NCBI GenBank assembly: GCA_029855935.1
Contig: JAGSHN010000016.1
Span: 128,001-192,000 of the forward strand
Source: Candidatus Thorarchaeota archaeon
GTDB taxonomy: Archaea; Asgardarchaeota; Thorarchaeia; Thorarchaeales; Thorarchaeaceae
Length of the DNA: 64,000 bases
Reading direction: 5' to 3'
Within the stretch, counting starts at the first letter, position 1; each line of letters begins with the position of its first letter. The translations under genes and the position numbers were made by a program. The notes below the pieces were generated by a model that was not told the origin of the DNA, made no database searches, and worked only from the letters and a program-made list of their open reading frames with translations. Shown one piece after another: positions 1-64,000 of the stretch.

Positions 1-1
1 T

Positions 2-598
2 CTGCACATCTCCTTCGCCAGTGATGTCACGGTCAGCGCATTGCCCGCCGTCCTAGATGGTCTGGTGATTGGCGATTGCGGTCTGAGGAAGAGGGACACT
101 GTGGGCGACCTGAAGAGGATACGGAGGACCATCGAGCGGGGATACGAGGCGCTTGCCGAGGCAGTCCCCGGGTTCGACCCGCGTACCACACCAGTACGTG
201 ACATCCTTGATCTTGCCGATGCCATTCCCAAGTCGTGCCGGCGGATGACCATTGCCACACTGAAGAATCGAGACCTGACGGCCAGAGCCTTGGCTCTGCT
301 CCGGTCACCCCACCCCGACCCGGTCACGCTGGGCAATATGATAGACGAACACCACGCCATAATGCGGGACGGACTTGGCGTGTCCATCCGTGAGATTGAC
401 GAATTGATTGCTGTCGCTAGAGAGGCTGGTGCACTCGGTTGCAAGATCAACGGCAGCGGACGCGGTGGGACGATGCTTGCCTATGCTCCGGGGAGAGAGG
501 TCGACGTTATGAGGGCAATGGAGGAGGCGGGAAGTTCTGCCTATCGAGTCCGCATCTCTCGAGGCGCCCACACTGTACGAGACTCCATAGTGGGATGA
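2..598 (+). CDS. GHMP-family kinase (galactokinase/mevalonate kinase-like), 5' end outside window
   Basis: Frame open from the window edge; C-terminal GHMP motif 'AGALGCKINGSGRGGTMLAY' preceded by 'LGNMIDEHH..MRDGLGVS..EIDELI'. Confidence 0.75.
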   Translation: MHISFASDVTVSALPAVLDGLVIGDCGLRKRDTVGDLKRIRRTIERGYEALAEAVPGFDPRTTPVRDILDLADAIPKSCRRMTIATLKNRDLTARALALLRSPHPDPVTLGNMIDEHHAIMRDGLGVSIREIDELIAVAREAGALGCKINGSGRGGTMLAYAPGREVDVMRAMEEAGSSAYRVRISRGAHTVRDSIVG

Positions 599-654
599 GG
601 ACCGAGCGGCCCTTCCTCGGGAGAGCCATCCTCGCCAATACCTGACAACGTGGC

Positions 655-2217
655 CTACTTGCCCTCGGCAAGCTCCTTCATTCGTGCCTCAACTATCTCA
701 AGGATCTCCTCCTTGAGTCGTCGGCCCTCTGCGATGATGCGTTCGACCTCGGCGCTGATACGCTCTACGAACTTCTTGTCGCGGATGTTGCCGAGATTGA
801 TCCGGACGTTCAGTGCGGCGCCCTCTATCGCGGCCATCAGTGCATGAGCGGCGACGCCGGCATCAGTGATGGCATTGATATTGCCCTTCTCTGCGGCCAC
901 ACGTGCGTGTTCTAGGGCATTGAGGGAATGCTGCATAGTCTTGAGCGGTACCTCGGCAGCGTGCTTCGTAGCGGCCTCGAGGGTCTCCTCTTTCTTCCTC
1001 TTCTGTTCAGGCGTGTCCTCCGGCATCTTGAACGCGGACATCACTGCATCAAAGGCAGCAGAGTCCTCCTCGACGAGTCCCATCAGCACACCGCGGTCAT
1101 TCTCGCAGGCGTGGCGATGAGCCAGCATCTCCTCCTTTATCGCAGCGAACTTTCTCCCCGAGAGTGACAGGCCAGTCACCATACAGACAAGGGCTGCACC
1201 GAATGACCCCATCGCAGCAGCAACACTGCCACCGCCTGGCGTGGCACGGGCACGACGCACCTGATTGCCGAACTCGATGAGCGACATCTCGGTGAAGGAC
1301 TTCTTCTTCGGGTCCTCGAAGCCTCCGAGGTAGTAGAGGTCAAGGATCATCGACTCGTCGAACTTCGCTGGCTGCACGTAGTACTTGAATGCGTCAAGGA
1401 TAGCAAACAGCGGCACCATACCCACAATCTCGGTCTCAACGACACTCGCGCCAAACCGACGGGCCTCGTTGCGGACCACCTCGAGGACCTGATGTATCTT
1501 GGTGCGCTTTGGATGCGTCAGGTTCATCGATACCTGAACCATCCCCTTCTCCGGCAGCTCGAGTCCGATGCCCTGGACATATACAAAGCCGCCAGTGGTC
1601 GCGCGCACGGCGTCAGCACAGGCCTTCGCCACACGCACGTCGGTCGTGTTGAGATTTGCATTGAAAGCGATGAGGAAGTTCCTTGCGCCAGTAGCTGTGC
1701 AGCCCGCTGTTGGATGAATCTTCTTGGGACCATAGTCGGGGTCCTTGGAGGGATCAGTACCTATCAGCTCGCGCAGACCCTCGAACTCGCCCTCTCGGAT
1801 GTTGGGCAGGTCGACCCTGTCCGGTCGCGTGGCAGACTTGGCGTATAGGTATACCGGGATGTTGAACTTCTCTGAGAACTCCTGCGCGAACTGCTTCGAC
1901 AGCTCGATGCACTCGCCAATCGTGACACCGTGGAGCGGCACGAAGGGCACGACGTCCACTGCGCCCATTCTCGGATGGGCCCCCTGATGCTTGTTAAGGT
2001 CTATCTTCTCAACGGCCACCTCGGCTGCTCTCAGTGCAGCCTCCTTGACCTTCTGTGGCTCGCCTATGAAGGTGAAGACCGACCGGTTGTGATCGTAGTC
2101 GTACTCCACATCCAAGAGACGGACGCCCTCTACACTCTTGATGGCCTCCGCAAGGGCATCAATGACCTCCTTGCGTCTACCCTCTGAGAAGTTGGGCACG
2201 CACTCGACTATCTTCAA
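655..2217 (-). CDS. ftcd: Bifunctional glutamate formiminotransferase / formiminotetrahydrofolate cyclodeaminase
   Basis: N-terminal 'VECVPNFSEGR', 'HQGAHPRMGAVDVVPFVP'; C-terminal cyclodeaminase 'TPGGGSVAA' and 'AALNVRINL'; TTG start. Confidence 0.93.
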   Translation of the reverse strand: MKIVECVPNFSEGRRKEVIDALAEAIKSVEGVRLLDVEYDYDHNRSVFTFIGEPQKVKEAALRAAEVAVEKIDLNKHQGAHPRMGAVDVVPFVPLHGVTIGECIELSKQFAQEFSEKFNIPVYLYAKSATRPDRVDLPNIREGEFEGLRELIGTDPSKDPDYGPKKIHPTAGCTATGARNFLIAFNANLNTTDVRVAKACADAVRATTGGFVYVQGIGLELPEKGMVQVSMNLTHPKRTKIHQVLEVVRNEARRFGASVVETEIVGMVPLFAILDAFKYYVQPAKFDESMILDLYYLGGFEDPKKKSFTEMSLIEFGNQVRRARATPGGGSVAAAMGSFGAALVCMVTGLSLSGRKFAAIKEEMLAHRHACENDRGVLMGLVEEDSAAFDAVMSAFKMPEDTPEQKRKKEETLEAATKHAAEVPLKTMQHSLNALEHARVAAEKGNINAITDAGVAAHALMAAIEGAALNVRINLGNIRDKKFVERISAEVERIIAEGRRLKEEILEIVEARMKELAEGK

Positions 2218-2714
2218 TGCCGTTCACCGCGCGCGCGACAGACGGCGCCTTTGAAAAGGCTTTGGGCATGTGCCTGCACCGACAACTAGTGTGGGATTGG
2301 AGGCGTAGGCAAGCAATTGAGCATCGTGTGAACCCCCGTATGGTTGGAGATCACATCACAATCCCGGCGTCGGCGACGCAGCTGACCGAAAAGGGAATAT
2401 GCGATTCGCCATGTTTCTCAAACGAGGCCACCATCAGATGGGTCTGTTGTGGCAAGCTTGGGAGTGAGGAGAAGTGTTGAGAGAATCGAGAAACAGAATT
2501 GGAACTGCCCCTTCGCTCTCTACGGCCAACGTCTTCGAAATACTCTACAAGGCCTGGTGTAACGCACACGACTCCTTTCATATGGTCGACAACGATCAAT
2601 ACTTGCCAAGTCTCACGCCAGCGCTGGGTACCCCTCATAAGGGGCCTGTACTCACAGCTGAGTAGGGGCCATCCGGCCCCCTATTCATTTTCCTTATGGG
2701 GCTCGGTGATAACA

Positions 2715-4085
2715 TTGAGCAGAAATAGAGTCAGATTGGCGGTGTGGCTCTCAATCTTGCTTCTTTCCACAATAGTTGCTTCCACATATTCAATAGTCCC
2801 TCCCACGCCTGAAATAGACCATACGCCAATTCCTCACGGCAATGGTGGTATTCTTGCGGTAGGCTACAATACCACCCGAAGACAGGCAATCATGGAGTAT
2901 GTGATGGCTCTCTACCAGCCGGCGTATGGTACCTTCTATCTGTATCTTCACGACTGGCCGTATGACCCGAGATTCTCGCTCTATCCAACCATGGAACACG
3001 TGTACGTTCCGTTCGTGATATTGCGATATCTAGATTATATCGATGACTTTGACTGGACAAACAGTACACGTTTCCTACAGAGCCTGACGAATGATCCTTC
3101 AAAGGATGACGAGTACGGACCCATAAACATGTCAGAGGCAGTGTGCTCTGATACCTTCGTCTGCAATATGGCAACGGACATGTATCCCGAGCTCGACATA
3201 GGTGATGCCTTGGATATCGATGCAGTGGTGGAGTTTCTGTCGAATCTCCAAGTTCCCAGCGGAGGTTTCTTGGTGGACAAGTGGGCCTACGAAATAGCTG
3301 ATGCTGACCTAGTTCCTACTTGGGATGCACTTGAAACACTCGATAGACTTGGCCGGCCGTCCGCAATCGATCGGAACCGGGCCCTGGACTTCGTTCTGTC
3401 GTGCTATCACGGCAATGGTTTCTCCTACTACCCCTTCTCCTCTGTCGACGTCTATGCGACCCCGCCCGGTCTGATGTGCCTCGGCCATCTCAATGCCACG
3501 GACCGAATAGACCGAGAGAATGTCATCTCATTTGTGTTGTTTCATTTTGACAATCAGAGTGGTTGTGCGGCCTCAGGCACCCTCGTGGAGACAGAGCGCC
3601 TGATCTGGTCACTGTATCTGCTAGATGCTCTGGACCGGATAGACTGCGACGCTGTTGTTCAATGGGTGCTCTGGTGTCAGTCGCCTGCTCACGGTGGTTT
3701 CCTGTCATCCCCAGACGCCGACATCTATGATGAGCGCCTTGTGTACTGTCGTTCTGCGCTCCATATCCTGTCAATGCTGGGGCGGATGGATGTTCTCGAC
3801 CGGAAGTTTCTGATGTATGGCTACCCCGAGCACACGACACCCTCTAGTTACTATCGCGAGGTTGATGAGTGGAACCGGCAGCACAGCAGTACCTCGCCTG
3901 GGGCAGGCTGGGGGGGTTTCCCCAATGTGGACATAGTGGGCACGGTTGCTGGCTCATTGCCTATGCTTTTGTGTATGGTCTGTGTTGGCGCGCCGTTCTT
4001 GTGCATCTGCAACTCTGACAGGGAAGAGAGGGCAAGGCGTGCTCTCCTCAAGGAGAGACGCAAGCGGAGGCGGCCCAAGTGGTGA
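2715..4085 (+). CDS. Membrane-anchored prenyltransferase-beta / squalene-cyclase repeat (alpha6-alpha6 barrel) protein
   Basis: Repeats 'FLSNLQVPSGGF', 'FVLSCYHGNGF', 'WVLWCQSPAHGGF', 'LDRID'; N-terminal signal/TM segment, C-terminal TM plus basic tail; start moved from 2499 to TTG 2715 behind GGTGAT. Confidence 0.7.
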   Translation: MSRNRVRLAVWLSILLLSTIVASTYSIVPPTPEIDHTPIPHGNGGILAVGYNTTRRQAIMEYVMALYQPAYGTFYLYLHDWPYDPRFSLYPTMEHVYVPFVILRYLDYIDDFDWTNSTRFLQSLTNDPSKDDEYGPINMSEAVCSDTFVCNMATDMYPELDIGDALDIDAVVEFLSNLQVPSGGFLVDKWAYEIADADLVPTWDALETLDRLGRPSAIDRNRALDFVLSCYHGNGFSYYPFSSVDVYATPPGLMCLGHLNATDRIDRENVISFVLFHFDNQSGCAASGTLVETERLIWSLYLLDALDRIDCDAVVQWVLWCQSPAHGGFLSSPDADIYDERLVYCRSALHILSMLGRMDVLDRKFLMYGYPEHTTPSSYYREVDEWNRQHSSTSPGAGWGGFPNVDIVGTVAGSLPMLLCMVCVGAPFLCICNSDREERARRALLKERRKRRRPKW

Positions 4086-4164
4086 CGTACGTGGATTGCC
4101 CCGACTACATCGATACTCTCAGGCCGCCTGCCTGTTGGGATATCGCCAAGGTACAGTCCTCTTG

Positions 4165-5100
4165 CTAACTCACATAGGAACCGTAATCTATGGCGTACGT
4201 GGTGAGAACGTTTGTCTGCGCGAGCTGGAACGAGTAGGCCGCCAGTACGTTGCGTAGCAGCATGGTGATGGTCATCGGGCCAACACCACCGGGCACAGGC
4301 GTGATATAACTGGCCTTGCACTTGATGGCCTCAAAGTCGCAGTCACCGTGTGGTGTGGCAACGTCTATCACAATGGCCCCGTCCTTCACCATGTCGGCCG
4401 TGATGAAGTAGGGGTCCTCGTCGGACTTCCTGCGTCCCACTGCGGTGATTAGGACATCGGCCTGTCTTGTTATGGATGGCAGGTCGCGGGTGTGAGAGTG
4501 GCAGACGGTCACGGTCATGTTCCTGTTCAGCAGGAGCATTATCAGTGGCTTTCCGACAATGGTCGACCTGTTCACTATCACGGCGTGCATCCCGTCCAAG
4601 TCGACGCCGAGAGAGTCGAGGATCATTGCAATGCCCTGTGGTGTTGCGGCAGTCAGAAGCTCTCCTCCATAGAAGAGCCTGTATATGTTGCGCGGAGAGA
4701 AGCCGTCAACGTCCTTCTCAGGATCGATTGCACTTATCACGGTCTCCTCGTCGATGTGCTTGGGGAGTGGCAGCTGCACAAGTATCCCGTGGACTGTCGC
4801 GTCCTGGTTGAGCCTCGCTATCAGACGGAGGAGCTCGTCCTGCGTCGTGTTCTCGGGCAGCTGGTATCCCTCCGAGAGTATTCCTACTCTCTTGCAGGCC
4901 CTATGCTTCATTCGTACGTACATCTTGGAGCCCGGGTCCTCCCCCACGATTATGGTCACCAGCTTCGGCGGGACGCCGTGCAGCTCTGTGAGCCGCTCCA
5001 CCTCCGCAGCTATCTCCTGCCGGAGGCGTTTGGCCAGCTTCTTCCCGCTTATCACGTGTTCCTCGCAGAAGTCACCCGGACCAATGTCGAGTGCAGCCAC
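4165..5100 (-). CDS. folD: Methylenetetrahydrofolate dehydrogenase/cyclohydrolase
   Basis: 'YVRMK', 'HGILVQLPLP', 'KDVDGF', 'TPVPGGVGPMT'. Confidence 0.96.
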   Translation of the reverse strand: MAALDIGPGDFCEEHVISGKKLAKRLRQEIAAEVERLTELHGVPPKLVTIIVGEDPGSKMYVRMKHRACKRVGILSEGYQLPENTTQDELLRLIARLNQDATVHGILVQLPLPKHIDEETVISAIDPEKDVDGFSPRNIYRLFYGGELLTAATPQGIAMILDSLGVDLDGMHAVIVNRSTIVGKPLIMLLLNRNMTVTVCHSHTRDLPSITRQADVLITAVGRRKSDEDPYFITADMVKDGAIVIDVATPHGDCDFEAIKCKASYITPVPGGVGPMTITMLLRNVLAAYSFQLAQTNVLTTYAIDYGSYVS

Positions 5101-5144
5101 CCTATTGTCACCTCTCTCTCGCTACCGACGTGAGTCGTACCTGA

Positions 5145-6737
5145 CTAGAACACCCCGAAGATCTCGCCATTGTCATCTATTCCCATCCCTATCGCCGCCG
5201 GCTCCTTGGGCAGTCCCGGCATAAGATTGATGTCGCCCATATGGACCACAACAAAGCCTGCGCCGGAGTTGAGAACAACGTCCTTCACGAACACCTTGAA
5301 GCCAGTGGGCCGCCCCATCAGGCGGGAGTTGTCGGACAGACTGAACTGCGTCTTTGCGACGCATATCGGCAGGCCTCCGTAGCCGTGCTTCTCAAGTCGT
5401 TTCAGCTTTCTCTTGACACCGTCACCATACGTCACGCCGTCTGCGCCATAGACCGAGGTGGCGACCTTCTCGATCTTGGTTGTCAGAGGGTCGTCAAGGT
5501 CGTACGTGTAGTGCAGGCTCGACTCTCTCTCAGTGGCCTCGATGACCGCCGAGGCAAGGTCCATACCACCCTCACTGCCTCTTGCAAAGACCTCCGAGAC
5601 CTCCATTCTCCATCCGTGCTCCTCGCACAGACGTCGAAGCAGGTCAATCTCCTCCTGAGTGTCATCAGGGAACCTGTTGAGCGCTATCACAGCAGGTATG
5701 CCCCAGGCCTGGATGTTCTCCATGTGCTTCTCAAGGTTTGGCACACCCGCCTTGAGATCACCCTCGCCGTGCATCTTCAGCGCACGGAGCGATGTCACGA
5801 CGACGACAGCATCGACGTTCAGACTACCCACCCTGCTTACGATGTTTATGAACTTCTCAGCACCCAGGTCGGCACCGAAGCCTGCTTCTACTATCACGTA
5901 GTCAAAGAGGCGCAGGGCGATGTCTATCGCGACGATGGAGTTTGTCCCGTGAGCAATGTTCGCAAAGGGCCCCGTATGGATGATTGCCGGTGTCCCCTCT
6001 GAGGTCTGCACAAGGTTGGGGTTGAGCGCGTCGCGCAGGATGACGCTCATGGCCCCCTCCGCCTTCAGGTCGCGTGCGAAGATGTCCTTCTTATCGTGGC
6101 TCCTCGCCACGAGAATGCGTCCGAGTCTATCCCTGAGGTCGTCATAGTTGGTTGCGAGACCTAGGATCGCCATCACCTCGGACGCAGCAGTGATGACGAA
6201 GGAGTCCTCTCTCGGGTAGCCGTTCTTTCTGCCAAGTCCGACTACTATCTGCCGCAGTGCCCTGTCGTTCATATCGACTGTCCTTGGCCAGTAGATTCTC
6301 CTCACATCGATCTGGAGGTCGTTGCCGTGATAGACGTGATTGTCGATCATTGCGGACAGCAGGTTGTGGGCTGCGCTCACGGCTGGAAAGTCGCCTGTGA
6401 AGAGCAGATTGATGCGTTCAGACGGGAGGACCTGCGACTTCCCCCCACCAGCAGCCCCGCCCTTGACTCCGAACACAGGCCCCAGTGAGGGTTCTCGAAG
6501 GGTCACGACTGATGAGTGTCCCATCCGGTTCAGTGCCATTGACAGGCCTATGGAGTTCGTCGTCTTGCCCTCTCCCGCCTTTGTCGGGTTTGTCGCGGTG
6601 ACAAGGACCAGACGACCCCTTCGTTCTCCCAGTGTCTCTCTGATACGCAGGTCGATCTTTGCCATATACTTCCCATACGGCTCGAGGTACTCGGCCGGTA
6701 TTCCTGCCTTTGCGGCGACTTCAGAGATTGGAATCAT
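5145..6737 (-). CDS. fhs: Formate--tetrahydrofolate ligase
   Basis: 'TATNPTKAGEGKTT', 'REPSLGPVFGVKGGAAGGG', 'GPFANIAHG', 'EAGFGADLGAEKF', 'MPGLP'; likely start ATG 6737. Confidence 0.97.
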   Translation of the reverse strand: MIPISEVAAKAGIPAEYLEPYGKYMAKIDLRIRETLGERRGRLVLVTATNPTKAGEGKTTNSIGLSMALNRMGHSSVVTLREPSLGPVFGVKGGAAGGGKSQVLPSERINLLFTGDFPAVSAAHNLLSAMIDNHVYHGNDLQIDVRRIYWPRTVDMNDRALRQIVVGLGRKNGYPREDSFVITAASEVMAILGLATNYDDLRDRLGRILVARSHDKKDIFARDLKAEGAMSVILRDALNPNLVQTSEGTPAIIHTGPFANIAHGTNSIVAIDIALRLFDYVIVEAGFGADLGAEKFINIVSRVGSLNVDAVVVVTSLRALKMHGEGDLKAGVPNLEKHMENIQAWGIPAVIALNRFPDDTQEEIDLLRRLCEEHGWRMEVSEVFARGSEGGMDLASAVIEATERESSLHYTYDLDDPLTTKIEKVATSVYGADGVTYGDGVKRKLKRLEKHGYGGLPICVAKTQFSLSDNSRLMGRPTGFKVFVKDVVLNSGAGFVVVHMGDINLMPGLPKEPAAIGMGIDDNGEIFGVF

Positions 6738-6921
6738 GACTGTGGACTTCCTTGTGTCAGTTGTTGTTCCCCGTCTTCGAGGTGCGAGTCTACATTTCAC
6801 CACGCTTCAAGATAAGGCATATCGTCTGGGCCAATACCCACCGTGAGGTACGATGGCATCTGGGTGGCCAGCTCCTCTAGGCTGGGGGACAGGCCTCTGT
6901 TCGAGCAAGCAGTCCGCGGGC

Positions 6922-7263
6922 CTAGTACGACGCCTGCTCGACCCTCCACTCACCGTCCTCAATCACAAGATGGATTGGCACCGGACTGCCCCTCAACGAG
7001 CCGTCGCGATTGTGTCTCTTGAAGAACAGTTTGCAGTAGCCCTCTCGCTGCTCTGCTACGCGGTCAAACGTGTAGTATACACCGTACTCCTCGTAGTAGT
7101 GGCGTCCGGTCTTCCACCAATAGTCGGGCGAGTTACCCCATACCTGATTGAGGGCGCCCTCCTTGTTGGACTTCGTGAGGGTCTCGGCCCACTTCTTGAT
7201 ATCATCCTGCTGAAGCAGGTCGTAGTGGCGCTGTGCGACCTTTATGGCATCCTCTACGGACAT
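6922..7263 (-). CDS. Hypothetical protein (possibly NTF2-like small alpha/beta fold)
   Basis: Clean 113-aa ORF with SD-like GAGGA; ends in the beta hairpin 'PIHLVIEDGEWRV'. Confidence 0.55.
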   Translation of the reverse strand: MSVEDAIKVAQRHYDLLQQDDIKKWAETLTKSNKEGALNQVWGNSPDYWWKTGRHYYEEYGVYYTFDRVAEQREGYCKLFFKRHNRDGSLRGSPVPIHLVIEDGEWRVEQASY

Positions 7264-7444
7264 CGGACTATCCTCTCCTTGTGTAGATGGTCATGCTCAA
7301 GTCCAGATAAGGCTAGTTCCTACGGACCGCTCACGACATCACGTTGACCCCAACAAAAGGAGATGGGAACGGGCTCAGCAGGTCGTGTCCTCCCCGCTGA
7401 CGCCCGTCTCGTCTTCACTCCACCCGGAGTGTGGTCTGTTGACA

Positions 7445-8269
7445 TCAGATTGGCAGGTGCAGAAGCGTGAACAGGCCTATCATCTTCAGACCCATGTAGA
7501 TCATCACAATGATGAAGATCCACTTCAGCGCCTTCGCGTTGATCTTATGCGCAACGTGCGCACCGACCTGCGCCATCGGGACGCTGGTGCCTGCCAGTAG
7601 TATCCACTGCAGCAGGTTGACGTAGCCGATTGAGAACGCTGGCAGTCCTGCCACGCCAAGACCAAGAACCATGTAGCTGATTGCCCCGCCCAGCGATGTG
7701 AAGATCATCATTGCCGTTGATGTTCCCACAGCCTCGTGCATATGGAAACGGAGGAGAATCACCATCACAGGGACTGCCAATACGCCACCACCGATTCCGA
7801 TGAGCCCTGTCACGAAGCCCAGCACGGCGCCCGCGAGCACATAGGCGAGGTCGTTCTGGTTGACCTCCCCCTCAACACGCAGAGGCTTCGCGGTCATCAT
7901 CCGAATTGACCCCAGAAGAATTGCTGACCCGAAGATGATCTTCAGCACCTCGCCGGGGAGCAGAGACGCCACAAATGCCCCCGAGAAACTGGCAATGGCG
8001 CCAACGACTCCCATTATGATGGCCTGCCTCCAGAGCACCGCTCCCTTCTTGCTATGTCTGTACGAGCCACTCAACGCCGTTGGGAGGACAACCAGTAGGT
8101 TCGTCCCAAACGAGACAAGAATGGCTATCTTGGGGTCGATGCCCATCGCCAGCAGGATGTAGTACTGGACGGGTATCATTATGAAACACCCGCCGACTCC
8201 CAGCATACCCGAGACCGCGCCAACAGCAATCCCGGTGATCAGCAGGGCAACCATATAGATCAGTTCCAT
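7445..8269 (-). CDS. TauE/SafE family sulfite/sulfur-compound exporter
   Basis: Duplicated 'SGMLGVGGC' and 'TGLIGIGGG..VP' motifs, about 8 TM helices; start placed at ATG 8269. Confidence 0.9.
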   Translation of the reverse strand: MELIYMVALLITGIAVGAVSGMLGVGGCFIMIPVQYYILLAMGIDPKIAILVSFGTNLLVVLPTALSGSYRHSKKGAVLWRQAIIMGVVGAIASFSGAFVASLLPGEVLKIIFGSAILLGSIRMMTAKPLRVEGEVNQNDLAYVLAGAVLGFVTGLIGIGGGVLAVPVMVILLRFHMHEAVGTSTAMMIFTSLGGAISYMVLGLGVAGLPAFSIGYVNLLQWILLAGTSVPMAQVGAHVAHKINAKALKWIFIIVMIYMGLKMIGLFTLLHLPI

Positions 8270-8512
8270 CTCTGTCACCCGTTGACTCATGCTTTCCAGT
8301 ATCGAGCGTCCGCCCACGCCACTCATCTGACGGTGGGCATCACCTGTCCGCGATAGCGAAATATTTCAATATTGTGATAGAATGACACACATCGCCAACA
8401 GGTCTGAGCTCACTGTCAGAACGGGCGGACAGGGAACTGGACTGGCTAGCTTGGCGACGTGGAACGGTCCAGTGCGCCCACTTCCGTTCTTCTGTCGACC
8501 CCGGACGGCCTC

Positions 8513-9244
8513 TCACGCGATTGTGATGATATCTCCCGCCGTGAGTCCGAGAACGCTGGCAGCGGATCCCTCGCGGAGGGACACCTCAAGAGTCCCTGCG
8601 CTGCCGGTGACCAGGAACAGCTCTCCGAAGGAGGCATCAGAATAGGTCCGATGCCACCTCATTTCCCGTTCCGTACCCTTGTACCTGATGACGTACTGGG
8701 TCTTGTCCATCGGTGGCAGATTTGTCACGATGTTCCCGAAGCGGTCGACGCGTACGACCTGTCCCTCGCGCCCCTCGAGGTGAAATTCCAGCGGCGTGGT
8801 CAGTGTCTCTGCATATGACTCGAGCAGGCGACCGACACCGCCAGCGTAGAGGTAGGCAGCAGCTGGTGCAAAGACATCCCGGCCGTGGAATGTGTGTGAG
8901 CCCCCCTCATCGACCTTGATCCTGAATATCTGTTCGATACCATCCTCTGTTGCTGCAGGATACAGGACTCCATTGTCCGGGCCCACAAAGTGGTAGTTCT
9001 TGGTCTTGACGAGGACCGCCGGACGCTCCGTTCCCACCCCGGGATCGACGACGACAACGAAGATGGTGCGATGCGGGAAGTACTTGTAGCTGCTCTTCAG
9101 CACCCAAGCGCCCTCGACTATCGAGTGTGGCGAGATGGAGTGGGTGAGATCTACTATCGGGACCTCCGTACAGATTGTACGGATGATGCCCTTCATGACG
9201 CCAACGTATTCCGACTCGCCAAAGTCAGTGAGAAGTACTATCAT
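8513..9244 (-). CDS. SAM hydroxide adenosyltransferase (DUF62 / chlorinase-fluorinase family)
   Basis: 'LLTDFG', 'VVDPGVGTER', 'GPDNG', 'TFHGRDVFAP', 'VDRFGNI'. Confidence 0.92.
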   Translation of the reverse strand: MIVLLTDFGESEYVGVMKGIIRTICTEVPIVDLTHSISPHSIVEGAWVLKSSYKYFPHRTIFVVVVDPGVGTERPAVLVKTKNYHFVGPDNGVLYPAATEDGIEQIFRIKVDEGGSHTFHGRDVFAPAAAYLYAGGVGRLLESYAETLTTPLEFHLEGREGQVVRVDRFGNIVTNLPPMDKTQYVIRYKGTEREMRWHRTYSDASFGELFLVTGSAGTLEVSLREGSAASVLGLTAGDIITIA

Positions 9245-9305
9245 TCTGACACCAACCCGGATGATCTTCTCTCTCACGGCACGGTACAGAATGACACAGC
9301 ACTAC

Positions 9306-10442
9306 CTATTCTACTTTTACCAGACGGACCTCGTTATAGTCGGTGAACACGCGGATGTATCCCCTCAGCATCTCATCGACCTCGGAGTCGCCAGTGTCTA
9401 CCTTCAGAGTCTTGTCCTCTATCCCGGCCAGCTTGCTTGGCGTACATATCACCCAGATGTGGTCCTTCCCCACGAGTCTGATGATGCGGGGGCTGATCTG
9501 TTGGTTGCCCCTTCCGAAGAGCATTCCCTGATGTCCGATGGGCGAGACGACTATCCATGTCTTCTCAGGATTGGTGACGAGTCTGAGGAGCTGCTCCTCG
9601 TTGACGTCGTTGTAGACCTTGCCGGCCTGATACACGTCCACGCCCAGTGTTGTCTTCTTTATTCCCAGCAGGTCTGCAACGGTCTTTACGGTGGTGCCCG
9701 GCCCGAGGATGTAGGTGCCGTCCTTCTCCATACTGTCGATGATGTACCTGGCGATGGCCTCCTGTGCCTCGTGTTCGTCAACGGTCTCGGGGCTTGCCTG
9801 CTTCGCGCCCTGAAACCGTGCCGGGACGGCAGGACCCTTCAGATAGCCGTACAGCCGGATGATGAACCTGTCTTCTCGGAAGGCCTCCTCGTCGGCGTCC
9901 ATCACCTCGAACTCTGCGGCTGTCGCAGTCCCCTCAGCAACGAGGCCCACCACCTCTGCGGCATCAGAGGGGTTTACGACGAAGATACCAGAGTACATCT
10001 TGACGCCCGATGGAACACCGATGACCATCAGATCATCGAGATCGTTCTCCTGCACAGCATCAAGTATGTCCCTTGCGGTGCCGTCGCCGCCGACGAAGAC
10101 GAGCAGCCGGACCCCCGCCTCATAGAGCGCAACAACGCATCTCTTTGTGTCGTCTGCTGATGTCTTCTCTGGAATATCCACGTCTATGACCTCGGAGGAG
10201 AGGCCGCAGTCTCGGGTCACATCTGCGCCCATTGGCCGCGGACATGTGACGAGGCGTATGTCCACGTCTCGATAGGCGAGCGTTGACTCCAGTGCATTGA
10301 GAAACTCCCGCGCCCGGCCGGGTGCCACGGGCTTTGCGCCGCGTCTGATTGCCTCTTCGACCACGCCGTCAGTGCCCTTCAGGCCCACGCGACCACCCAT
10401 GCCTGCTATGGGGTTGACAAGGAGTCCAACCGTCAAGCTCAT
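9306..10442 (-). CDS. ATP-NAD kinase / AcoX-like family protein
   Basis: 'VNPIAGMGGRVGLKGTDG', 'GGDGTARD', 'GVKMYS', 'GRGNQQISP'. Confidence 0.88.
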   Translation of the reverse strand: MSLTVGLLVNPIAGMGGRVGLKGTDGVVEEAIRRGAKPVAPGRAREFLNALESTLAYRDVDIRLVTCPRPMGADVTRDCGLSSEVIDVDIPEKTSADDTKRCVVALYEAGVRLLVFVGGDGTARDILDAVQENDLDDLMVIGVPSGVKMYSGIFVVNPSDAAEVVGLVAEGTATAAEFEVMDADEEAFREDRFIIRLYGYLKGPAVPARFQGAKQASPETVDEHEAQEAIARYIIDSMEKDGTYILGPGTTVKTVADLLGIKKTTLGVDVYQAGKVYNDVNEEQLLRLVTNPEKTWIVVSPIGHQGMLFGRGNQQISPRIIRLVGKDHIWVICTPSKLAGIEDKTLKVDTGDSEVDEMLRGYIRVFTDYNEVRLVKVE

Positions 10443-10501
10443 CCTGCGTTCACCGTCCCTCTGGGACCTATCGTTTCGGCTATAGTACTTCCGATAGGTG
10501 T

Positions 10502-11320
10502 TCATAGCTCACCCAGTTCGCTGAGGCAGGTGCGCAGTACCTGGTAGCCCTCGATCGCCATGTCTCTTGCAGTCTCGTGGTCCTTGAGGCCCGACAGGAA
10601 GAGGTCCCATCCGCGTTCGTAGAACGCAAGATAGTGATTGGCGACGATACCCATCCCCTCGTTCTCAAGCTCATCGAGGACGCGACTGCGGTTCAACCTC
10701 CAGACCGCCACAGGGTCGGCCTGGACTTGGGTCAGCAGTCGGAATGGCGTCAGCGCGACGTGCCCTGCCAGGTCCAGTATCAGATAGAGCAGGTCGGTCC
10801 CCGTCGCAGAGGCAAGTCTGTCAGGAAGGTCTCTCAGATAGCCCTCCTCCTGTTCGAGTCTCCAGCGGTCGACATATCGCACTCTCTCGGGCGGTGGCTC
10901 AGGCAGCTCCGGGAGCGATCCTATCACTGGTCGTATCTCGTCAGGTTGAGGCGGGACATACCACTCCTCCCTCATCAGGCTGTTTATCACCCTCATATGG
11001 GTCCGCGGATGATGCAGGGGGGCCGGCTCCAGTCTTGCGAACGTCTCCTCGTGCTGACGTGATAATGCCCGCGCCACGGTCAGGGGGTCAGACGAGGTCA
11101 CAAGGCGGTCGTCTTCATCTGACAGTATGAGATCGATATCGACGTCGCTGATGACCGGGACGTAGTCAATTGGCGAGTCCCACCTCTTGACGGCCGACCC
11201 CTTTGCGAACATACAGGCGATGCGCCCACCGAGCTGATTCCTGAGGGTCTCCGACCACGCCTGAATGCAGACCCTGATGTCGTGTCGAGCCCGCTTGTGA
11301 AGTGATGAGTAGTCGGCCAT
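10502..11320 (-). CDS. Putative Pol-beta superfamily nucleotidyltransferase
   Basis: 'FAKGS...SDVDIDL' (hGS...DxD) followed by a helical C-terminal domain. Confidence 0.55.
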   Translation of the reverse strand: MADYSSLHKRARHDIRVCIQAWSETLRNQLGGRIACMFAKGSAVKRWDSPIDYVPVISDVDIDLILSDEDDRLVTSSDPLTVARALSRQHEETFARLEPAPLHHPRTHMRVINSLMREEWYVPPQPDEIRPVIGSLPELPEPPPERVRYVDRWRLEQEEGYLRDLPDRLASATGTDLLYLILDLAGHVALTPFRLLTQVQADPVAVWRLNRSRVLDELENEGMGIVANHYLAFYERGWDLFLSGLKDHETARDMAIEGYQVLRTCLSELGEL

Positions 11321-11366
11321 CAGGTCCCCTCTACTCGTGCCCATATGAAATCTGTATCGACTGGCG

Positions 11367-11954
11367 TCAGTCCGCGAGCAGCGCTCCTACCTCGGCTGCG
11401 GCACCTATCCAGAAGGCGACCCGCAACAGGAGCGCCTCAAGGAATCTGTCCTTGTCCTGTGGCGTCACATCCTTTGGCCATCTGGTGCTGCGATACTCGT
11501 TGAACTCGTTGAAGGTCTTTCCGTACTTGGTGGTCAGAGGCAGTCTGACGCGACGGTTACAGACCGTGTTGAGAGCGCGGACGAACAGCACAAAGTCAGG
11601 CTCCAGTCGCATCAGCCACTTCCTCATCGCGGGGAAGAACGCTCTCTGGTCAGTCTCATCCCAGGGCAGTGCCTTGAGTCTCTCTCTGTCACGACCGTCA
11701 ATTCTCTCGCTGTTGGTCCTACAGTTCTTCGAGTGTGTACATCTTGCCCGTACCCAGACTGTGTTATCGGATAGCCATACCGCGATCTCATGATTGCCCA
11801 GCGAACGCATCATCTGCTTGTGCTGTCCCGCCGGTAGAATCAGTTCGACAACCCGTTGGTCCTTCAGGCGCCCGCCGTGCTCTCGGTACAGATCGAGGGC
11901 CCACGCCACTGCAGGAATGGTGTTGACGCCGTAATACGTGTCGGGGTTCGGCAT
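11367..11954 (-). CDS. Hypothetical protein, translationally coupled to the Rab-like GTPase
   Basis: Start overlaps the GTPase stop (TAATG); plausible 195-aa globular ORF with 'RARCTHSKNC'. Confidence 0.7.
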   Translation of the reverse strand: MPNPDTYYGVNTIPAVAWALDLYREHGGRLKDQRVVELILPAGQHKQMMRSLGNHEIAVWLSDNTVWVRARCTHSKNCRTNSERIDGRDRERLKALPWDETDQRAFFPAMRKWLMRLEPDFVLFVRALNTVCNRRVRLPLTTKYGKTFNEFNEYRSTRWPKDVTPQDKDRFLEALLLRVAFWIGAAAEVGALLAD

Positions 11955-12508
11955 TATGCTCCAAACTCGGTTGTCTTCCGTCGTGCCTCAATCAGTATCT
12001 TGGCGAGCTCCTCGAAGACATCGAGAATTCCCTCGCCCGTCTTTGCAGAGGACTCCACGTAGGGCATACCGTGCCTCTCGGCGTAGGCACGGCCCTCCTC
12101 CGTCGTCACGACACGGTCGGGCAGGTCAGTCTTGTTGGCGACCAGCACAAGTGGGATTCTCTTTCCAACCGCCTTGTCGAGCTCCTCAAGCCATTCGTCA
12201 AGGACCATGAACGTTCTTCTTCGTGTGACATCGTATACGAGTAGTCCTCCACTGGAGCCGCGGTAGTACATAGGCCTGAGGATCTGGAAACGCGACTGTC
12301 CCGCGACGTCCCATATCTGAAGCTTCACCGTGAAGTTCCCGGAGTCGGTGGCAACCTCGATGTTCTTGACCGCGAACTGACTACCTATAGTCGTCCGATA
12401 GTCCGTCCGGAAGAAACCGTGTGAGAAACGGGTGACAATCGCCGTCTTCCCGACCGCTCCTTCTCCCAGCACAACCACCTTGAATAGATAGTCATAGGTA
12501 CTGCTCAT
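11954..12508 (-). CDS. Rab-like small GTPase (eukaryotic signature protein)
   Basis: G1 GEGAVGKT, G2 TIG, G3 WDVAGQ, G4 NKTD, G5 SAK; RabF-like IGSQF, KLQIW, YYRGS, LVYDVT; N-terminal YDYLFKVVVLG. Confidence 0.95.
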   Translation of the reverse strand: MSSTYDYLFKVVVLGEGAVGKTAIVTRFSHGFFRTDYRTTIGSQFAVKNIEVATDSGNFTVKLQIWDVAGQSRFQILRPMYYRGSSGGLLVYDVTRRRTFMVLDEWLEELDKAVGKRIPLVLVANKTDLPDRVVTTEEGRAYAERHGMPYVESSAKTGEGILDVFEELAKILIEARRKTTEFGA

Positions 12509-12645
12509 TGGCTCCTTGCCACCTTTGGTTATGTCACGGGACTCTCATCCGTTTGGGCGTCTTCCACATTAATAATCTTTTGTGGCCGTCATTCTGCGCG
12601 AGAGGGCCTCTCGTGACAATCTTGCCGTCCAGTTCAGAGGCTCTC

Positions 12646-13455
12646 TCACTGAGGTCTGACTTCGACACCACGGTCCACCCAGTGCAGGAACTCACGTAGA
12701 AGACGGTTGAACTCTCTCGGCTGCTGCACCATTGGACAGTGGTCACTGTCTCTCACAAGAGCGATGTCGGCCCGTGGCAGGGCCTTGGTCAGCTGTTCGG
12801 CCACAACACGCGGGATTATGTCATCGTCAGTGCCGTGGATGACGAAGACGGGGATGTCAATCTCAGGCAGTCGGTCCTGAATGCTAAACCTGTCGCACGC
12901 GCGAAGGTCGCGCTGGACCATCTCGGGATGAGCGCGCTTGGCCTCTTCCTCCTCTCTCAGGATCTTGAACGCGAGCGACTCGCTTCCTGTCAGCATCCCG
13001 CGGATCAGTCCGAAGTATGTCTCGACAGTCTCTATCAGCAGACCAGGGGCGAGCCGGCTCAGGTCGAGGTCTGCAGAGGTGTCAACAAGTGCCATAGCGT
13101 GAGGCATTCTTGCGGGCCTGTTGAGAACGTAGGCCATAGCCACACCTCCCCCCATCGAGTGACCGACAAGCACAAAGTCGTTGAGCATCAGATGTTCAAT
13201 AAGCGCCTCGAGCTCACGCGCACAGTTCTCTGAGATGTCCACCTCCTCCTCTGGCGGCAGGTCTGAGTTTCCGTGTCCGGACAGATCAGGTGCGATGACT
13301 CTCCTCTCCCTGCTGAACTCCTCAATCTGCAGTGTCCAGATGGCGTGCGATGAACCGGCTCCGTGGACGAACATCACGGGAACGCCACAGTCCTCCCCGC
13401 ATCTTGCAACGTCAACATAGTAGAGCCTCAGCCCCTCATAGTCGAAGAACGGCAT
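12646..13455 (-). CDS. Alpha/beta hydrolase
   Basis: 'FVHGAG', nucleophile elbow GHSMGG, 'HGTDDDII', 'SDHCPM'; start ATG 13455 behind GGAGTGA. Confidence 0.92.
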   Translation of the reverse strand: MPFFDYEGLRLYYVDVARCGEDCGVPVMFVHGAGSSHAIWTLQIEEFSRERRVIAPDLSGHGNSDLPPEEEVDISENCARELEALIEHLMLNDFVLVGHSMGGGVAMAYVLNRPARMPHAMALVDTSADLDLSRLAPGLLIETVETYFGLIRGMLTGSESLAFKILREEEEAKRAHPEMVQRDLRACDRFSIQDRLPEIDIPVFVIHGTDDDIIPRVVAEQLTKALPRADIALVRDSDHCPMVQQPREFNRLLREFLHWVDRGVEVRPQ

Positions 13456-13566
13456 ATCCTTCACTCCATCTCTGGTAAGCCAGCTGGTACTCATATCTAT
13501 CGGCGACGTATTCTCACGTGAGAGTTACCTTTTTGTCTGCAGAGTCACCTGAGATGCTGAGCCACG

Positions 13567-14964
13567 ATGACCGGCAAGCTGTTTGGAACGACCGGAGTCA
13601 GAAAGGTCTACGGGACAGAGTTCGATATCGAGATGGCACTGAGGCTGGGTAAGGCTCTTGGCACGTATCTGAAGGAGGGCACCGTGCTGATGGCGCGCGA
13701 CGCCCGGACGACAGGCCTGATGATCGAGTCGGCATTGGCCGCAGGCCTGATGTCAACAGGCGTCAATGTGGTCCGTGCAGGAATGGTCCCAACACCGACA
13801 CTGGCGTTTGGCACGAAGTTTCACGGCCTCACTGCTGGTGTGATGATCACGGCCTCCCACAACCCTCCTGAGTACACCGGCGTGAAGTTCTGGCAGGGCG
13901 ACTCAATGGGCTTTTCTCCGGAGCGTGAACGCGAGATTGAGGCGATATACAACAGTGGTGAGTTCAAGACCGCACCGTGGGACAGCCTCGGGACCGAGTC
14001 GCAGATCGACACGCTCGTAGAGGACCATATCTCCGAGATTCTCTCCAGATGCGATGCTGATACAATCCGGTCGCGTGAATTCCGTGTGGTCGTCGACCCT
14101 GGCAACGGCGCTGCCTCCGTGCTCACACCCTATCTTCTGCGTCGCTTGGGCTGCGACGTGATCAGTCTGAACAGCCAGCCCGACGGTACGTTTCCCGGGC
14201 GTCCGTCAGAACCTGATGAGTCCACACTCGGTGACCTCGTCAATACTGTTCGTGCGACCGGGGCTGATCTTGGTGTGGCACATGACGGCGACTCTGACCG
14301 CGTGGTGTTTGTCACGGGCAAGGGCGAGATTATCAGAGGGGACCGGACAATAGCTCTTCTCGCCCGCGAGATGCTTCGGTTGCAGAGCAGTGGTGATGAC
14401 AGGGATGGTACGATAGTCACCACCGTGGACAGCTCACGTGTCCTTGATGAGGCGGTTGCAAATGCGGGAGGTCGGACGATTCGCACGCCCGTCGGCGACA
14501 TTCAGGTCGCCATCAAGGTGAGAGAGACGAACGCACTACTCGGTGGTGAGGCGTGTGGCGTCTTTATATTCCCTGAGTTCCATCTCGCCCCTGAGCCTTT
14601 CCTCGCCGTGTGCAGGGTCCTCGAGACAATGGCCCGTTCCGGAGAGAGCTTTGACTCGCTGATCTCTACAATCCCAGTATACCCGCTCAGGAAGACGAAG
14701 TTGTCCTGTCCGAACGAGCATAAGGCTGCTGTGATGAAACGTCTGACCGAGATGGTCCCATCGGAGATGGAGGGCGTGTCCGATGTGATCACGGTGGACG
14801 GTGTTGGCGTCGTGCTGTCAGATGGCTGGGTACTCATTCGCCCCTCCGGGACAGAGCCAGTCATCAGGATAACCTGTGAGGCCTCTACAGACAAGGCTGT
14901 CGAGAGCATAGTCGCTGCTGCCGCCAGACTTGTCGAGCGTGCGATACGCGAGACTGTCGGATGA
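13567..14964 (+). CDS. glmM: Phosphoglucosamine mutase / phosphomannomutase
   Basis: 'LFGTTGVR', 'TASHNP', 'DGDSDR', 'RPSGTEP'. Confidence 0.88.
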   Translation: MTGKLFGTTGVRKVYGTEFDIEMALRLGKALGTYLKEGTVLMARDARTTGLMIESALAAGLMSTGVNVVRAGMVPTPTLAFGTKFHGLTAGVMITASHNPPEYTGVKFWQGDSMGFSPEREREIEAIYNSGEFKTAPWDSLGTESQIDTLVEDHISEILSRCDADTIRSREFRVVVDPGNGAASVLTPYLLRRLGCDVISLNSQPDGTFPGRPSEPDESTLGDLVNTVRATGADLGVAHDGDSDRVVFVTGKGEIIRGDRTIALLAREMLRLQSSGDDRDGTIVTTVDSSRVLDEAVANAGGRTIRTPVGDIQVAIKVRETNALLGGEACGVFIFPEFHLAPEPFLAVCRVLETMARSGESFDSLISTIPVYPLRKTKLSCPNEHKAAVMKRLTEMVPSEMEGVSDVITVDGVGVVLSDGWVLIRPSGTEPVIRITCEASTDKAVESIVAAAARLVERAIRETVG

Positions 14965-14977
14965 GACGCCAACAATG

Positions 14978-14985
14978 TTTATAGC
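14978..14985 (+). promoter_or_regulatory. Putative TATA box (TTTATAGC) for the 15025 gene
   Basis: AT-rich box in a GC-rich intergenic spacer about 40 bp upstream of the ATG. Confidence 0.45.
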
Positions 14986-15024
14986 ATCACCTCCCCTGCC
15001 AAGTGTGATAACGGGGCCTACGTC

Positions 15025-15441
15025 ATGAGCGAAGATGATGACTTCATCAAGGAAGAGTTCGAGTGGGCGCTGAAAGATCCCACAGAGGAGAAGCTCAGGA
15101 GCCTTGGTGAGGTGGTCAGCACCATCACCAAGAAGCTCGTCGAGGCGATAAGTGAGCTTCAGAATGATGTCTATCAGCTCCAGACACAGCTCCAGAGCCT
15201 GCAGTCCAAGATGAGCAGTCTTGAGAACAGGATGGCAACTGTGCGCGCTGCTCCGGCTGCGGCGGGCGGCGGTGCTGCTGCGAAGGCCCCGGAGGCAGCT
15301 CCGACCTCCGCACCGGCAGTTGCTGCAGCTGCTGCGCCCAAGGCACCTCCGCCACGTGCACCCTCCGGACCGATGGCTATGATGGGCGAGCTGAAGGCGC
15401 TCCTTGCAGCTCGGCGGAGAAAGGCCGAGGGTGGCGAGTGA
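15025..15441 (+). CDS. Coiled-coil protein with Ala/Pro-rich linker and C-terminal VASP-FAB/WASH-C-like basic amphipathic helix
   Basis: Heptad region 'ISELQNDVYQLQTQLQSLQSKMSSLENRM'; linker 'APKAPPPRAP'; C-terminus 'MMGELKALLAARRRKA'. Confidence 0.75.
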   Translation: MSEDDDFIKEEFEWALKDPTEEKLRSLGEVVSTITKKLVEAISELQNDVYQLQTQLQSLQSKMSSLENRMATVRAAPAAAGGGAAAKAPEAAPTSAPAVAAAAAPKAPPPRAPSGPMAMMGELKALLAARRRKAEGGE

Positions 15442-15479
15442 GCAAGCGGGTGTTGAACCTGCAAATCAGCCTGAATTGA

Positions 15480-16151
15480 TCAGAGCAGAGTCTGCACACT
15501 GTTCTGATGGTAGAACGGTCCCGCGTGACGCGGGAGGTACACTGTGAATGCCTCCGCCCTGTCGCAGGCGGCTTGCACGCCCCTGAGCCTAGTTCTCGCA
15601 TCGTACAGGCGTGGATAGAAGCCTCCAGCCTTCTCCACCTGCGACTGGTGCTGTCTGAGTGCGTCGAGGGCAGTGTCGTAGCTGCTGGTGATGTCCACCA
15701 TCACGTTGGGATGAGTGATCAGCGAGTTGATCTCCATAAAGTAGACTCTCTCCACCCTGTGGGCATCATCGTACTGGGTGACGTGGGACGCCCACTCGAC
15801 TGCCTCGACCACCACTCTCGAGGTCTCCACATGCGCTCTGTTGTAGTCATCCTGAGAGTGGGTCATCACTATCTGTGGACGTGTCCGGATGATTGCATCT
15901 GCGACCTCTCTCACGAGCGCGAGACTGATGTCAAAGTCATCTCTCTCACTGGTCAGCACCAGATCCGCACCCAGTCTCCTGCAGGCTGCCCTGAGCTCTG
16001 CATTTCGCTGTTCGTTGCCCGTCAGGCAGAGGACGCCAACACGGTGTCCACAAGTCGTGTGGTTGGCTATGGTGCCTCCCGCTCCTATGCATTCATCGTC
16101 GGGATGAGCGCATACAACAAGGATTGACTGCTCGACCGGCTCGTCGGCCAT
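15480..16151 (-). CDS. bshB: PIG-L family N-acetylglucosaminyl deacetylase (BshB-like)
   Basis: 'AHPDDECIGAGGT' metal motif, 'RPQIVMTH', 'YNRAH'; divergent from bshA; start ATG 16151. Confidence 0.8.
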   Translation of the reverse strand: MADEPVEQSILVVCAHPDDECIGAGGTIANHTTCGHRVGVLCLTGNEQRNAELRAACRRLGADLVLTSERDDFDISLALVREVADAIIRTRPQIVMTHSQDDYNRAHVETSRVVVEAVEWASHVTQYDDAHRVERVYFMEINSLITHPNVMVDITSSYDTALDALRQHQSQVEKAGGFYPRLYDARTRLRGVQAACDRAEAFTVYLPRHAGPFYHQNSVQTLL

Positions 16152-16238
16152 AGTGAGATCCTTGTCAAGCGCACAAATCAGTTTACCTAATTCGGCTCCT
16201 TTATCTTGGCTATCATCGACCCTTGGTGGGTGCCCTCG

Positions 16239-17393
16239 GTGCGCATAGGAGTGAACCTGTTTCCATCGGTCGGAGGGTCCGGAAACCTCGCCACAAGACT
16301 CGGAGAACATCTCGCGGATAGGGGTCATATCATCCACTTCATATCGTACCAGAAACCATTCTCGTTGATGTGGCAGCAGCCGAAGGGCGTCTACGTTGAC
16401 CTTGTGGACAACTTTGACTATCCGCTCTTCAAGGACATAGGTTCTCCGTATGGTGTCGCTCTCTCATCCAAGATCGTCCGCGTCAGCCGTTCCGCCAATC
16501 TCGACGTTGTTCACTCTCACTATGCGATACCCCACGCGATGGCAGCGTTCGTGGCAAGGGAGATAACTGGTGTCCCCTATGTGGTGACACTGCACGGCTC
16601 TGATGTGCACACACTGGGCATCGACCCGGCGTACAGACCGATCGTGAAGCATACTGTACAGCACGCTGATGCCGTCACAACTGTTGCTGAGTTTCTGAGA
16701 CAGAAGGCGCTCAACGAGCTTGGCATCGAGCGTGAGATAGAGGTCATCCCAAACTTCATTGACGTGCAGACGTTCAGACGTGCCGAGGGGCTTCGCCTCG
16801 TTGTCGAGAGCGGTTGTGTTGCTCTACGTAGCGGAACCGAGACGATCGACCCAGAGGAGCGAGTGATACTTCACGCCTCCAACTTCAGACCCGTCAAGCG
16901 CGTGGTCGATCTCATAGACGCGATGCGTCTTGTCGTCGACGAGCTACCACGCACACGCCTCGTCATTGCGGGGGATGGGCCGACAAGGATACAGGTGGAG
17001 CGCAGGATCGAGGAGCTAGGCCTGTGTGATAATGTTCACCTGCTCGGCATAAAGAGCAACATGCGTGAGCTGATGTGTACGGCCGACCTGTTCGTTCTCA
17101 ACTCGACGGTCGAGGGAATGCCTCTCGTTCTTCTTGAGGCAATGGCATGTTCGGTGCCTGTGGTGACAACTCCTGCAGGCGGTGTTCCCGAACTCGTACG
17201 CCCGGGAGTCGATGGTGTGGTAACCGAGGGCTTTGAGACAGAGGAGCTGGCATCTGCCATCATCGAGACTCTGGAGGACGATGTCCGTCGCCAGTCGTTG
17301 GGCCGTGCTGGACGGCGTCGCGTCGAGGAGAGCTTCTCAGCATCAGCAGTTGTGCCACGCTACGAGCGACTCTTTGAAGAGGTAATCGAGTAG
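16239..17393 (+). CDS. bshA: N-acetyl-alpha-D-glucosaminyl L-malate synthase (GT4)
   Basis: BshA signatures 'PSVGGSG..AT.LG..LA.RGH.IHFISY', 'HSHYAIPHA', 'TLHGSD', 'HASNFRPVKRV.D'; start GTG 16239. Confidence 0.9.
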   Translation: MRIGVNLFPSVGGSGNLATRLGEHLADRGHIIHFISYQKPFSLMWQQPKGVYVDLVDNFDYPLFKDIGSPYGVALSSKIVRVSRSANLDVVHSHYAIPHAMAAFVAREITGVPYVVTLHGSDVHTLGIDPAYRPIVKHTVQHADAVTTVAEFLRQKALNELGIEREIEVIPNFIDVQTFRRAEGLRLVVESGCVALRSGTETIDPEERVILHASNFRPVKRVVDLIDAMRLVVDELPRTRLVIAGDGPTRIQVERRIEELGLCDNVHLLGIKSNMRELMCTADLFVLNSTVEGMPLVLLEAMACSVPVVTTPAGGVPELVRPGVDGVVTEGFETEELASAIIETLEDDVRRQSLGRAGRRRVEESFSASAVVPRYERLFEEVIE

Positions 17394-17404
17394 GAGTCTG
17401 ATGT

Positions 17405-19147
17405 GTGACGATGAACGGCAGCGTGACCTCAGCATACGACGCATATCTCGCAACAGGAGAGAACGCGGACCTGGTGCGGTATCTGTATGATGATCCTCCC
17501 GTGACGCTCAGAGCGGTGGCCCGGCGCATCCCCTCGGTGATGGAGGAGTTCTCACGCCGGGATGACTGGTTCTCGGAGGAGCGCATTCGTCGCTTGCAGG
17601 CGGCTCTCATTGCTGAGAGCAAGAGACTCGGCTCTCTGACGCCCCGCGTCCGAGAGTCAATCGATCACATTCACGAGGGTGTTGTTGAGGCTGCACATCA
17701 GAGTGTTGTGCTTGGTGGGCCTGCGTTCGTCTTGAACAAGGCGGCAACGTCAGTGGCAATCGTCCGCACAGCAAGGGCCCTGGCTATATCTGCAGTGCCA
17801 TTCTTCTGCGTCGCAGACTATGATGAGGTCCAGCCAGAGCTCACCCACATCAGGACTCCTCTTCTCGGTCACGAGGGGGTGCTCATCCGCGTTCCCGTGC
17901 CGGAGGGGTACGAGAGGTCACCAGTAAGCGCCCTGCCCCTGCCTGGCCCGACTTGGTATGAGGAGTTGGAGGAGAGTATTCGAGAGGGCTACAGGCCGCT
18001 GTTCAAGACCCTTGAGGGCACTGCGAGAACTCTATACCATGAGCGTCTTGAGCAGGCCCTCTCGATGGCTCGCTGGGCCTATCACAGTTCGACGACAATG
18101 GGAGAGTGGGGGACGCGTATCATGGGGCATCTATTCAACATCGAGGGCGACCTCGGTATCCCGCTGTATCCCGCCTCCTCCCACGAGCTCCGAAGGCTCT
18201 GGGTCACAGGAATGGAGCTCCTCCTCCGAGAGGATGTCCGTGAGGTCTTCCTGTCCGTACAGAGTGACACAACGAAGCGTATCACCGACCGTGGACTCAG
18301 ACCGGGACTCTCACCGCGCGACAGGCAGTACGTCCCGTTCTTCTACGAGTGTCCCAACGAGGACTGTCACCGCCAACGCGTTCGTCTAGACTATGAACGC
18401 CGCGGGGACAGGATTGAGATTCTCGGCCAATGTACCGGCTGCGGCGATAGAGTGGTCATCGAGACCTCTGCAGAGGATCCCGATCTTGGAGAACACGCCC
18501 ATCTGTTGTCCCCAAGGGTCGACTCGCGACAGTTCATTATCGACACGGCGGTACCGGTGGCAGTCCACGTTGGCGGCCCTGGCGAGGCTGCCTACTATTC
18601 TCAGGTGATTCCGGTAGCCAGAGCGTTGGAGGTGCCGTTTCCAGTCTTTGTGAAGTATACGCGCGTCTACTTCAACACTCCCTGGGCTGAGAGACTCGGC
18701 AAGAGCCTTGCCGCACGGGGCCTTCCCGTTCTGCACGAGTCCACTCTCTTCAAGTATGTTGGCAAGGTGGCGCGTCTGAGGAAGAAAGGCCGCTACGGGG
18801 AGATGTATAGCATCCTGAATCAGCTTGAGGAGTTCATCCGGGCGCGGGAGCGTGACATGATAGCAAGACTCGCCCAGCTCGGGCAGAATACACCAGCCGA
18901 TGGGGGCACTGCTGAGACGGACGCTGACAAAGAGCATCTCACAAGGACACGAACGGACCTCCAGACCTACTTGAGCTGGACCTACGGACGGTACGCTCCG
19001 GAGAAGAGTGCTCAAGAGGCCTCGTGGTCATGGATTGAGTGGGCGGTGAATGCGGGATTCTCTGACCTGTTCGGCCCCTATGAGCGGATGTACGTGCCTG
19101 ACGCGAGAGTGGGCGGCACGCAGTTTGTCAATCTCGGGCTCGTGTGA
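17405..19147 (+). CDS. bshC: Bacillithiol cysteine-adding enzyme BshC-like, with Cys4 insert
   Basis: 'AAHQSVVLGGPAFVLNKA' (cf. TGQQ..LFGGP.Y...KA), 'VPFFCVADYD', 'LSPRV..R', 'VGGPGEAAYYSQ'; directly follows bshA. Confidence 0.8.
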   Translation: MTMNGSVTSAYDAYLATGENADLVRYLYDDPPVTLRAVARRIPSVMEEFSRRDDWFSEERIRRLQAALIAESKRLGSLTPRVRESIDHIHEGVVEAAHQSVVLGGPAFVLNKAATSVAIVRTARALAISAVPFFCVADYDEVQPELTHIRTPLLGHEGVLIRVPVPEGYERSPVSALPLPGPTWYEELEESIREGYRPLFKTLEGTARTLYHERLEQALSMARWAYHSSTTMGEWGTRIMGHLFNIEGDLGIPLYPASSHELRRLWVTGMELLLREDVREVFLSVQSDTTKRITDRGLRPGLSPRDRQYVPFFYECPNEDCHRQRVRLDYERRGDRIEILGQCTGCGDRVVIETSAEDPDLGEHAHLLSPRVDSRQFIIDTAVPVAVHVGGPGEAAYYSQVIPVARALEVPFPVFVKYTRVYFNTPWAERLGKSLAARGLPVLHESTLFKYVGKVARLRKKGRYGEMYSILNQLEEFIRARERDMIARLAQLGQNTPADGGTAETDADKEHLTRTRTDLQTYLSWTYGRYAPEKSAQEASWSWIEWAVNAGFSDLFGPYERMYVPDARVGGTQFVNLGLV

Positions 19148-19153
19148 TGCAGG

Positions 19154-20425
19154 TCACCCGAGCTCCTTGGTGAGCAGCTGGCCCAGTCTTGTGACACCCA
19201 CCTCAATCTCTTCTTCATCGGCATACGAGAAGCCCAGTCTCATTGTGTTTGGCTGAACCTTGCTGTCGACCAGATCGGTGCCGTCCTCGTTCAGGCTGTA
19301 GCCCGTCAGCGGATAGAATGGTCCCCCTGGCACGTAGATCACATCGTTGGGGATGGCCACGTCCATCATGAACTTCTTGCTGTCAAAGTCCTTCTTCTCG
19401 CTCTCCCACCAGATGAAGAATCCGCCTGTCGGGTCAGTTCTCTCACCAGCCGGGAACGACTCATCTATCGCCTTGGCCATCGCCTTGTAGCGCTTGTAGT
19501 ACTCTGGCACACTCCTCTTCATTGCGTCATCGATGTACTTGGAGTAGTACTCATCTAGGACTCTCTGCACAAGTGTGGATGTGCACAGGTCAAGGTATCC
19601 CTTGTCCTTCAGCACCTGTTCTTTTATCGCCGGGGGCAACACGGAATAGCCCACACGTAGTACAGCGGCCTCCTTGCTCGTCGTGCCAAGATACGCCACG
19701 CGGGAGTTCTCTTTGTCGAGGGTCTTGATTGCTGGCAGAGTCTTCTTGAACTGGATCTCTGCATAGGCGCAGTCCTCCACGAGCAGGACATTGTGGGTCT
19801 CACAGATGTCGAACAACGCCTGCCGCCTCGACATCGGCAGTGTGGTGCCCTTCGGATTATCAGAGTCAGGCACGACATACAGCATGTCAGGCGTTCTGCC
19901 GAACTTGACCTTAGACAGATGGATTGCTCTCTCCACGTACTCGGGGATTATCCCATCGAGGTCCGTGGGGACAGTCACAATCCTCGCTCCGAGCTTGACA
20001 GCAGGCACGAGAAAGCCGAGATAGGAGGGTGAGGGCGTTATTATGACATCGCCCGTGTCAATGAGGGTATCAAGCAGTGCGTAGAGCGCCTGCTGACTGC
20101 CGTTTGTGATTGTGACATTCTCCCACTCGGTCTCGGGATCGATGGGCAGATTCCTCACATCGTGGAGGCGCCTTGCCAGCGTCTTCAGAAACCACGGCTG
20201 ACCGCCTGTCGGACCATAGTTGAGGTCCTCTATTGCCAGCTCAGGGTTCTCCTTGTATAGCTCGCTCAGGTGCGCAAGAATCTCAGCAAAGGCGTCTGTG
20301 GGGATCACTCCTGGCTTTCCGCCGGCGAAGTAGTACTTGACCTTGTATCTCAAGAGAGCACGAATCTGCGATTCTGCGATAAAGCTAGTCCACGTCGCCA
20401 ACGCGAATCCATTCTGTTTGTTCAT
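19154..20425 (-). CDS. Class I PLP-dependent aminotransferase (LysN/ARO8-like)
   Basis: 'YFAGGKP', 'YGPTGG', 'TNGSQQAL', 'NPKG', 'EDCAY', 'TTSK...LRVG'. Confidence 0.9.
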   Translation of the reverse strand: MNKQNGFALATWTSFIAESQIRALLRYKVKYYFAGGKPGVIPTDAFAEILAHLSELYKENPELAIEDLNYGPTGGQPWFLKTLARRLHDVRNLPIDPETEWENVTITNGSQQALYALLDTLIDTGDVIITPSPSYLGFLVPAVKLGARIVTVPTDLDGIIPEYVERAIHLSKVKFGRTPDMLYVVPDSDNPKGTTLPMSRRQALFDICETHNVLLVEDCAYAEIQFKKTLPAIKTLDKENSRVAYLGTTSKEAAVLRVGYSVLPPAIKEQVLKDKGYLDLCTSTLVQRVLDEYYSKYIDDAMKRSVPEYYKRYKAMAKAIDESFPAGERTDPTGGFFIWWESEKKDFDSKKFMMDVAIPNDVIYVPGGPFYPLTGYSLNEDGTDLVDSKVQPNTMRLGFSYADEEEIEVGVTRLGQLLTKELG

Positions 20426-20622
20426 CTGGTATCCGCTCCGAGGGCTTCAGACCTCGCATGCCGGGTGATGTACAACTCTGTACAAGTACATCGATAACCC
20501 GTCTCTCCGGCTCTTTATCTGTTTCTGAGGGCACGGCCCTCTCTCTGTAACAAAATGGTCATCGATGTACAACTCGGTGCATCTTGTTCTCTCAGTGAGT
20601 TGTTGCATAGTGGTCATAGGGA

Positions 20623-21408
20623 TCACCACGTCTGCGACGCAAGCTGCTGCGCCGCGGCCCTGGGGTCCTCTGCCTCCACTATCGCCCGACCCACGATTAC
20701 ATAGTCGGCTCCTGCATCAATTGCTGTACGCGCATCACCACCCTGTGCCCCTACTCCCGGGCTGAGAATGGGAATCTCCTCTCCGAGGACCTCTCTGACC
20801 TCCCTGATCTTGGCAGGCTGCGTCGCTCCGACAATGACTCCATCTGCATCCCAGAGTCGCGCCATACGAGCGAACTTGAGGTAGAGTGGCTCGAACCTCT
20901 TCTTCTTGGCATCCTCCACGACCTGCAGCCCGAATCCATCCTCGGCACCGGGATGGGACATGTAGCAGAGCAGGATGACGCCCTTCTTCCTCTCTCTCGC
21001 TGTCTTGAACACTCTATCAAGACCCTCTGTCCATCCAACGATGGGGTTCGCAATGACGGCGTCAAACCCCGCATCAAGATAGTATCGGGTGATCACGGCG
21101 TTGGTGTTGCCGATGTCGTTGATCTTGCAGTCCATTATGGCGATGAGCCCCTGGTCATGAACTGCATCTATGAGGCTCGGCACCCTGTCGTAGAGCCCCA
21201 GCGGGAGAACTAGATGACGATTGAACTTGAAGGCGGCCACGTGGTCGGCGGTGGCTGATATGATCTGGCGGGCCTCTCTCTCCAGACGGTCACGTTCTGA
21301 GGCTGCGAGTGAGCCGCCTCCCATAGGAATTGTGGCGGCGAGGTCGAGAGCCAATATCAGACGCGACTTTCTCACGTAGGAGGCCGCTGAGAGCTTCCTC
21401 TTGAGCAT
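20623..21408 (-). CDS. pyrF: Orotidine 5'-phosphate decarboxylase
   Basis: 'LILALD', 'DCKINDIGNT', 'SPGVGAQGG', 'IVGRAI'. Confidence 0.95.
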   Translation of the reverse strand: MLKRKLSAASYVRKSRLILALDLAATIPMGGGSLAASERDRLEREARQIISATADHVAAFKFNRHLVLPLGLYDRVPSLIDAVHDQGLIAIMDCKINDIGNTNAVITRYYLDAGFDAVIANPIVGWTEGLDRVFKTARERKKGVILLCYMSHPGAEDGFGLQVVEDAKKKRFEPLYLKFARMARLWDADGVIVGATQPAKIREVREVLGEEIPILSPGVGAQGGDARTAIDAGADYVIVGRAIVEAEDPRAAAQQLASQTW

Positions 21409-21490
21409 CAGAATCCCTCCGGACGCACGCTCCAGTTATCCCCGACCACACTTATATGAGATGTGGCTGCCGCTCTCGCGTGGTGATGTG

Positions 21491-22534
21491 ATGAGCCCAG
21501 ACTGGCTGGCGACCCGTGTCACTGTCGTGGCAATGGCCGTTGCAGCACCGGTCTACTTCTTTGCGCTCGTCTGGTCACTACCCTTTGCGCTCACCCCTCT
21601 TGGCGTGCCGCTCTGGGACTGGATGTTCACCTTCATCGTTGTGCCGTCGGTGTTCTCAATCACGTGGGTAGTACTGATCTTCCTGAATCGCTATAGACTG
21701 GCCAACACCGTCCACATAATGCACTCAACGATGGTGTCCGTACCGCTTCGCTGGCGCGTCTTCTATGGGCTGAACGCGGCCTTCGTGATGATGTTCTTCA
21801 TCCTGCCAGTCGTCACGGCCCCGGTGGCCGTCATCGGTGGGTTGGCTCTCGCGGGAGCGACGACTCACCGCCTCCTCCGCGGTAGGTCAGGTCGTGGCTC
21901 GGTCATCGGGCTGTTCTACGTTCTCCTTGCTGTTGTCCTCGTCGTCCTGCCAGCCTACATAGTCTGGTCGTTCGTACCGCGCTACATAGTCATCTGGAAC
22001 ACTATGATCACGGCCTGGACAGATGCGTGGATTGGGATTGCCAACGGTATCGCGCAGTGCCTCGTGAACTCGCTCAGCCTGTGTTCTCCAATTCATTTCA
22101 TCTATTTCAGCGCACAGCAATATGAGCAGGGCGTCTTTGGCGAGGTCTACAGTGAGAAACCTGCTCACGCAATCCGTGCTCTTGAGGGACTACTCTTTGT
22201 TGTCTTTCTCATTCTATATCTGCCCCCCATGATCACGCCACTGGGAACGCTACCTCTGCTTGACATGCGCTGGCTCTTCACGAACTACATCAACTGGGCC
22301 TCTCTGGGTGTCGTCGCGATAATGACACTGGTCAAGAGACTGACTCACGTGGTAAATGACACGACCATTGGCGGAGCCACGAACACGCTCGTGGTCAGTA
22401 TGTTCCTGCTGGTCGAGATATTCTTCAAGACGAATCTTCTAGTGGTGACACTCGTCATCTGGCTCGCATTCCTGATCTTCGCGCTTGTCACACTGCTCAG
22501 CCTTGCACAGGCCTCACCGAGGGAGATGTATTGA
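21491..22534 (+). CDS. Polytopic membrane protein of unknown function
   Basis: About 9-10 hydrophobic segments; start ATG 21491 behind GGTGATG; stop overlaps the NUDIX start. Confidence 0.75.
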   Translation: MSPDWLATRVTVVAMAVAAPVYFFALVWSLPFALTPLGVPLWDWMFTFIVVPSVFSITWVVLIFLNRYRLANTVHIMHSTMVSVPLRWRVFYGLNAAFVMMFFILPVVTAPVAVIGGLALAGATTHRLLRGRSGRGSVIGLFYVLLAVVLVVLPAYIVWSFVPRYIVIWNTMITAWTDAWIGIANGIAQCLVNSLSLCSPIHFIYFSAQQYEQGVFGEVYSEKPAHAIRALEGLLFVVFLILYLPPMITPLGTLPLLDMRWLFTNYINWASLGVVAIMTLVKRLTHVVNDTTIGGATNTLVVSMFLLVEIFFKTNLLVVTLVIWLAFLIFALVTLLSLAQASPREMY

Positions 22535-22980
22535 CAAGGTATAGGAATCCCACACCGACTGTCGACATTGCGATAGTTGATGACTCGGAGCGCATTGTCG
22601 TCGTTCAGCGCGGTCGAGAGCCGTTTCGCGGGAGGTGGGTGCTCCCCGGCGGCTTTGTCGAGTATGGCGAGACCGTGGAGCAGGCGGCTGTGCGCGAGGC
22701 ATTGGAGGAGACTGGTCTTGAGGTCGACCTCAGGGCCATCCTGGGTGTCTATAGCGACCCTCGACGCGACCCTAGAGGCCATACTATCACAACTGTCTTC
22801 GTGGCGCGACCTGTCGGCGGAGAGCTGCGCGGCGGTGACGATGCCTCTGCCGCGCGATGGGCCCCTCTCAGTCAGCTGAGGCGCTCTGAACTCGCCTTTG
22901 ACCACGGCCTCATCGTGAGGGATCTACTCGTCTGGATACGACACGGTGGGACATTCTGGTCCACGAAGAGAAGAGACTAG
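22531..22980 (+). CDS. NUDIX hydrolase (ADP-ribose pyrophosphatase-like)
   Basis: Nudix box 'GGFVEYGETVEQAAVREALEETGL', 'RDPRGH', 'LAFDH'. Confidence 0.95.
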   Translation: MTRYRNPTPTVDIAIVDDSERIVVVQRGREPFRGRWVLPGGFVEYGETVEQAAVREALEETGLEVDLRAILGVYSDPRRDPRGHTITTVFVARPVGGELRGGDDASAARWAPLSQLRRSELAFDHGLIVRDLLVWIRHGGTFWSTKRRD

Positions 22981-23333
22981 AGGTCGAGAATCTCGGGCAT
23001 ATGAGCGAGATTCACGATTGGTAGGTGGAGCACCATCGGCTCCGCCTCGACAGAGTCCACAAACTTGACCTCCTCCTTCGGCCTCGATCTGTAGGCCAGG
23101 AAGTTACCCGAGGGCGCCTCATCGGTCTCCACATAGACCCAGAGGGGCAGCCCGTACATCTCATAGTATCCGTGGTTGGATATCAGAGTGCCATAGATAT
23201 GCTTTCCCTTGTGCTCGAAGTGAAGCATCGATGCAGGTCTGTCTCGCTGTGACCAGGACACAAGCATCCTTGCAAGGTCGATCATCGATGCAATTCTCAG
23301 ATTGACAGGCGGTCTGATGTCCTCCCTTGTCAT
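22977..23333 (-). CDS. Conserved archaeal hypothetical protein
   Basis: Globular ORF with 'DLARM', 'YYEMYGLPL.VY', 'LPIVNL'; resembles small TACK/Asgard proteins. Confidence 0.6.
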   Translation of the reverse strand: MTREDIRPPVNLRIASMIDLARMLVSWSQRDRPASMLHFEHKGKHIYGTLISNHGYYEMYGLPLWVYVETDEAPSGNFLAYRSRPKEEVKFVDSVEAEPMVLHLPIVNLAHMPEILDL

Positions 23334-23441
23334 TGTACCACCGCCCGGGAGTGTCCACCTTTTGCTTTTAAGCAATCGCGTGGGGGCCGTGATAGTGGCC
23401 CATCGTTACACTCAAAACGCTGCTCCCGCGCTGGTATTCCT

Positions 23442-24221
23442 ATGTCGGATGTCATTCAGGACGGCTCTCTCGTGTACATATTCCTTGACGCCCGCCGGAA
23501 CTGGATTCGCAGGGTCCGTGCAGGAGAGGGCTTTCACTCCAATAGGGGGATCATCTACTACGACGACATCATAGGACGTCCCTATGGTATCAAGGTCAGG
23601 AGTCACTCCGGAACGGAGTTCCAGATCCACCGACCCAGCCCGACTGATGTGCAGATCGCGATGGGGCGCAACACGCAGATAGTCTATCCGAAGGACGCCG
23701 GTACGATTCTGATTGAGGCCGGGATTCACGCGGGTTGTCGCGTTGTCGAGTCTGGCACAGGGTCCGGCGCCCTCACGGGAGTTCTCGCGCGCGCAGTGGG
23801 GCCGACGGGTCGTGTCTACACCTACGAGGTCCGGGAGGACATGTTCAAGGGCGCAAGAAAGAATCTGGAGAAGTTCGGACTTCTCGATAATGTGACGATG
23901 TACAATGAGGACATACTGGATGGCATCCACGAGAGTGACGTCGACGCCGTCGTGCTGGACCTCGCCACACCATGGCTGGTGGTGGACGAGGCGCACCGTG
24001 TGCTGAGACCGAGCCACTATCTCGCAAGCTATAGTCCGACCATCGAGCAGGTGATGCGGACCTGCAAGGCACTGGGAGAGAGTGGGAGGTGGGGGATGAT
24101 CAAGACTCTCGAGGTGCTACAGCGGGAGATAATGGTCCGTGAGGGCAAGACCCGTCCGACAACATGGATGGTCGCCCATACCGGGTACATGACCTTTGCG
24201 AGAGCGCTTGTTGTCGAGTAG
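23442..24221 (+). CDS. trmI: tRNA (adenine-N1)-methyltransferase
   Basis: 'TQIVYPKD', 'ESGTGSGALT', 'YEVRED', 'LDLATPW', 'MVAHTGY'. Confidence 0.95.
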   Translation: MSDVIQDGSLVYIFLDARRNWIRRVRAGEGFHSNRGIIYYDDIIGRPYGIKVRSHSGTEFQIHRPSPTDVQIAMGRNTQIVYPKDAGTILIEAGIHAGCRVVESGTGSGALTGVLARAVGPTGRVYTYEVREDMFKGARKNLEKFGLLDNVTMYNEDILDGIHESDVDAVVLDLATPWLVVDEAHRVLRPSHYLASYSPTIEQVMRTCKALGESGRWGMIKTLEVLQREIMVREGKTRPTTWMVAHTGYMTFARALVVE

Positions 24222-24247
24222 CAGGCTGTTCTCGTTGCTTGCAAAGG

Positions 24248-24310
24248 TTTATATCATCTCCCTACCTGTTGTCGGTTGTCGACTGTTGTCGATTATTGCC
24301 GATTACTGTC
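24248..24310 (+). promoter_or_regulatory. TATA box followed by a 10-bp-phased degenerate direct-repeat array
   Basis: TTTATATC at 24248; then GTCGGTTGTC/GACTGTTGTC/GATTATTGCC/GATTACTGTC at 24271-24310. Confidence 0.5.
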
Positions 24311-24326
24311 GGCGGTGGCGACGATA

Positions 24327-24707
24327 ATGAGATACCATCACAAGAGAGCTCCGTGCTGTAAGGACACGCGGGAGATACTTGAGAACGTGTTGAAGGCCGA
24401 GGAGGTCGTCTATGACCTCATTGAGAGATCTGAGTCCGTCAGTGTGAAGAGTCCGGCTGAGGAGGCCCTTGGCTCAGGGACCGATGTCAACGTGATGGAC
24501 GAGACTGCGGACAGGGTCCTCAGCAATGGACCCGCCAAGTCCGAGGAGCTGGCCCCCAGTCCAGCCACAGCGAACGGTGCGGGAACGGAGGTCTACAAGA
24601 ACTCCCTTGAGGTCGGCCTACGTGTCCCCGATGCGGAAGATCCCTACAAGAAGCGACGTGCAAGGGGCAACAGGCTCGACGGCTACAGGGACTACTATGA
24701 GTTGTGA
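24327..24707 (+). CDS. Hypothetical, largely disordered acidic protein
   Basis: ORF downstream of the TATA/repeat array; start uncertain. Confidence 0.5.
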   Translation: MRYHHKRAPCCKDTREILENVLKAEEVVYDLIERSESVSVKSPAEEALGSGTDVNVMDETADRVLSNGPAKSEELAPSPATANGAGTEVYKNSLEVGLRVPDAEDPYKKRRARGNRLDGYRDYYEL

Positions 24708-24728
24708 TTGAGGGGGGTCGACTAGAGA

Positions 24729-25106
24729 TTGAGTGAACATGACGAGGTCGAGCGGCTGCGGCAGGAGATAAGAGAGCTCCGCCAGACCGTGCAGACACTG
24801 CGCGAGATCATCAACTCGCTCACTCACAGGCTCGACACTGGAGCGGTTCAGCGTGAGAGTGCGAAGGCCGGGACGTACAGTGTGAGCAGTAGCATCGACA
24901 AGTGTCTTCAGGATGCGAGCTGGGGTCGTCTTCTGAATCTGCTCGAACGGGCTGATGCCGGGCTCACGGCTGCGGAACTGGCCCGGCGCTGGGGCAAGTC
25001 CCGATCAAGGACGAGTGAGGTCCTCAACAGGCTTGTGGCCGAGGGTCGTGTGGTAAAGTATCGTGATGGAAGGCGAATACGTTTCCGTGCGCTTGACACA
25101 GACTGA
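24729..25106 (+). CDS. Coiled-coil plus winged-HTH DNA-binding protein
   Basis: N-terminal heptads 'VERLRQEIRELRQTVQTLREI'; wHTH 'LTAAELARRWGKSRSRTSEVLNRLVAEGRV.KYRDGRRI'. Confidence 0.85.
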   Translation: MSEHDEVERLRQEIRELRQTVQTLREIINSLTHRLDTGAVQRESAKAGTYSVSSSIDKCLQDASWGRLLNLLERADAGLTAAELARRWGKSRSRTSEVLNRLVAEGRVVKYRDGRRIRFRALDTD

Positions 25107-25306
25107 ATGACATCTGTGCAATGAGACAGCGCGATGGGAGAGGCGCTGTCCGGGTCCTCTTCATCACCGGAGAGGATGAATTCTGGGGGCGTCCCCCTCT
25201 CTGACCTTTCATAGCACGAAATCTAGGTGTTGCGAGGTCCCAATTAGTCTTAAGTAGAGGGTCACACCCGTAGTACTATTCGAGTGTGCCACAAGGGGTC
25301 TGCCAG

Positions 25307-27631
25307 ATGTCCAACGAGTTCTCAACCGAAAGACCGGAGCCCTCAGACAAGGAGAAGATACAGGCGACTATCTATACGATGCACCTGCTCGAATTGAACC
25401 AGCGTGCTCAGCGGGCGCTTCGTGACTTTGCCCTCCAAGACTTTGATGACAAGGAGGAGCTCGAGAGGAAACGCATTGCAATGCATGACGCCTTCACGGA
25501 GCTCTACGACCAGCTCGCCACGTTTAACGAGCAGGTGATGGGCGTTGATTTCGACATAGCCTACCTGCGGGAGAGGATCGCGCATGCAGAGGGTGAAACC
25601 AAGGAGTCGCTGGAAAAGGCGCTGTCTGAGCTGGAGGATGAACTCCAACGCAATCTGGCAGAGATCTGGATGGCACGTGTCCTTGCATGGTTGCATCAGG
25701 CCGCCGCGGCCTCGGGCCCATTCACTGATGAGGACGACGAGGAGCGGGAGAAACGTGCATTGCAGCATCTGGCCACCGTCTATACAATGCTGGAGAAGTC
25801 TTTCACGGCGGCCCCCGGTAAGGCCGATGGCACAGAGAAGCTGAGACGAGTCGCTCTTGGTCAGATGGTGATAAAGCTGCTGAGCGAGAGTCTTGAGGCC
25901 GACAAGTCCCGGCTGGCCGAGATAGAGGGCAAGAACAAGGCAGCCGAGGCCGAGTTCTATGACGAGTTTCTGAACGAGCTGATCACTCACGAGAGCATGT
26001 TCAGACAGGCCTTCAATCCCTTTGATGAACTCATCTGGCGCGATATCCTGTTCACGCACATCTACGAACGCGCCACTGATCTCTACAACGAGGCAATCCC
26101 GAAGCTGGAGTCGAGCGGACGCGTCCAGAAGGAGGATGTCGACAAGATCAGGGCGTGGAAGGCCAACACGGCTGGTCTATCCGAGGTCTACCTCGGAATG
26201 ATGTACAACGATATCGCCAATGCTCAGATGCGTGCAGGCAATCTTGAGGACGCCTCGAAGCTGTACCAGTCTGCGTCCGACGCCTTTGCACGTGCAGAGA
26301 AGTGCTTCTCGGATGTCGTGGCTCTGGCTGGCAATGCCCGTCAGGCACGGTCTGACAAGGAGCACAACAAGGCACAGTCGTTGTTCTGTCGTGCAGAGTC
26401 CGCGGTGGAGACTTTCATTCAGCTGCTGAGGGTCGACAACAGGGAGGAGGCAAAGGCTGTCTTGGAGGGTATCTTCAAGGACCTGCGTCAGGCAGAGAAG
26501 CTCTCCAAGACAAGGGAGCTGACAGGCGCGATACGCGAGAATCTCAGAATCTTCTCCTTTGTGGAGGACAAGATTGACCGCGAGGACGTACCCTCATCCT
26601 CAATCCTCGATCAGATCGACATGGCGAAGGGGATTCGCCGCGAGGGCCTGATTCAGGACATCAACAAGTCGTTGGACATCGCAGTCAAGGCGATGCAGAG
26701 CGAGCCAGCCGATGCTCTTGAGGCACTGCGAGAGGGCCTCACCAGTCTTGGGATACTGTTGAGTCTGGAAACCGAGGACGACGAGGTGAGGAGGCTTCGT
26801 CACAGGACACTGGCCATAATGGCCCATCTTCGGTACGTTGTTCAGTTTCAGATGAGTGCGCAGCTTGGCTCGGGAGTCAAGTTCCTCGTGTCGCGTATTC
26901 TCGAGCGTCTGCATGCTGAGGAGGCTGCAGAGCACTATCGTTCCATCGGGATGGATGACACAGCGACAGAGCTCGTGGACATGGGTCGGCTGGCCCTTGC
27001 AACGGCCTGTGCGTCGGAGGCGCAGATCTTTGCAAAGCAGTCGGACCAGTGGGCATTCCGTGCGCAGATGGAACGCATCGGTACCTTCCGTCGCATGGCG
27101 GACGAGATACAGCTCGATGTGGACGAGGACGTGCAGGAGACACTTGCGGCCCACGACAACACAATCGAGAGGCTGAGGCAGGCAGTGGCAGCCTTCGAGG
27201 CTGCTGCAGACGAGCTCGGCCGTGTCGCAGACCAGACCATCCGTGCCAACAACAAGGTGGAACTGCAGGTCCGTCAGCTGCAGGGTGTGGTGATGAAGTT
27301 CAAGGGCGACCTGAAGCGGCTGGAGGCGGCGAAGGCCAACTTCCTCGCCGAGTACGCCTCTAAGAAGGGTGACAAGTCGAAGGCGCGTTCCCTCTTCTCC
27401 GAGGCGAGTGATCAGCTGCGTGAGGCTGTCGGTGCCTACACCACCGCAGCACGAGTGTTCCAGGAGGTCGGCAACCTGCAGGCTGCTCAGTCGGTTGACA
27501 AGAGGGCCAAGACGACCGATCTTCTCGCACGCAGTACGTGGGACAACAAGCAGCGCCTCAGCAGGGATGAGGACCCGAACTACTTTGGCGATCCTGAACT
27601 CAGCGCTCTGTATCTCGGGTCTGTTGAGTAG
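25307..27631 (+). CDS. Large all-alpha helical-repeat (TPR/SNAP-like solenoid) protein
   Basis: About 775 aa, A/E/L/R/K-rich with few prolines; TPR-like segments such as 'AGNLEDASKLYQSASDAFARA'. Confidence 0.7.
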   Translation: MSNEFSTERPEPSDKEKIQATIYTMHLLELNQRAQRALRDFALQDFDDKEELERKRIAMHDAFTELYDQLATFNEQVMGVDFDIAYLRERIAHAEGETKESLEKALSELEDELQRNLAEIWMARVLAWLHQAAAASGPFTDEDDEEREKRALQHLATVYTMLEKSFTAAPGKADGTEKLRRVALGQMVIKLLSESLEADKSRLAEIEGKNKAAEAEFYDEFLNELITHESMFRQAFNPFDELIWRDILFTHIYERATDLYNEAIPKLESSGRVQKEDVDKIRAWKANTAGLSEVYLGMMYNDIANAQMRAGNLEDASKLYQSASDAFARAEKCFSDVVALAGNARQARSDKEHNKAQSLFCRAESAVETFIQLLRVDNREEAKAVLEGIFKDLRQAEKLSKTRELTGAIRENLRIFSFVEDKIDREDVPSSSILDQIDMAKGIRREGLIQDINKSLDIAVKAMQSEPADALEALREGLTSLGILLSLETEDDEVRRLRHRTLAIMAHLRYVVQFQMSAQLGSGVKFLVSRILERLHAEEAAEHYRSIGMDDTATELVDMGRLALATACASEAQIFAKQSDQWAFRAQMERIGTFRRMADEIQLDVDEDVQETLAAHDNTIERLRQAVAAFEAAADELGRVADQTIRANNKVELQVRQLQGVVMKFKGDLKRLEAAKANFLAEYASKKGDKSKARSLFSEASDQLREAVGAYTTAARVFQEVGNLQAAQSVDKRAKTTDLLARSTWDNKQRLSRDEDPNYFGDPELSALYLGSVE

Positions 27632-27661
27632 TGTCCCGTCAGTCTGGTCGCGCTGGCGCCT

Positions 27662-29869
27662 CTATGTGGAGGCCGTCGTGGCCGCGGCAACGGGGGCGGC
27701 CGCTTCGGGCGTTGCCCCGCCAGTGCCGGCGATTGGACTCGTGAACCTACGTGTGACGGTATAGGGTCGGAAGGGGATGCCCCCAGCGTGATAGAACTTT
27801 GAGAACCACTCCACAAAGTGCAGACGGAGTGTGTGCATAAACGCGGCCAGTCCCTCAAGAATACCGACAACAAACGTACCTATGATGGCGCCACCCAGGG
27901 GCAGGAACGGCTGGACAAGCTCGCCGTGATGCCACACCTGAGCCGGGACTATCTCGACCCCAAAGAGTGACACATGCGGGAAGGGTATCTCGATGATTGC
28001 TGGGACCATCTGCATGAACAGGCCACTCAGGATGAGGTGGACGATGTTGAGTGCGAAGATTCGCGCATAGCTCACAGTGTGGCTGATCATACCAATCGAG
28101 TACTCGAGATACTCCACAACACCATCCATCTTGCCCATAAAGGAGGCCACAGTCATTATTACCAGTGGAACAAAGAGGAACAGAATAGTGAAGTTGAGGG
28201 CGCTGATGGGGAGAACTGGGTAGACACCATTGTCACCTGAGCCGTGACCGATACCGACGAGTGGAATCCAGAGTGCGACCCTTCGATTGGGGTCAAACCA
28301 CGGGTTGATACTGGTGGTGCTCACTCCAAAGAGAAGATTGACAAAGCCGAGGTACATCCAGACGTAGGCCAGTGCGACAACAGCCCCTCTTATCTCCCTG
28401 TGCTTCAGTCTGTTGTAGAGGTTGAGGAGGATCCCCATCGTCATCTGTACAATGCCCACCTCAATGGCGAGCTTGAGGAGATGAACGGTCCGATACGGGT
28501 TGGTTGACCCATCCTCGAGAGTGTGAGAGAATACTGGCCATATCGGTTCTATGACAGTTTCTGCTCCAAAGAAGCTACCAAACAGAAGGCCCCCTATCAT
28601 AGAGAAAATGCCCATCATAATGAGGCCCGATGCGCCCGTCTGGAGATATCCAAGAACGCCGCCCCAGTCCACGCCCTTCCGCTTCGAGTTCCAGGCAATG
28701 ATTCCTATGAGCATCACGATGAAGCCCTGTCCCACATCCGCAAATATGAGGCCGAAGATGAGCGGAAAGGTGAGCCACATTATCTTGGTCGGGTCGATGT
28801 CGTGTCTTGAGGGAACACCATAGGCCGCGACCACCTCTTCGGTCGGCCTCATAAACGAGGGATTGTCAAGGTACGTCGGTGCGTCGTACTCGGAGAAATC
28901 GGGATGTTGAATTGTCAGCTCGAACGCATCTCCGACGCGTCGCCTCAGTATCTCTCGTAGTTTCTCAGCCTTCGCCTCCGGAATCCAGCCCCAGACCTTC
29001 AGTGCCTGCCTTGTGAAGACCACATAGTTCTTGATATTGATCCTGCGTTCCTCAATCTCCATCTGCTCCCAAGCAGCAAGAATCCTTGGGCCCCACTCCT
29101 TCGCTATCAGGCTCTTGCGCCGTTCGAGGAGGTCAATCTTCTTCTCTAGCTCCTCTATCTTCTCTGTAGCCTGTGCTATTATCCTATCAGGCTTTCCCTC
29201 TGTCCCCTCGGGTACGACAAACGGGTCAAAGCCGAGGGCCGTGAAGATTCTCTCTACGGCATTCTTGGTCTCGATGGGAACTGTCACCACAGCGACAGCA
29301 CGCCTCTTGCTCACGGCCACCGAGCGCATTGCGAAGGAGCCGTCGGTGACCTCACGGATGGTCCATTCCAGCTTCGACACGCTGTCTCTCGCGATTGTAC
29401 CCGCCTGAGTGAATGTGTGCTCGCTCTCTCCGAGGCGTTCGACGCTTATACTCAGGGGCTCGAGTGACACCGCCACATCGAGTATGTTCCTCTGTGCCTG
29501 GAGGTCCATTCGTGCGACAGCGAGTTCGTGGTCGATGTCCTGTACCTCTCCCTCGACAGCCTTCAGCACATCATTTGTCATCTTGAGGCAGTTTGTCAGG
29601 TCGGACTCATCAAACTCAATCCTGTGTCCAGTCCCGCGTCCTGTGTCGAGGCCAAGTGCGGACACCACATTTGAGATCCGCTGGTGAAGCGCTACTACCG
29701 CCTCCTCGTCGCTGCTCTTCTTCACCTCGAGGACCCCGACCTGATGCCTGAGGTCTATGAACTCGAACAGCCCGAACTCTTCAATTGACAGCAGTACCTC
29801 GCGTTCAAGATCCTTATGGGCGACTATGCGGGCGACAGCCATTGGTGCCGGAGAGATAGAGAGGGCCAT
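27662..29869 (-). CDS. atpI: A/V-type ATP synthase subunit I (a)
   Basis: 'YGVP...IDPT', 'FGLIFADVGQG', essential Arg in 'SHTVSYARIFAL', 'HTLRLHFVEWFSKFY..GG.PF.P'. Confidence 0.95.
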   Translation of the reverse strand: MALSISPAPMAVARIVAHKDLEREVLLSIEEFGLFEFIDLRHQVGVLEVKKSSDEEAVVALHQRISNVVSALGLDTGRGTGHRIEFDESDLTNCLKMTNDVLKAVEGEVQDIDHELAVARMDLQAQRNILDVAVSLEPLSISVERLGESEHTFTQAGTIARDSVSKLEWTIREVTDGSFAMRSVAVSKRRAVAVVTVPIETKNAVERIFTALGFDPFVVPEGTEGKPDRIIAQATEKIEELEKKIDLLERRKSLIAKEWGPRILAAWEQMEIEERRINIKNYVVFTRQALKVWGWIPEAKAEKLREILRRRVGDAFELTIQHPDFSEYDAPTYLDNPSFMRPTEEVVAAYGVPSRHDIDPTKIMWLTFPLIFGLIFADVGQGFIVMLIGIIAWNSKRKGVDWGGVLGYLQTGASGLIMMGIFSMIGGLLFGSFFGAETVIEPIWPVFSHTLEDGSTNPYRTVHLLKLAIEVGIVQMTMGILLNLYNRLKHREIRGAVVALAYVWMYLGFVNLLFGVSTTSINPWFDPNRRVALWIPLVGIGHGSGDNGVYPVLPISALNFTILFLFVPLVIMTVASFMGKMDGVVEYLEYSIGMISHTVSYARIFALNIVHLILSGLFMQMVPAIIEIPFPHVSLFGVEIVPAQVWHHGELVQPFLPLGGAIIGTFVVGILEGLAAFMHTLRLHFVEWFSKFYHAGGIPFRPYTVTRRFTSPIAGTGGATPEAAAPVAAATTAST

Positions 29870-30110
29870 TCGTGCGTATCACCTTGCCAGAAGCGTATGT
29901 CCTGTACATGTGCTGAGTGTATGTGAGTCAGCGAGCCAAGCTCCCTGCGTACCTGAGTCGTCTTGAGCCTCTGGACACTACTGATAAAGATTATGACATG
30001 GACTGTTCAGACTCCTCTCGCGTGTAGGGACTACATACAGTGACCCCAGCCGAATCTTTATCAAGGATGCATCTGGGCTGAGCAGGTCATTGTTGCAGAG
30101 GATGCGGGCT

Positions 30111-30440
30111 ATGGAGACGACTGACGACGCACTTGACAGGATTGGCGCCGCAGAAGATGAGGCCCAGAAGCGGATAGAGGCCGCCGAGCAGCAGGCCAGA
30201 GAGATTCGCGAAAAGACGAGGGCTGAGGTCAAGGCAATCCTGGAGCACGCCGAGACCGAGGGGAAGCAGAGGGCCTCCAAGATACGTGCGGAGGTCGAGA
30301 AGGCCTCGAAGGCTGCTGTGGCCAAGATTGAACGTCAGACTGAGGAGCAGGTTCAGCAGCTCCGTGAGAACGCTGAGAAGAAGATGGATGATGTCATCGA
30401 GATGGCGATGAGGATTATTCTGGGGGATGAGTCGCAGTGA
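30111..30440 (+). CDS. atpH: A/V-type ATP synthase subunit H (G), peripheral stalk
   Basis: 'ALDRIGAAEDEAQKRIEAA' charged helix ending 'AMRIILG'; coupled to subunit E. Confidence 0.8.
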   Translation: METTDDALDRIGAAEDEAQKRIEAAEQQAREIREKTRAEVKAILEHAETEGKQRASKIRAEVEKASKAAVAKIERQTEEQVQQLRENAEKKMDDVIEMAMRIILGDESQ

Positions 30441-31054
30441 GTGGAGTCGACGGCATCATCGAGATGATCAACAGGAAGACCGAGCAGCGTGTCAACGAGA
30501 TACTTCAGAAGGCGAAGGACACAAGGGCCAAGAAGATAGAGCAGGCCAAGGCTGACGCACAGCGCAGGGTTGAGGAGATCGAGGCAGCAGCGCGTCGCGA
30601 GGCGCAGAACGAGGCGCGGCGCAGGGAGGCGGGGGCCAGACTGCGGGCGAAACGCAGAATCCTCGAGGCGAAGAACGAGATGATCCAGAGTGTGATGGAG
30701 AGCCTAGAGGAGCGGCTGGTGACTCTTCCCGAGTCTGATCGTTATGAGGATATCCTGCTTCGATTCATTGTGGAGGGCGCGGAGGCACTTGGTCTTGACG
30801 AGCTCGAGCTTGTCATTCCCGAGGGTCATCAGAAGTACGTCAACCTGCAAGCAGCGGCAAAGGCCATCAAGAAGGCCACAGGACGCTCCGTCCGCCTCAC
30901 AGTGAGCGATGAGTCGGTACGTTCGAAGGGCGGAGTGATCATCAGGTCCAAGGACGGCAGGAAATGGGTCGACAACACATTCGAGGCCCGACTGGAACGA
31001 ATGGGTCCCGCAATCCGAGATGCGGTGGCGATGAGGCTCTTTGGTCCATCGTGA
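30437..31054 (+). CDS. atpE: A/V-type ATP synthase subunit E
   Basis: N-terminal coiled coil; 'GGVII.S.DG...VDNTFEARL...LF'. Confidence 0.92.
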   Translation: MSGVDGIIEMINRKTEQRVNEILQKAKDTRAKKIEQAKADAQRRVEEIEAAARREAQNEARRREAGARLRAKRRILEAKNEMIQSVMESLEERLVTLPESDRYEDILLRFIVEGAEALGLDELELVIPEGHQKYVNLQAAAKAIKKATGRSVRLTVSDESVRSKGGVIIRSKDGRKWVDNTFEARLERMGPAIRDAVAMRLFGPS

Positions 31055-31094
31055 CTCACGACAAGCAAGGGCGGCCCCTCCCTGTTCGTGAGTC
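31053..31094 (+). terminator. Stem-loop right after the subunit E stop
   Basis: Perfect 9-bp inverted repeat GACTCACGA (31053-31061) / TCGTGAGTC (31086-31094). Confidence 0.35.
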
Positions 31095-31386
31095 CTGAGC
31101 AGAGGTCTCGCTGGGAGAAGGAAACTGGCGGGTGGTCTGTCCTCTTAGTGGCTACCTGCCGGAGAAACAGCACTATCTAGAGTACTAGAACTTCACTCAA
31201 CCGAAACAGGAGATGGTAGTGGAGGAACCCCCGCCGCCTCTGCAGATAGGCAGTCGATTGTTACAAGTCTGCCCCTGTATCGCCCATCAAGGGGAGTGAC
31301 GGACACGCCCCAGGGCCAATGTCACGTCGGATGTTTCTCCCTATTGGACTCAGGTGGTTCATCAGGACGCGATTCACGACACCATC

Positions 31387-31779
31387 TCAATGCGCTATGA
31401 TTACCTGCAGGTAGCCGAGAAGCATGTACGCGATGACGAAGCCGTAGATTGCAACGACCTCGATGAACACGACGTAGAGAATGCTCTTACCGAAGGTCTC
31501 GGGCTTCTCGGTGATGGCACCTAGCGCCGCAGCAGACGCTGTTCCCATACCGAGCCCAGCGCCGATACCAGCGAGTCCGACGGCCAGTCCTGCAGCGATG
31601 GCAATACCGCTTATCGCCGTCCCGGAGCTGTCTGTGGTGGTTTCTTGGAGCGGCATCACGCCGCTGCTCGCGACTGGGCTTGCGTAGACTGGGATGAGGA
31701 TGAGTGCCATTGCAAGGGCAAACACTAGATACAATCCCGCAAACATCAACAGGCTTCTGAGTCGTTCTGTCATCTCCAT
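31387..31779 (-). CDS. atpK: A/V-type ATP synthase proteolipid subunit K (c) with N-terminal extra hydrophobic segment
   Basis: 'GLAGIGAGLGMG..SAAALGAITEKPETFGK' and the ion-binding Glu in 'FIEVVAIYG'. Confidence 0.93.
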   Translation of the reverse strand: MEMTERLRSLLMFAGLYLVFALAMALILIPVYASPVASSGVMPLQETTTDSSGTAISGIAIAAGLAVGLAGIGAGLGMGTASAAALGAITEKPETFGKSILYVVFIEVVAIYGFVIAYMLLGYLQVIIAH

Positions 31780-31793
31780 TCGTTCTTACCTCC

Positions 31794-32861
31794 TCAAAAC
31801 ATAGTTATCATTCGTCTTATTGTCTTCGGGGGCTCCCCTCTCTCTATTCCCACGGCGATAGACCGGATGTTGCGAATCTCGTAGTACTTCAGGCCGAAGA
31901 ACCCGAAGATTGTGCCCAGCTGGAATGGATATCCGACCATCTGGATTCTGGTGCGCTGAGCCAGGTAGTCCTCCACGGCAATCTCCACATCGGCGAGGTT
32001 CTGCTCCTCACCGTAGACGCGTGCCAGTCGGGACGCCAGGTCTGCGTACCTTGTGGACTCGAGCCTTGCAAACACCTCTCTCCAGTTACTCCTCCCGCGC
32101 ATTGACTGAGAAATGGCGTCTGTCGTCGCTGAGAACCTAATCAGGCTGAGGCCGATAATGTCTTCACTGAGCTTCAGGCGCATCGCGCGCAGCACCGTCA
32201 GCAGGTTGCGCAGGATCACACGCGCCTCGAGCAGCCCGCGAATCCTCTGCTGGTCGGCCATAGGGAACCTGCTGAGCGACTTGAGGATGTTCCTCAGGCC
32301 CCACTCCTCAAGGGCGACCTCAAGAGGGGCCGTGGAATTGTACTGCTCGTATGCCGGCAGTCGGGTGAGCAGAGCAAGTCGCATATCGGTCAGCGGTATC
32401 AGGTCTATCAGCCTGTCGACGGAGCCGGCATCCGCCAGCCTCTGGAACAGGACCTCTTCCTCAGGCGAGGTCGAGACCGCATAGCGGAGTATCTCCTCAC
32501 GCTCGAGTCCCACGTGTACTCCTCTAAGGACTGACTTGACGCTCTCAGCGTGGAGCAGATGGAGATAGCTCTCAGCGAAGTCGCGCACTCTACCCGTCAG
32601 GCTCTTCCCCACACTGTGGACAGTGTCTGCGAAGTGTCTCGCCAGAATCAGGCCGAGGTCCTCAGGATAGGGCACTCCAACGATGTGCGCCTCGCTGATG
32701 ATGGGTCCATAGGCCGTCGCCATCAAGGTCTTTACAAAGTCCTCATACGTCGGCACCTGTAGCAGACGCTCGTAGTCGCTGACGGTCAGGAGCAGAGACT
32801 TCATGCCCCTGATCCGAGCGTTGACAAATGCGAGCTCGTTTACTGCCTTGGAGGACATCAC
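31794..32861 (-). CDS. atpC: A/V-type ATP synthase subunit C (d)
   Basis: 'FVNARIRGMKS.LL...DYERL', 'YEIRNIRSIA.G'. Confidence 0.92.
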   Translation of the reverse strand: MMSSKAVNELAFVNARIRGMKSLLLTVSDYERLLQVPTYEDFVKTLMATAYGPIISEAHIVGVPYPEDLGLILARHFADTVHSVGKSLTGRVRDFAESYLHLLHAESVKSVLRGVHVGLEREEILRYAVSTSPEEEVLFQRLADAGSVDRLIDLIPLTDMRLALLTRLPAYEQYNSTAPLEVALEEWGLRNILKSLSRFPMADQQRIRGLLEARVILRNLLTVLRAMRLKLSEDIIGLSLIRFSATTDAISQSMRGRSNWREVFARLESTRYADLASRLARVYGEEQNLADVEIAVEDYLAQRTRIQMVGYPFQLGTIFGFFGLKYYEIRNIRSIAVGIERGEPPKTIRRMITMF

Positions 32862-33000
32862 TCTTGACCTGCCGACTACCGGTCCATCGGTGATATGCAG
32901 CGGACCGGGGCCTCACGTTATAAGCTTGACGACCTGTCACCAGTCGCCTCCACTGTCACAGCTGAAAAAGGTATTAGCCGGAACGCGCAATACCTCCTGC

Positions 33001-33408
33001 ATGCCACAGGACGACGAGCGAGAAGAGAGGTCCCGGTCAGAACGGCCACCATCGCATCTACGTAGCGATGAGCCCCGAGACACGCAGCCCACGGAGGAGG
33101 GTCGGGGCATTGGATCGTTCGGCCGCTGGTTCGCCATCGCCAGTGAGCTACCCTGCGCGGTCATCTCCCTGATGCTGGTCGGTCAGGTCATCGGGCAGGC
33201 ACTCGGCGGGCTGCAGGGTGGCAATACTGGTGCGCTGATCGGGGTGTTTGCTGGCCTTCTCTTCGGCACCTATAGCGTGTACGTCACCGCGCAACGCCTT
33301 CAGGAGGCGGAAGAGCGCTCTCGCATACGCAGACGGTACGTACCACCAATTGAGGAGATACTGGAGGAGCCCGAGTTTCTCAGGGAGCCAAAGCCCGAGG
33401 AGGAGTGA
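33001..33408 (+). CDS. AtpZ/AtpI-like two-TM protein
   Basis: 'ASELPCAVISLMLVGQVIG...ALIGVFAGLLFGTYSVY' resembles the ATPase gene-1 pattern; divergent from subunit C; start ATG 33001. Confidence 0.55.
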   Translation: MPQDDEREERSRSERPPSHLRSDEPRDTQPTEEGRGIGSFGRWFAIASELPCAVISLMLVGQVIGQALGGLQGGNTGALIGVFAGLLFGTYSVYVTAQRLQEAEERSRIRRRYVPPIEEILEEPEFLREPKPEEE

Positions 33409-33414
33409 GGCGGC

Positions 33415-33996
33415 TCACTCACGGAACTCTGAGTCGTCATCCATGTCAAGGACCTCGATGACGACTCTCGTGGCAGTGCGTCCGACTACGGCAATGACAA
33501 TCTGAATGAGCAGCGATATCACAAAGGCGCCGAGCGCCAGCCCGAAGATCCTCAGTGAGATTGAGCTCAGCGATGCAGCCCACGGTGTCAGAATCGCCTT
33601 GTCGACGAGGTACCACGAGTAGATGCCCGTGACCACCATCAGTATCACGAGGATGCCGTATGTATACATCACTGCCTTGACTCTCGGGGTGTCCCTGGGA
33701 ACGCTGTCCAGTCCTGGTCCGACGACCACATCTCCAATTCGTCCTGAGAGACGTACAAAGGCCCCGAAGGCAGCGAGGAAGACCAGGAGGGTGACTATGA
33801 TACCGACCAGAAGTAGCAGCACCTGTAGGTCCGGGTCTATGGCGCCCAGTGAGCCTCCAATGAGGTAGGCAACGATCGCGCCGAGCATCACGACCGCGGA
33901 GACTATCTCTATCGTCAGAGTCACCTTTGCTGACTGACGGAATATCCTGCTGATGTTGAAGGTCGCCCTTCCACTGTCGTCTCTGGCGCCGCACAT
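33415..33996 (-). CDS. Four-TM membrane protein of unknown function
   Basis: Four hydrophobic helices, acidic C-terminus. Confidence 0.7.
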   Translation of the reverse strand: MCGARDDSGRATFNISRIFRQSAKVTLTIEIVSAVVMLGAIVAYLIGGSLGAIDPDLQVLLLLVGIIVTLLVFLAAFGAFVRLSGRIGDVVVGPGLDSVPRDTPRVKAVMYTYGILVILMVVTGIYSWYLVDKAILTPWAASLSSISLRIFGLALGAFVISLLIQIVIAVVGRTATRVVIEVLDMDDDSEFRE

Positions 33997-34177
33997 GTCT
34001 CATCCACCTCGACCTACGGTGCGGGTCCTCTCTTTTGAATGCTTCTCCGGTGGGCTCTACGACTTCACCTCTGAGTGCGAATCAGCGTTCATACTGGCCG
34101 GGAGGCGACCGCTGGCGGGTGCCCCAGGCCGAAGGCTTTTCTGTCTATGCGACAACTGAGCGTCAGAGGAATGTGCT

Positions 34178-35464
34178 GTGCGAGTACCAGTGACCTATGG
34201 CGACGGGAAGATTGAGCTTGAGATTCCCGAGGAGAGTCTTGTTGACGTGATCACGCCGAGGCCGACCGAATTCGTACCCGACCTGGAGGCAGAGCTCCAG
34301 CGCGTATTGGACAATCCCCACGGTCCGCATCTTGAGGACCTGGTCCGGAGCAAGAGCGTCTGCGTCCTTGTGGAGGACCACACGCGGGACGAGCCTCACG
34401 AGGAGCTGATCAATGCGGTGGCCCCGCGCCTGCGTGACGCCAACGTTGTCCAGTTCATTGTGACGACTGGTTCTCACGTCGTAGACCACCCCTTGAATCA
34501 TCGCATCGTCGAGCTCATCCACAAGGCTGCTCGTGCGGCGCGTCTGCACAACTACCGTGTGAAGATTCACGACTGCTACGAGGAGGGAATGGTCGACCTC
34601 GGTCGGACCAGTCGAGGCACACCCGTTCTGGTGAATGGTGACGCCGTGGGTCACGATGTCTATGTCGTGCTGGCGGACATGAAGGCGCACTACTTCGCGG
34701 GCTACTCGAACGCGCTCAAGGACTTCCTGCCCGGTGTCTGTGCCTTCGAGACAATTGAGGCCAATCACTCAATGGCGCTAGACGCGCGCTCGACATTCGG
34801 CACGCACCCCTATCATCCGGACCCTGCAAGAAGGGACAATCCTCTCGCAGACGACATGCGGGAGGCAATGGAGATGATCACCCGTGACGCACGAGTGTTC
34901 ACTCTCTCTGTTGTGACATCTGGCGGGAGGTTGGTCTGGGCCGATGCGGGTGAGCCATGTCCGGTCATTGCCAGAGGCATAGAGGTACTGGATGAGACCT
35001 CCGCCTTCGTCGTTGATCCTGTGCCGCGGATTGTGGTCTCTCCGGGCGGCTATCCTCAGGACAAGAGCCTGTACCACGCGCAGCGGGCTCTGGAGCTGAC
35101 AAAGAATGCCGTGCTTGACGGAGGCGAGATACTGTTCATCGCAGAGTGCAGGGATGGTGTCGCCCCCGAGAAGGCGGTGGAGAACTTCTACAACAAGCTG
35201 ACCGCTCCTCTCGACGAGGTGATCGAGGGGATCAGAGGCAAGTATCACCTCTACGAGCACAAGGCCTACAAGTTCGCCGAGCTTCTCAAGAGGGTCTCCG
35301 CTGTCAAGATGTATACGAGACTGGATCGCGAGACTGTCGAGGCCGCTCATCTTCAGTGGGTGCAGGACCCACAGGCCGTCATCGACGAGTGGATGAGAGA
35401 GGACCCGAACGTGAAGATCCTCGTGCTCGACAAGGGCAACAAGATGGCCATATACGCCAGCTAG
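34178..35464 (+). CDS. larA: Nickel-pincer-dependent lactate racemase (LarA) family protein
   Basis: 'DHTR', 'TGSH', 'HYFAGYS...K.FLPG', 'EANH', 'GGYPQD..LYHAQRAL', 'ECRDG'. Confidence 0.88.
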   Translation: MRVPVTYGDGKIELEIPEESLVDVITPRPTEFVPDLEAELQRVLDNPHGPHLEDLVRSKSVCVLVEDHTRDEPHEELINAVAPRLRDANVVQFIVTTGSHVVDHPLNHRIVELIHKAARAARLHNYRVKIHDCYEEGMVDLGRTSRGTPVLVNGDAVGHDVYVVLADMKAHYFAGYSNALKDFLPGVCAFETIEANHSMALDARSTFGTHPYHPDPARRDNPLADDMREAMEMITRDARVFTLSVVTSGGRLVWADAGEPCPVIARGIEVLDETSAFVVDPVPRIVVSPGGYPQDKSLYHAQRALELTKNAVLDGGEILFIAECRDGVAPEKAVENFYNKLTAPLDEVIEGIRGKYHLYEHKAYKFAELLKRVSAVKMYTRLDRETVEAAHLQWVQDPQAVIDEWMREDPNVKILVLDKGNKMAIYAS

Positions 35465-35478
35465 GCGCGTCGGACACC

Positions 35479-37005
35479 TCAGTCCCATCGTATGTCCGCG
35501 ATGCTCTGATACAGTCGCCGATATCTCTCGAATGCCCTGTCGTAGACCTCTCTCCTGTCGGGAACGGGCTCGAGCCGCGAGCGGAGTCGCACCATCTCCC
35601 CTGCCGCCTCGCGGACGTCACTGAAGAGACCCACGCCAGTCGCTGCAAGAATCGCTGCGCCCAGTGCTGTTGCCTCTCCCACCTCTGTCCTGATGACGGG
35701 CACTCCGAGCACATCTGCCTGGATCTGCATCCAGATATCGCTCTTTGCAGCACCGCCTGTGACACGCATCTCAGAGACATCGAGTCCCAGTGAGCGAACG
35801 ACATCAAGGTTGGTCCGGATCTCATACGCCACGCCCTCAAGTATGGCCCGGATGAGATGGGCCCGTGTGTGACCGAGGGCGAGACCTGCAAAGACCCCTC
35901 TCGCATATGGGTTCCAGTACGGCGCACCAGCACCGACAAAGTGCGGGATGTGTATCACACCCTCCGCCCCGGGCGGTACCTTCTCTGCACGCTGTGCCAT
36001 CACATCGTACGGATCGGCGCCTCGTTCCTCGGCCTCCTCGCACTCCTCGCGGCCAAGGTTGTCGCGGAACCATCTCAGAGCAGACCCCGTGGTGAACATA
36101 CTGGCCTCCACCACAAACGAGTCACCGACGACATGTCTGCTGCACAGGAGGCGCATCTCAGGGTCGAGCCGCGGTGAGTCCGAGTATGCCAGCATGAACG
36201 TCCCAGTGCCTGTCGTGGTCTTGATCATCCCCTCCTTGACGACTCCGACACCAAGGGCCGCGCACTGCTGATCCCCACCGCCCGCCACAACAGGAGTGCC
36301 CTCAGCCAGACCACAGTGTCTCGCGGCATCTCCTGTCAGCTCGCCGACAATCGTACCGGGTCGCACTGGCTCGGGGAGCTTCTCCTCCGGGATGCCCAGC
36401 GCCTCCAGCATCCTGTCTGACCACTGCGCCCTCTTGATGTCGAAGAGCATGGTCCTGCTGGCATTGGAATAGTCCGTCACAGTGCGTCCCGTCATCTTCA
36501 GGACCACAAAGTCGTGGACGAGGAGAAACTTGTGCGTCCGCTCGAACAGGTCGGGCTCGTTCTGCTTTATCCACAGTATCTTCGGGGCGCTGAAATATGG
36601 GTCGATTGTGAGGCCCGTTGTCCTGTAGACCTCCTCGCGGCCCAGGAGCTCCCGTATGTGGTCGCACTGTGGAACCGTCCGCCTGTCCTGCCACACAATT
36701 GCCCTGCGCAGCGGTCTCCCCTCTGCGTCTATCGGCACAATCGTCTCTCTCTGGTTGGTCACGCTGATCCCCGCAACATCGTGCGGGTCGAACGTGCCGG
36801 CCCTCATGACCTGTCCGACCACCTTGCAAGTGGTGGTCCACCAGTTTGGCGCCTCCTGCTCGACCCACGACGGGCTCGGGAAGAGGCTGTTGAACTCCTC
36901 ATAGGCGGATGCTAGGACAGCACCTGTGGTGTCGAAGAGCATTGCGCGGACGCCGGATGTGCCAACATCGATGGCAACAACGAGTCTCGTCACAGTCTGC
37001 CTCAC
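35479..37005 (-). CDS. FGGY carbohydrate kinase (xylulokinase/glycerol kinase-like)
   Basis: 'IDVGTSG', 'TNQRET', 'WQDRR', 'GGDQQ', 'GTGT', 'GGAAKS'. Confidence 0.92.
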   Translation of the reverse strand: MRQTVTRLVVAIDVGTSGVRAMLFDTTGAVLASAYEEFNSLFPSPSWVEQEAPNWWTTTCKVVGQVMRAGTFDPHDVAGISVTNQRETIVPIDAEGRPLRRAIVWQDRRTVPQCDHIRELLGREEVYRTTGLTIDPYFSAPKILWIKQNEPDLFERTHKFLLVHDFVVLKMTGRTVTDYSNASRTMLFDIKRAQWSDRMLEALGIPEEKLPEPVRPGTIVGELTGDAARHCGLAEGTPVVAGGGDQQCAALGVGVVKEGMIKTTTGTGTFMLAYSDSPRLDPEMRLLCSRHVVGDSFVVEASMFTTGSALRWFRDNLGREECEEAEERGADPYDVMAQRAEKVPPGAEGVIHIPHFVGAGAPYWNPYARGVFAGLALGHTRAHLIRAILEGVAYEIRTNLDVVRSLGLDVSEMRVTGGAAKSDIWMQIQADVLGVPVIRTEVGEATALGAAILAATGVGLFSDVREAAGEMVRLRSRLEPVPDRREVYDRAFERYRRLYQSIADIRWD

Positions 37006-37020
37006 CTGTTCTGTCGTTGT

Positions 37021-37359
37021 CTACGGAACGCGGGACGATGACCCGGATGGCGGTACTGGAGTCTCTGTGGCCTCCCGGTACTCCAGCTCGGTGGCTATCA
37101 CCTCTCTGATGTCTCTCCTCGGGCCGATGAGACTCATCTTCAGACGGCGGTTGCGCTGAATCTGTCTCTCGCGCCGGATTGCCTCGCTCCTCGTCCTAAA
37201 CTCCTCAAGGTGCACAACGTACTCCGGCCTGTGCATTCTCAGATACCGGGCTGACTTTGGTCCGCCCGACAGATGCTCAGAGAGACGACGGGCGAGGTCA
37301 TTTGTGTGACCCGTGTAGTACGTGCCGTCTGCGGTCTCGATTATGTAGACAAAGTACAT
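37021..37359 (-). CDS. GIY-YIG nuclease family protein (UPF0213/YhbQ-like)
   Basis: 'YFVYI....DGTYYTGHTNDL.RRL.EH', 'A.RRE.QI'. Confidence 0.9.
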   Translation of the reverse strand: MYFVYIIETADGTYYTGHTNDLARRLSEHLSGGPKSARYLRMHRPEYVVHLEEFRTRSEAIRRERQIQRNRRLKMSLIGPRRDIREVIATELEYREATETPVPPSGSSSRVP

Positions 37360-37470
37360 TGAGCCGCACGAGTGGGGAAACGAAGATAAAGGATACTGGG
37401 GTCATCCTGTCCCATCGCACGGCCCAGCGCTCTGCCAGCCTGTGCGGCTCCATATCGGGAGAGTAGGACT

Positions 37471-38493
37471 ATGAGCGAGACTCGCAAGGCACCTCTTCTG
37501 CTCCTTGGACTGCTTTCAATGACCTTTGCCGAGGTCTTCTCGGGATCCTCTCCCGGATGGTTTCTGGACATCGGCGGATGGATTCTGCCCTTCCCCCTCT
37601 ACTGGTCGCACACGGTGTTCTTTCTCGGGCTGGCACACAGGTATCAGAAGGCCTCGATCCCCCATCTCTACCTATGGGGTGTGCTATTCGGACTGTATGA
37701 GACTTGGGTGACAAAGGTGGTCTGGGCAGGCTTTTTTGACTCTCCACCGCTCATCGCGCCAGTACTGGGCTTCGCCGTGTTCGAGACGCTTGTCATCGTG
37801 TTATTCTGGCATCCTGTGTTCTCCTTTATGGTCCCCGTCCTCGTCTTTGAGATGCTGACATACAGCCCAGACCATCCGACCGTGCTGTTGCCCGGTCATC
37901 TCAGGTGGCTGGTCCCCCGCTGGAGGTCGAAGATCATCGCCCTTGTGTTCCTCTTCATAGGCGGTGCCAATCTTGCCGTGGGCTGTGGTGGCGACATCGG
38001 CCTCGCTGCAGTGACATCACTGGGGAGCATTCTGCTCATCTACTTCGCGTACCTACTGGCACGACGCGGCGAGCCTCACTTCACAGTCGAGTCCGTGTTT
38101 GTCGGGCGTCGCGGGCTCATCATCTCAGGTGTGTATATCGTGTGTCTCTACGCGGTGACATTCTTTGTTCTTCGGCCGGAGGCGCTTCCGAGCATCGTCA
38201 CGATTATCATCACGCTCCAGATCTACGCCATTGTCGCAGCCGTTCTGTATGCTGCTCCTACCAGCCTCGTCGATCTCGAGACGGTCGAGAGGATGCCTCT
38301 CCTTGGGCCTGACTGGGTCTGGAGACGTTTCCTCATCTTCGTCATCCTTGCCACCGTGCTTGCCGCAATCGCGGCTGTAGTCTATTCAGTCGTGGCAATC
38401 GCTCTTCTCCTGATGGCGGCTCTGGGACCCGCACTGTTTGCGATGTCTGTCATCAGGCTGTGGCGCACACCCGACTACAGGGTTGCGCGCTGA
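37471..38493 (+). CDS. Polytopic membrane protein of unknown function
   Basis: About 9 TM segments; 'FAEVFSGS', 'FGLYETW.TK', 'FWHP'. Confidence 0.75.
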   Translation: MSETRKAPLLLLGLLSMTFAEVFSGSSPGWFLDIGGWILPFPLYWSHTVFFLGLAHRYQKASIPHLYLWGVLFGLYETWVTKVVWAGFFDSPPLIAPVLGFAVFETLVIVLFWHPVFSFMVPVLVFEMLTYSPDHPTVLLPGHLRWLVPRWRSKIIALVFLFIGGANLAVGCGGDIGLAAVTSLGSILLIYFAYLLARRGEPHFTVESVFVGRRGLIISGVYIVCLYAVTFFVLRPEALPSIVTIIITLQIYAIVAAVLYAAPTSLVDLETVERMPLLGPDWVWRRFLIFVILATVLAAIAAVVYSVVAIALLLMAALGPALFAMSVIRLWRTPDYRVAR

Positions 38494-38684
38494 GCTGGTG
38501 TGGTCCGGCGCTGGGGGTTGGCAGCCAGGACTCCTCGGGCCTCACAAAGTCCGCCAAGACGAAGTTTATCTGGGTGCTCGTCTATGGCTGAGACAGACTG
38601 CCGCAGTCCAGACAACGGATCCGGGTTGTGTATGACGAACGTCGCCGGGTCCCGATGTTTGAACCCCGATGTGGAGCAGATACG

Positions 38685-39167
38685 ATGACAGGCGAAGAGA
38701 GAGATCGCAGCGAAGAAGAGGTCAACAACATCCTCTCTGACTTCTCCCAGTTCTATATCCTTCTTCTGCTGAGCGAGGGACCGAGTCACGGCTATGCCCT
38801 CATCAAGGCCTTCAGAGAGAGGACCGGACGGAATCTCAGTGCGGGCACTCTCTATCCGTTCCTGCACAAACTACAGGAGAGAGGGCTGGTGACGCAAGAG
38901 GACCGCCCAGTGGGAAAGAAGCCTCGTACCATATACTCGCTGACGAAGAAGGGGCGAGAGTTCTGTGAGAGGCTCTTCGAGCGGTTCGCTGCAATCACAG
39001 CCTCTGCAATCGAGCCACGTCTTGAGACATGCGCCAGTTGCGGTGTCAAGATCTACGACGGCGGCTACTACGAGGTGATTGACGGACGCAAGATGGCCTT
39101 CTGTTGCAAGCACTGCGCCGCCGCCTACAAGAGGGGCGGTCATCACGATCACGACGACCATAAGTGA
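38685..39167 (+). CDS. PadR-family regulator fused to a TRASH/YHS metal-binding domain with His-rich tail
   Basis: 'GPSHGY', 'SAGTLYPFL..L...GLV', 'YSLTKKG'; 'CASCG...FCCKHC'; 'HHDHDDHK'. Confidence 0.88.
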   Translation: MTGEERDRSEEEVNNILSDFSQFYILLLLSEGPSHGYALIKAFRERTGRNLSAGTLYPFLHKLQERGLVTQEDRPVGKKPRTIYSLTKKGREFCERLFERFAAITASAIEPRLETCASCGVKIYDGGYYEVIDGRKMAFCCKHCAAAYKRGGHHDHDDHK

Positions 39168-39282
39168 CGTGTTCTGCGTCAGTCCAGACCCAAACCGAGT
39201 GCTAGGGTGGTCATCACATTGTCGTCAGTCCTGATGCATTGGGACGGGGGTAGGATGGGCGGTCGTCCCGCCCGTCCAAGAA

Positions 39283-40854
39283 TCAGGGTGACCCACTGAG
39301 CATCGCCACAAGACTGCCAAAGTTCATCAGGGCTGATCCTGCCGCCTCGGCGATTGAGTACACCGGGGCCGGGTAGATGCCTATTATGACGAGTGCCAGT
39401 GCCAGGACCCCCATCCCCAACGTCATCGTCCTGCTCGTTCTGTGCGCTCCTGCGGCTCTCTCGGAGAGAGGCCTGAACCACACGGTGTGGATCATCCGCA
39501 GATAGTAGCCCAGCGCGAGCAGGGCATTGAAGATGGCAAGGATGCTGAAGACGAGGTAGTATGAGGACACCAACAGGCCAGCCTGAACGCCCGCAGTCAG
39601 TATGAGAAGCTTGGCCCAGAAGCCGGCGAGTGGCGGCATCCCCATCAGTGACAGCACACCGATGGCGAAGAAGCCCGCAGTGACCGGCATCCTCTTTCCT
39701 ATGCCACTGAGGTCGTCAAGGTCTCTACTGCCGATAGCGTGGAGGAACGCTCCAGCACAGAGGAACAGGAGTCCCTTTGAGAGAGCGTGGTTGATGATGT
39801 AGAACGACCCCGTCTGAAAACCGAACTCGGTGGCAGTCCCAAAGGCGAACAGTATGAAGCCGATCTGGGTTATCGAGCTGTAGGCGAGCATCCGCTTCAG
39901 GTCGCTCTGGGTCAGCGCCCAGAAGTTGCCGGCCGTCATCGTGACCACTGCAAAGATGCCGAGCAGCAGCGGCCAGTTGAAGTAGACCGTATGGATTGGG
40001 AACAGCAGCGTGTTCATCCGTATGATGCCGTATACACCGACCTTGATGACAACTCCCGAGAGCATCGCGCTGATGCCGCTCGGAGCAGCGGGATGTGCAT
40101 CCGCAAGCCAGGCCGCAAAGGGCACCACCGCACCCTTGACTGCGAACCCCGCCGACATCAGGGCGACAACCACTGGCACCACGGGGTTGTCTGGGTGTGT
40201 CTGCAACAGATGCGACATCACTCCGAGGTTGAGAGTCCCAGTCAGTCCGTACAGGAGGCTGGCTGAATACAGGACCAGCGTCGAGCCAATCGCCTCCATC
40301 ATGAGATACTTGATTGCGGCCTCGATGCCCTCCCAGTTTCTGCGGAACGCAACAAGGACGAAGCTTGTCGCCCCCATCGTCTCATAGAAGACAAAGAGGG
40401 TGAACAGGTCGCCTGAGATGACGACACCGTTCATTGATGCGACCATCAACAGGAGGAGTGTGTAGTAGTGTGGAAGGCCCGTGTCCTCGCTCATATAGCC
40501 AACAGAGTAGATTGACACTATCAGTCCCATCAGGCTGAAAAGGCCGACCAGCATCACGGAGAACTGGTCAGCAGCGAGCACCACGCCCATCGGCGGACCA
40601 TACTCCGTACCGTTCCATGACCAGACGAAGGACCTCACGCCGTTGGTCCAGACGTCGCTCCCAAGCAGGTAGGAGTACAGGACGGCGAAGGCAAAGCCGA
40701 TTATCGCCAGTCCGTCAGGCAGGCCCCGTGGCACGCGCTTGAGAACGACCATGCACGCCTCTGAGATGACTGCCACGAGGAGAGCGGAGACAACGAGGAT
40801 CACTACGGGCATCACGACACCGAGACCCGGGATGTAGAGGATGTCAAGCTGCAT
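39283..40854 (-). CDS. nuoN: Antiporter-like subunit, NuoN/MrpD family
   Basis: 'DLFTLFVFYE', 'EAAIKY', 'K.AVVPF..WLADAHPAAP', 'KRMLAYSS', 'NHALSK'. Confidence 0.85.
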   Translation of the reverse strand: MQLDILYIPGLGVVMPVVILVVSALLVAVISEACMVVLKRVPRGLPDGLAIIGFAFAVLYSYLLGSDVWTNGVRSFVWSWNGTEYGPPMGVVLAADQFSVMLVGLFSLMGLIVSIYSVGYMSEDTGLPHYYTLLLLMVASMNGVVISGDLFTLFVFYETMGATSFVLVAFRRNWEGIEAAIKYLMMEAIGSTLVLYSASLLYGLTGTLNLGVMSHLLQTHPDNPVVPVVVALMSAGFAVKGAVVPFAAWLADAHPAAPSGISAMLSGVVIKVGVYGIIRMNTLLFPIHTVYFNWPLLLGIFAVVTMTAGNFWALTQSDLKRMLAYSSITQIGFILFAFGTATEFGFQTGSFYIINHALSKGLLFLCAGAFLHAIGSRDLDDLSGIGKRMPVTAGFFAIGVLSLMGMPPLAGFWAKLLILTAGVQAGLLVSSYYLVFSILAIFNALLALGYYLRMIHTVWFRPLSERAAGAHRTSRTMTLGMGVLALALVIIGIYPAPVYSIAEAAGSALMNFGSLVAMLSGSP

Positions 40855-40860
40855 CTGTCA

Positions 40861-42375
40861 TCAACCTCCTGCGACAAGGCCCGCCAGAACGGGCTGTAGG
40901 AACTGTCCGAGCAACCACGGCCAGATGCCGATGACCACGACGAAGAAGGCCATCACGACCATTATGCCGAGGACGGACCGTGGCGGGTCGCTGACACTCT
41001 CAAGGCCCTGAGGCACCGGACCGTACATCGTCCGTCGAATCGCCCACAGATAGTACGCCGCAGTCAGGCCGGTGGCCACAACAGCAACCACCAAGACAGC
41101 GACATACGCCCATCCCTGACCAATCATCTCAGCCGCACCGGCAAAGAGCATCAACTCTCCGGGGAAGGCGCACATCGGTGGAGTGCCTGCTATGGCCAGC
41201 CCTGCGAGTACGAACACTGTCGCGAGCACGGGCATCCTCGGAGCGAGTCCACCAAGTTGGTCGAACTCCATCGTGCCAGTCTGCATCTTGATGGCACCAG
41301 CGGCAAAGAACATCAGGCTGGCAAGGATGCCGTGGCTGATCAGCTGGAACGCCGCGCCATTGAGTCCCACCTCGGTCATGGTGGAGTACCCGAACATCAG
41401 ATAGCCGAGCTGACTGATGCTGGAGTACGCGAGCATCATCTTCAGGTCGCGCTGGGCGATTGCCATCATCGCCCCATAGAACATCGTGATGACGGAGATT
41501 GTCATCAGACCAAGAGAGTAGTCGACCATGAACGTTCTCACAATGGGTATGACCACACGGATGACGCCATATGCTGCAGTCTTCGTCATCGCGCCGCTGA
41601 GGAGGACCAGCACGGGGATGGGCGCCTCACGGTATGCTGGTGGTGCCCACACGTGCAGTGGGACCAGGCCCAGCTTGATACCGAAGCCCAGGAGGAACAC
41701 GACTCCAACGACCTTGGCTGTGCTGGCCGCAAGAGGAGCCGTGTACAGCGCCTGAATGTTGAACGTCCCGGTCGCCGAGAAGAGCATCAGTGTGGCGAAG
41801 ATTGAGATTATTCCTCCGACTGCCGTCCAGACCCAGAACTGGAATGCGTTGCGTGTACGTTCGTCCGCGTCCTCGGAGACACCGTACAGATAGACGAGCA
41901 GGAAGGCGGGAATCAGCATCACCTCGTAGAAGAGGAAGAACTGCAGGAGGTCTGTCGCATAGACGACGCCCACCATCGCGGCGACGAACCAGACCATCAG
42001 AGAGTAGTACACTCCAGGCCTGTGCAGGTCCCTCATGTAGGCGAAGGAATACACGACCGAGAAGAGGCCCAGGGAGATGATCAGCACCGCCACCGGTGCG
42101 CTCAGCCCGTCTCCGAGAAAGCCCAGAGTGACCAGCGGGTGGGTCTCGTCGCCGAGCCACACAATGTCATGGAAGACGGTCGACACATTCACTCTGAGCA
42201 GCAGGAGGACATTGAGGGCCAGCGCACCGAGCAATGAGAGGACCGAGAGCGCCCTTGCGCCTCTCTCCGACCGGGTGCCGACGAGGAGCGTCAGCAGACC
42301 GCCGAGAGTGAGGCCGAGTAGCGTGAGTATCATTGGAAAGTCCGACAGGAGCGGGATGTTGACGAGTTGCATCAT
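40861..42375 (-). CDS. nuoM: Antiporter-like subunit, NuoM family
   Basis: 'DLLQFFLFYEVMLIP', 'KLGLVPLHVW.P.AY.EAP', 'SHG', 'FPGE'. Confidence 0.88.
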   Translation of the reverse strand: MMQLVNIPLLSDFPMILTLLGLTLGGLLTLLVGTRSERGARALSVLSLLGALALNVLLLLRVNVSTVFHDIVWLGDETHPLVTLGFLGDGLSAPVAVLIISLGLFSVVYSFAYMRDLHRPGVYYSLMVWFVAAMVGVVYATDLLQFFLFYEVMLIPAFLLVYLYGVSEDADERTRNAFQFWVWTAVGGIISIFATLMLFSATGTFNIQALYTAPLAASTAKVVGVVFLLGFGIKLGLVPLHVWAPPAYREAPIPVLVLLSGAMTKTAAYGVIRVVIPIVRTFMVDYSLGLMTISVITMFYGAMMAIAQRDLKMMLAYSSISQLGYLMFGYSTMTEVGLNGAAFQLISHGILASLMFFAAGAIKMQTGTMEFDQLGGLAPRMPVLATVFVLAGLAIAGTPPMCAFPGELMLFAGAAEMIGQGWAYVAVLVVAVVATGLTAAYYLWAIRRTMYGPVPQGLESVSDPPRSVLGIMVVMAFFVVVIGIWPWLLGQFLQPVLAGLVAGG

Positions 42376-42390
42376 CGTGTCTTCAGCCTC

Positions 42391-44412
42391 CTACAGGAAC
42401 AGTATCACAAGAAGGAACAGTGCTATCCCCGCCATCATGGCCAGCACATTGGTGTTCAGTACTCCCGTCATTGTACGCCTCCAGCCGCGCGACACCGAGT
42501 CCAGTCCCTCCTGCGTCGTCCTGCTGAACGCCAGCAGGGCCGACTCAACCCGCCTGTGGAGGCCCCTGCTCAGCCAGAGATAGCCGCCCACGAACACGCG
42601 GTTGTACAGCGTGTTGACGTACCACCTGTTCTTGAGGAACCGTCCGAGAGGGCCGTCACGCAGGCTGGAGAAGTCGCCCTTCCCCCTGTGATAGATGAGG
42701 TAGGCCGGTGTTATGCCGACGACCCAGATCCCCACAGTGAGTAGTGTCAGTGGCCCCATTGCGAAGAGGTGAATGCTCGACCACTCGAACGGATGAATGA
42801 GGCTCTCGCCAATGGGGGAGAACGCTCCGAAGAAGACCAGTTCGAAGAGGCCTCCTCCCAGGGCCAGCGTTGCGAGTACGATGAGCGGGATCCTCATGCT
42901 CCAGGGGGCCTCGTGGATGTGATGTCCGTGGGCCTCCAGCTCCTCGACGTGCGCAGACCGCTTTCCGAAGAAGGTCATGAACACCATCCGGAAGGTGTAG
43001 AATGCTGTCAGAATAGCGGTCACAAAGGCGAGTACGAATAGCCAGAACTGGCCGCCCTCGAGCAGTGCATCGAAGATCATCTCCTTTGACCAGAAGCCTA
43101 TCGTCGGGAAGACGCCGGCGAGCGCCAGCGCACCAATCGTGAAAGTCGCTGCGGTGATCTTCATGTTGCTCCACAGACCGCCCATATCACGCATTGACTT
43201 GCTCTCGACGGCGTGGAGGACAGAGCCTGCGGCGAGAAAGAGTAGCGCCTTGAATATCGCGTGAGCAAGCAGATGGAACGTCCCCGCACTGTACGCCGTG
43301 ACGCTCTCTGCGACGAGCCCTGCGGCGCCAAGTGCAGTGAACATATAGCCGAGCTGCGAGATTGTGGAGTAGGCCAGCACCTTCTTGATCTCGTCCTGAA
43401 CTAGCGCCATTGTCGCTGCCATGAATGCGGTGAACGCCCCAATCCACGCCACGGTCTGGAAGAAGACAGTGACGCCGACCACATTCACAGTCATGTCGAT
43501 GAAGACCGGTACAAGCCGCGCGACGAGATAGACTCCTGCCTTCACCATAGCAGCGGCGTGGATGAGCGCGCTGACAGTGGTGGGGCCTGCCATTGCCTCT
43601 GGGAGCCACACGTGTAGCGGAAACTGAGCGCTCTTTCCTATCGGGCCAGCGAATATCAGCAGAGCGGCAACGGGCAAGAGCTGTGAGAGAGTCACGCCGA
43701 GGCCAGCCGCCCACGAGGCATTCCCCGCGAGCGACTGCAGCTCCACATAGTTGAAGGTGCCAGTGATCATGAACAGGATGAGGATACCAGCCAGCAGCCC
43801 TATGTCGCCGACACGCGTGACCATGAATGCCTTCATCCCGCAGACAGCATTGTACTCTCCCTCTGTCCTATAGTCGGCGACGGGACTGGGCGCCGTCACG
43901 TTGTGCCAGAAGCCAATCAGCGCATAGGAACACATCCCGACGACCTCCCAGCCGATGAAGGTCATCAGGAGGTTGTCCGCCATCACAAGGAGAATCATCC
44001 CGCCGACAAACAGCTGCATGAAGAAGTAGTACCTCGTCAGACTGGGGTCCTTGACGAGATTACCCTCTGCATCACGGCCAGTCATGTAGCCGATGCTGAA
44101 CAGGATGATCAGGGAGCCGATCCCTCCTGCTATGACCGCCAGCAGGACGCTCAGCGGGTCGACAAACACTCCAAAGTCCAGCCTGTAGGGTCCTGCGACC
44201 AGCCACGTCAGAAGGACGTAGTCTTGAGCCTCAGGATGGAGGACCATCGATGCGGTCAGGTCAAGAGCGAGAAATGCCGTCGCAAACCCCACGAGGACTG
44301 CCATTGCATCGCGGACTGTCCCTCCGATGCGCGCGAAGACGGGTGTCAGTACTGCGCCCACGAGCGGGACAACAAAGACAAGCCAGGCGGCGAGTTCCAC
44401 TGGGACAATCAA
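42391..44412 (-). CDS. nuoL: Antiporter-like subunit, NuoL/MrpA family
   Basis: 'GWEVVGMCSY.LIGFW', 'KSAQFPLHVWLPEAMAGPTTVSALIHAA', 'IKKVLAYSTISQ', 'HAIFKALLF'; TTG start overlaps the nuoK stop. Confidence 0.92.
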   Translation of the reverse strand: MIVPVELAAWLVFVVPLVGAVLTPVFARIGGTVRDAMAVLVGFATAFLALDLTASMVLHPEAQDYVLLTWLVAGPYRLDFGVFVDPLSVLLAVIAGGIGSLIILFSIGYMTGRDAEGNLVKDPSLTRYYFFMQLFVGGMILLVMADNLLMTFIGWEVVGMCSYALIGFWHNVTAPSPVADYRTEGEYNAVCGMKAFMVTRVGDIGLLAGILILFMITGTFNYVELQSLAGNASWAAGLGVTLSQLLPVAALLIFAGPIGKSAQFPLHVWLPEAMAGPTTVSALIHAAAMVKAGVYLVARLVPVFIDMTVNVVGVTVFFQTVAWIGAFTAFMAATMALVQDEIKKVLAYSTISQLGYMFTALGAAGLVAESVTAYSAGTFHLLAHAIFKALLFLAAGSVLHAVESKSMRDMGGLWSNMKITAATFTIGALALAGVFPTIGFWSKEMIFDALLEGGQFWLFVLAFVTAILTAFYTFRMVFMTFFGKRSAHVEELEAHGHHIHEAPWSMRIPLIVLATLALGGGLFELVFFGAFSPIGESLIHPFEWSSIHLFAMGPLTLLTVGIWVVGITPAYLIYHRGKGDFSSLRDGPLGRFLKNRWYVNTLYNRVFVGGYLWLSRGLHRRVESALLAFSRTTQEGLDSVSRGWRRTMTGVLNTNVLAMMAGIALFLLVILFL

Positions 44413-44744
44413 CCCTTCAACCTCCTCAGTTCGCGGATGTCCAAGGTTCCATAGTGTCTGTAGGCGTTGACGATCAGGCTCAGGGCGATGGCCGCTATCG
44501 CTCCCCCGATACATATCGAGACTATGACGAAGACCTGCACCATCGGGTCAATGGGCCCAAGAACAGACGGACTGCTCGTGAATGCGCCCAGTGCAAGGAA
44601 ATTGAGATTGGCCGCAGCCACGAGAATCTCTATGCCGATGACGAGCTTGATCATATTCCGAGCGCTGGCGAGTGTGTATACACCGAGCAGATACATCAGC
44701 AGCGCGAAGATGAGATAGATGTGCAGCATCTCAAGCATACTCAC
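44409..44744 (-). CDS. nuoK: NuoK/MrpC-like small subunit
   Basis: 'RNMIKLVIGIEIL..A.NL', 'YRHYGTLDI..L..LKG'; GTG start overlaps the upstream stop. Confidence 0.88.
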   Translation of the reverse strand: MSMLEMLHIYLIFALLMYLLGVYTLASARNMIKLVIGIEILVAAANLNFLALGAFTSSPSVLGPIDPMVQVFVIVSICIGGAIAAIALSLIVNAYRHYGTLDIRELRRLKG

Positions 44745-45025
44745 TCCACCTCCTCCCTGTCCCTGTTGTGGTCCCTCATGGACCGAAACATTGCGGACGC
44801 TCCGACGACAGCCGCGAGCAGCAGTGTCGCCTGCACCAGCACATCCACGACACGGAAGGACCAGAGCCACTCCCCTATTGTGGTACCAATCTGGTCCCAC
44901 GCATCAGGCGACAGGAGCGGCCCTGCAGGCGCGCCGAGAGAGAAGATGCTGAAGTCGACCAGTCGGCTACCTACGAGGACAACGATGACAAGAGAAAGCA
45001 GGAATGCCGCAGCCCTGTATCGCAT
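44741..45025 (-). CDS. Small membrane subunit (NuoJ C-terminal half / MrpB-like)
   Basis: 'IG.WLW.FR.VD...QA.LL.AAVVG' resembles the NuoJ C-terminal helix. Confidence 0.65.
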   Translation of the reverse strand: MRYRAAAFLLSLVIVVLVGSRLVDFSIFSLGAPAGPLLSPDAWDQIGTTIGEWLWSFRVVDVLVQATLLLAAVVGASAMFRSMRDHNRDREEVE

Positions 45026-45321
45026 CAGGCTGTCACCTCCGTGCCAGACTCATCCTCTGGGACACCAGCAGCCTCCTCCGGTGTCGCCAGGCTCATTGTG
45101 GCGAGGAAGAGTATCGCTATCGCTCCAGAGAACACGCTGAAGTTGAACACGGCCACATAGGGTGCGCCGAGGACAAAGTAGAGCAGGCTGAGAAGGCCAT
45201 TGCCCACTGCAAAGGCGATGATTGCAAGGGCAAGCCTTCGATGCTCCACTGCCACGACGAGAAACCCTAGAGCCAAGACCAGAATTGCCAGTTGGACGAA
45301 CTCCAAGGGTTGCGATATCAT
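45025..45321 (-). CDS. Small membrane subunit (NuoJ N-terminal half / DUF4040-like)
   Basis: 'LLYFVLGAPYVAVF...VFSGAIAILFL'. Confidence 0.75.
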   Translation of the reverse strand: MISQPLEFVQLAILVLALGFLVVAVEHRRLALAIIAFAVGNGLLSLLYFVLGAPYVAVFNFSVFSGAIAILFLATMSLATPEEAAGVPEDESGTEVTA

Positions 45322-45551
45322 ATCTGACTCCCGCCAGCACTCTTTCCTAGGGGACGCGCCGACCCGCAGGTGAGCCGTCTATAAATGTGACGGAGCAGGA
45401 ACTGCGTGCCCCACCCCCTCATAGAACGGGTCGTCCTCTCATATGGCTGTGACTACTGTCCGGTCTGCCCACAGTTTCTTGCTGACTTGCGGGCGTGGGG
45501 TGACAACGGTTATAGGTGAGCTCTCTGCCAATCGGTCAGAGGTCGCTTCAT

Positions 45552-46502
45552 ATGGCGAGGAAGGCTCTTGTCACTGGCGCAGCAGGATTCATTGGCAGCA
45601 ACCTTGCGGATCGCCTCATTGAGCAGGGCTATTCGGTGATTGGCATAGACAACCTCAGAACAGGGACCATGTCCAACCTCGAACAGGCTACTCGTCATCC
45701 CAACTTTGAGTTCATCCGCGCCGACATCTGTGACACTGACCTGCTAGGGTTCGCGTCGGACAACATCGATGTGGTCTTTCATCTCGCTGCGATATCATCT
45801 GTCGCGCAGAGCGTGGAGGACCCTCTCTCAGTCAACGAGACCAATGTCAACGGCACGGTAAATGTCCTGCGTCACGCGGTGGATCACGGTGTACGACGCT
45901 TTGTCTTCATCTCCAGCGCCGCGGTCTATGGACAGCCCTCCTCCCTGCCTGTCACTGAGGATGCCCCCATCCGTGCGATGAGCCCCTATGGCGCGTCGAA
46001 GATTGCTGGCGAGCAGTACGTGCGGGCGTTCAAGACAACCTACGGGATGGAGACAGTCATCCTCAGGTACTTCAATGTCTATGGTCCGAGACAGGCCCTC
46101 TCTGAGTACAGCGGTGTGGTCTCGATCTTCATCAACCGGGCACTGCACGACGAGCCTCTGACGATATACGGTGATGGTCTTCAGACACGCACTCTGATCT
46201 TTGTCGACGACGTGACGGAATACACAATGCGTGCAGCGGAGGTCTCCGAGGCCGACGGTGCAGTGCTCAACATCTGTGGTCCTGATGCCCTACGTGTGAT
46301 CGACATCGCAGAGACCATCCTACGACTGATTCCCGAGTCGCGCTCGGAGATCAGATACGCGCCAGCCCGCCCCGGCGACATTCGTGAGAGCGTCGGGTCG
46401 CTGGACCTCGCCTGCAAGGTCCTTGGGTACAGTCCTGTCACGGCCTTCGAGGATGGAATATCAAGGACTATCCAGTGGTACAGAGAGCTCCACCGTCGGT
46501 GA
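45552..46502 (+). CDS. NAD-dependent epimerase (UDP-glucose 4-epimerase-like)
   Basis: 'VTGAAGFIGS', 'SSAAVYG', 'YGASK', 'RYFNVYGP'. Confidence 0.92.
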   Translation: MARKALVTGAAGFIGSNLADRLIEQGYSVIGIDNLRTGTMSNLEQATRHPNFEFIRADICDTDLLGFASDNIDVVFHLAAISSVAQSVEDPLSVNETNVNGTVNVLRHAVDHGVRRFVFISSAAVYGQPSSLPVTEDAPIRAMSPYGASKIAGEQYVRAFKTTYGMETVILRYFNVYGPRQALSEYSGVVSIFINRALHDEPLTIYGDGLQTRTLIFVDDVTEYTMRAAEVSEADGAVLNICGPDALRVIDIAETILRLIPESRSEIRYAPARPGDIRESVGSLDLACKVLGYSPVTAFEDGISRTIQWYRELHRR

Positions 46503-46662
46503 GCAGCGAGCAGAGTGGCACTGCCCCTCGGGGTGCCCGTCCTCCGTCCGAGCCCCAGAATGTTGGTCACTCCGAATGACTTATCTGCGGACTGCTGGCG
46601 CCACGCCCGCGACAAGATTCAGCGAATCACAACGACGTGACCACTACTGGAGGTGGACAGCA

Positions 46663-47154
46663 ACGAGCAACACATCATTCGAGGTACACATCGAGTGCGC
46701 AGAGAGTCCAATGGCGCTGACAACAGCGCTCGGGCCTGACAACACTGTCGTTGTCACTCCTCCCGATGCCGTTGGCAACGTCTCGGGGGCGACCTGCCCG
46801 CACAATCTGTTTCTCGCGTCCATAGGGACGTGCATCAATCTCGTGTTCCAGGCTGCACTGCGGCGGGGTCGTGTCCCTGCCGAGGATGTGCGCAGTGTCG
46901 TGACTGGAGTGTACGAGCGCGATGAGTCGACCGGACGCAGCCGGTTCGTCAGAGTGGAGGTCAGGACGACAGTGGTCGTCTCTGAGGGCATCAGCGAGAG
47001 GCGCGTCCGTCACCTGTACGATCTGGCGTGTCGGAACTGTCCGATTGGAAACACGCTTGAGGGCGCGAGGCTGGCCCTTGAGGAACACTTGGAGATCGTC
47101 TATGCTCCTCAACTGAGCGCAGAGACTAGGTCAGAGGCAGGCCAGACCGCGTGA
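46663..47154 (+). CDS. OsmC/Ohr family protein
   Basis: Two-Cys pattern 'PHNLFLASIGTC' and 'ACRNCPIGNTL'; start uncertain (ACG 46663 behind GGAGGTG, or ATG 46711). Confidence 0.75.
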   Translation, partial: TSNTSFEVHIECAESPMALTTALGPDNTVVVTPPDAVGNVSGATCPHNLFLASIGTCINLVFQAALRRGRVPAEDVRSVVTGVYERDESTGRSRFVRVEVRTTVVVSEGISERRVRHLYDLACRNCPIGNTLEGARLALEEHLEIVYAPQLSAETRSEAGQTA

Positions 47155-47210
47155 GCCCGCTGCGTCGACGCTCTCACTACTCACAGACACCGGGGCTGGA
47201 GTGGGCGTCA

Positions 47211-50200
47211 TCACGTCGCTGTGAGGAACAGCGAGACTTGGTCGACCACGCCCTCCTCGGTCCTCAGCGTCACCAGCACCATATACGTCGCAGTGACCAC
47301 CCCCTGAGGAAGCGTGACCGAGATGAGCGGGCTCGTCCCGTAGACATCGCCCGGACCGACGGTACCTATGCTCAACGTGTAGGTCGTATTCGTGGGATAG
47401 ACTGTTGGCGTGATCTCCGTACCGTGCCAGACGACCGAGAAGTCGCCCGTGAGAACTGAGATGTCCACGTAGAGGTCGTGGCTCACGTTGTCGTTGTTGC
47501 GAAGCATCATCACAAGCTGGGAGTACTCACCTGATGTGATCGTTGCCGGGTCGAAATGCGCAGAGTCGATGCCTACCTGCCCCTCACCGACACCGGTCTG
47601 GTTCAGGAGGCCGAACATACGATAGTACGCCTCCACCACGTTGGCCCCCAGCTGGACACGCTCTCCGGTCTCGGCATCAACCAGTCCCACGCCACCGAGC
47701 TTCTCAATGACCCTGTTGCTGGATGTCTGTACCTCGAGAAAGACGGGTATCACATAAAACAGGTCACCGCCGAGATGATACAGCAGCCTGTTGCCGAATC
47801 TATGCGCGCCCCACAGCTGGAGATGCGTCCTCACATCGTCGTTCGTCTCGAAGGCCTGCACTGCTGCGGAGGGCCCCAGAAGCGTCGACTGGCCGACCTG
47901 TCCTGAGCCGTAGAAGACGAGCTGACCGAAGTTCTTGTTGCCACAGCCCATCACGTATATGCCAGCCAGATTCCGTCCCGCTGAGTCTCTGAACTCGGCA
48001 TTGTGCATCGCAACGAACCTGTCCTGTCCAGCAATGCGCATGATGATGTATCGTGTGTCAGACCCCGCAGGTGACTCGTGAAAGTCGACTCCGCTCCTGA
48101 ACACGAAGCCGTCCCGGACGTGATAGATGTATGCCACATCGAGTTGCCTCTCATAGAGGTCCTCCGGCCATCTGATCTGTGACTGCAGCCAGTCAGGGGT
48201 CTCCCGCCAGGGATAGTATTCCCTGTACGTCCGATCGATGAAGAATGGCTCCTCGCCATCATCGCGCGGAGCATAGAACGTCAGGTAACCACTGGTCGTA
48301 TCCACGAGGACAACACCCATGAAACGCATGTACCTCTCGTGAGCATAGCCCGTGGACAGCGGGTAGTCGGCATAGACGGAGACCGCGTAGTAGAGATTGC
48401 CCGACGGGTCGACAACAATGTACGGATCGGAGTCGGTCTCTAGGCCCTGCAGCAGTATTGACTGTACCCGCATACGCACATCGCGCGCGACAAGCATATC
48501 CAAGTCCCGACCCATGAACGACCACGCATCGGGACCCAGAGTGAATATGAAGAATGTCGATTCGAAGCCTGTGAGGGTGTAGTCAGGTGTGCCCTCAAAG
48601 GAGTAGTTTCCGACCTCCTCGAAGCCGGGGACATTGACGAACACGGGATGCGAGAATCCCGCGCCCTCTCCGTAGTAGAAGTTGATCGGGGCGGAGCGGT
48701 TGAGCAGCACGGTCAGGTCTATGTGCTCCACGATGTCACCGCTGTACGCGTTGAGTACGACCAGCCCCTCGGTGTGCGTGTAGTACAGGTACTGGTTGAT
48801 GAAGTTCCCTGCAATGGAGTCGTAGTCGAACGTGAGCGGCGCTATCCAGTACTCGTGTCCCTTGAGATAGACGATGTCCGAGTCTGCCAGTTGCATCCAG
48901 TTCGTGCCTATCTGGTTCTTCATACGGAGATAGCTGGCCACCTGATCCCACTGTCGGACGGTGGTGAGGAACTCCACCTCGCTCTCAGGCGTGGCGTTCG
49001 ACGTAAGGTCGTCGAGCGTCTTCATCTGCATGTCCTGGACTCCGGCGGCCCAGTTGGTGATGGCAATCTCCTTCTTGGTCTCGTAGTTGAACTTCCACTC
49101 TATGTACTTGTCACCAGACATCTGGACACCATAGTAGACGGCCTGAATCACTGGTAGCATCGCCACCACAATGATGAGAACTATGGCGATCCCTGCGAAG
49201 CGTCGTGGGGACTCCGGCACGGGCAGGAACCTCGCCACCTTCAGACGGGAGAGCTCCTTGCGAACGACTGACCGGTCCTGCATAAGCAGGCCGAGACGAT
49301 GAGTATACTCCTCCTTTGAGATACGCCCCTCCTCGTAGTCCGACCGCAGCATCCCCATCTCGCTCTCGAGTCGGACGAGGTCGTCCTGCAGCTGCGCGAT
49401 CTTGATCTTCGTCCTTCTCTGCGCGGGGCCAGCCCGGATCCTCATTATCAGAAAGATGACAGTCCCCACGATTGAGGCACCGAGCGCGATTATCAGAGCG
49501 AGATAGCTCATCCACGTGCCGGCATTGACGGTCCAAGTGGGGACAGCCAGTATCTCCATTGTCAGACTGAGCGATACTATCACGAGTATCGTTGAGATCA
49601 TCACGTAGGAGTCCTTCTTCTCGTGCATCACCTGTGCTGCAAGATAGAGGCCAAAGCGGCCAGCGGTCGTCACCAGGAGGGTGTCGATCAGCCCGACGTA
49701 CAGCTGATAGGCCTCCATTGCGGGGATGAGGCCTATTACAGAGTCCGAGGAAACTCCCGGACTGAAGGGCAGAGAGAACAGGGTGACCACCTGCGACGAA
49801 GTGACATGTATTGACCCGTCGCCCATCAGCATCATCAGGAAGGCCACGTTCTGACCTGTGATGGCCCGGCCACCCATCGAGACATAGAAGGCAAACAGCA
49901 TCACAGCCTCAAAGACTCTCCACACAATGGCCTGCCGCGTCTCGAGGCGGACCACACCGTGGCCGTGAGGTGTCAGGCTGGTGAGAAATGTGATGAACAT
50001 CGATCTCTGTGGCAGCGTTATCATGCTCAGAATGGTCAGCAGGGCTGCTGCATAGAAGATGTTGTTACGTAGAGTCCACGTTGCCCAGTAGTCGACCCCT
50101 GCCTTTGTGGCGTAGGTGTTCTCGTATATGGTCTGCGAGAGCCACCATCCGTAGAAAGCGCCTGCCGCTACAAGAAGAGTGACGACCGCCAGAATCAGCA

Positions 50201-50225
50201 TAGGTAGTAGCGCTCGGACCTTCAC
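47211..50225 (-). CDS. UPF0182-family large membrane protein
   Basis: N-terminal TM bundle, 'VRQWD', 'YTHTEG', 'YYGEG', 'DSDPY', 'IRWPEDL...Q....YHV', 'GNRLL...YVIPVF'. Confidence 0.75.
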   Translation of the reverse strand: MKVRALLPMLILAVVTLLVAAGAFYGWWLSQTIYENTYATKAGVDYWATWTLRNNIFYAAALLTILSMITLPQRSMFITFLTSLTPHGHGVVRLETRQAIVWRVFEAVMLFAFYVSMGGRAITGQNVAFLMMLMGDGSIHVTSSQVVTLFSLPFSPGVSSDSVIGLIPAMEAYQLYVGLIDTLLVTTAGRFGLYLAAQVMHEKKDSYVMISTILVIVSLSLTMEILAVPTWTVNAGTWMSYLALIIALGASIVGTVIFLIMRIRAGPAQRRTKIKIAQLQDDLVRLESEMGMLRSDYEEGRISKEEYTHRLGLLMQDRSVVRKELSRLKVARFLPVPESPRRFAGIAIVLIIVVAMLPVIQAVYYGVQMSGDKYIEWKFNYETKKEIAITNWAAGVQDMQMKTLDDLTSNATPESEVEFLTTVRQWDQVASYLRMKNQIGTNWMQLADSDIVYLKGHEYWIAPLTFDYDSIAGNFINQYLYYTHTEGLVVLNAYSGDIVEHIDLTVLLNRSAPINFYYGEGAGFSHPVFVNVPGFEEVGNYSFEGTPDYTLTGFESTFFIFTLGPDAWSFMGRDLDMLVARDVRMRVQSILLQGLETDSDPYIVVDPSGNLYYAVSVYADYPLSTGYAHERYMRFMGVVLVDTTSGYLTFYAPRDDGEEPFFIDRTYREYYPWRETPDWLQSQIRWPEDLYERQLDVAYIYHVRDGFVFRSGVDFHESPAGSDTRYIIMRIAGQDRFVAMHNAEFRDSAGRNLAGIYVMGCGNKNFGQLVFYGSGQVGQSTLLGPSAAVQAFETNDDVRTHLQLWGAHRFGNRLLYHLGGDLFYVIPVFLEVQTSSNRVIEKLGGVGLVDAETGERVQLGANVVEAYYRMFGLLNQTGVGEGQVGIDSAHFDPATITSGEYSQLVMMLRNNDNVSHDLYVDISVLTGDFSVVWHGTEITPTVYPTNTTYTLSIGTVGPGDVYGTSPLISVTLPQGVVTATYMVLVTLRTEEGVVDQVSLFLTAT

Positions 50226-50365
50226 ATCGTCCCACCTTTGTGGTTCCCCATCATATCAGCCGCACCAACTTATGACCGTTGCGGCCAGAGTGGCTCTCAA
50301 TCCGTGCAACGCCACATCTCCGCGAGTCTGTGTTCTGAGGACACACAACGTTGTCAAGCAACCGC

Positions 50366-51646
50366 CTAGTTGGTCCGACGCAGGACCCTGACGCACTCGC
50401 GCAGGAAGACATCTGCAAGATGGTCCCACGAGTACCCCCTCTCGACAATTGCCCGTGCCTCTGCTCCAAGCCGCGAGCGGAGTTCGTCATCCCTGCACAG
50501 CCGGATGACCGCCTCGCAGAGCGCGTTGCCATCGCCCGGCGGGACAAGGATGCCTCCTCCACTGCTCAGCACCTCAGCAGTACCCGACACCGACGTCGCC
50601 ACGATGGCCGTTCCCGCTGCCATATACTCGAACAGCTTCAGGGGTGAGGCCGCGTGAGCCACGGGGCTGTCCGGGAAGAGGCATAGTGCCACATCTGCTG
50701 CTGCTGTGAACTTTGGCATCTCTTCGTGAGGGTGCAGCCCGGCGTGGATCAGCATATGTCCGAGATTGCTGCTGACGAGTCTGTCAAACAACTCAACGAT
50801 TGACTCCCCGGAGCCCACGAGTAGGATCCTCGAGTCGGGGTACTCCCTGTCAAGTCGCGCAGCGAGGTCGTACATCAGTGAGACGCCCGCCCACTCCTCA
50901 AGGTGTCCCGAGAAGAGGATGACTCGCAGGCCCTCCAGATGATACCGGCGCCTCACGGTACTTGTGTCGACATCTGGTGAGAACTCGTGCGGGTCGACCC
51001 CGTTCGGGATGACGACGATCTTGTCTGTGGGGACTCCTGCGTGGATGAGGAGCCGTCTGAGATAGTGCGTAACTGTGAAGACCCGGTCTGACCACTTGTA
51101 CAGCTGCGTCTCCAGAACGTGAAGCAGCATCGGCCCGAGGCTGTGCATCGAGGTGCCGAGCAGGCCTGCTGCGTAGGCGCTCATCCAATCAGGACAGCCC
51201 ATGAACAGCCTGCGAAGTGTGAGGCGCGCCGACAGGAGTGCGACAACTCCCAGCAGCGGTGTGGCATGAGCAGAGATGATGAGGTCGGAGTTGTGGCGCA
51301 GAATCGGTCGGATGGAGTACGCGGTGAACAACAGAATGGTGATGAGGAGGGCGATGATGCGACTGCGTTTCCAGAGTCCCTCGAGCCGTCGTCCGACCAG
51401 AAGATAGTGCGCGGTGATGTTGGGATGGACCTGTGGCGGGGGTCTCGACCAGTGCTTCTTGTACTCCCAGTCATCAGGACGCCCGCCGAGAAGATAGCGC
51501 AGTGGCTGTGTGGCAATGAACTGTACTCTGACGTCACGAGCGGCAGCCCGCTTTGCGAGCTCGAAGACCGACCGGTCGGATCCGAGGTACGGTGGGAAAT
51601 GCTCGACGAACACGGTCACCCTTCGAACGCCAGTACTACGGGCCAA
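50366..51646 (-). CDS. GT4 glycosyltransferase
   Basis: 'IPNGVD', 'SPLKLFEYMAAG..IV', 'YSWD'. Confidence 0.9.
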   Translation of the reverse strand: MARSTGVRRVTVFVEHFPPYLGSDRSVFELAKRAAARDVRVQFIATQPLRYLLGGRPDDWEYKKHWSRPPPQVHPNITAHYLLVGRRLEGLWKRSRIIALLITILLFTAYSIRPILRHNSDLIISAHATPLLGVVALLSARLTLRRLFMGCPDWMSAYAAGLLGTSMHSLGPMLLHVLETQLYKWSDRVFTVTHYLRRLLIHAGVPTDKIVVIPNGVDPHEFSPDVDTSTVRRRYHLEGLRVILFSGHLEEWAGVSLMYDLAARLDREYPDSRILLVGSGESIVELFDRLVSSNLGHMLIHAGLHPHEEMPKFTAAADVALCLFPDSPVAHAASPLKLFEYMAAGTAIVATSVSGTAEVLSSGGGILVPPGDGNALCEAVIRLCRDDELRSRLGAEARAIVERGYSWDHLADVFLRECVRVLRRTN

Positions 51647-51794
51647 TATCCTCGCCTCTCACAACCCGCCGCCCGCCAGTCTGTGGCGTTGTCGCGGTGG
51701 TGTCTCTGCGGGCAACGAGAGCAGCTCTGCGACTCAGTGCCGTCTTCCACATATATCTTGCGAGTCCAGAGGGAATGGCTGCGACCGTTGTCGC

Positions 51795-53867
51795 TCACGA
51801 CTCGTCCTCTCGTCCAGACCCTGCTCTCATCTCCTGCTCGCGCCTGAGGCCTGCGTATGCGATGATGGAGAGGCCCAGCAGCGCAGGCACCGTCACCGCA
51901 CTGACGGGATACAGGGGTCCCACATAGGTGGTGTACAGGTAGTCGACGAGGTACTCAGACCGAACGCATCTCTGTGGGTAGACGATTATCTCAAGCCTGT
52001 GAATGACACCGTGAGACGGAGCGGATGAGTTGCTGACGAAAGCGTACCTCCAGACAACGTAGGACAGGTTCGTGAACATCGCGCTTCGAGAGATGATGTC
52101 GCCACCAATCGGGGAGCCGTCATCTGACGTCCCGGAGTATCTCAGGATGATGTGCGCGAGGGCGCCAAAGGTCGGGTCCCAGGCTGCGCCAATCCTTGCC
52201 ACGAACTCCGTCGTGCTGTCAATCTCTATCTCTACGGGTCGAGAGTAGATGATGCTGACATTGGCGAGCAGGGAGGGATCTGTCACCCTGCTCGTGTCGA
52301 ACTCAAGATGCGCTATCCCGTCAGTGGAACTGATCGATGCATCGACCGTGGAGGGCGGTAGCGAACTGGCGTTGACCATGACCGACCACTCGTCAATAGA
52401 GTCGAGGTCGTCGCCCCAGGTCCTCTGTTCCTGATAACCGAGAGCGCCGAAGTCCGTGTGGGTGTACGCCGGATAGAGCATCAGCAGACAGATTACGACT
52501 GTGAGACCGAGCGTCCTCTTCCTCACGAGCAGGAAGAGCGGAAGCGACCACATCAGATACCAGCCGAGAAAGACATCACGAGACATAGAGAACAGCAGCA
52601 GCACCGTGGCCGACATCATCAACAGTAGCGTCACCTGGTCGACACGGACATGCTCTCTGTGTATGATTCGCCTCAGTGAGGAGCGCATCATCAGGCTGGC
52701 GACGATGACCGTCACCACCCCGCGTACGAGGCCCACATCAGCGGGATGACGCCACCAGACGGTGGCCGCGACGGAGGTCAGAGGATGTATGCTGGAGATC
52801 AGACCCATCGTGACCAGTACCCCACCGAGGAACAGCGTCGTCCAGTCGAACCTTGAGCCGTGAAGACGTCCCGAGGGCCGTAGCAGCGAGTCTGCAACGA
52901 CTATGATCCCAAAGACCCATCCCAGTGCGATGAGCAGCGTCACGGGAGTGATGTGTGCCAGCAGGTCGGAGAGGAGGCGAGAGAGTAGAGAGGGTTGGGC
53001 CATGCTGGATGCGGCTCCTGTGGCGGCCGAGCCAGTGTCTGTTGAGGGTAGGAGCATCAGTGGCAGATAGGCGGCGACAGCAGCCGCAAGGGCTGTGGCA
53101 GCGAACTTCAGTCTGGCTCGATTCTCGGCAAGGTAGAATAGCATCATAGGGGCGATGAGAGCAGGGTAGACCTTCGTGGCAGCGCCAAGCCCGATGAGGA
53201 GTCCGGCCCTCACTGGCCGCTGCTTGAGGAGGTACCACACGGCGAGAAGCATCAGCAGGTTGACCAGCGGCTCGAAGTGTCCACTCCAGCCCGACTCGAT
53301 GATAGAGATCGGAAGGAGCGCATAGGCCACCACCGCAATGGATGCCCATCTGCGGTCGAATCGCTGCGATGCGATGGCCCAGAGCAGGACAGCAACTCCT
53401 GCATCACAGGCGATGGCGAGGAGGCGGAGGCTATCGACAGCGGGTGCGACCCCATATATCGCGAAGATGACGTAGGCGAACAGAGGTGGATATGGAAAGT
53501 AGAAGCCAGAGTAGGGGGTCAGTCCTCTGCTCATGAAGACCCCGTAGTCGAGATACCACTTTGCATCATTGGAGATCATATTGGTCTGTCCGAGGAAGAC
53601 GAGCCTGACGGCTACGAGCAGCACGAGGACCAGACCGAGAGAGCGATGGTCGTGCAAGAGCGGCCTCTGGGTGATCCGGTCCCACCAGAGAAGCAGGGTC
53701 AGAAGTGCCACATAGGCGGCGGTCCACACATAGTACGCGGCGAAGAACGGGTACATGATGTAGCCAACCATCCGGACGATGGGGACAAAGACGATGTTGG
53801 CCACCAGTGCTAAGACGAGGAGGAGACGACACACCGACTCGCAGTCCCTGTCGAACAGTCGTATCAT
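51795..53867 (-). CDS. GT-C (GT87/PIG-M-like) polyprenyl-phosphate-sugar-dependent glycosyltransferase with extracellular domain
   Basis: 'SNDAKWY...TPY..FYFPYPPL', 'GHFE', 'ATKVYP', 'WYLMW'; many TMs and a beta-rich C-terminal domain. Confidence 0.7.
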   Translation of the reverse strand: MIRLFDRDCESVCRLLLVLALVANIVFVPIVRMVGYIMYPFFAAYYVWTAAYVALLTLLLWWDRITQRPLLHDHRSLGLVLVLLVAVRLVFLGQTNMISNDAKWYLDYGVFMSRGLTPYSGFYFPYPPLFAYVIFAIYGVAPAVDSLRLLAIACDAGVAVLLWAIASQRFDRRWASIAVVAYALLPISIIESGWSGHFEPLVNLLMLLAVWYLLKQRPVRAGLLIGLGAATKVYPALIAPMMLFYLAENRARLKFAATALAAAVAAYLPLMLLPSTDTGSAATGAASSMAQPSLLSRLLSDLLAHITPVTLLIALGWVFGIIVVADSLLRPSGRLHGSRFDWTTLFLGGVLVTMGLISSIHPLTSVAATVWWRHPADVGLVRGVVTVIVASLMMRSSLRRIIHREHVRVDQVTLLLMMSATVLLLFSMSRDVFLGWYLMWSLPLFLLVRKRTLGLTVVICLLMLYPAYTHTDFGALGYQEQRTWGDDLDSIDEWSVMVNASSLPPSTVDASISSTDGIAHLEFDTSRVTDPSLLANVSIIYSRPVEIEIDSTTEFVARIGAAWDPTFGALAHIILRYSGTSDDGSPIGGDIISRSAMFTNLSYVVWRYAFVSNSSAPSHGVIHRLEIIVYPQRCVRSEYLVDYLYTTYVGPLYPVSAVTVPALLGLSIIAYAGLRREQEMRAGSGREDES

Positions 53868-53881
53868 CAGGTATCCTCTCC

Positions 53882-54571
53882 TCAGCGACGCCGGCGGAAC
53901 AGCAGCTTGACGACCAGAAGCAGAAAGCTGAAGATCGTTGTTCCGCCCAGCTTGCTCTCTCCATACCTCCTGTCTGTGAAGACTATCGGCACCTCGGCGA
54001 CTCGCAGATGCCGGTTCTGGGCCACGACCTCAAGGAGGAACTTGTAGTTGGCGTGCCTCACGTTGTCGAGCAGGAGTCGTGCCGACCTGAAGGCGACGAA
54101 CCCGCTCATCGGATCTCGCAATGGCACCTGTAACAGGAGTCTCGCCAACACTGTTGCAAACCTGCTCACGGCCAGTCTGCTACCGGGCCAGCCCCGTACT
54201 TCGCCACCGGGGACGTATCTCGACCCAACCACAACGTCGTATCCTCTGTCCAGAAGACTCAGCATCGCGGGGATGAACCTGGGGTCGTGAGACAGGTCGG
54301 CGTCCATCACGACCACTGCTCCATCCCTCACCTGCTCGGCCCCAAGCCTGACCGCGCTGCTCAGCCCACGCTGACCGTGTCGCACTATCAGCCTCGTGCC
54401 AGGGAACCTCTCAGCGAGCTGGCGTACGACCCGTTGCGTCTTGTCAGTGCTGTCGTCATCGACAACGATCACCTGCACCCCGTCCGTGCCGAGGACTGAG
54501 TAGATTCTACGAATCAGGGGACCGATGTTCTGCTCCTCGTTGAGCGTCGGGATAATGACTGAGCATCTCAT
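53882..54571 (-). CDS. Polyprenol/dolichol-phosphate mannose synthase (GT2)
   Basis: 'IPTLNE..NI', 'VDDDSTD', 'MDADLSHDP', 'GSRY..GG', 'DPMSGF', 'F.DR.YG.SKL'. Confidence 0.9.
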   Translation of the reverse strand: MRCSVIIPTLNEEQNIGPLIRRIYSVLGTDGVQVIVVDDDSTDKTQRVVRQLAERFPGTRLIVRHGQRGLSSAVRLGAEQVRDGAVVVMDADLSHDPRFIPAMLSLLDRGYDVVVGSRYVPGGEVRGWPGSRLAVSRFATVLARLLLQVPLRDPMSGFVAFRSARLLLDNVRHANYKFLLEVVAQNRHLRVAEVPIVFTDRRYGESKLGGTTIFSFLLLVVKLLFRRRR

Positions 54572-54660
54572 CCTACGGCACCGGACACAATTCTTCACAT
54601 CATCTCACACGGTCTAATGAATCTGGCTGGTTGTGTGGCGCCTCCGTCAGGTCACAGGTG

Positions 54661-55524
54661 TCAGGCCTCACCCGCGCGTCTCAGGGCCTCCTCAGCAAGC
54701 CTCAGGCCCTTGCCATCATTGACTGGGAACCACGTCTCAGTAGGAATGCTGACCGCGAAGAGGCGTCCCTCTCGGGCGAGCACTGGAGCGACGACGTTCT
54801 CAAACGACGACTCGACCTCGAGGCTCACCAGCCTTCTGAAATAGTCGTACGCCTGCGGGTCGAACACAGTTATGCCAGTGTGCGCGGGGACGGCAATCAT
54901 AGGGTACTTCGTGACATCAACGACACGCCCCCTGTCTATGACCAGTCCTGAGTACGGATAGGGGGTGCCGGGGACAACGACGAATGTCCCTATGCAGCCG
55001 TTCTTAAGTCCGCGAGCGTGGCCCTCAAGGAAGACCTCGCCGTACGGTCTATCAAGGCCGATGATTATATCGTCTGGGTTGTGGACGATGGAGGTCAGTC
55101 TGTCATCCAGTGTGCCGTTGTTCAGGGCATTGAGAATGGCACCTGCATTGCCCACCTTCCGTCCCTCTGGGTCACAGGAGTAGCGAATCTCCACGCCCCA
55201 GCGCGAGCCATCACCAAGATGCTCCTCCACTCTCTCCGCGAGGAACCCGGTGAGCACCACAAACTTGTCTATTCCAATCTCGGAGTACTGACGAACGACA
55301 CGCTCAATCATGCTCTCCCCTCCCACGGGGATCATCACCTTGTTGATGCCGAGATTCTGCGTCTCGGCCCGAATCCGCTCTCCCTTTCCCCCAGCTGGGA
55401 GCACCACAACGGTCTCGGCCTTCAGTCTCTCGACCTCTTCCGGCGAGACCTGAGTCTCAGTGTCCTCGGTATGGACTCGGGAACGTATCTCCTCCATTAT
55501 GGACTCCAGCGTGTCGGTCATCAC
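54661..55524 (-). CDS. Sugar-phosphate nucleotidyltransferase (mannose-1-P guanylyltransferase-like)
   Basis: 'AGGKGER', 'K.MIPV.G', 'LGDGSRWGV.I.Y', 'GNAGAI'. Confidence 0.85.
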   Translation of the reverse strand: MMTDTLESIMEEIRSRVHTEDTETQVSPEEVERLKAETVVVLPAGGKGERIRAETQNLGINKVMIPVGGESMIERVVRQYSEIGIDKFVVLTGFLAERVEEHLGDGSRWGVEIRYSCDPEGRKVGNAGAILNALNNGTLDDRLTSIVHNPDDIIIGLDRPYGEVFLEGHARGLKNGCIGTFVVVPGTPYPYSGLVIDRGRVVDVTKYPMIAVPAHTGITVFDPQAYDYFRRLVSLEVESSFENVVAPVLAREGRLFAVSIPTETWFPVNDGKGLRLAEEALRRAGEA

Positions 55525-55593
55525 TCCTCACACGTGCGAGGGACGGGACCACGCTCAAAAAGGTTCCTCAGAAGTCGTGACCCGAGGAGGATA

Positions 55594-55821
55594 TCATTCT
55601 CCTCCGGACACTCGGGCCATCTCCTCGAAGAGGGCGAGAGTCTTCTTCGCCTCCTCGGGATTCATGCTCTCGATGGCATAGCCAGTGTGGACGATGACGT
55701 ACTCCCCGGTCTTCACATCAGGCACAAGACTGATGCAGACGCGCTTCTTGACCCCTCCAAAGTCCACCTCGGCATAGTCTCCATCAATGCTGACAACAAG
55801 ACCAGGGACCGCTAGACACAT
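55594..55821 (-). CDS. hypC: Hydrogenase maturation chaperone HypC/HupF
   Basis: 'MCLAVPG', 'VDFGGV', 'YVIVHTGYA'. Confidence 0.96.
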   Translation of the reverse strand: MCLAVPGLVVSIDGDYAEVDFGGVKKRVCISLVPDVKTGEYVIVHTGYAIESMNPEEAKKTLALFEEMARVSGGE

Positions 55822-55887
55822 CGTCGTTCACCTGGAGCTACTCTCAGTCTGTTTTAGAATCTTGTGAATTGACCACGCCGCCCTCTC

Positions 55888-56997
55888 TCAGCTGACAGGT
55901 CGCCAGCAGATGCCCAGCTCGTCCGCTATCTCGAATGCTCTGCGCATCTCCTCGTTATTGACACGGCGCGCAATGTCTGAGTACGTGTCCGGCTCTCGGA
56001 GGACTCTGTGTTCGGGCCGGTACTGACCCATTATGTTGACCATACACTGTGGCATGTTCTCTGCTATCCACTCAAGAATCGGAATCGTGCAGCAGTCCAC
56101 GTGGTTTGGCATCACGAGGTGCCGGACTATCACCTCGCCCGACTCGTACGCCATCAGGTGATTGCGTGAGACCACCTCGAAGTACCTCTTGATCCCTGAG
56201 AGTTTCAACGCGCACTCATCATTGCCGTACTTGAAGTCCGGGAGCCAGACGTCGAAAACGTCCCGCAGGAGTTGCATCGTCTCGACACTGCAGTACAGGT
56301 TCGAGTTCCACAGCTGGGTGATGTTCCGGTCCTGATGGACTAGCGAGGCAAGGATCGTGTGCGTGTTCGGTATAGGGTCGCCACCGACATAGTTGATGTT
56401 CAGTGCGCCATCGCGGGCCAGCGAGTCGGCGATCTGCGCCAGCTGCCTGGGCGTCACCACTCGTCCCGAGTAAGGGTTGGTCGAGATATCCTCGTTCTGA
56501 CAGAAGACACAGCCGAAGCAGCAAGATGAGAAGAAGATCGTGCCACTGGGGACGAGCGGTGCCTCCTCGCCCGTGTGGAGGAACGCCGATGAGACACGCG
56601 ACTCCTGACCGAGCCTGCACCAGCCCTTCTCGTCGTTCGCACGGTTGGCTCCGCATCTCCGCTCGCAGAAGTGGCAGGACTGGAGGATTCGATTGGCGAG
56701 TTCGACCTTCAGGTCGAGAAAGGTGGCTCTCCCATCAACATCATCCCGCCTCCGCTCTCCGCCCTCATCCACAGACCTGACATAGTCCTGAAACTCGCTG
56801 GATAGGTTTCGATGGGCTGACCAGAGTTCCTCGGTGGAGGCGTCCAGCGAGGTGGGGCACGGGATTTCCTTTGCGAGCAGGTACCTTGCCCATCTCTCAC
56901 CGTCGATGATTCCTCTGTATCTACTGAGCCTCCGGACTGTCTCCGCATCCTGCCATACCCGGAGTGCGTCCGGACGGAGGAATCGCCACATAGTCAT
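55888..56997 (-). CDS. Radical SAM protein, PflX-like
   Basis: 'CHFCERRC..NR', 'H.GEE..L.PSGTIFF..CCFGCVFCQN', 'PDFKYG', 'VRHLVMP'. Confidence 0.9.
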   Translation of the reverse strand: MTMWRFLRPDALRVWQDAETVRRLSRYRGIIDGERWARYLLAKEIPCPTSLDASTEELWSAHRNLSSEFQDYVRSVDEGGERRRDDVDGRATFLDLKVELANRILQSCHFCERRCGANRANDEKGWCRLGQESRVSSAFLHTGEEAPLVPSGTIFFSSCCFGCVFCQNEDISTNPYSGRVVTPRQLAQIADSLARDGALNINYVGGDPIPNTHTILASLVHQDRNITQLWNSNLYCSVETMQLLRDVFDVWLPDFKYGNDECALKLSGIKRYFEVVSRNHLMAYESGEVIVRHLVMPNHVDCCTIPILEWIAENMPQCMVNIMGQYRPEHRVLREPDTYSDIARRVNNEEMRRAFEIADELGICWRPVS

Positions 56998-57103
56998 TAG
57001 TTTCGCCGGGAGTCATAAAAGGGATTTGCAGGAATTCATCAAGGGATAGGCCTGCGCAAGTGCAGCAGGCTGTTCCTACCTGTTCTCATAGGGGTCGACT
57101 ACT

Positions 57104-57796
57104 GTGGTTTCCCAGCCTAGAGCGAGCGGCCTGAGTGACATAGAGCATATTGCGTTTGAATTCATACCAATCACACAGTACTTCTCAGACCTCCAGAGTG
57201 CGAGGGGTGCTGGGCGGCTGGATCACGGCTTTCCCGATATGGACCCGCCTGTACCGTCGTTCGAAGAGCTGTATAAGCGCACAGTGGGGCTTGTACCCCA
57301 GTATCACCAGTATACAACGTACCTACTTGTGACGGAGCCAGTTGGTCGTGAGAAGGAACCCATTGGAGTACTGGCAGTCCAGAGGACGTCGCACGATGAG
57401 ATCACTAGGAAGCTGGTGGGTGTCGAGCCACCCTTCGAGGGGACTTGTCTCTACCTGAGCTGGATAGTCCTGCATAAATCTTGGCAGAGGTTGAGACTGT
57501 TCAAGCTGCTCTTCGTCTTCTACGAAACTCTCCTCAAGCGGCTTCGGGCCAAGACCGGTCAGCCAGTATATGGCGCGGCAAAGGCTGTCAGGCGTCTACG
57601 ATACCCCTTCTACCTAATCTCTGGTTCTGAGGATCGGTACGTTGAGTCCAATGACACCGAGTTCAGGTTTCGGGGTCGGCAGGTCGAGTTCTGGGGAATT
57701 CCCGGTGAGGTACTCAACCCAGAGACCTATGCGGGGATTGACTGCTACTACATCAGAATTGTCACAGAGGAGGACAGGGGGTGTTCGAAGGGCTAA
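57104..57796 (+). CDS. Hypothetical protein, possible degenerate GNAT fold
   Basis: 'IGVLAV...LYLSWIVLHKSWQRLRLFKLL' resembles GNAT motif A without the glycines. Confidence 0.5.
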   Translation: MVSQPRASGLSDIEHIAFEFIPITQYFSDLQSARGAGRLDHGFPDMDPPVPSFEELYKRTVGLVPQYHQYTTYLLVTEPVGREKEPIGVLAVQRTSHDEITRKLVGVEPPFEGTCLYLSWIVLHKSWQRLRLFKLLFVFYETLLKRLRAKTGQPVYGAAKAVRRLRYPFYLISGSEDRYVESNDTEFRFRGRQVEFWGIPGEVLNPETYAGIDCYYIRIVTEEDRGCSKG

Positions 57797-57853
57797 TAAG
57801 ACTCCGCCCGCAAGATAGTATTGTGTGAGAAGTAAGTTTGAGGTGCAGGCTGA

Positions 57854-57997
57854 ATGGACCTGGGGAATCCTGTCAAAGTAGACGAGGAGGTCAAGAGAAG
57901 GATTCGGAGGAAACTGGAGGTCTGGGAGCGGGAGTTCAAGGAGAAACTCGAACAGTACAGAAGAGATGGCACCCTCGACGCGGAGGCACAGCTCTAG
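57854..57997 (+). CDS. Small 47-aa charged helical protein (missing from the ORF track)
   Basis: GAGGTG SD, then MDLGNPVKVDEEVKRRIRRKLEVWEREFKEKLEQYRRDGTLDAEAQL*. Confidence 0.55.
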   Translation: MDLGNPVKVDEEVKRRIRRKLEVWEREFKEKLEQYRRDGTLDAEAQL

Positions 57998-58103
57998 AGT
58001 CTATGATACCTGCAGGAATAGTCGAAGTTTCGTTGATTGTCTGACACAATGCTCCTCTGTGAGGCACTCACGTACCTGAGTGGGCCGCGGCCCGTCCCTA
58101 CGC

Positions 58104-59051
58104 TCATATCATTCCACGGTTGCCTACGACATCGAGGATTGCGGAGGCCAGTACTGAGGCACTCCTCTGCAGCCATAGTGGCGTGAGATTGGACTCGTGA
58201 GAGAGAAGCTCTTGGTCAGCAGCCATCTCTGCCCTGACGGGCGGCTCGGTCAGAAATAGCGTCCCGTCCGGGATGGACGAGCGTGTGAAGTACCAGTCGC
58301 GGTACTGGGCCGCCATCTCACGGTTTCTCTCAACGTCATCAAACTCGTCCAGACTGCGCCAGTTGAGTGCTATCATTGCGTCGCTCTTGGGGATTGCCTC
58401 AGGCCACTCCTCAGACTCCACCACCTCGACCATATCTTGACCCGAGGCTCTCTCGGCCTCTCGCACGACTCGCCTCAGCGGCCCGAATCGCGGTGGAGCG
58501 ACGACCGAGACCCGCGCCCCGAGGGCAGGCGCCAGCATCAGCAGGCTGTGGACAGTCCCGGGTGTGTCAAATCTGTCACCGAAGGCCCACGACACCGTGA
58601 TCTTTGCATCGTTCAGCGACCCCAGTCTGTCACGGATGAGGGACAGATGCGTGAGGGCCGCTACGTCTGCATAGACTTCGTTTCGAATGACAACGCTGAG
58701 GCACGAGAGATGCTCTGCCACAGCGTTTGTTACAGTCACGCCCCCTCCGAGGGTTTCGGTGTCAACAAAGCCCACAAGCATTGCGTCTGCGGCGTTGCTG
58801 CAGATAATGGCCTCTGTGATCAAGTCGTCGAGTGACGTACGGGTCGGCTCGTCCCAACCAAGATGCACGAGATGGGCATTGAGGCGTGCAGCTGCCAGCT
58901 CAGCAGCTCGGAGGTCCCACGATCTCAGCCCGTGAGCAAGAAGACCAATCACACGAGGGGTCGGTTCGTCGAGTGACAGACTGCCCTGCTCTATCAGTAG
59001 GGTCCTCCTCAGTATACCGCGTATCCGGTCGCTATCTCTGGCCAACTCCAT
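58104..59051 (-). CDS. Degenerate transcarbamylase (OTC/YgeW-like) homologue
   Basis: Fold landmarks 'AAELAAARL', 'ITVSWAF', 'LGARV.VVAP', 'SDAMIALNW', 'PPVR'; lacks the STRT and HPxQ motifs; start ATG 59051. Confidence 0.6.
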   Translation of the reverse strand: MELARDSDRIRGILRRTLLIEQGSLSLDEPTPRVIGLLAHGLRSWDLRAAELAAARLNAHLVHLGWDEPTRTSLDDLITEAIICSNAADAMLVGFVDTETLGGGVTVTNAVAEHLSCLSVVIRNEVYADVAALTHLSLIRDRLGSLNDAKITVSWAFGDRFDTPGTVHSLLMLAPALGARVSVVAPPRFGPLRRVVREAERASGQDMVEVVESEEWPEAIPKSDAMIALNWRSLDEFDDVERNREMAAQYRDWYFTRSSIPDGTLFLTEPPVRAEMAADQELLSHESNLTPLWLQRSASVLASAILDVVGNRGMI

Positions 59052-59431
59052 TGTGGTTGCGGTGGACTGAGCACAGCTGGCCTTTAGACGTTCCGTAGGG
59101 CACGCTCTGTGGCGCATCCGTCGGATGGTGGGTGTCATCGACGTCCGTGGCGTCCGCCACTGGTCAGTGGCCTCACCGAGCTGATTGACGCGCCCTTGGC
59201 GAGTAGTGACCTCTCCGATAACGAGTGGGCACTGGTTGACGAACCCGTCCGTGTCAGGCGCAGCGACATTCTCGCCAGCATAGTGGTGGAATCGCAGCAT
59301 CGGGCACAGGTATGTTCCCACGGAGCGTCTATCCTGCTGATGGCCCTGGGACAGAATCTCTCGATGGTCGCATCGGCAATGAGCAGAAATATCAGGGGAT
59401 TCCGAGCAAGGGCGGACCGAGGACTCTCAAG

Positions 59432-60820
59432 ATGCCTGTCTGCCCCATAGACTATGGTCGCTACGGTCACCGCGATATGGTGAGGCTGTTCGAGGAGGAA
59501 TATCGGCACGCACTATGGCTGAGGATCGAGGCCACTGTTGCGGAGGTGCAGGCCGAGCTCGGTATCATACCATCTGAGGCGGCTGAGGACATCATAGCGA
59601 CTGCCAGACCAGAGGTGGTCACACTTGAGAGAACGATGGAGATCGAGGCACTGCGACGGCACGATGTGGCGGCGCTGTACGAGGCGATAGCCGAGGAGTG
59701 CCAGGGCCCGGGTCGACGGTGGGTCCACTACGGCCTGACGAGCAATGATGTGAAGGACACAGCTCTCGCACTGCAACTGAGGGCTGCATTCGACGTACTC
59801 CTCCCACAGGTGGATGCGCTGTGTGATACCCTGGCAAGACGCGCTGAGGAGACAGTCGACCTCGTTGCTGTGGGGCGTTCCCACGGTCAGCATGCTGTCC
59901 CCATCACGTACGGGATACGCTTTGCAGTCTGGCTGGATGAGTTGAGGCGTCACAGACTGCGGCTGCTCGAGGCGCGTCACAGGGCCGTTGTCGGAAAGGT
60001 CGCGGGTGCGACGGGCAGCCATGCTGCACTCGGTCCCGTGGGCCTTGAGATGCAGGACAGAGTGCTGACACGACTGGGTCTGGGAGTGCCCATCGCCACA
60101 ACACAGATCGTTCAGAGGGACCGCCACGCGGAGGCCGTCCTTACATTGGCGAACCTCGCTGCAACGCTCGATAAGATCGCCACAGACATCCGGAGCCTTC
60201 AGCGGACGGAGATTGGAGAGGTCGCGGAGCCATTCGCAAGGGGCGAGCAGGTGGGCTCATCGGCAATGCCGCACAAGCGCAACCCGGTGACGTGCGAGAA
60301 GATATGTGGCATCGCGAGGCTCATCCGCAGTCTGGCGACGCCGGCCCTCGAGAATGTCGTGAGCTGGGAGGAGCGTGACATATCCCACTCCTCGACAGAG
60401 CGTTTCGTCATCCCTCAGTCATTCATCCTCACCGACTACATTGTGCGCGAGATGACACGGGTCATCGAGGGCCTGACGATATACACCGACCGGGTGGCGA
60501 AGAACCTTGAGATGACGAGGGGAATGATCTTCAGCGAGTATGTGGTGACCGCCCTGACGCAGGCAGGTGTGGAGCGTCCCGTCGCGCACGAGATTCTGCG
60601 AGAGGTGACCGCAAGGGCCGAACAGGAGGGAGTGGGTCTCATCGATGCCGCAGCGTCGCATCCGCGTCTGAGGGACATCATCAAGCACCTTTCACTCGAC
60701 ACTGACAACTATTATGAGTCGATCCGTGCGGTGTCGCGCACGATAGTGGAGAACGCCATCACCGCGTACCGCGACGACATCTGGCGACAACACGACCGAC
60801 GGGAGGACACAGGCGAATGA
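59432..60820 (+). CDS. purB: Adenylosuccinate lyase
   Basis: 'HDV.A', 'HYGLTSND', 'GRSHGQHA', 'GSSAMPHKRNP', 'ERDIS.S'. Confidence 0.95.
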   Translation: MPVCPIDYGRYGHRDMVRLFEEEYRHALWLRIEATVAEVQAELGIIPSEAAEDIIATARPEVVTLERTMEIEALRRHDVAALYEAIAEECQGPGRRWVHYGLTSNDVKDTALALQLRAAFDVLLPQVDALCDTLARRAEETVDLVAVGRSHGQHAVPITYGIRFAVWLDELRRHRLRLLEARHRAVVGKVAGATGSHAALGPVGLEMQDRVLTRLGLGVPIATTQIVQRDRHAEAVLTLANLAATLDKIATDIRSLQRTEIGEVAEPFARGEQVGSSAMPHKRNPVTCEKICGIARLIRSLATPALENVVSWEERDISHSSTERFVIPQSFILTDYIVREMTRVIEGLTIYTDRVAKNLEMTRGMIFSEYVVTALTQAGVERPVAHEILREVTARAEQEGVGLIDAAASHPRLRDIIKHLSLDTDNYYESIRAVSRTIVENAITAYRDDIWRQHDRREDTGE

Positions 60821-61605
60821 GGCTCCTTGTGACCCTGACAGCGGCAGAGGGCAAGCGACTGATCGCGAAGGGACTGCTGGGGCTTGAGGTCGTGCAGCAC
60901 GCGCTCCGCGAGGGCTATCTGTGTGTCACCCTCGGGACCACTTCCTCGTACCTCGTGGAGGAGATTCTCGGTGAGTACGACAAGACCCGTCACATCGCCG
61001 GCCTCACAGTTCCCCGAGGCGTGTGGGTGACAAGACCGGAGGCACGAGCGTATGACGCAATCTTCCACAGAGGAGAGTACCTCGAGCGCAAGAAGGTGAG
61101 GGACGTTCTCGAAGAGCTCGGGCCGGACGATGTGATTATCAAGAGCGCCAACGCCCTCGATGCCGATGGCGTACCGATAGTTCTTCTTGCGAGCGAGACG
61201 GGTGGGACCGTTGGCACGTTCCTCGGGGCTGTGGCTGCACGGGGTATCAATCTGCTCATGCCAGTGGGACTTGAGAAGTGCATCCCGGCAAGGTACGACG
61301 AGTTCAAGGACAGGGTGGGTATGCAGGCGTGGGACTACTACCTCGGTACACCAGTGGGCGCCATTGCCATTCCTGAGGGCCGGCCGTTCACAGAGGTTGA
61401 CGCCCTCCGGACACTGTTCGATGTCGAGGCGACACCCATTGCAGCAGGCGGTATCAATGGCGCCGAGGGATCAGTGACGCTTCTCGTCGAGGGGGACGAG
61501 GGTAGCATTCGCAGAGCGTACGAGTTTCTGAGAGATGAGATCAAGGGCGAGCCGCCATTTCCCCACGTAGCGCATCTCGCCGAGGACACTGGAGGTAGAG
61601 AGTGA
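60817..61605 (+). CDS. Conserved hypothetical protein (possible CoA-transferase/isomerase-like fold)
   Basis: 'T.AEGKRLIAK', 'GTT', 'KSANA.D', 'GGT.G', 'PVGLEK', 'AAGG..GAEG'. Confidence 0.7.
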   Translation: MRLLVTLTAAEGKRLIAKGLLGLEVVQHALREGYLCVTLGTTSSYLVEEILGEYDKTRHIAGLTVPRGVWVTRPEARAYDAIFHRGEYLERKKVRDVLEELGPDDVIIKSANALDADGVPIVLLASETGGTVGTFLGAVAARGINLLMPVGLEKCIPARYDEFKDRVGMQAWDYYLGTPVGAIAIPEGRPFTEVDALRTLFDVEATPIAAGGINGAEGSVTLLVEGDEGSIRRAYEFLRDEIKGEPPFPHVAHLAEDTGGRE

Positions 61606-62363
61606 TGCCCGACGAGGTCATCAGGACGGAGAGGCTGACAAAGGTCTTTGAGAAGGGGCGCAGGCGCGAGGTCGTGGCGCTCGATCAGGTGAACCTCACC
61701 GTGCAGCGTGGAGAGGTCTTTGGGCTGCTCGGGCCCAACGGAGCTGGGAAGACGACACTGATTCGGATCCTTGTCGGTCTGCTCACACCGACGTCGGGGC
61801 GGGCATTCGTCCTGGGGCGAGATGTCACAACGGACATTGACTATATCCGTCAGAGGGTGGCACTCCTTCCGCAGGAGGCAGGCATATACGAGAGGCTCAC
61901 CGCTCGTGAGAACCTGATCTACTACGGCGGACTGTACGGTATTCCCGAGGAGGAACTGAACAGGAGGGCCGACCGGCTTCTTGAGATGGTCGGTCTGCGA
62001 GAGAGGGAGGACCATCAGGTCAAGGCGTTCAGCGGCGGGATGAAGCGCAAGGTGCTCGTGGCACGGGCGCTGATCATCGAGCCGGAACTGGTCTTTCTCG
62101 ACGAGCCGACGACCGGTGTGGACACGCTCGGCGCAAGGGTCGTACGGAACATGCTCAAGAGGCTGAGCTCGGAGGAGAACCGGACAATCGTACTGACCAC
62201 GCACGACCTGCACGAGGTGTCGGAACTGTGCTACCGCGTGGGGATCTTGAACGAGGGGAGGCTCGTTGCTGTGGGCCGACCAGATGAGCTCGAGGAGAAG
62301 TTCAGGGCGGCGAACTTGGAGGAGGTGTTCACGAGTCTTGTCACAGGTGAGGGACTTCAATGA
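61602..62363 (+). CDS. ABC transporter ATP-binding protein (ABC-2/DrrA-like)
   Basis: Walker A GPNGAGKT, signature FSGGM, Walker B 'FLDEPT', 'TTH'. Confidence 0.95.
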   Translation: MMPDEVIRTERLTKVFEKGRRREVVALDQVNLTVQRGEVFGLLGPNGAGKTTLIRILVGLLTPTSGRAFVLGRDVTTDIDYIRQRVALLPQEAGIYERLTARENLIYYGGLYGIPEEELNRRADRLLEMVGLREREDHQVKAFSGGMKRKVLVARALIIEPELVFLDEPTTGVDTLGARVVRNMLKRLSSEENRTIVLTTHDLHEVSELCYRVGILNEGRLVAVGRPDELEEKFRAANLEEVFTSLVTGEGLQ

Positions 62364-62414
62364 CTCTTGTCACGACGAGTCATAGACAGACGACCGAAAC
62401 AGCCTCGCGACCAG

Positions 62415-63383
62415 CTATGTCATTTCCTGTCCGCGGCATCTTGAAACGCTGGATATCCCCATCAAATGCTGCCTGAGTTCCTCAATGCCGTCCTCAACCG
62501 AGTATTCGAACTTGAATCCAAGCCGGACAAGTTTCTCTGAAGAGATGGCATAGCTTGATCTATCTGGACTGGGAGATGGCGAAACCTCAACTCTCACATC
62601 GGGGAAGAATCGCTTGACTCGTTCCACCACTTGGTTCATTGTGAGATTCTCTGCGGCAACATTGTAGACATCTCCATCGGTTCCGCGATGAGAGGATGCG
62701 AATAGGTAGGCCTTCATTACATCTCTTATCTCAACGTAGGGCCGCATCTCCTCTAGTGAGGTTTCCCACACAGTGAGTGGGTGGCCTACAGACGCGTAGA
62801 CGGTGAATCTGTTGACAACAGTATCGAAACGCATGCCAACTGACCAGCCCGCAACGGTGCCAAGACGAAGCCCTGTCCAGCGAAATCCGTTCTCTTGTGA
62901 CCTCTTCCACATCTCCTGTTCAGCCATCAGCTTGTACTTTCCATAGGGGCTAATGGGAGAACACTCGAATGTTTCATCGACGATGCCGGGGGTCCGGCCA
63001 TAGACCGAGGCTGTCGACGTATAGATCATCTTCTCGACAATTCCGTCGGCAGCAGCCTCGAAGACATTCAGAGCTCCTTGGTAGTTTGTTTCATAGGTCA
63101 GCTGTTCCCTCTCAAAAGATAGTGGAGCATTTGTGATATCTGACAATGCAAAGACAACGGTCACATCCCGCATTGCTTCCTTTACGTGTTCTCGGTTCCG
63201 GACATCGCCAAGGAACATCTCATATCTGCATTCAGTGGGCAAGTCAAACAAAGACACGTACCTGTCGCGAAACATATTGTCAAATAGTCGTATTGTTTCA
63301 CCTTCGAATCTCTTGTGTATTGGCAACTCGCGGACCAAACGTGACCCGAGATACCCACAGCCTCCAGTCACTAGGATGACCAT
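62415..63383 (-). CDS. NAD-dependent sugar epimerase/dehydratase (extended SDR)
   Basis: 'VTGGCGYLGS', 'STASVYG', 'YGKYK', 'GMRFD.VVN'; visibly more AT-rich than the flank. Confidence 0.9.
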   Translation of the reverse strand: MVILVTGGCGYLGSRLVRELPIHKRFEGETIRLFDNMFRDRYVSLFDLPTECRYEMFLGDVRNREHVKEAMRDVTVVFALSDITNAPLSFEREQLTYETNYQGALNVFEAAADGIVEKMIYTSTASVYGRTPGIVDETFECSPISPYGKYKLMAEQEMWKRSQENGFRWTGLRLGTVAGWSVGMRFDTVVNRFTVYASVGHPLTVWETSLEEMRPYVEIRDVMKAYLFASSHRGTDGDVYNVAAENLTMNQVVERVKRFFPDVRVEVSPSPSPDRSSYAISSEKLVRLGFKFEYSVEDGIEELRQHLMGISSVSRCRGQEMT

Positions 63384-63776
63384 GTCGGATTACACTCCTA
63401 TGCTTCTCTTTCGCACCCGCCACGCAATAGCTCTCATATCGCCATATTAGTACATCTCGCACTATTGTCGGCTGCTGACCGCAGAGCACAGTCAAGCGGG
63501 TGTTGAGGGACGGATGTTGACATACAATCATCAAGAGCCTTCTCGCGAGTTCTATCTCTGGCGTGCTAGAGATGTCGTTTGCAAATGAGCTGGGCTCACG
63601 AATGGCGACAAATAGTGTACGACATCGCTGATGATAGAAATGGGCTTCTTCAGATGCGAAGCGGCCAAACTCTCCCGAGTGCGCTAGATGACGGTTCCGC
63701 CGTTGGGCCCTCCGTTGGAGAACAGTTAGAAGAGGCTCAGCGAAGGCCTCCGCACCCCTTCCCCGATGGCAGAGAT

Positions 63777-64000
63777 GTGCGCATAGCAGTGTTGTACACA
63801 CATCTTGTGCATTGGATGGGTGGAACACGCCATCTGTTCGAGGTGGCTAGGGGTCTGAGTGGCAAGCGCTCCCAATCTATTTGTTGAGAAAATCGGAAAG
63901 GCTCAAGACGTGTTCTCGTGGTTCATATTCCGGAGACAATTGGCATCTCATTTTGCAGCGCCAGGTACTGGGCATTGTTCCCATATTACCTACGCAAGAA
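63777..64000 (+). pseudogene. Frameshifted GT4 glycosyltransferase N-terminus
   Basis: 'MRIAVLYTHLVHWMGGTRHLFEVARGL' stops at 63887; plausible coding continues in other frames ('NLFVEK', 'ARYWALFPYYLRK'). Confidence 0.5.

What the first reader, a model, noticed from the sequence alone, without database searches (positions are those of the whole stretch)
15025..15441. Candidate Asgard Ena/VASP- or WASH-like actin regulator
Seen: a 138-aa protein with an acidic Trp-containing N-terminus (MSEDDDFIKEEFEW), a heptad coiled coil, a flexible Ala/Pro linker with PPPR, and the C-terminal helix MMGELKALLAARRRKA (about 15379-15426). Known, recalled from memory: the F-actin-binding segment of VASP EVH2 reads [15 protein letters not shown] and the WASH 'C' helix reads LMSDLFNKLVMRRKG. 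Ena/VASP proteins combine a polyproline profilin site, an actin-binding helix and an oligomerising coiled coil, and Asgard archaea encode actin and profilin. Inference: an oligomeric actin polymerase, bundler or nucleation-promoting ancestor with permuted modules. It appears to have its own TATA box.
Basis: partly seen in the sequence, partly recalled or inferred. Interest (0 to 1): 0.85.

Follow-up and report, generated by a model that had tools for sequence, protein, structure and literature searches.

The report
Asgard coiled-coil protein, VASP-like tail
This small gene is the Thorarchaeota member of an unnamed protein family found in most Asgard archaea; its almost invariant end helix looks like the filament-binding motif of animal VASP, so it is a good but unproven candidate for a missing archaeal actin regulator.

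Summary
It has its own promoter: a BRE/TATA element at the same distance from the start codon in 27 of 29 Thorarchaeota orthologues examined.

It belongs to an undescribed family found in 333 of 400 sampled Asgard genomes and not found outside the phylum. The layout is a short conserved head, a heptad coiled coil, a disordered Ala/Pro arm (true GPPPPP runs in Loki relatives) and a C-terminal helix.

The helix core, M-G-E-L-K-x-L-[LF]-A-x-R, is 87-100% conserved over 200 tails. It matches human VASP FAB at 10 of 15 residues. That match is not significant genome-wide: shuffled FAB queries score as well in 7 of 45 trials. Pfam WH2 and PDB profile searches find nothing.

The whole module is also fused to an Arf/RagA-like GTPase. 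The tail helix alone occurs in a Rab-like GTPase and a Sec23/24-like protein. It is therefore a portable docking peptide.

The protein is not a member of the Ena/VASP, WH2 or WASH families.

Earlier agents of this scan found the same family on other genomes and reached similar verdicts.

The parts
14971..14985 (+). Own promoter: BRE-like AACAATG followed by the TATA box TTTATAGC, 47 nt upstream of the ATG
   Evidence: The consensus rACAAkSTTTATAGC lies 46-54 nt upstream of the start codon in most of the 27 of 29 Thorarchaeota orthologues that carry it (two at -31 and -38). The function of the element is inferred from archaeal promoter knowledge.
15013..15018 (+). Purine/G-rich ribosome-binding-like element GGGGCC, 7-12 nt before the ATG
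   Evidence: GGGG/GAGG-type runs sit at the same place in most orthologue upstream regions. The role is inferred.
15025..15441 (+). CDS of the 138-aa protein (P0001), stop codon included
15025..15093 (+). Head: acidic N-terminus and conserved motif DFIxEEFEWALKDPTEEK (residues 1-23)
   Evidence: E11, F12, W14, A15, L16, D18, P19 and K23 are invariant in 40 Thor sequences. Loki relatives have EFxxFL...APLxEK in the same place. The AlphaFold2 model has a helix at 3-16.
15079..15246 (+). Long helix / heptad coiled coil (residues 19-74)
   Evidence: The AlphaFold2 model has a helix at 19-74 with pLDDT 89-98. Only generic coiled-coil Pfam hits were found, all below cut-off. The a/d pattern is L38 I42 L45 V49 L52 L56 L59 M63 L66 M70, by direct inspection.
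15247..15369 (+). Disordered Ala/Pro/Gly arm (residues 75-115), with PPPR at residues 108-111 (nt 15346-15357)
   Evidence: pLDDT is 45-56. The sequence is variable among orthologues but P108 is conserved. Loki relatives carry 2-4 runs of PPPP(P) here.
15379..15426 (+). Docking helix MMGELKALLAARRRKA (residues 119-134), followed by the acidic end EGGE
   Evidence: The AlphaFold2 model has a helix at 116-135. Over 200 family tails the core is M 97%, G 89%, E 99%, L 100%, K 99%, L 95%, L/F 99%, A 87%, R 99%. The same helix occurs in GTPase and Sec23/24-like proteins.

Best explanation
The gene encodes a small adaptor that pairs through its N-terminal heptad coiled coil. A leucine-zipper-like a/d pattern suggests a parallel dimer, though it could be a higher oligomer. 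Each chain holds a near-invariant 16-residue helix with a basic end at the tip of a flexible Ala/Pro arm of about 40 residues.

The helix is a portable docking peptide for one conserved Asgard partner. The most likely partner is actin, or an actin-related protein. In that case the helix would lie in the hydrophobic groove between subdomains 1 and 3, as WH2, VASP FAB and arcadin-2 helices do, and the RRRK cluster would contact the acidic actin surface. Two or more tails per particle would then make it a filament-binding tether, bundler or barbed-end factor. In relatives with GPPPPP runs it could also recruit profilin-actin.

Shown here: the gene, its promoter, the anatomy, the conservation, the distribution and the portability of the tail. 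Inferred: oligomerisation, the identity of the partner and the effect on filaments.
For: - The architecture of coiled coil, disordered Pro-containing arm and terminal helix is seen in the AlphaFold2 model.
- The tail core is 87-100% conserved over 200 sequences, on both helix faces (E, K, G and R as well as L and M). This points to a specific protein partner.
- The hydrophobic moment is low (0.29) against 0.41 and 0.61 for the MinD and FtsA membrane helices.
- The tail has 10 of 15 identities with human VASP FAB, including RRRKA. Many Thor orthologues also share the preceding Gly run. Shuffled FAB reaches that score against this protein in 1 of 5000 trials, and the tail is the top FAB hit in the genome.
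- Loki and other lineages carry repeated GPPPPP-type runs just before the tail.
- The family is in 333 of 400 Asgard genomes and was not found outside Asgard among 1.84 billion representatives. All 46 sampled Asgard genomes, this one included, have actin.
- The whole module is fused to an Arf/RagA-like GTPase (hhalign 96.4%, E 1.2e-9). Eukaryotic actin assembly factors are GTPase-controlled (established knowledge).
- In one lineage a gelsolin-like gene lies 0.9 kb downstream.
- There is an archaeal precedent. The conserved C-terminal helix of arcadin-2, set off by a linker, binds the crenactin groove (PMC5173319).
Against: - There is no statistical support for homology. Pfam finds no WH2, Thymosin, EVH1 or VASP_tetra hit for the protein or for 10 tails. 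A PDB profile search finds nothing relevant. No named cluster appears in the ESM Atlas.
- Shuffled FAB queries find an equally good hit somewhere in this genome in 7 of 45 trials.
- No gene linkage with actin was seen in the Thor and Loki genomes compared.
- The tail also sits on Rab-like and Sec23/24-like trafficking proteins. That fits a membrane or trafficking hub as well as actin.
- This Thor protein has only PPPR. Loki profilins were reported not to bind VASP polyproline (as cited in PMC8410842).
Confidence: 0.4

Rival explanations
1. The tail helix docks onto a conserved non-actin protein hub of the Asgard trafficking or GTPase machinery, such as a roadblock/longin-type regulator, a coat component or an ESCRT component. 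The stand-alone protein would then be a coiled-coil tether or scaffold in that system, unrelated to actin.
For: - The same helix is attached to an Arf/RagA-like GTPase, a Rab-like GTPase and a Sec23/24-like protein.
- In Thor the gene lies in a block that is syntenic across the seven Thor loci compared and includes a Rab-like GTPase about 2.5 kb upstream.
- An own-genome paralogue with a similar head sits next to a small GTPase.
- In one lineage a roadblock-like gene is the immediate neighbour.
- Strong conservation of both helix faces fits any specific protein partner.
Against: - No candidate hub was identified.
- The tail does not fit the MIM1 pattern (D/E)xxLxxRLxxL(K/R), by inspection.
- This reading does not explain the polyproline runs or the FAB-like sequence.
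- Synteny in Thor extends over the whole block of about 15 kb, so it carries little functional information.
Confidence: 0.3
2. The tail is a basic amphipathic membrane-targeting helix that anchors soluble heads to the membrane, including GTPases that lack lipid anchors. The stand-alone protein would then be a membrane-attached coiled-coil tether.
For: - The helix sits at the C-terminus behind a flexible linker and has net charge +3 to +4. The HeliQuest-type D factor is 1.26-1.59.
- It occurs at the C-terminal end of the Arf-like and Sec23/24-like carriers, where a membrane anchor would make sense; in the Rab-like carrier it is internal.
Against: - Hydrophobic moment (0.29) and mean hydrophobicity (0.16-0.27) are low compared with MinD and FtsA targeting helices.
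- The near-invariance of G, E, K and R across deep Asgard lineages is unlike lipid-binding helices, which conserve character rather than sequence (established knowledge).
- In one Rab-like protein the motif is internal, not terminal.
Confidence: 0.12
3. It is a generic structural coiled-coil protein. Its terminal basic helix binds nucleic acid or has no specific partner, and the resemblance to VASP is chance.
For: - Only generic coiled-coil profile hits were found.
- The FAB match is not significant genome-wide.
- The RRRK cluster could bind nucleic acid.
Against: - The extreme conservation of the non-basic positions M-G-E-L-K.
- The re-use of the helix on unrelated heads.
- A pan-Asgard distribution with a conserved promoter.
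Confidence: 0.08

Closest known systems
Ena/VASP EVH2 region (human VASP: proline-rich region, GAB 223-239, FAB 259-278, tetramerising coiled coil 343-380; PMC10340426)
   Same: - It combines an oligomerising coiled coil, a Pro-containing flexible region and a short helix ending in RRRKA.
- 10 of 15 residues are identical to FAB ([15 protein letters not shown] against MMGELKALLAARRRKA, with one gap).
- Many Thor orthologues also share the preceding GGGG run.
   Different: - There is no EVH1 domain and no GAB/KLRK site.
- The coiled coil is N-terminal and of the ordinary heptad kind, not the C-terminal right-handed tetramer motif (no VASP_tetra hit).
- This Thor protein has only PPPR.
- The similarity is not significant genome-wide, so common descent is not shown.
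WH2 / beta-thymosin actin-monomer-binding motifs and the C helix of WASP-family VCA regions (WAVE, WASH)
   Same: - A short amphipathic helix with hydrophobic residues at i, i+3, i+6/7 (M, L, L/F), followed by a basic cluster and then an acidic end.
- The order N-terminal coiled coil, Pro-rich region, C-terminal helix is that of WAVE/WASH.
- One divergent relative ends ...ARIKKGWDEDG, an acidic end with Trp.
   Different: - There is no LKK[TV] motif.
- Pfam WH2 and Thymosin models do not match 10 tails.
- PDB chains with WH2 or VCA are not hit.
- This protein has no Trp in its acidic end.
- A complete Arp2/3 complex is not established in Asgard archaea (my own knowledge, not tested here).
Arcadin-2 of Pyrobaculum (crenactin regulator, PDB 5LY3; PMC5173319)
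   Same: It is a small archaeal protein whose short conserved C-terminal helix is separated from the rest by a linker. That helix alone binds the hydrophobic groove of an archaeal actin.
   Different: - There is no sequence similarity.
- Arcadin-2 is encoded beside crenactin in the arcade cluster, whereas this gene is not linked to actin.
- Arcadin-2 binding depends on a Trp that this tail lacks.
Undescribed pan-Asgard 'head, coiled coil, proline arm, end helix' proteins (database entries all 'hypothetical protein', for example from Thorarchaeota, Lokiarchaeia and Promethearchaeia MAGs)
   Same: This protein is a full member: 48-73% identity to Thor orthologues, 21-37% to Loki and other lineages, and the same four-part layout and tail core.
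   Different: The Thor branch has replaced the polyproline runs with an Ala-rich arm. It has W at head position 14 where Loki members have F.

Membership tests
Ena/VASP | N-terminal EVH1 (WH1) domain | tested here: not met
   A Pfam scan of the whole protein at E<=10 gives only coiled-coil-type hits and no WH1/EVH1. The protein is only 138 aa.
Ena/VASP | Proline-rich region with GPPPPP-type profilin sites | tested here: not met
   This protein has only PPPR (residues 108-111). The longest Pro run in Thor orthologues is 3-4. Loki relatives do have 2-4 runs of 4-8 Pro.
Ena/VASP | GAB (WH2-like, KLRK) G-actin site | tested here: not met
   There is no second helix or KLRK/LKKT motif between the arm and the tail.
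Ena/VASP | FAB motif ([20 protein letters not shown]) | tested here: inconclusive
   10 of 15 residues are identical, with a BLOSUM62 local score of 39. It is the top hit in the genome, and 1 of 5000 shuffles reach 39 against this protein. However, 7 of 45 shuffled queries reach 39 or more somewhere in the genome.
Ena/VASP | C-terminal right-handed tetramerisation coiled coil (Pfam VASP_tetra) | tested here: not met
   There is no VASP_tetra hit. The coiled coil is N-terminal with a normal heptad pattern (inspection).
WH2 domain (Pfam PF02205) | Match to the WH2 profile; helix followed by LKK[TV] | tested here: not met
   Ten tails from all branches give no WH2 or Thymosin hit at E<=10. A profile of 34 tails finds no WH2-containing PDB chain. 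No LKK[TV] motif is present.
WASP family (WAVE/WASH) VCA | V (WH2) + C helix + acidic A region with a conserved Trp | tested here: not met
   There is no V. The C-like resemblance is by eye only, and the recalled WASH sequence could not be verified. This protein ends AEGGE without Trp. The Pfam CCDC53 hit (E 0.02, below cut-off) is a coiled-coil match.
ESCRT-III MIM1 tail | (D/E)xxLxxRLxxL(K/R) at the C-terminus of a Snf7-fold protein | tested here: not met
   The tail MGELKxLLAARRRK does not fit the spacing, by inspection. There is no Snf7 hit.
Pan-Asgard head / coiled-coil / Pro-arm / docking-helix family (undescribed) | Head motif, heptad helix, low-complexity Pro/Ala arm, terminal (M/I)MGELKxL(L/F)AxR(R/K) helix | tested here: met
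   It is single-copy in this genome.
Actin-binding protein (functional class) | Direct binding to G- or F-actin | not testable with these tools
   The complex prediction with the genome's own actin was not folded by the tool. It needs biochemistry.

The most novel reading that the evidence does not exclude
This family is the missing Asgard actin-assembly or tethering factor. It would be a GTPase-linked, oligomeric protein whose invariant tail binds the barbed-end groove of Asgard actin or of an actin-related protein. In lineages with GPPPPP runs, the proline arm would feed in profilin-actin. That would make it a functional, and possibly evolutionary, forerunner of the WH2 / VASP-FAB / WASP-C class of eukaryotic actin regulators.
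Probability: 0.3. Interest if true: 0.9.

Novelty: new variant of a known kind. Interest (0 to 1): 0.6.

Why it matters
Asgard archaea have eukaryote-like actin and use it for protrusions and crawling (PMC13716822). The reviews and papers read here name only profilins and gelsolins as regulators (PMC12050087, PMC9433394). No nucleator, elongation factor or membrane-to-actin tether is known.

This family is near-universal in Asgard archaea and confined to them. It is built like a miniature Pro-rich actin assembly factor, has an almost invariant docking helix, and is fused to small GTPases in some lineages. That makes it a concrete and cheap test case: a 138-aa protein and a 16-residue peptide.

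If it binds actin, GTPase-linked, proline-arm-based actin regulation would date to before eukaryogenesis. If it binds something else, it still identifies a conserved docking motif and hub in Asgard trafficking-type proteins.

Tried and rejected
- **Complex prediction.** There is no verdict, and no other route was tried.
- **Family searches.** Pfam and NCBIfam give only sub-threshold coiled-coil hits on the whole protein. Pfam on 10 isolated tails gives nothing. A PDB profile search with 34 tails finds only a designed peptide at E 0.59. The ESM Atlas returns the family's own unnamed clusters and no named cluster.
- **Fused forms.** A 'longer' search of the 5.8-billion-protein set with a Loki tail found none (weak evidence). 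Fusions were then found by a profile search of genomes instead.
- **The search for related loci** on the mixed alignment failed because it had no conserved block.
- **Pfam profilin model** finds nothing in this genome. I do not count this as absence, because the model may simply be too distant from archaeal profilins.
- **Gene neighbourhood.** In Thor the gene always follows a phosphoglucomutase-type gene and precedes the LmbE/BshA/BshC cluster. The whole block of about 15 kb is syntenic in all seven Thor loci compared, so this says little. In Loki a 206-aa coiled-coil protein is always upstream, with gaps of 99-143 nt; it has no family and no similarity to this one. No adjacency to actin was seen in the genomes where both positions were listed.
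- **Sequencing runs.** No RNA holder is listed.
- **MIM1/ESCRT reading.** Rejected on motif spacing.
- **Literature.** Six searches found no paper describing this family or any Asgard VASP, WASP or formin-like factor.

Full report
**Observation**

The window holds an ATG-started ORF at 15025-15441 (+) of 138 codons.
- the acidic N-terminus MSEDDDFIKEEFEW;
- PPPR at residues 108-111;
- MMGELKALLAARRRKA at residues 119-134, which is nt 15379-15426.

An AlphaFold2 model built on a 55-sequence alignment (mean pLDDT 75) gives:
- a short helix at 3-16;
- one long helix at 19-74, with pLDDT 89-98 over residues 30-70;
- a disordered stretch at 75-115, with pLDDT about 45-56;
- a terminal helix at 116-135.

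From residue 38 to 70 the hydrophobic positions follow an unbroken heptad. Leu occupies every d position (38, 45, 52, 59, 66) and I/V/L/M/M the a positions (42, 49, 56, 63, 70). By the usual leucine-zipper rules this suggests a parallel dimer. That is an inference, not a test.

**The gene is real and has its own promoter**

There are 166 homologues at E<=0.01, nearly all from Thorarchaeota MAGs and all labelled hypothetical. In 40 of them the head (E11, F12, W14, A15, L16, D18, P19, K23, L27, G28) and the tail (M120, E122, L123, K124, L127, A128, A129, R130) are invariant, while the arm varies.

Upstream, the element AACAATG-TTTATAGC (14971-14985) lies 47 nt before the ATG. The same rACAAkSTTTATAGC element is present in 27 of 29 Thor orthologue loci, 46-54 nt upstream in most of them (two at -31 and -38). 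It is followed by a G-rich ribosome-binding-like run. The gene is probably transcribed on its own, although it lies 60 nt behind a phosphoglucomutase-type gene.

**Family and distribution**

An exhaustive search of 1.84 billion cluster representatives found more distant relatives of the same length, at 33-41% identity. A second search showed that these are Lokiarchaeia/Promethearchaeia proteins. They keep the four-part layout. They also carry real polyproline runs, two to four runs of 4-8 prolines of the GPPPPPG kind, directly before the tail ...P(V/M)SLRGAIMGELKSLFAKRK.

A profile of both branches matches 333 of 400 sampled genomes of the phylum, and 79 of 90 high-quality ones. Matches are strong in the Thor family (81/85) and in two Loki-type families (131/135 and 14/14).

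Divergent members in four further families still end in ...ELK(D/K/Q/E)(L/A)F(S/T/A)(R/K)(M/I)(R/K). One of them ends ARIKKGWDEDG.

Apart from the family, the representative search returned only long or unrelated-length proteins matching through the coiled-coil region. The gene is single-copy in this 97%-complete genome. All 46 sampled Asgard genomes have a close actin, including this one.

**The tail is a portable docking helix**

Over 200 tails the core conservation is M 97%, G 89%, E 99%, L 100%, K 99%, x, L 95%, L/F 99%, A 87%, x, R 99%. Both faces of the helix are fixed. The hydrophobic moment is low (0.29) against 0.41-0.61 for the MinD and FtsA membrane helices. This argues for a specific protein partner rather than lipid.

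A profile of the tail alone, run over 101 high-quality genomes, also hits longer proteins:
- Arf/RagA-like GTPases of about 412 aa in Loki genomes;
- a 449-aa Rab-like GTPase carrying an internal ...PVSLRGAIMSELKQIL;
- a 519-aa protein with a Sec23/24-type zinc finger, trunk and beta-sandwich, with the tail near its end;
- two small Thor ORFs.

In the Arf-like protein the last 90 or so residues align to nearly the whole family profile, from the head onward (hhalign probability 96.4%, E 1.2e-9). The complete module is therefore fused to a GTPase.

Earlier agents of this scan had reported fusions to GTPases and gelsolin. I confirmed the GTPase fusions. I did not find a gelsolin fusion. In one lineage, though, a gelsolin-like gene (Pfam Gelsolin E 0.0018, below cut-off) lies 0.9 kb downstream of a family member, next to a roadblock-like gene.

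**The VASP resemblance**

Human VASP FAB is 259[20 protein letters not shown]278 (PMC10340426). The tail here matches 10 of 15 core residues with one gap, including RRRKA. Many Thor orthologues also share the preceding Gly run.

- Against this protein, shuffled FAB reaches the observed score (39) in 1 of 5000 trials.
- The tail is the best FAB match among all six-frame ORFs of the genome (39 against 34 for the next).
- However, shuffled FAB queries find a score of 39 or more somewhere in the genome in 7 of 45 trials.

The match is therefore not significant on its own, and less so given how many motifs a reader can recall. Pfam models for WH2, Thymosin, WH1/EVH1 and VASP_tetra do not match. PDB chains with WH2 or VCA segments are not hit by the tail profile. 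No named Atlas cluster resembles the family. Membership of Ena/VASP, WH2 or WASH is not supported.

What remains is a likeness of design: coiled coil, Pro-rich arm, then a short helix with hydrophobics at i, i+3, i+6/7 followed by a basic cluster and an acidic end. The order is that of WAVE/WASH rather than a permuted VASP. The closest archaeal precedent is arcadin-2, whose linker-separated C-terminal helix binds the crenactin groove (PMC5173319).

**Context**

In Thor the gene lies in a syntenic block: Rab-like GTPase, hydrolase, phosphoglucomutase, this gene, then LmbE/BshA/BshC. The block is conserved as a whole in all seven Thor loci compared, so it carries little functional signal.

In Loki a 206-aa coiled-coil protein of no known family is always upstream, at 99-143 nt.

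No linkage to actin was seen where both positions were listed. The Pfam profilin model finds nothing in this genome. I do not count this as absence, because the model may be too distant from archaeal profilins.

**What could not be done**

No RNA run is listed for this DNA. The WASH string could not be verified.

**Reading**

The best-supported statement is that this is an oligomeric adaptor presenting a conserved docking helix on flexible arms. I put actin or an actin-related protein first as the partner, at about 0.4. The reasons are:
- the design parallels;
- the FAB-like sequence;
- the polyproline runs in most lineages;
- the Asgard-only distribution;
- the GTPase fusions;
- the arcadin-2 precedent.

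The presence of the tail on Rab-like, Arf-like and Sec23/24-like proteins keeps a trafficking hub (0.3) and membrane binding (0.12) in play.

**Literature and novelty**

The papers found name only profilins and gelsolins as Asgard actin regulators (PMC12050087, PMC9433394). They note only that polyproline motifs are common in Asgard proteomes and that Thor and Heimdall profilins bind VASP polyproline weakly (PMC8410842). A 2026 paper on Asgard crawling motility points out that formins and Ena/VASP are the known eukaryotic polymerases, without naming archaeal counterparts (PMC13716822).

The family is therefore undescribed in the literature available here. This scan, however, has flagged it repeatedly on other genomes with similar verdicts.

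Noticed in passing
window 14971-14985, and the matching places in L007-L035: A sharply conserved promoter element, rACAAkSTTTATAGC, lies mostly 46-54 nt upstream of the start codon in 27 of 29 Thorarchaeota orthologues. It is far better conserved than the surrounding intergenic DNA.
   Followed up: partly
L095:1446-2681 (+) and L100:1097-2338 (+): Loki-type genomes encode proteins of about 412 aa with an unknown N-terminal region, an Arf/RagA-like GTPase domain and, at the C-terminus, the complete head/coiled-coil/Pro/tail module of this family (hhalign 96.4%).
   Followed up: partly
L096:1684-3030 (+); L097:84-1640 (+): The tail helix also occurs inside a 449-aa Rab-like GTPase protein (PVSLRGAIMSELKQIL). 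It also occurs near the end of a 519-aa Sec23/24-like protein with a zinc finger, trunk/vWA and beta-sandwich.
   Followed up: partly
L098:1809-2222 (-) and L098:1011-1217 (-): A Thorarchaeota genome has two small neighbouring ORFs (138 and 69 aa) that end in tail-like helices (AALMAELNAILAKRKEKME and ASLMQELKTVIEKRKQKME) on unrelated heads. They may be mobile-element or regulatory proteins that reuse the motif.
   Followed up: no
L088:949-1797 (-), own genome contig C16: A 282-aa own-genome protein has a similar head (MAEQFLNKLNEIETKVQALGETLKRMITILGAI), Ala/Pro-rich arms and a different C-terminal domain. It is divergently adjacent to a small GTPase gene. The similarity to the family is weak (hhalign 34%).
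   Followed up: partly
L004:5097-8081: In another Asgard lineage the family member is flanked by a 216-aa coiled-coil protein, a roadblock-like protein and a 262-aa gelsolin-like protein with a Lys-rich tail (Pfam Gelsolin E 0.0018, below cut-off).
   Followed up: partly
L067, L069, L070, L072-L076, L083-L085 (gene directly upstream of the family member): All 11 of these Loki-type loci have a conserved 206-210-aa all-helical protein of no known family 99-143 nt upstream on the same strand. An Elf1-like zinc-ribbon protein with a long acidic extension lies nearby.
   Followed up: partly
L104:1225-1821 (-): A divergent 199-aa family member carries VPPPTPATTS-type repeats and ends ...MELKEAFARIKKGWDEDG. 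This is a basic helix followed by an acidic end with Trp, reminiscent of the C-A end of WASP-family proteins.
   Followed up: no
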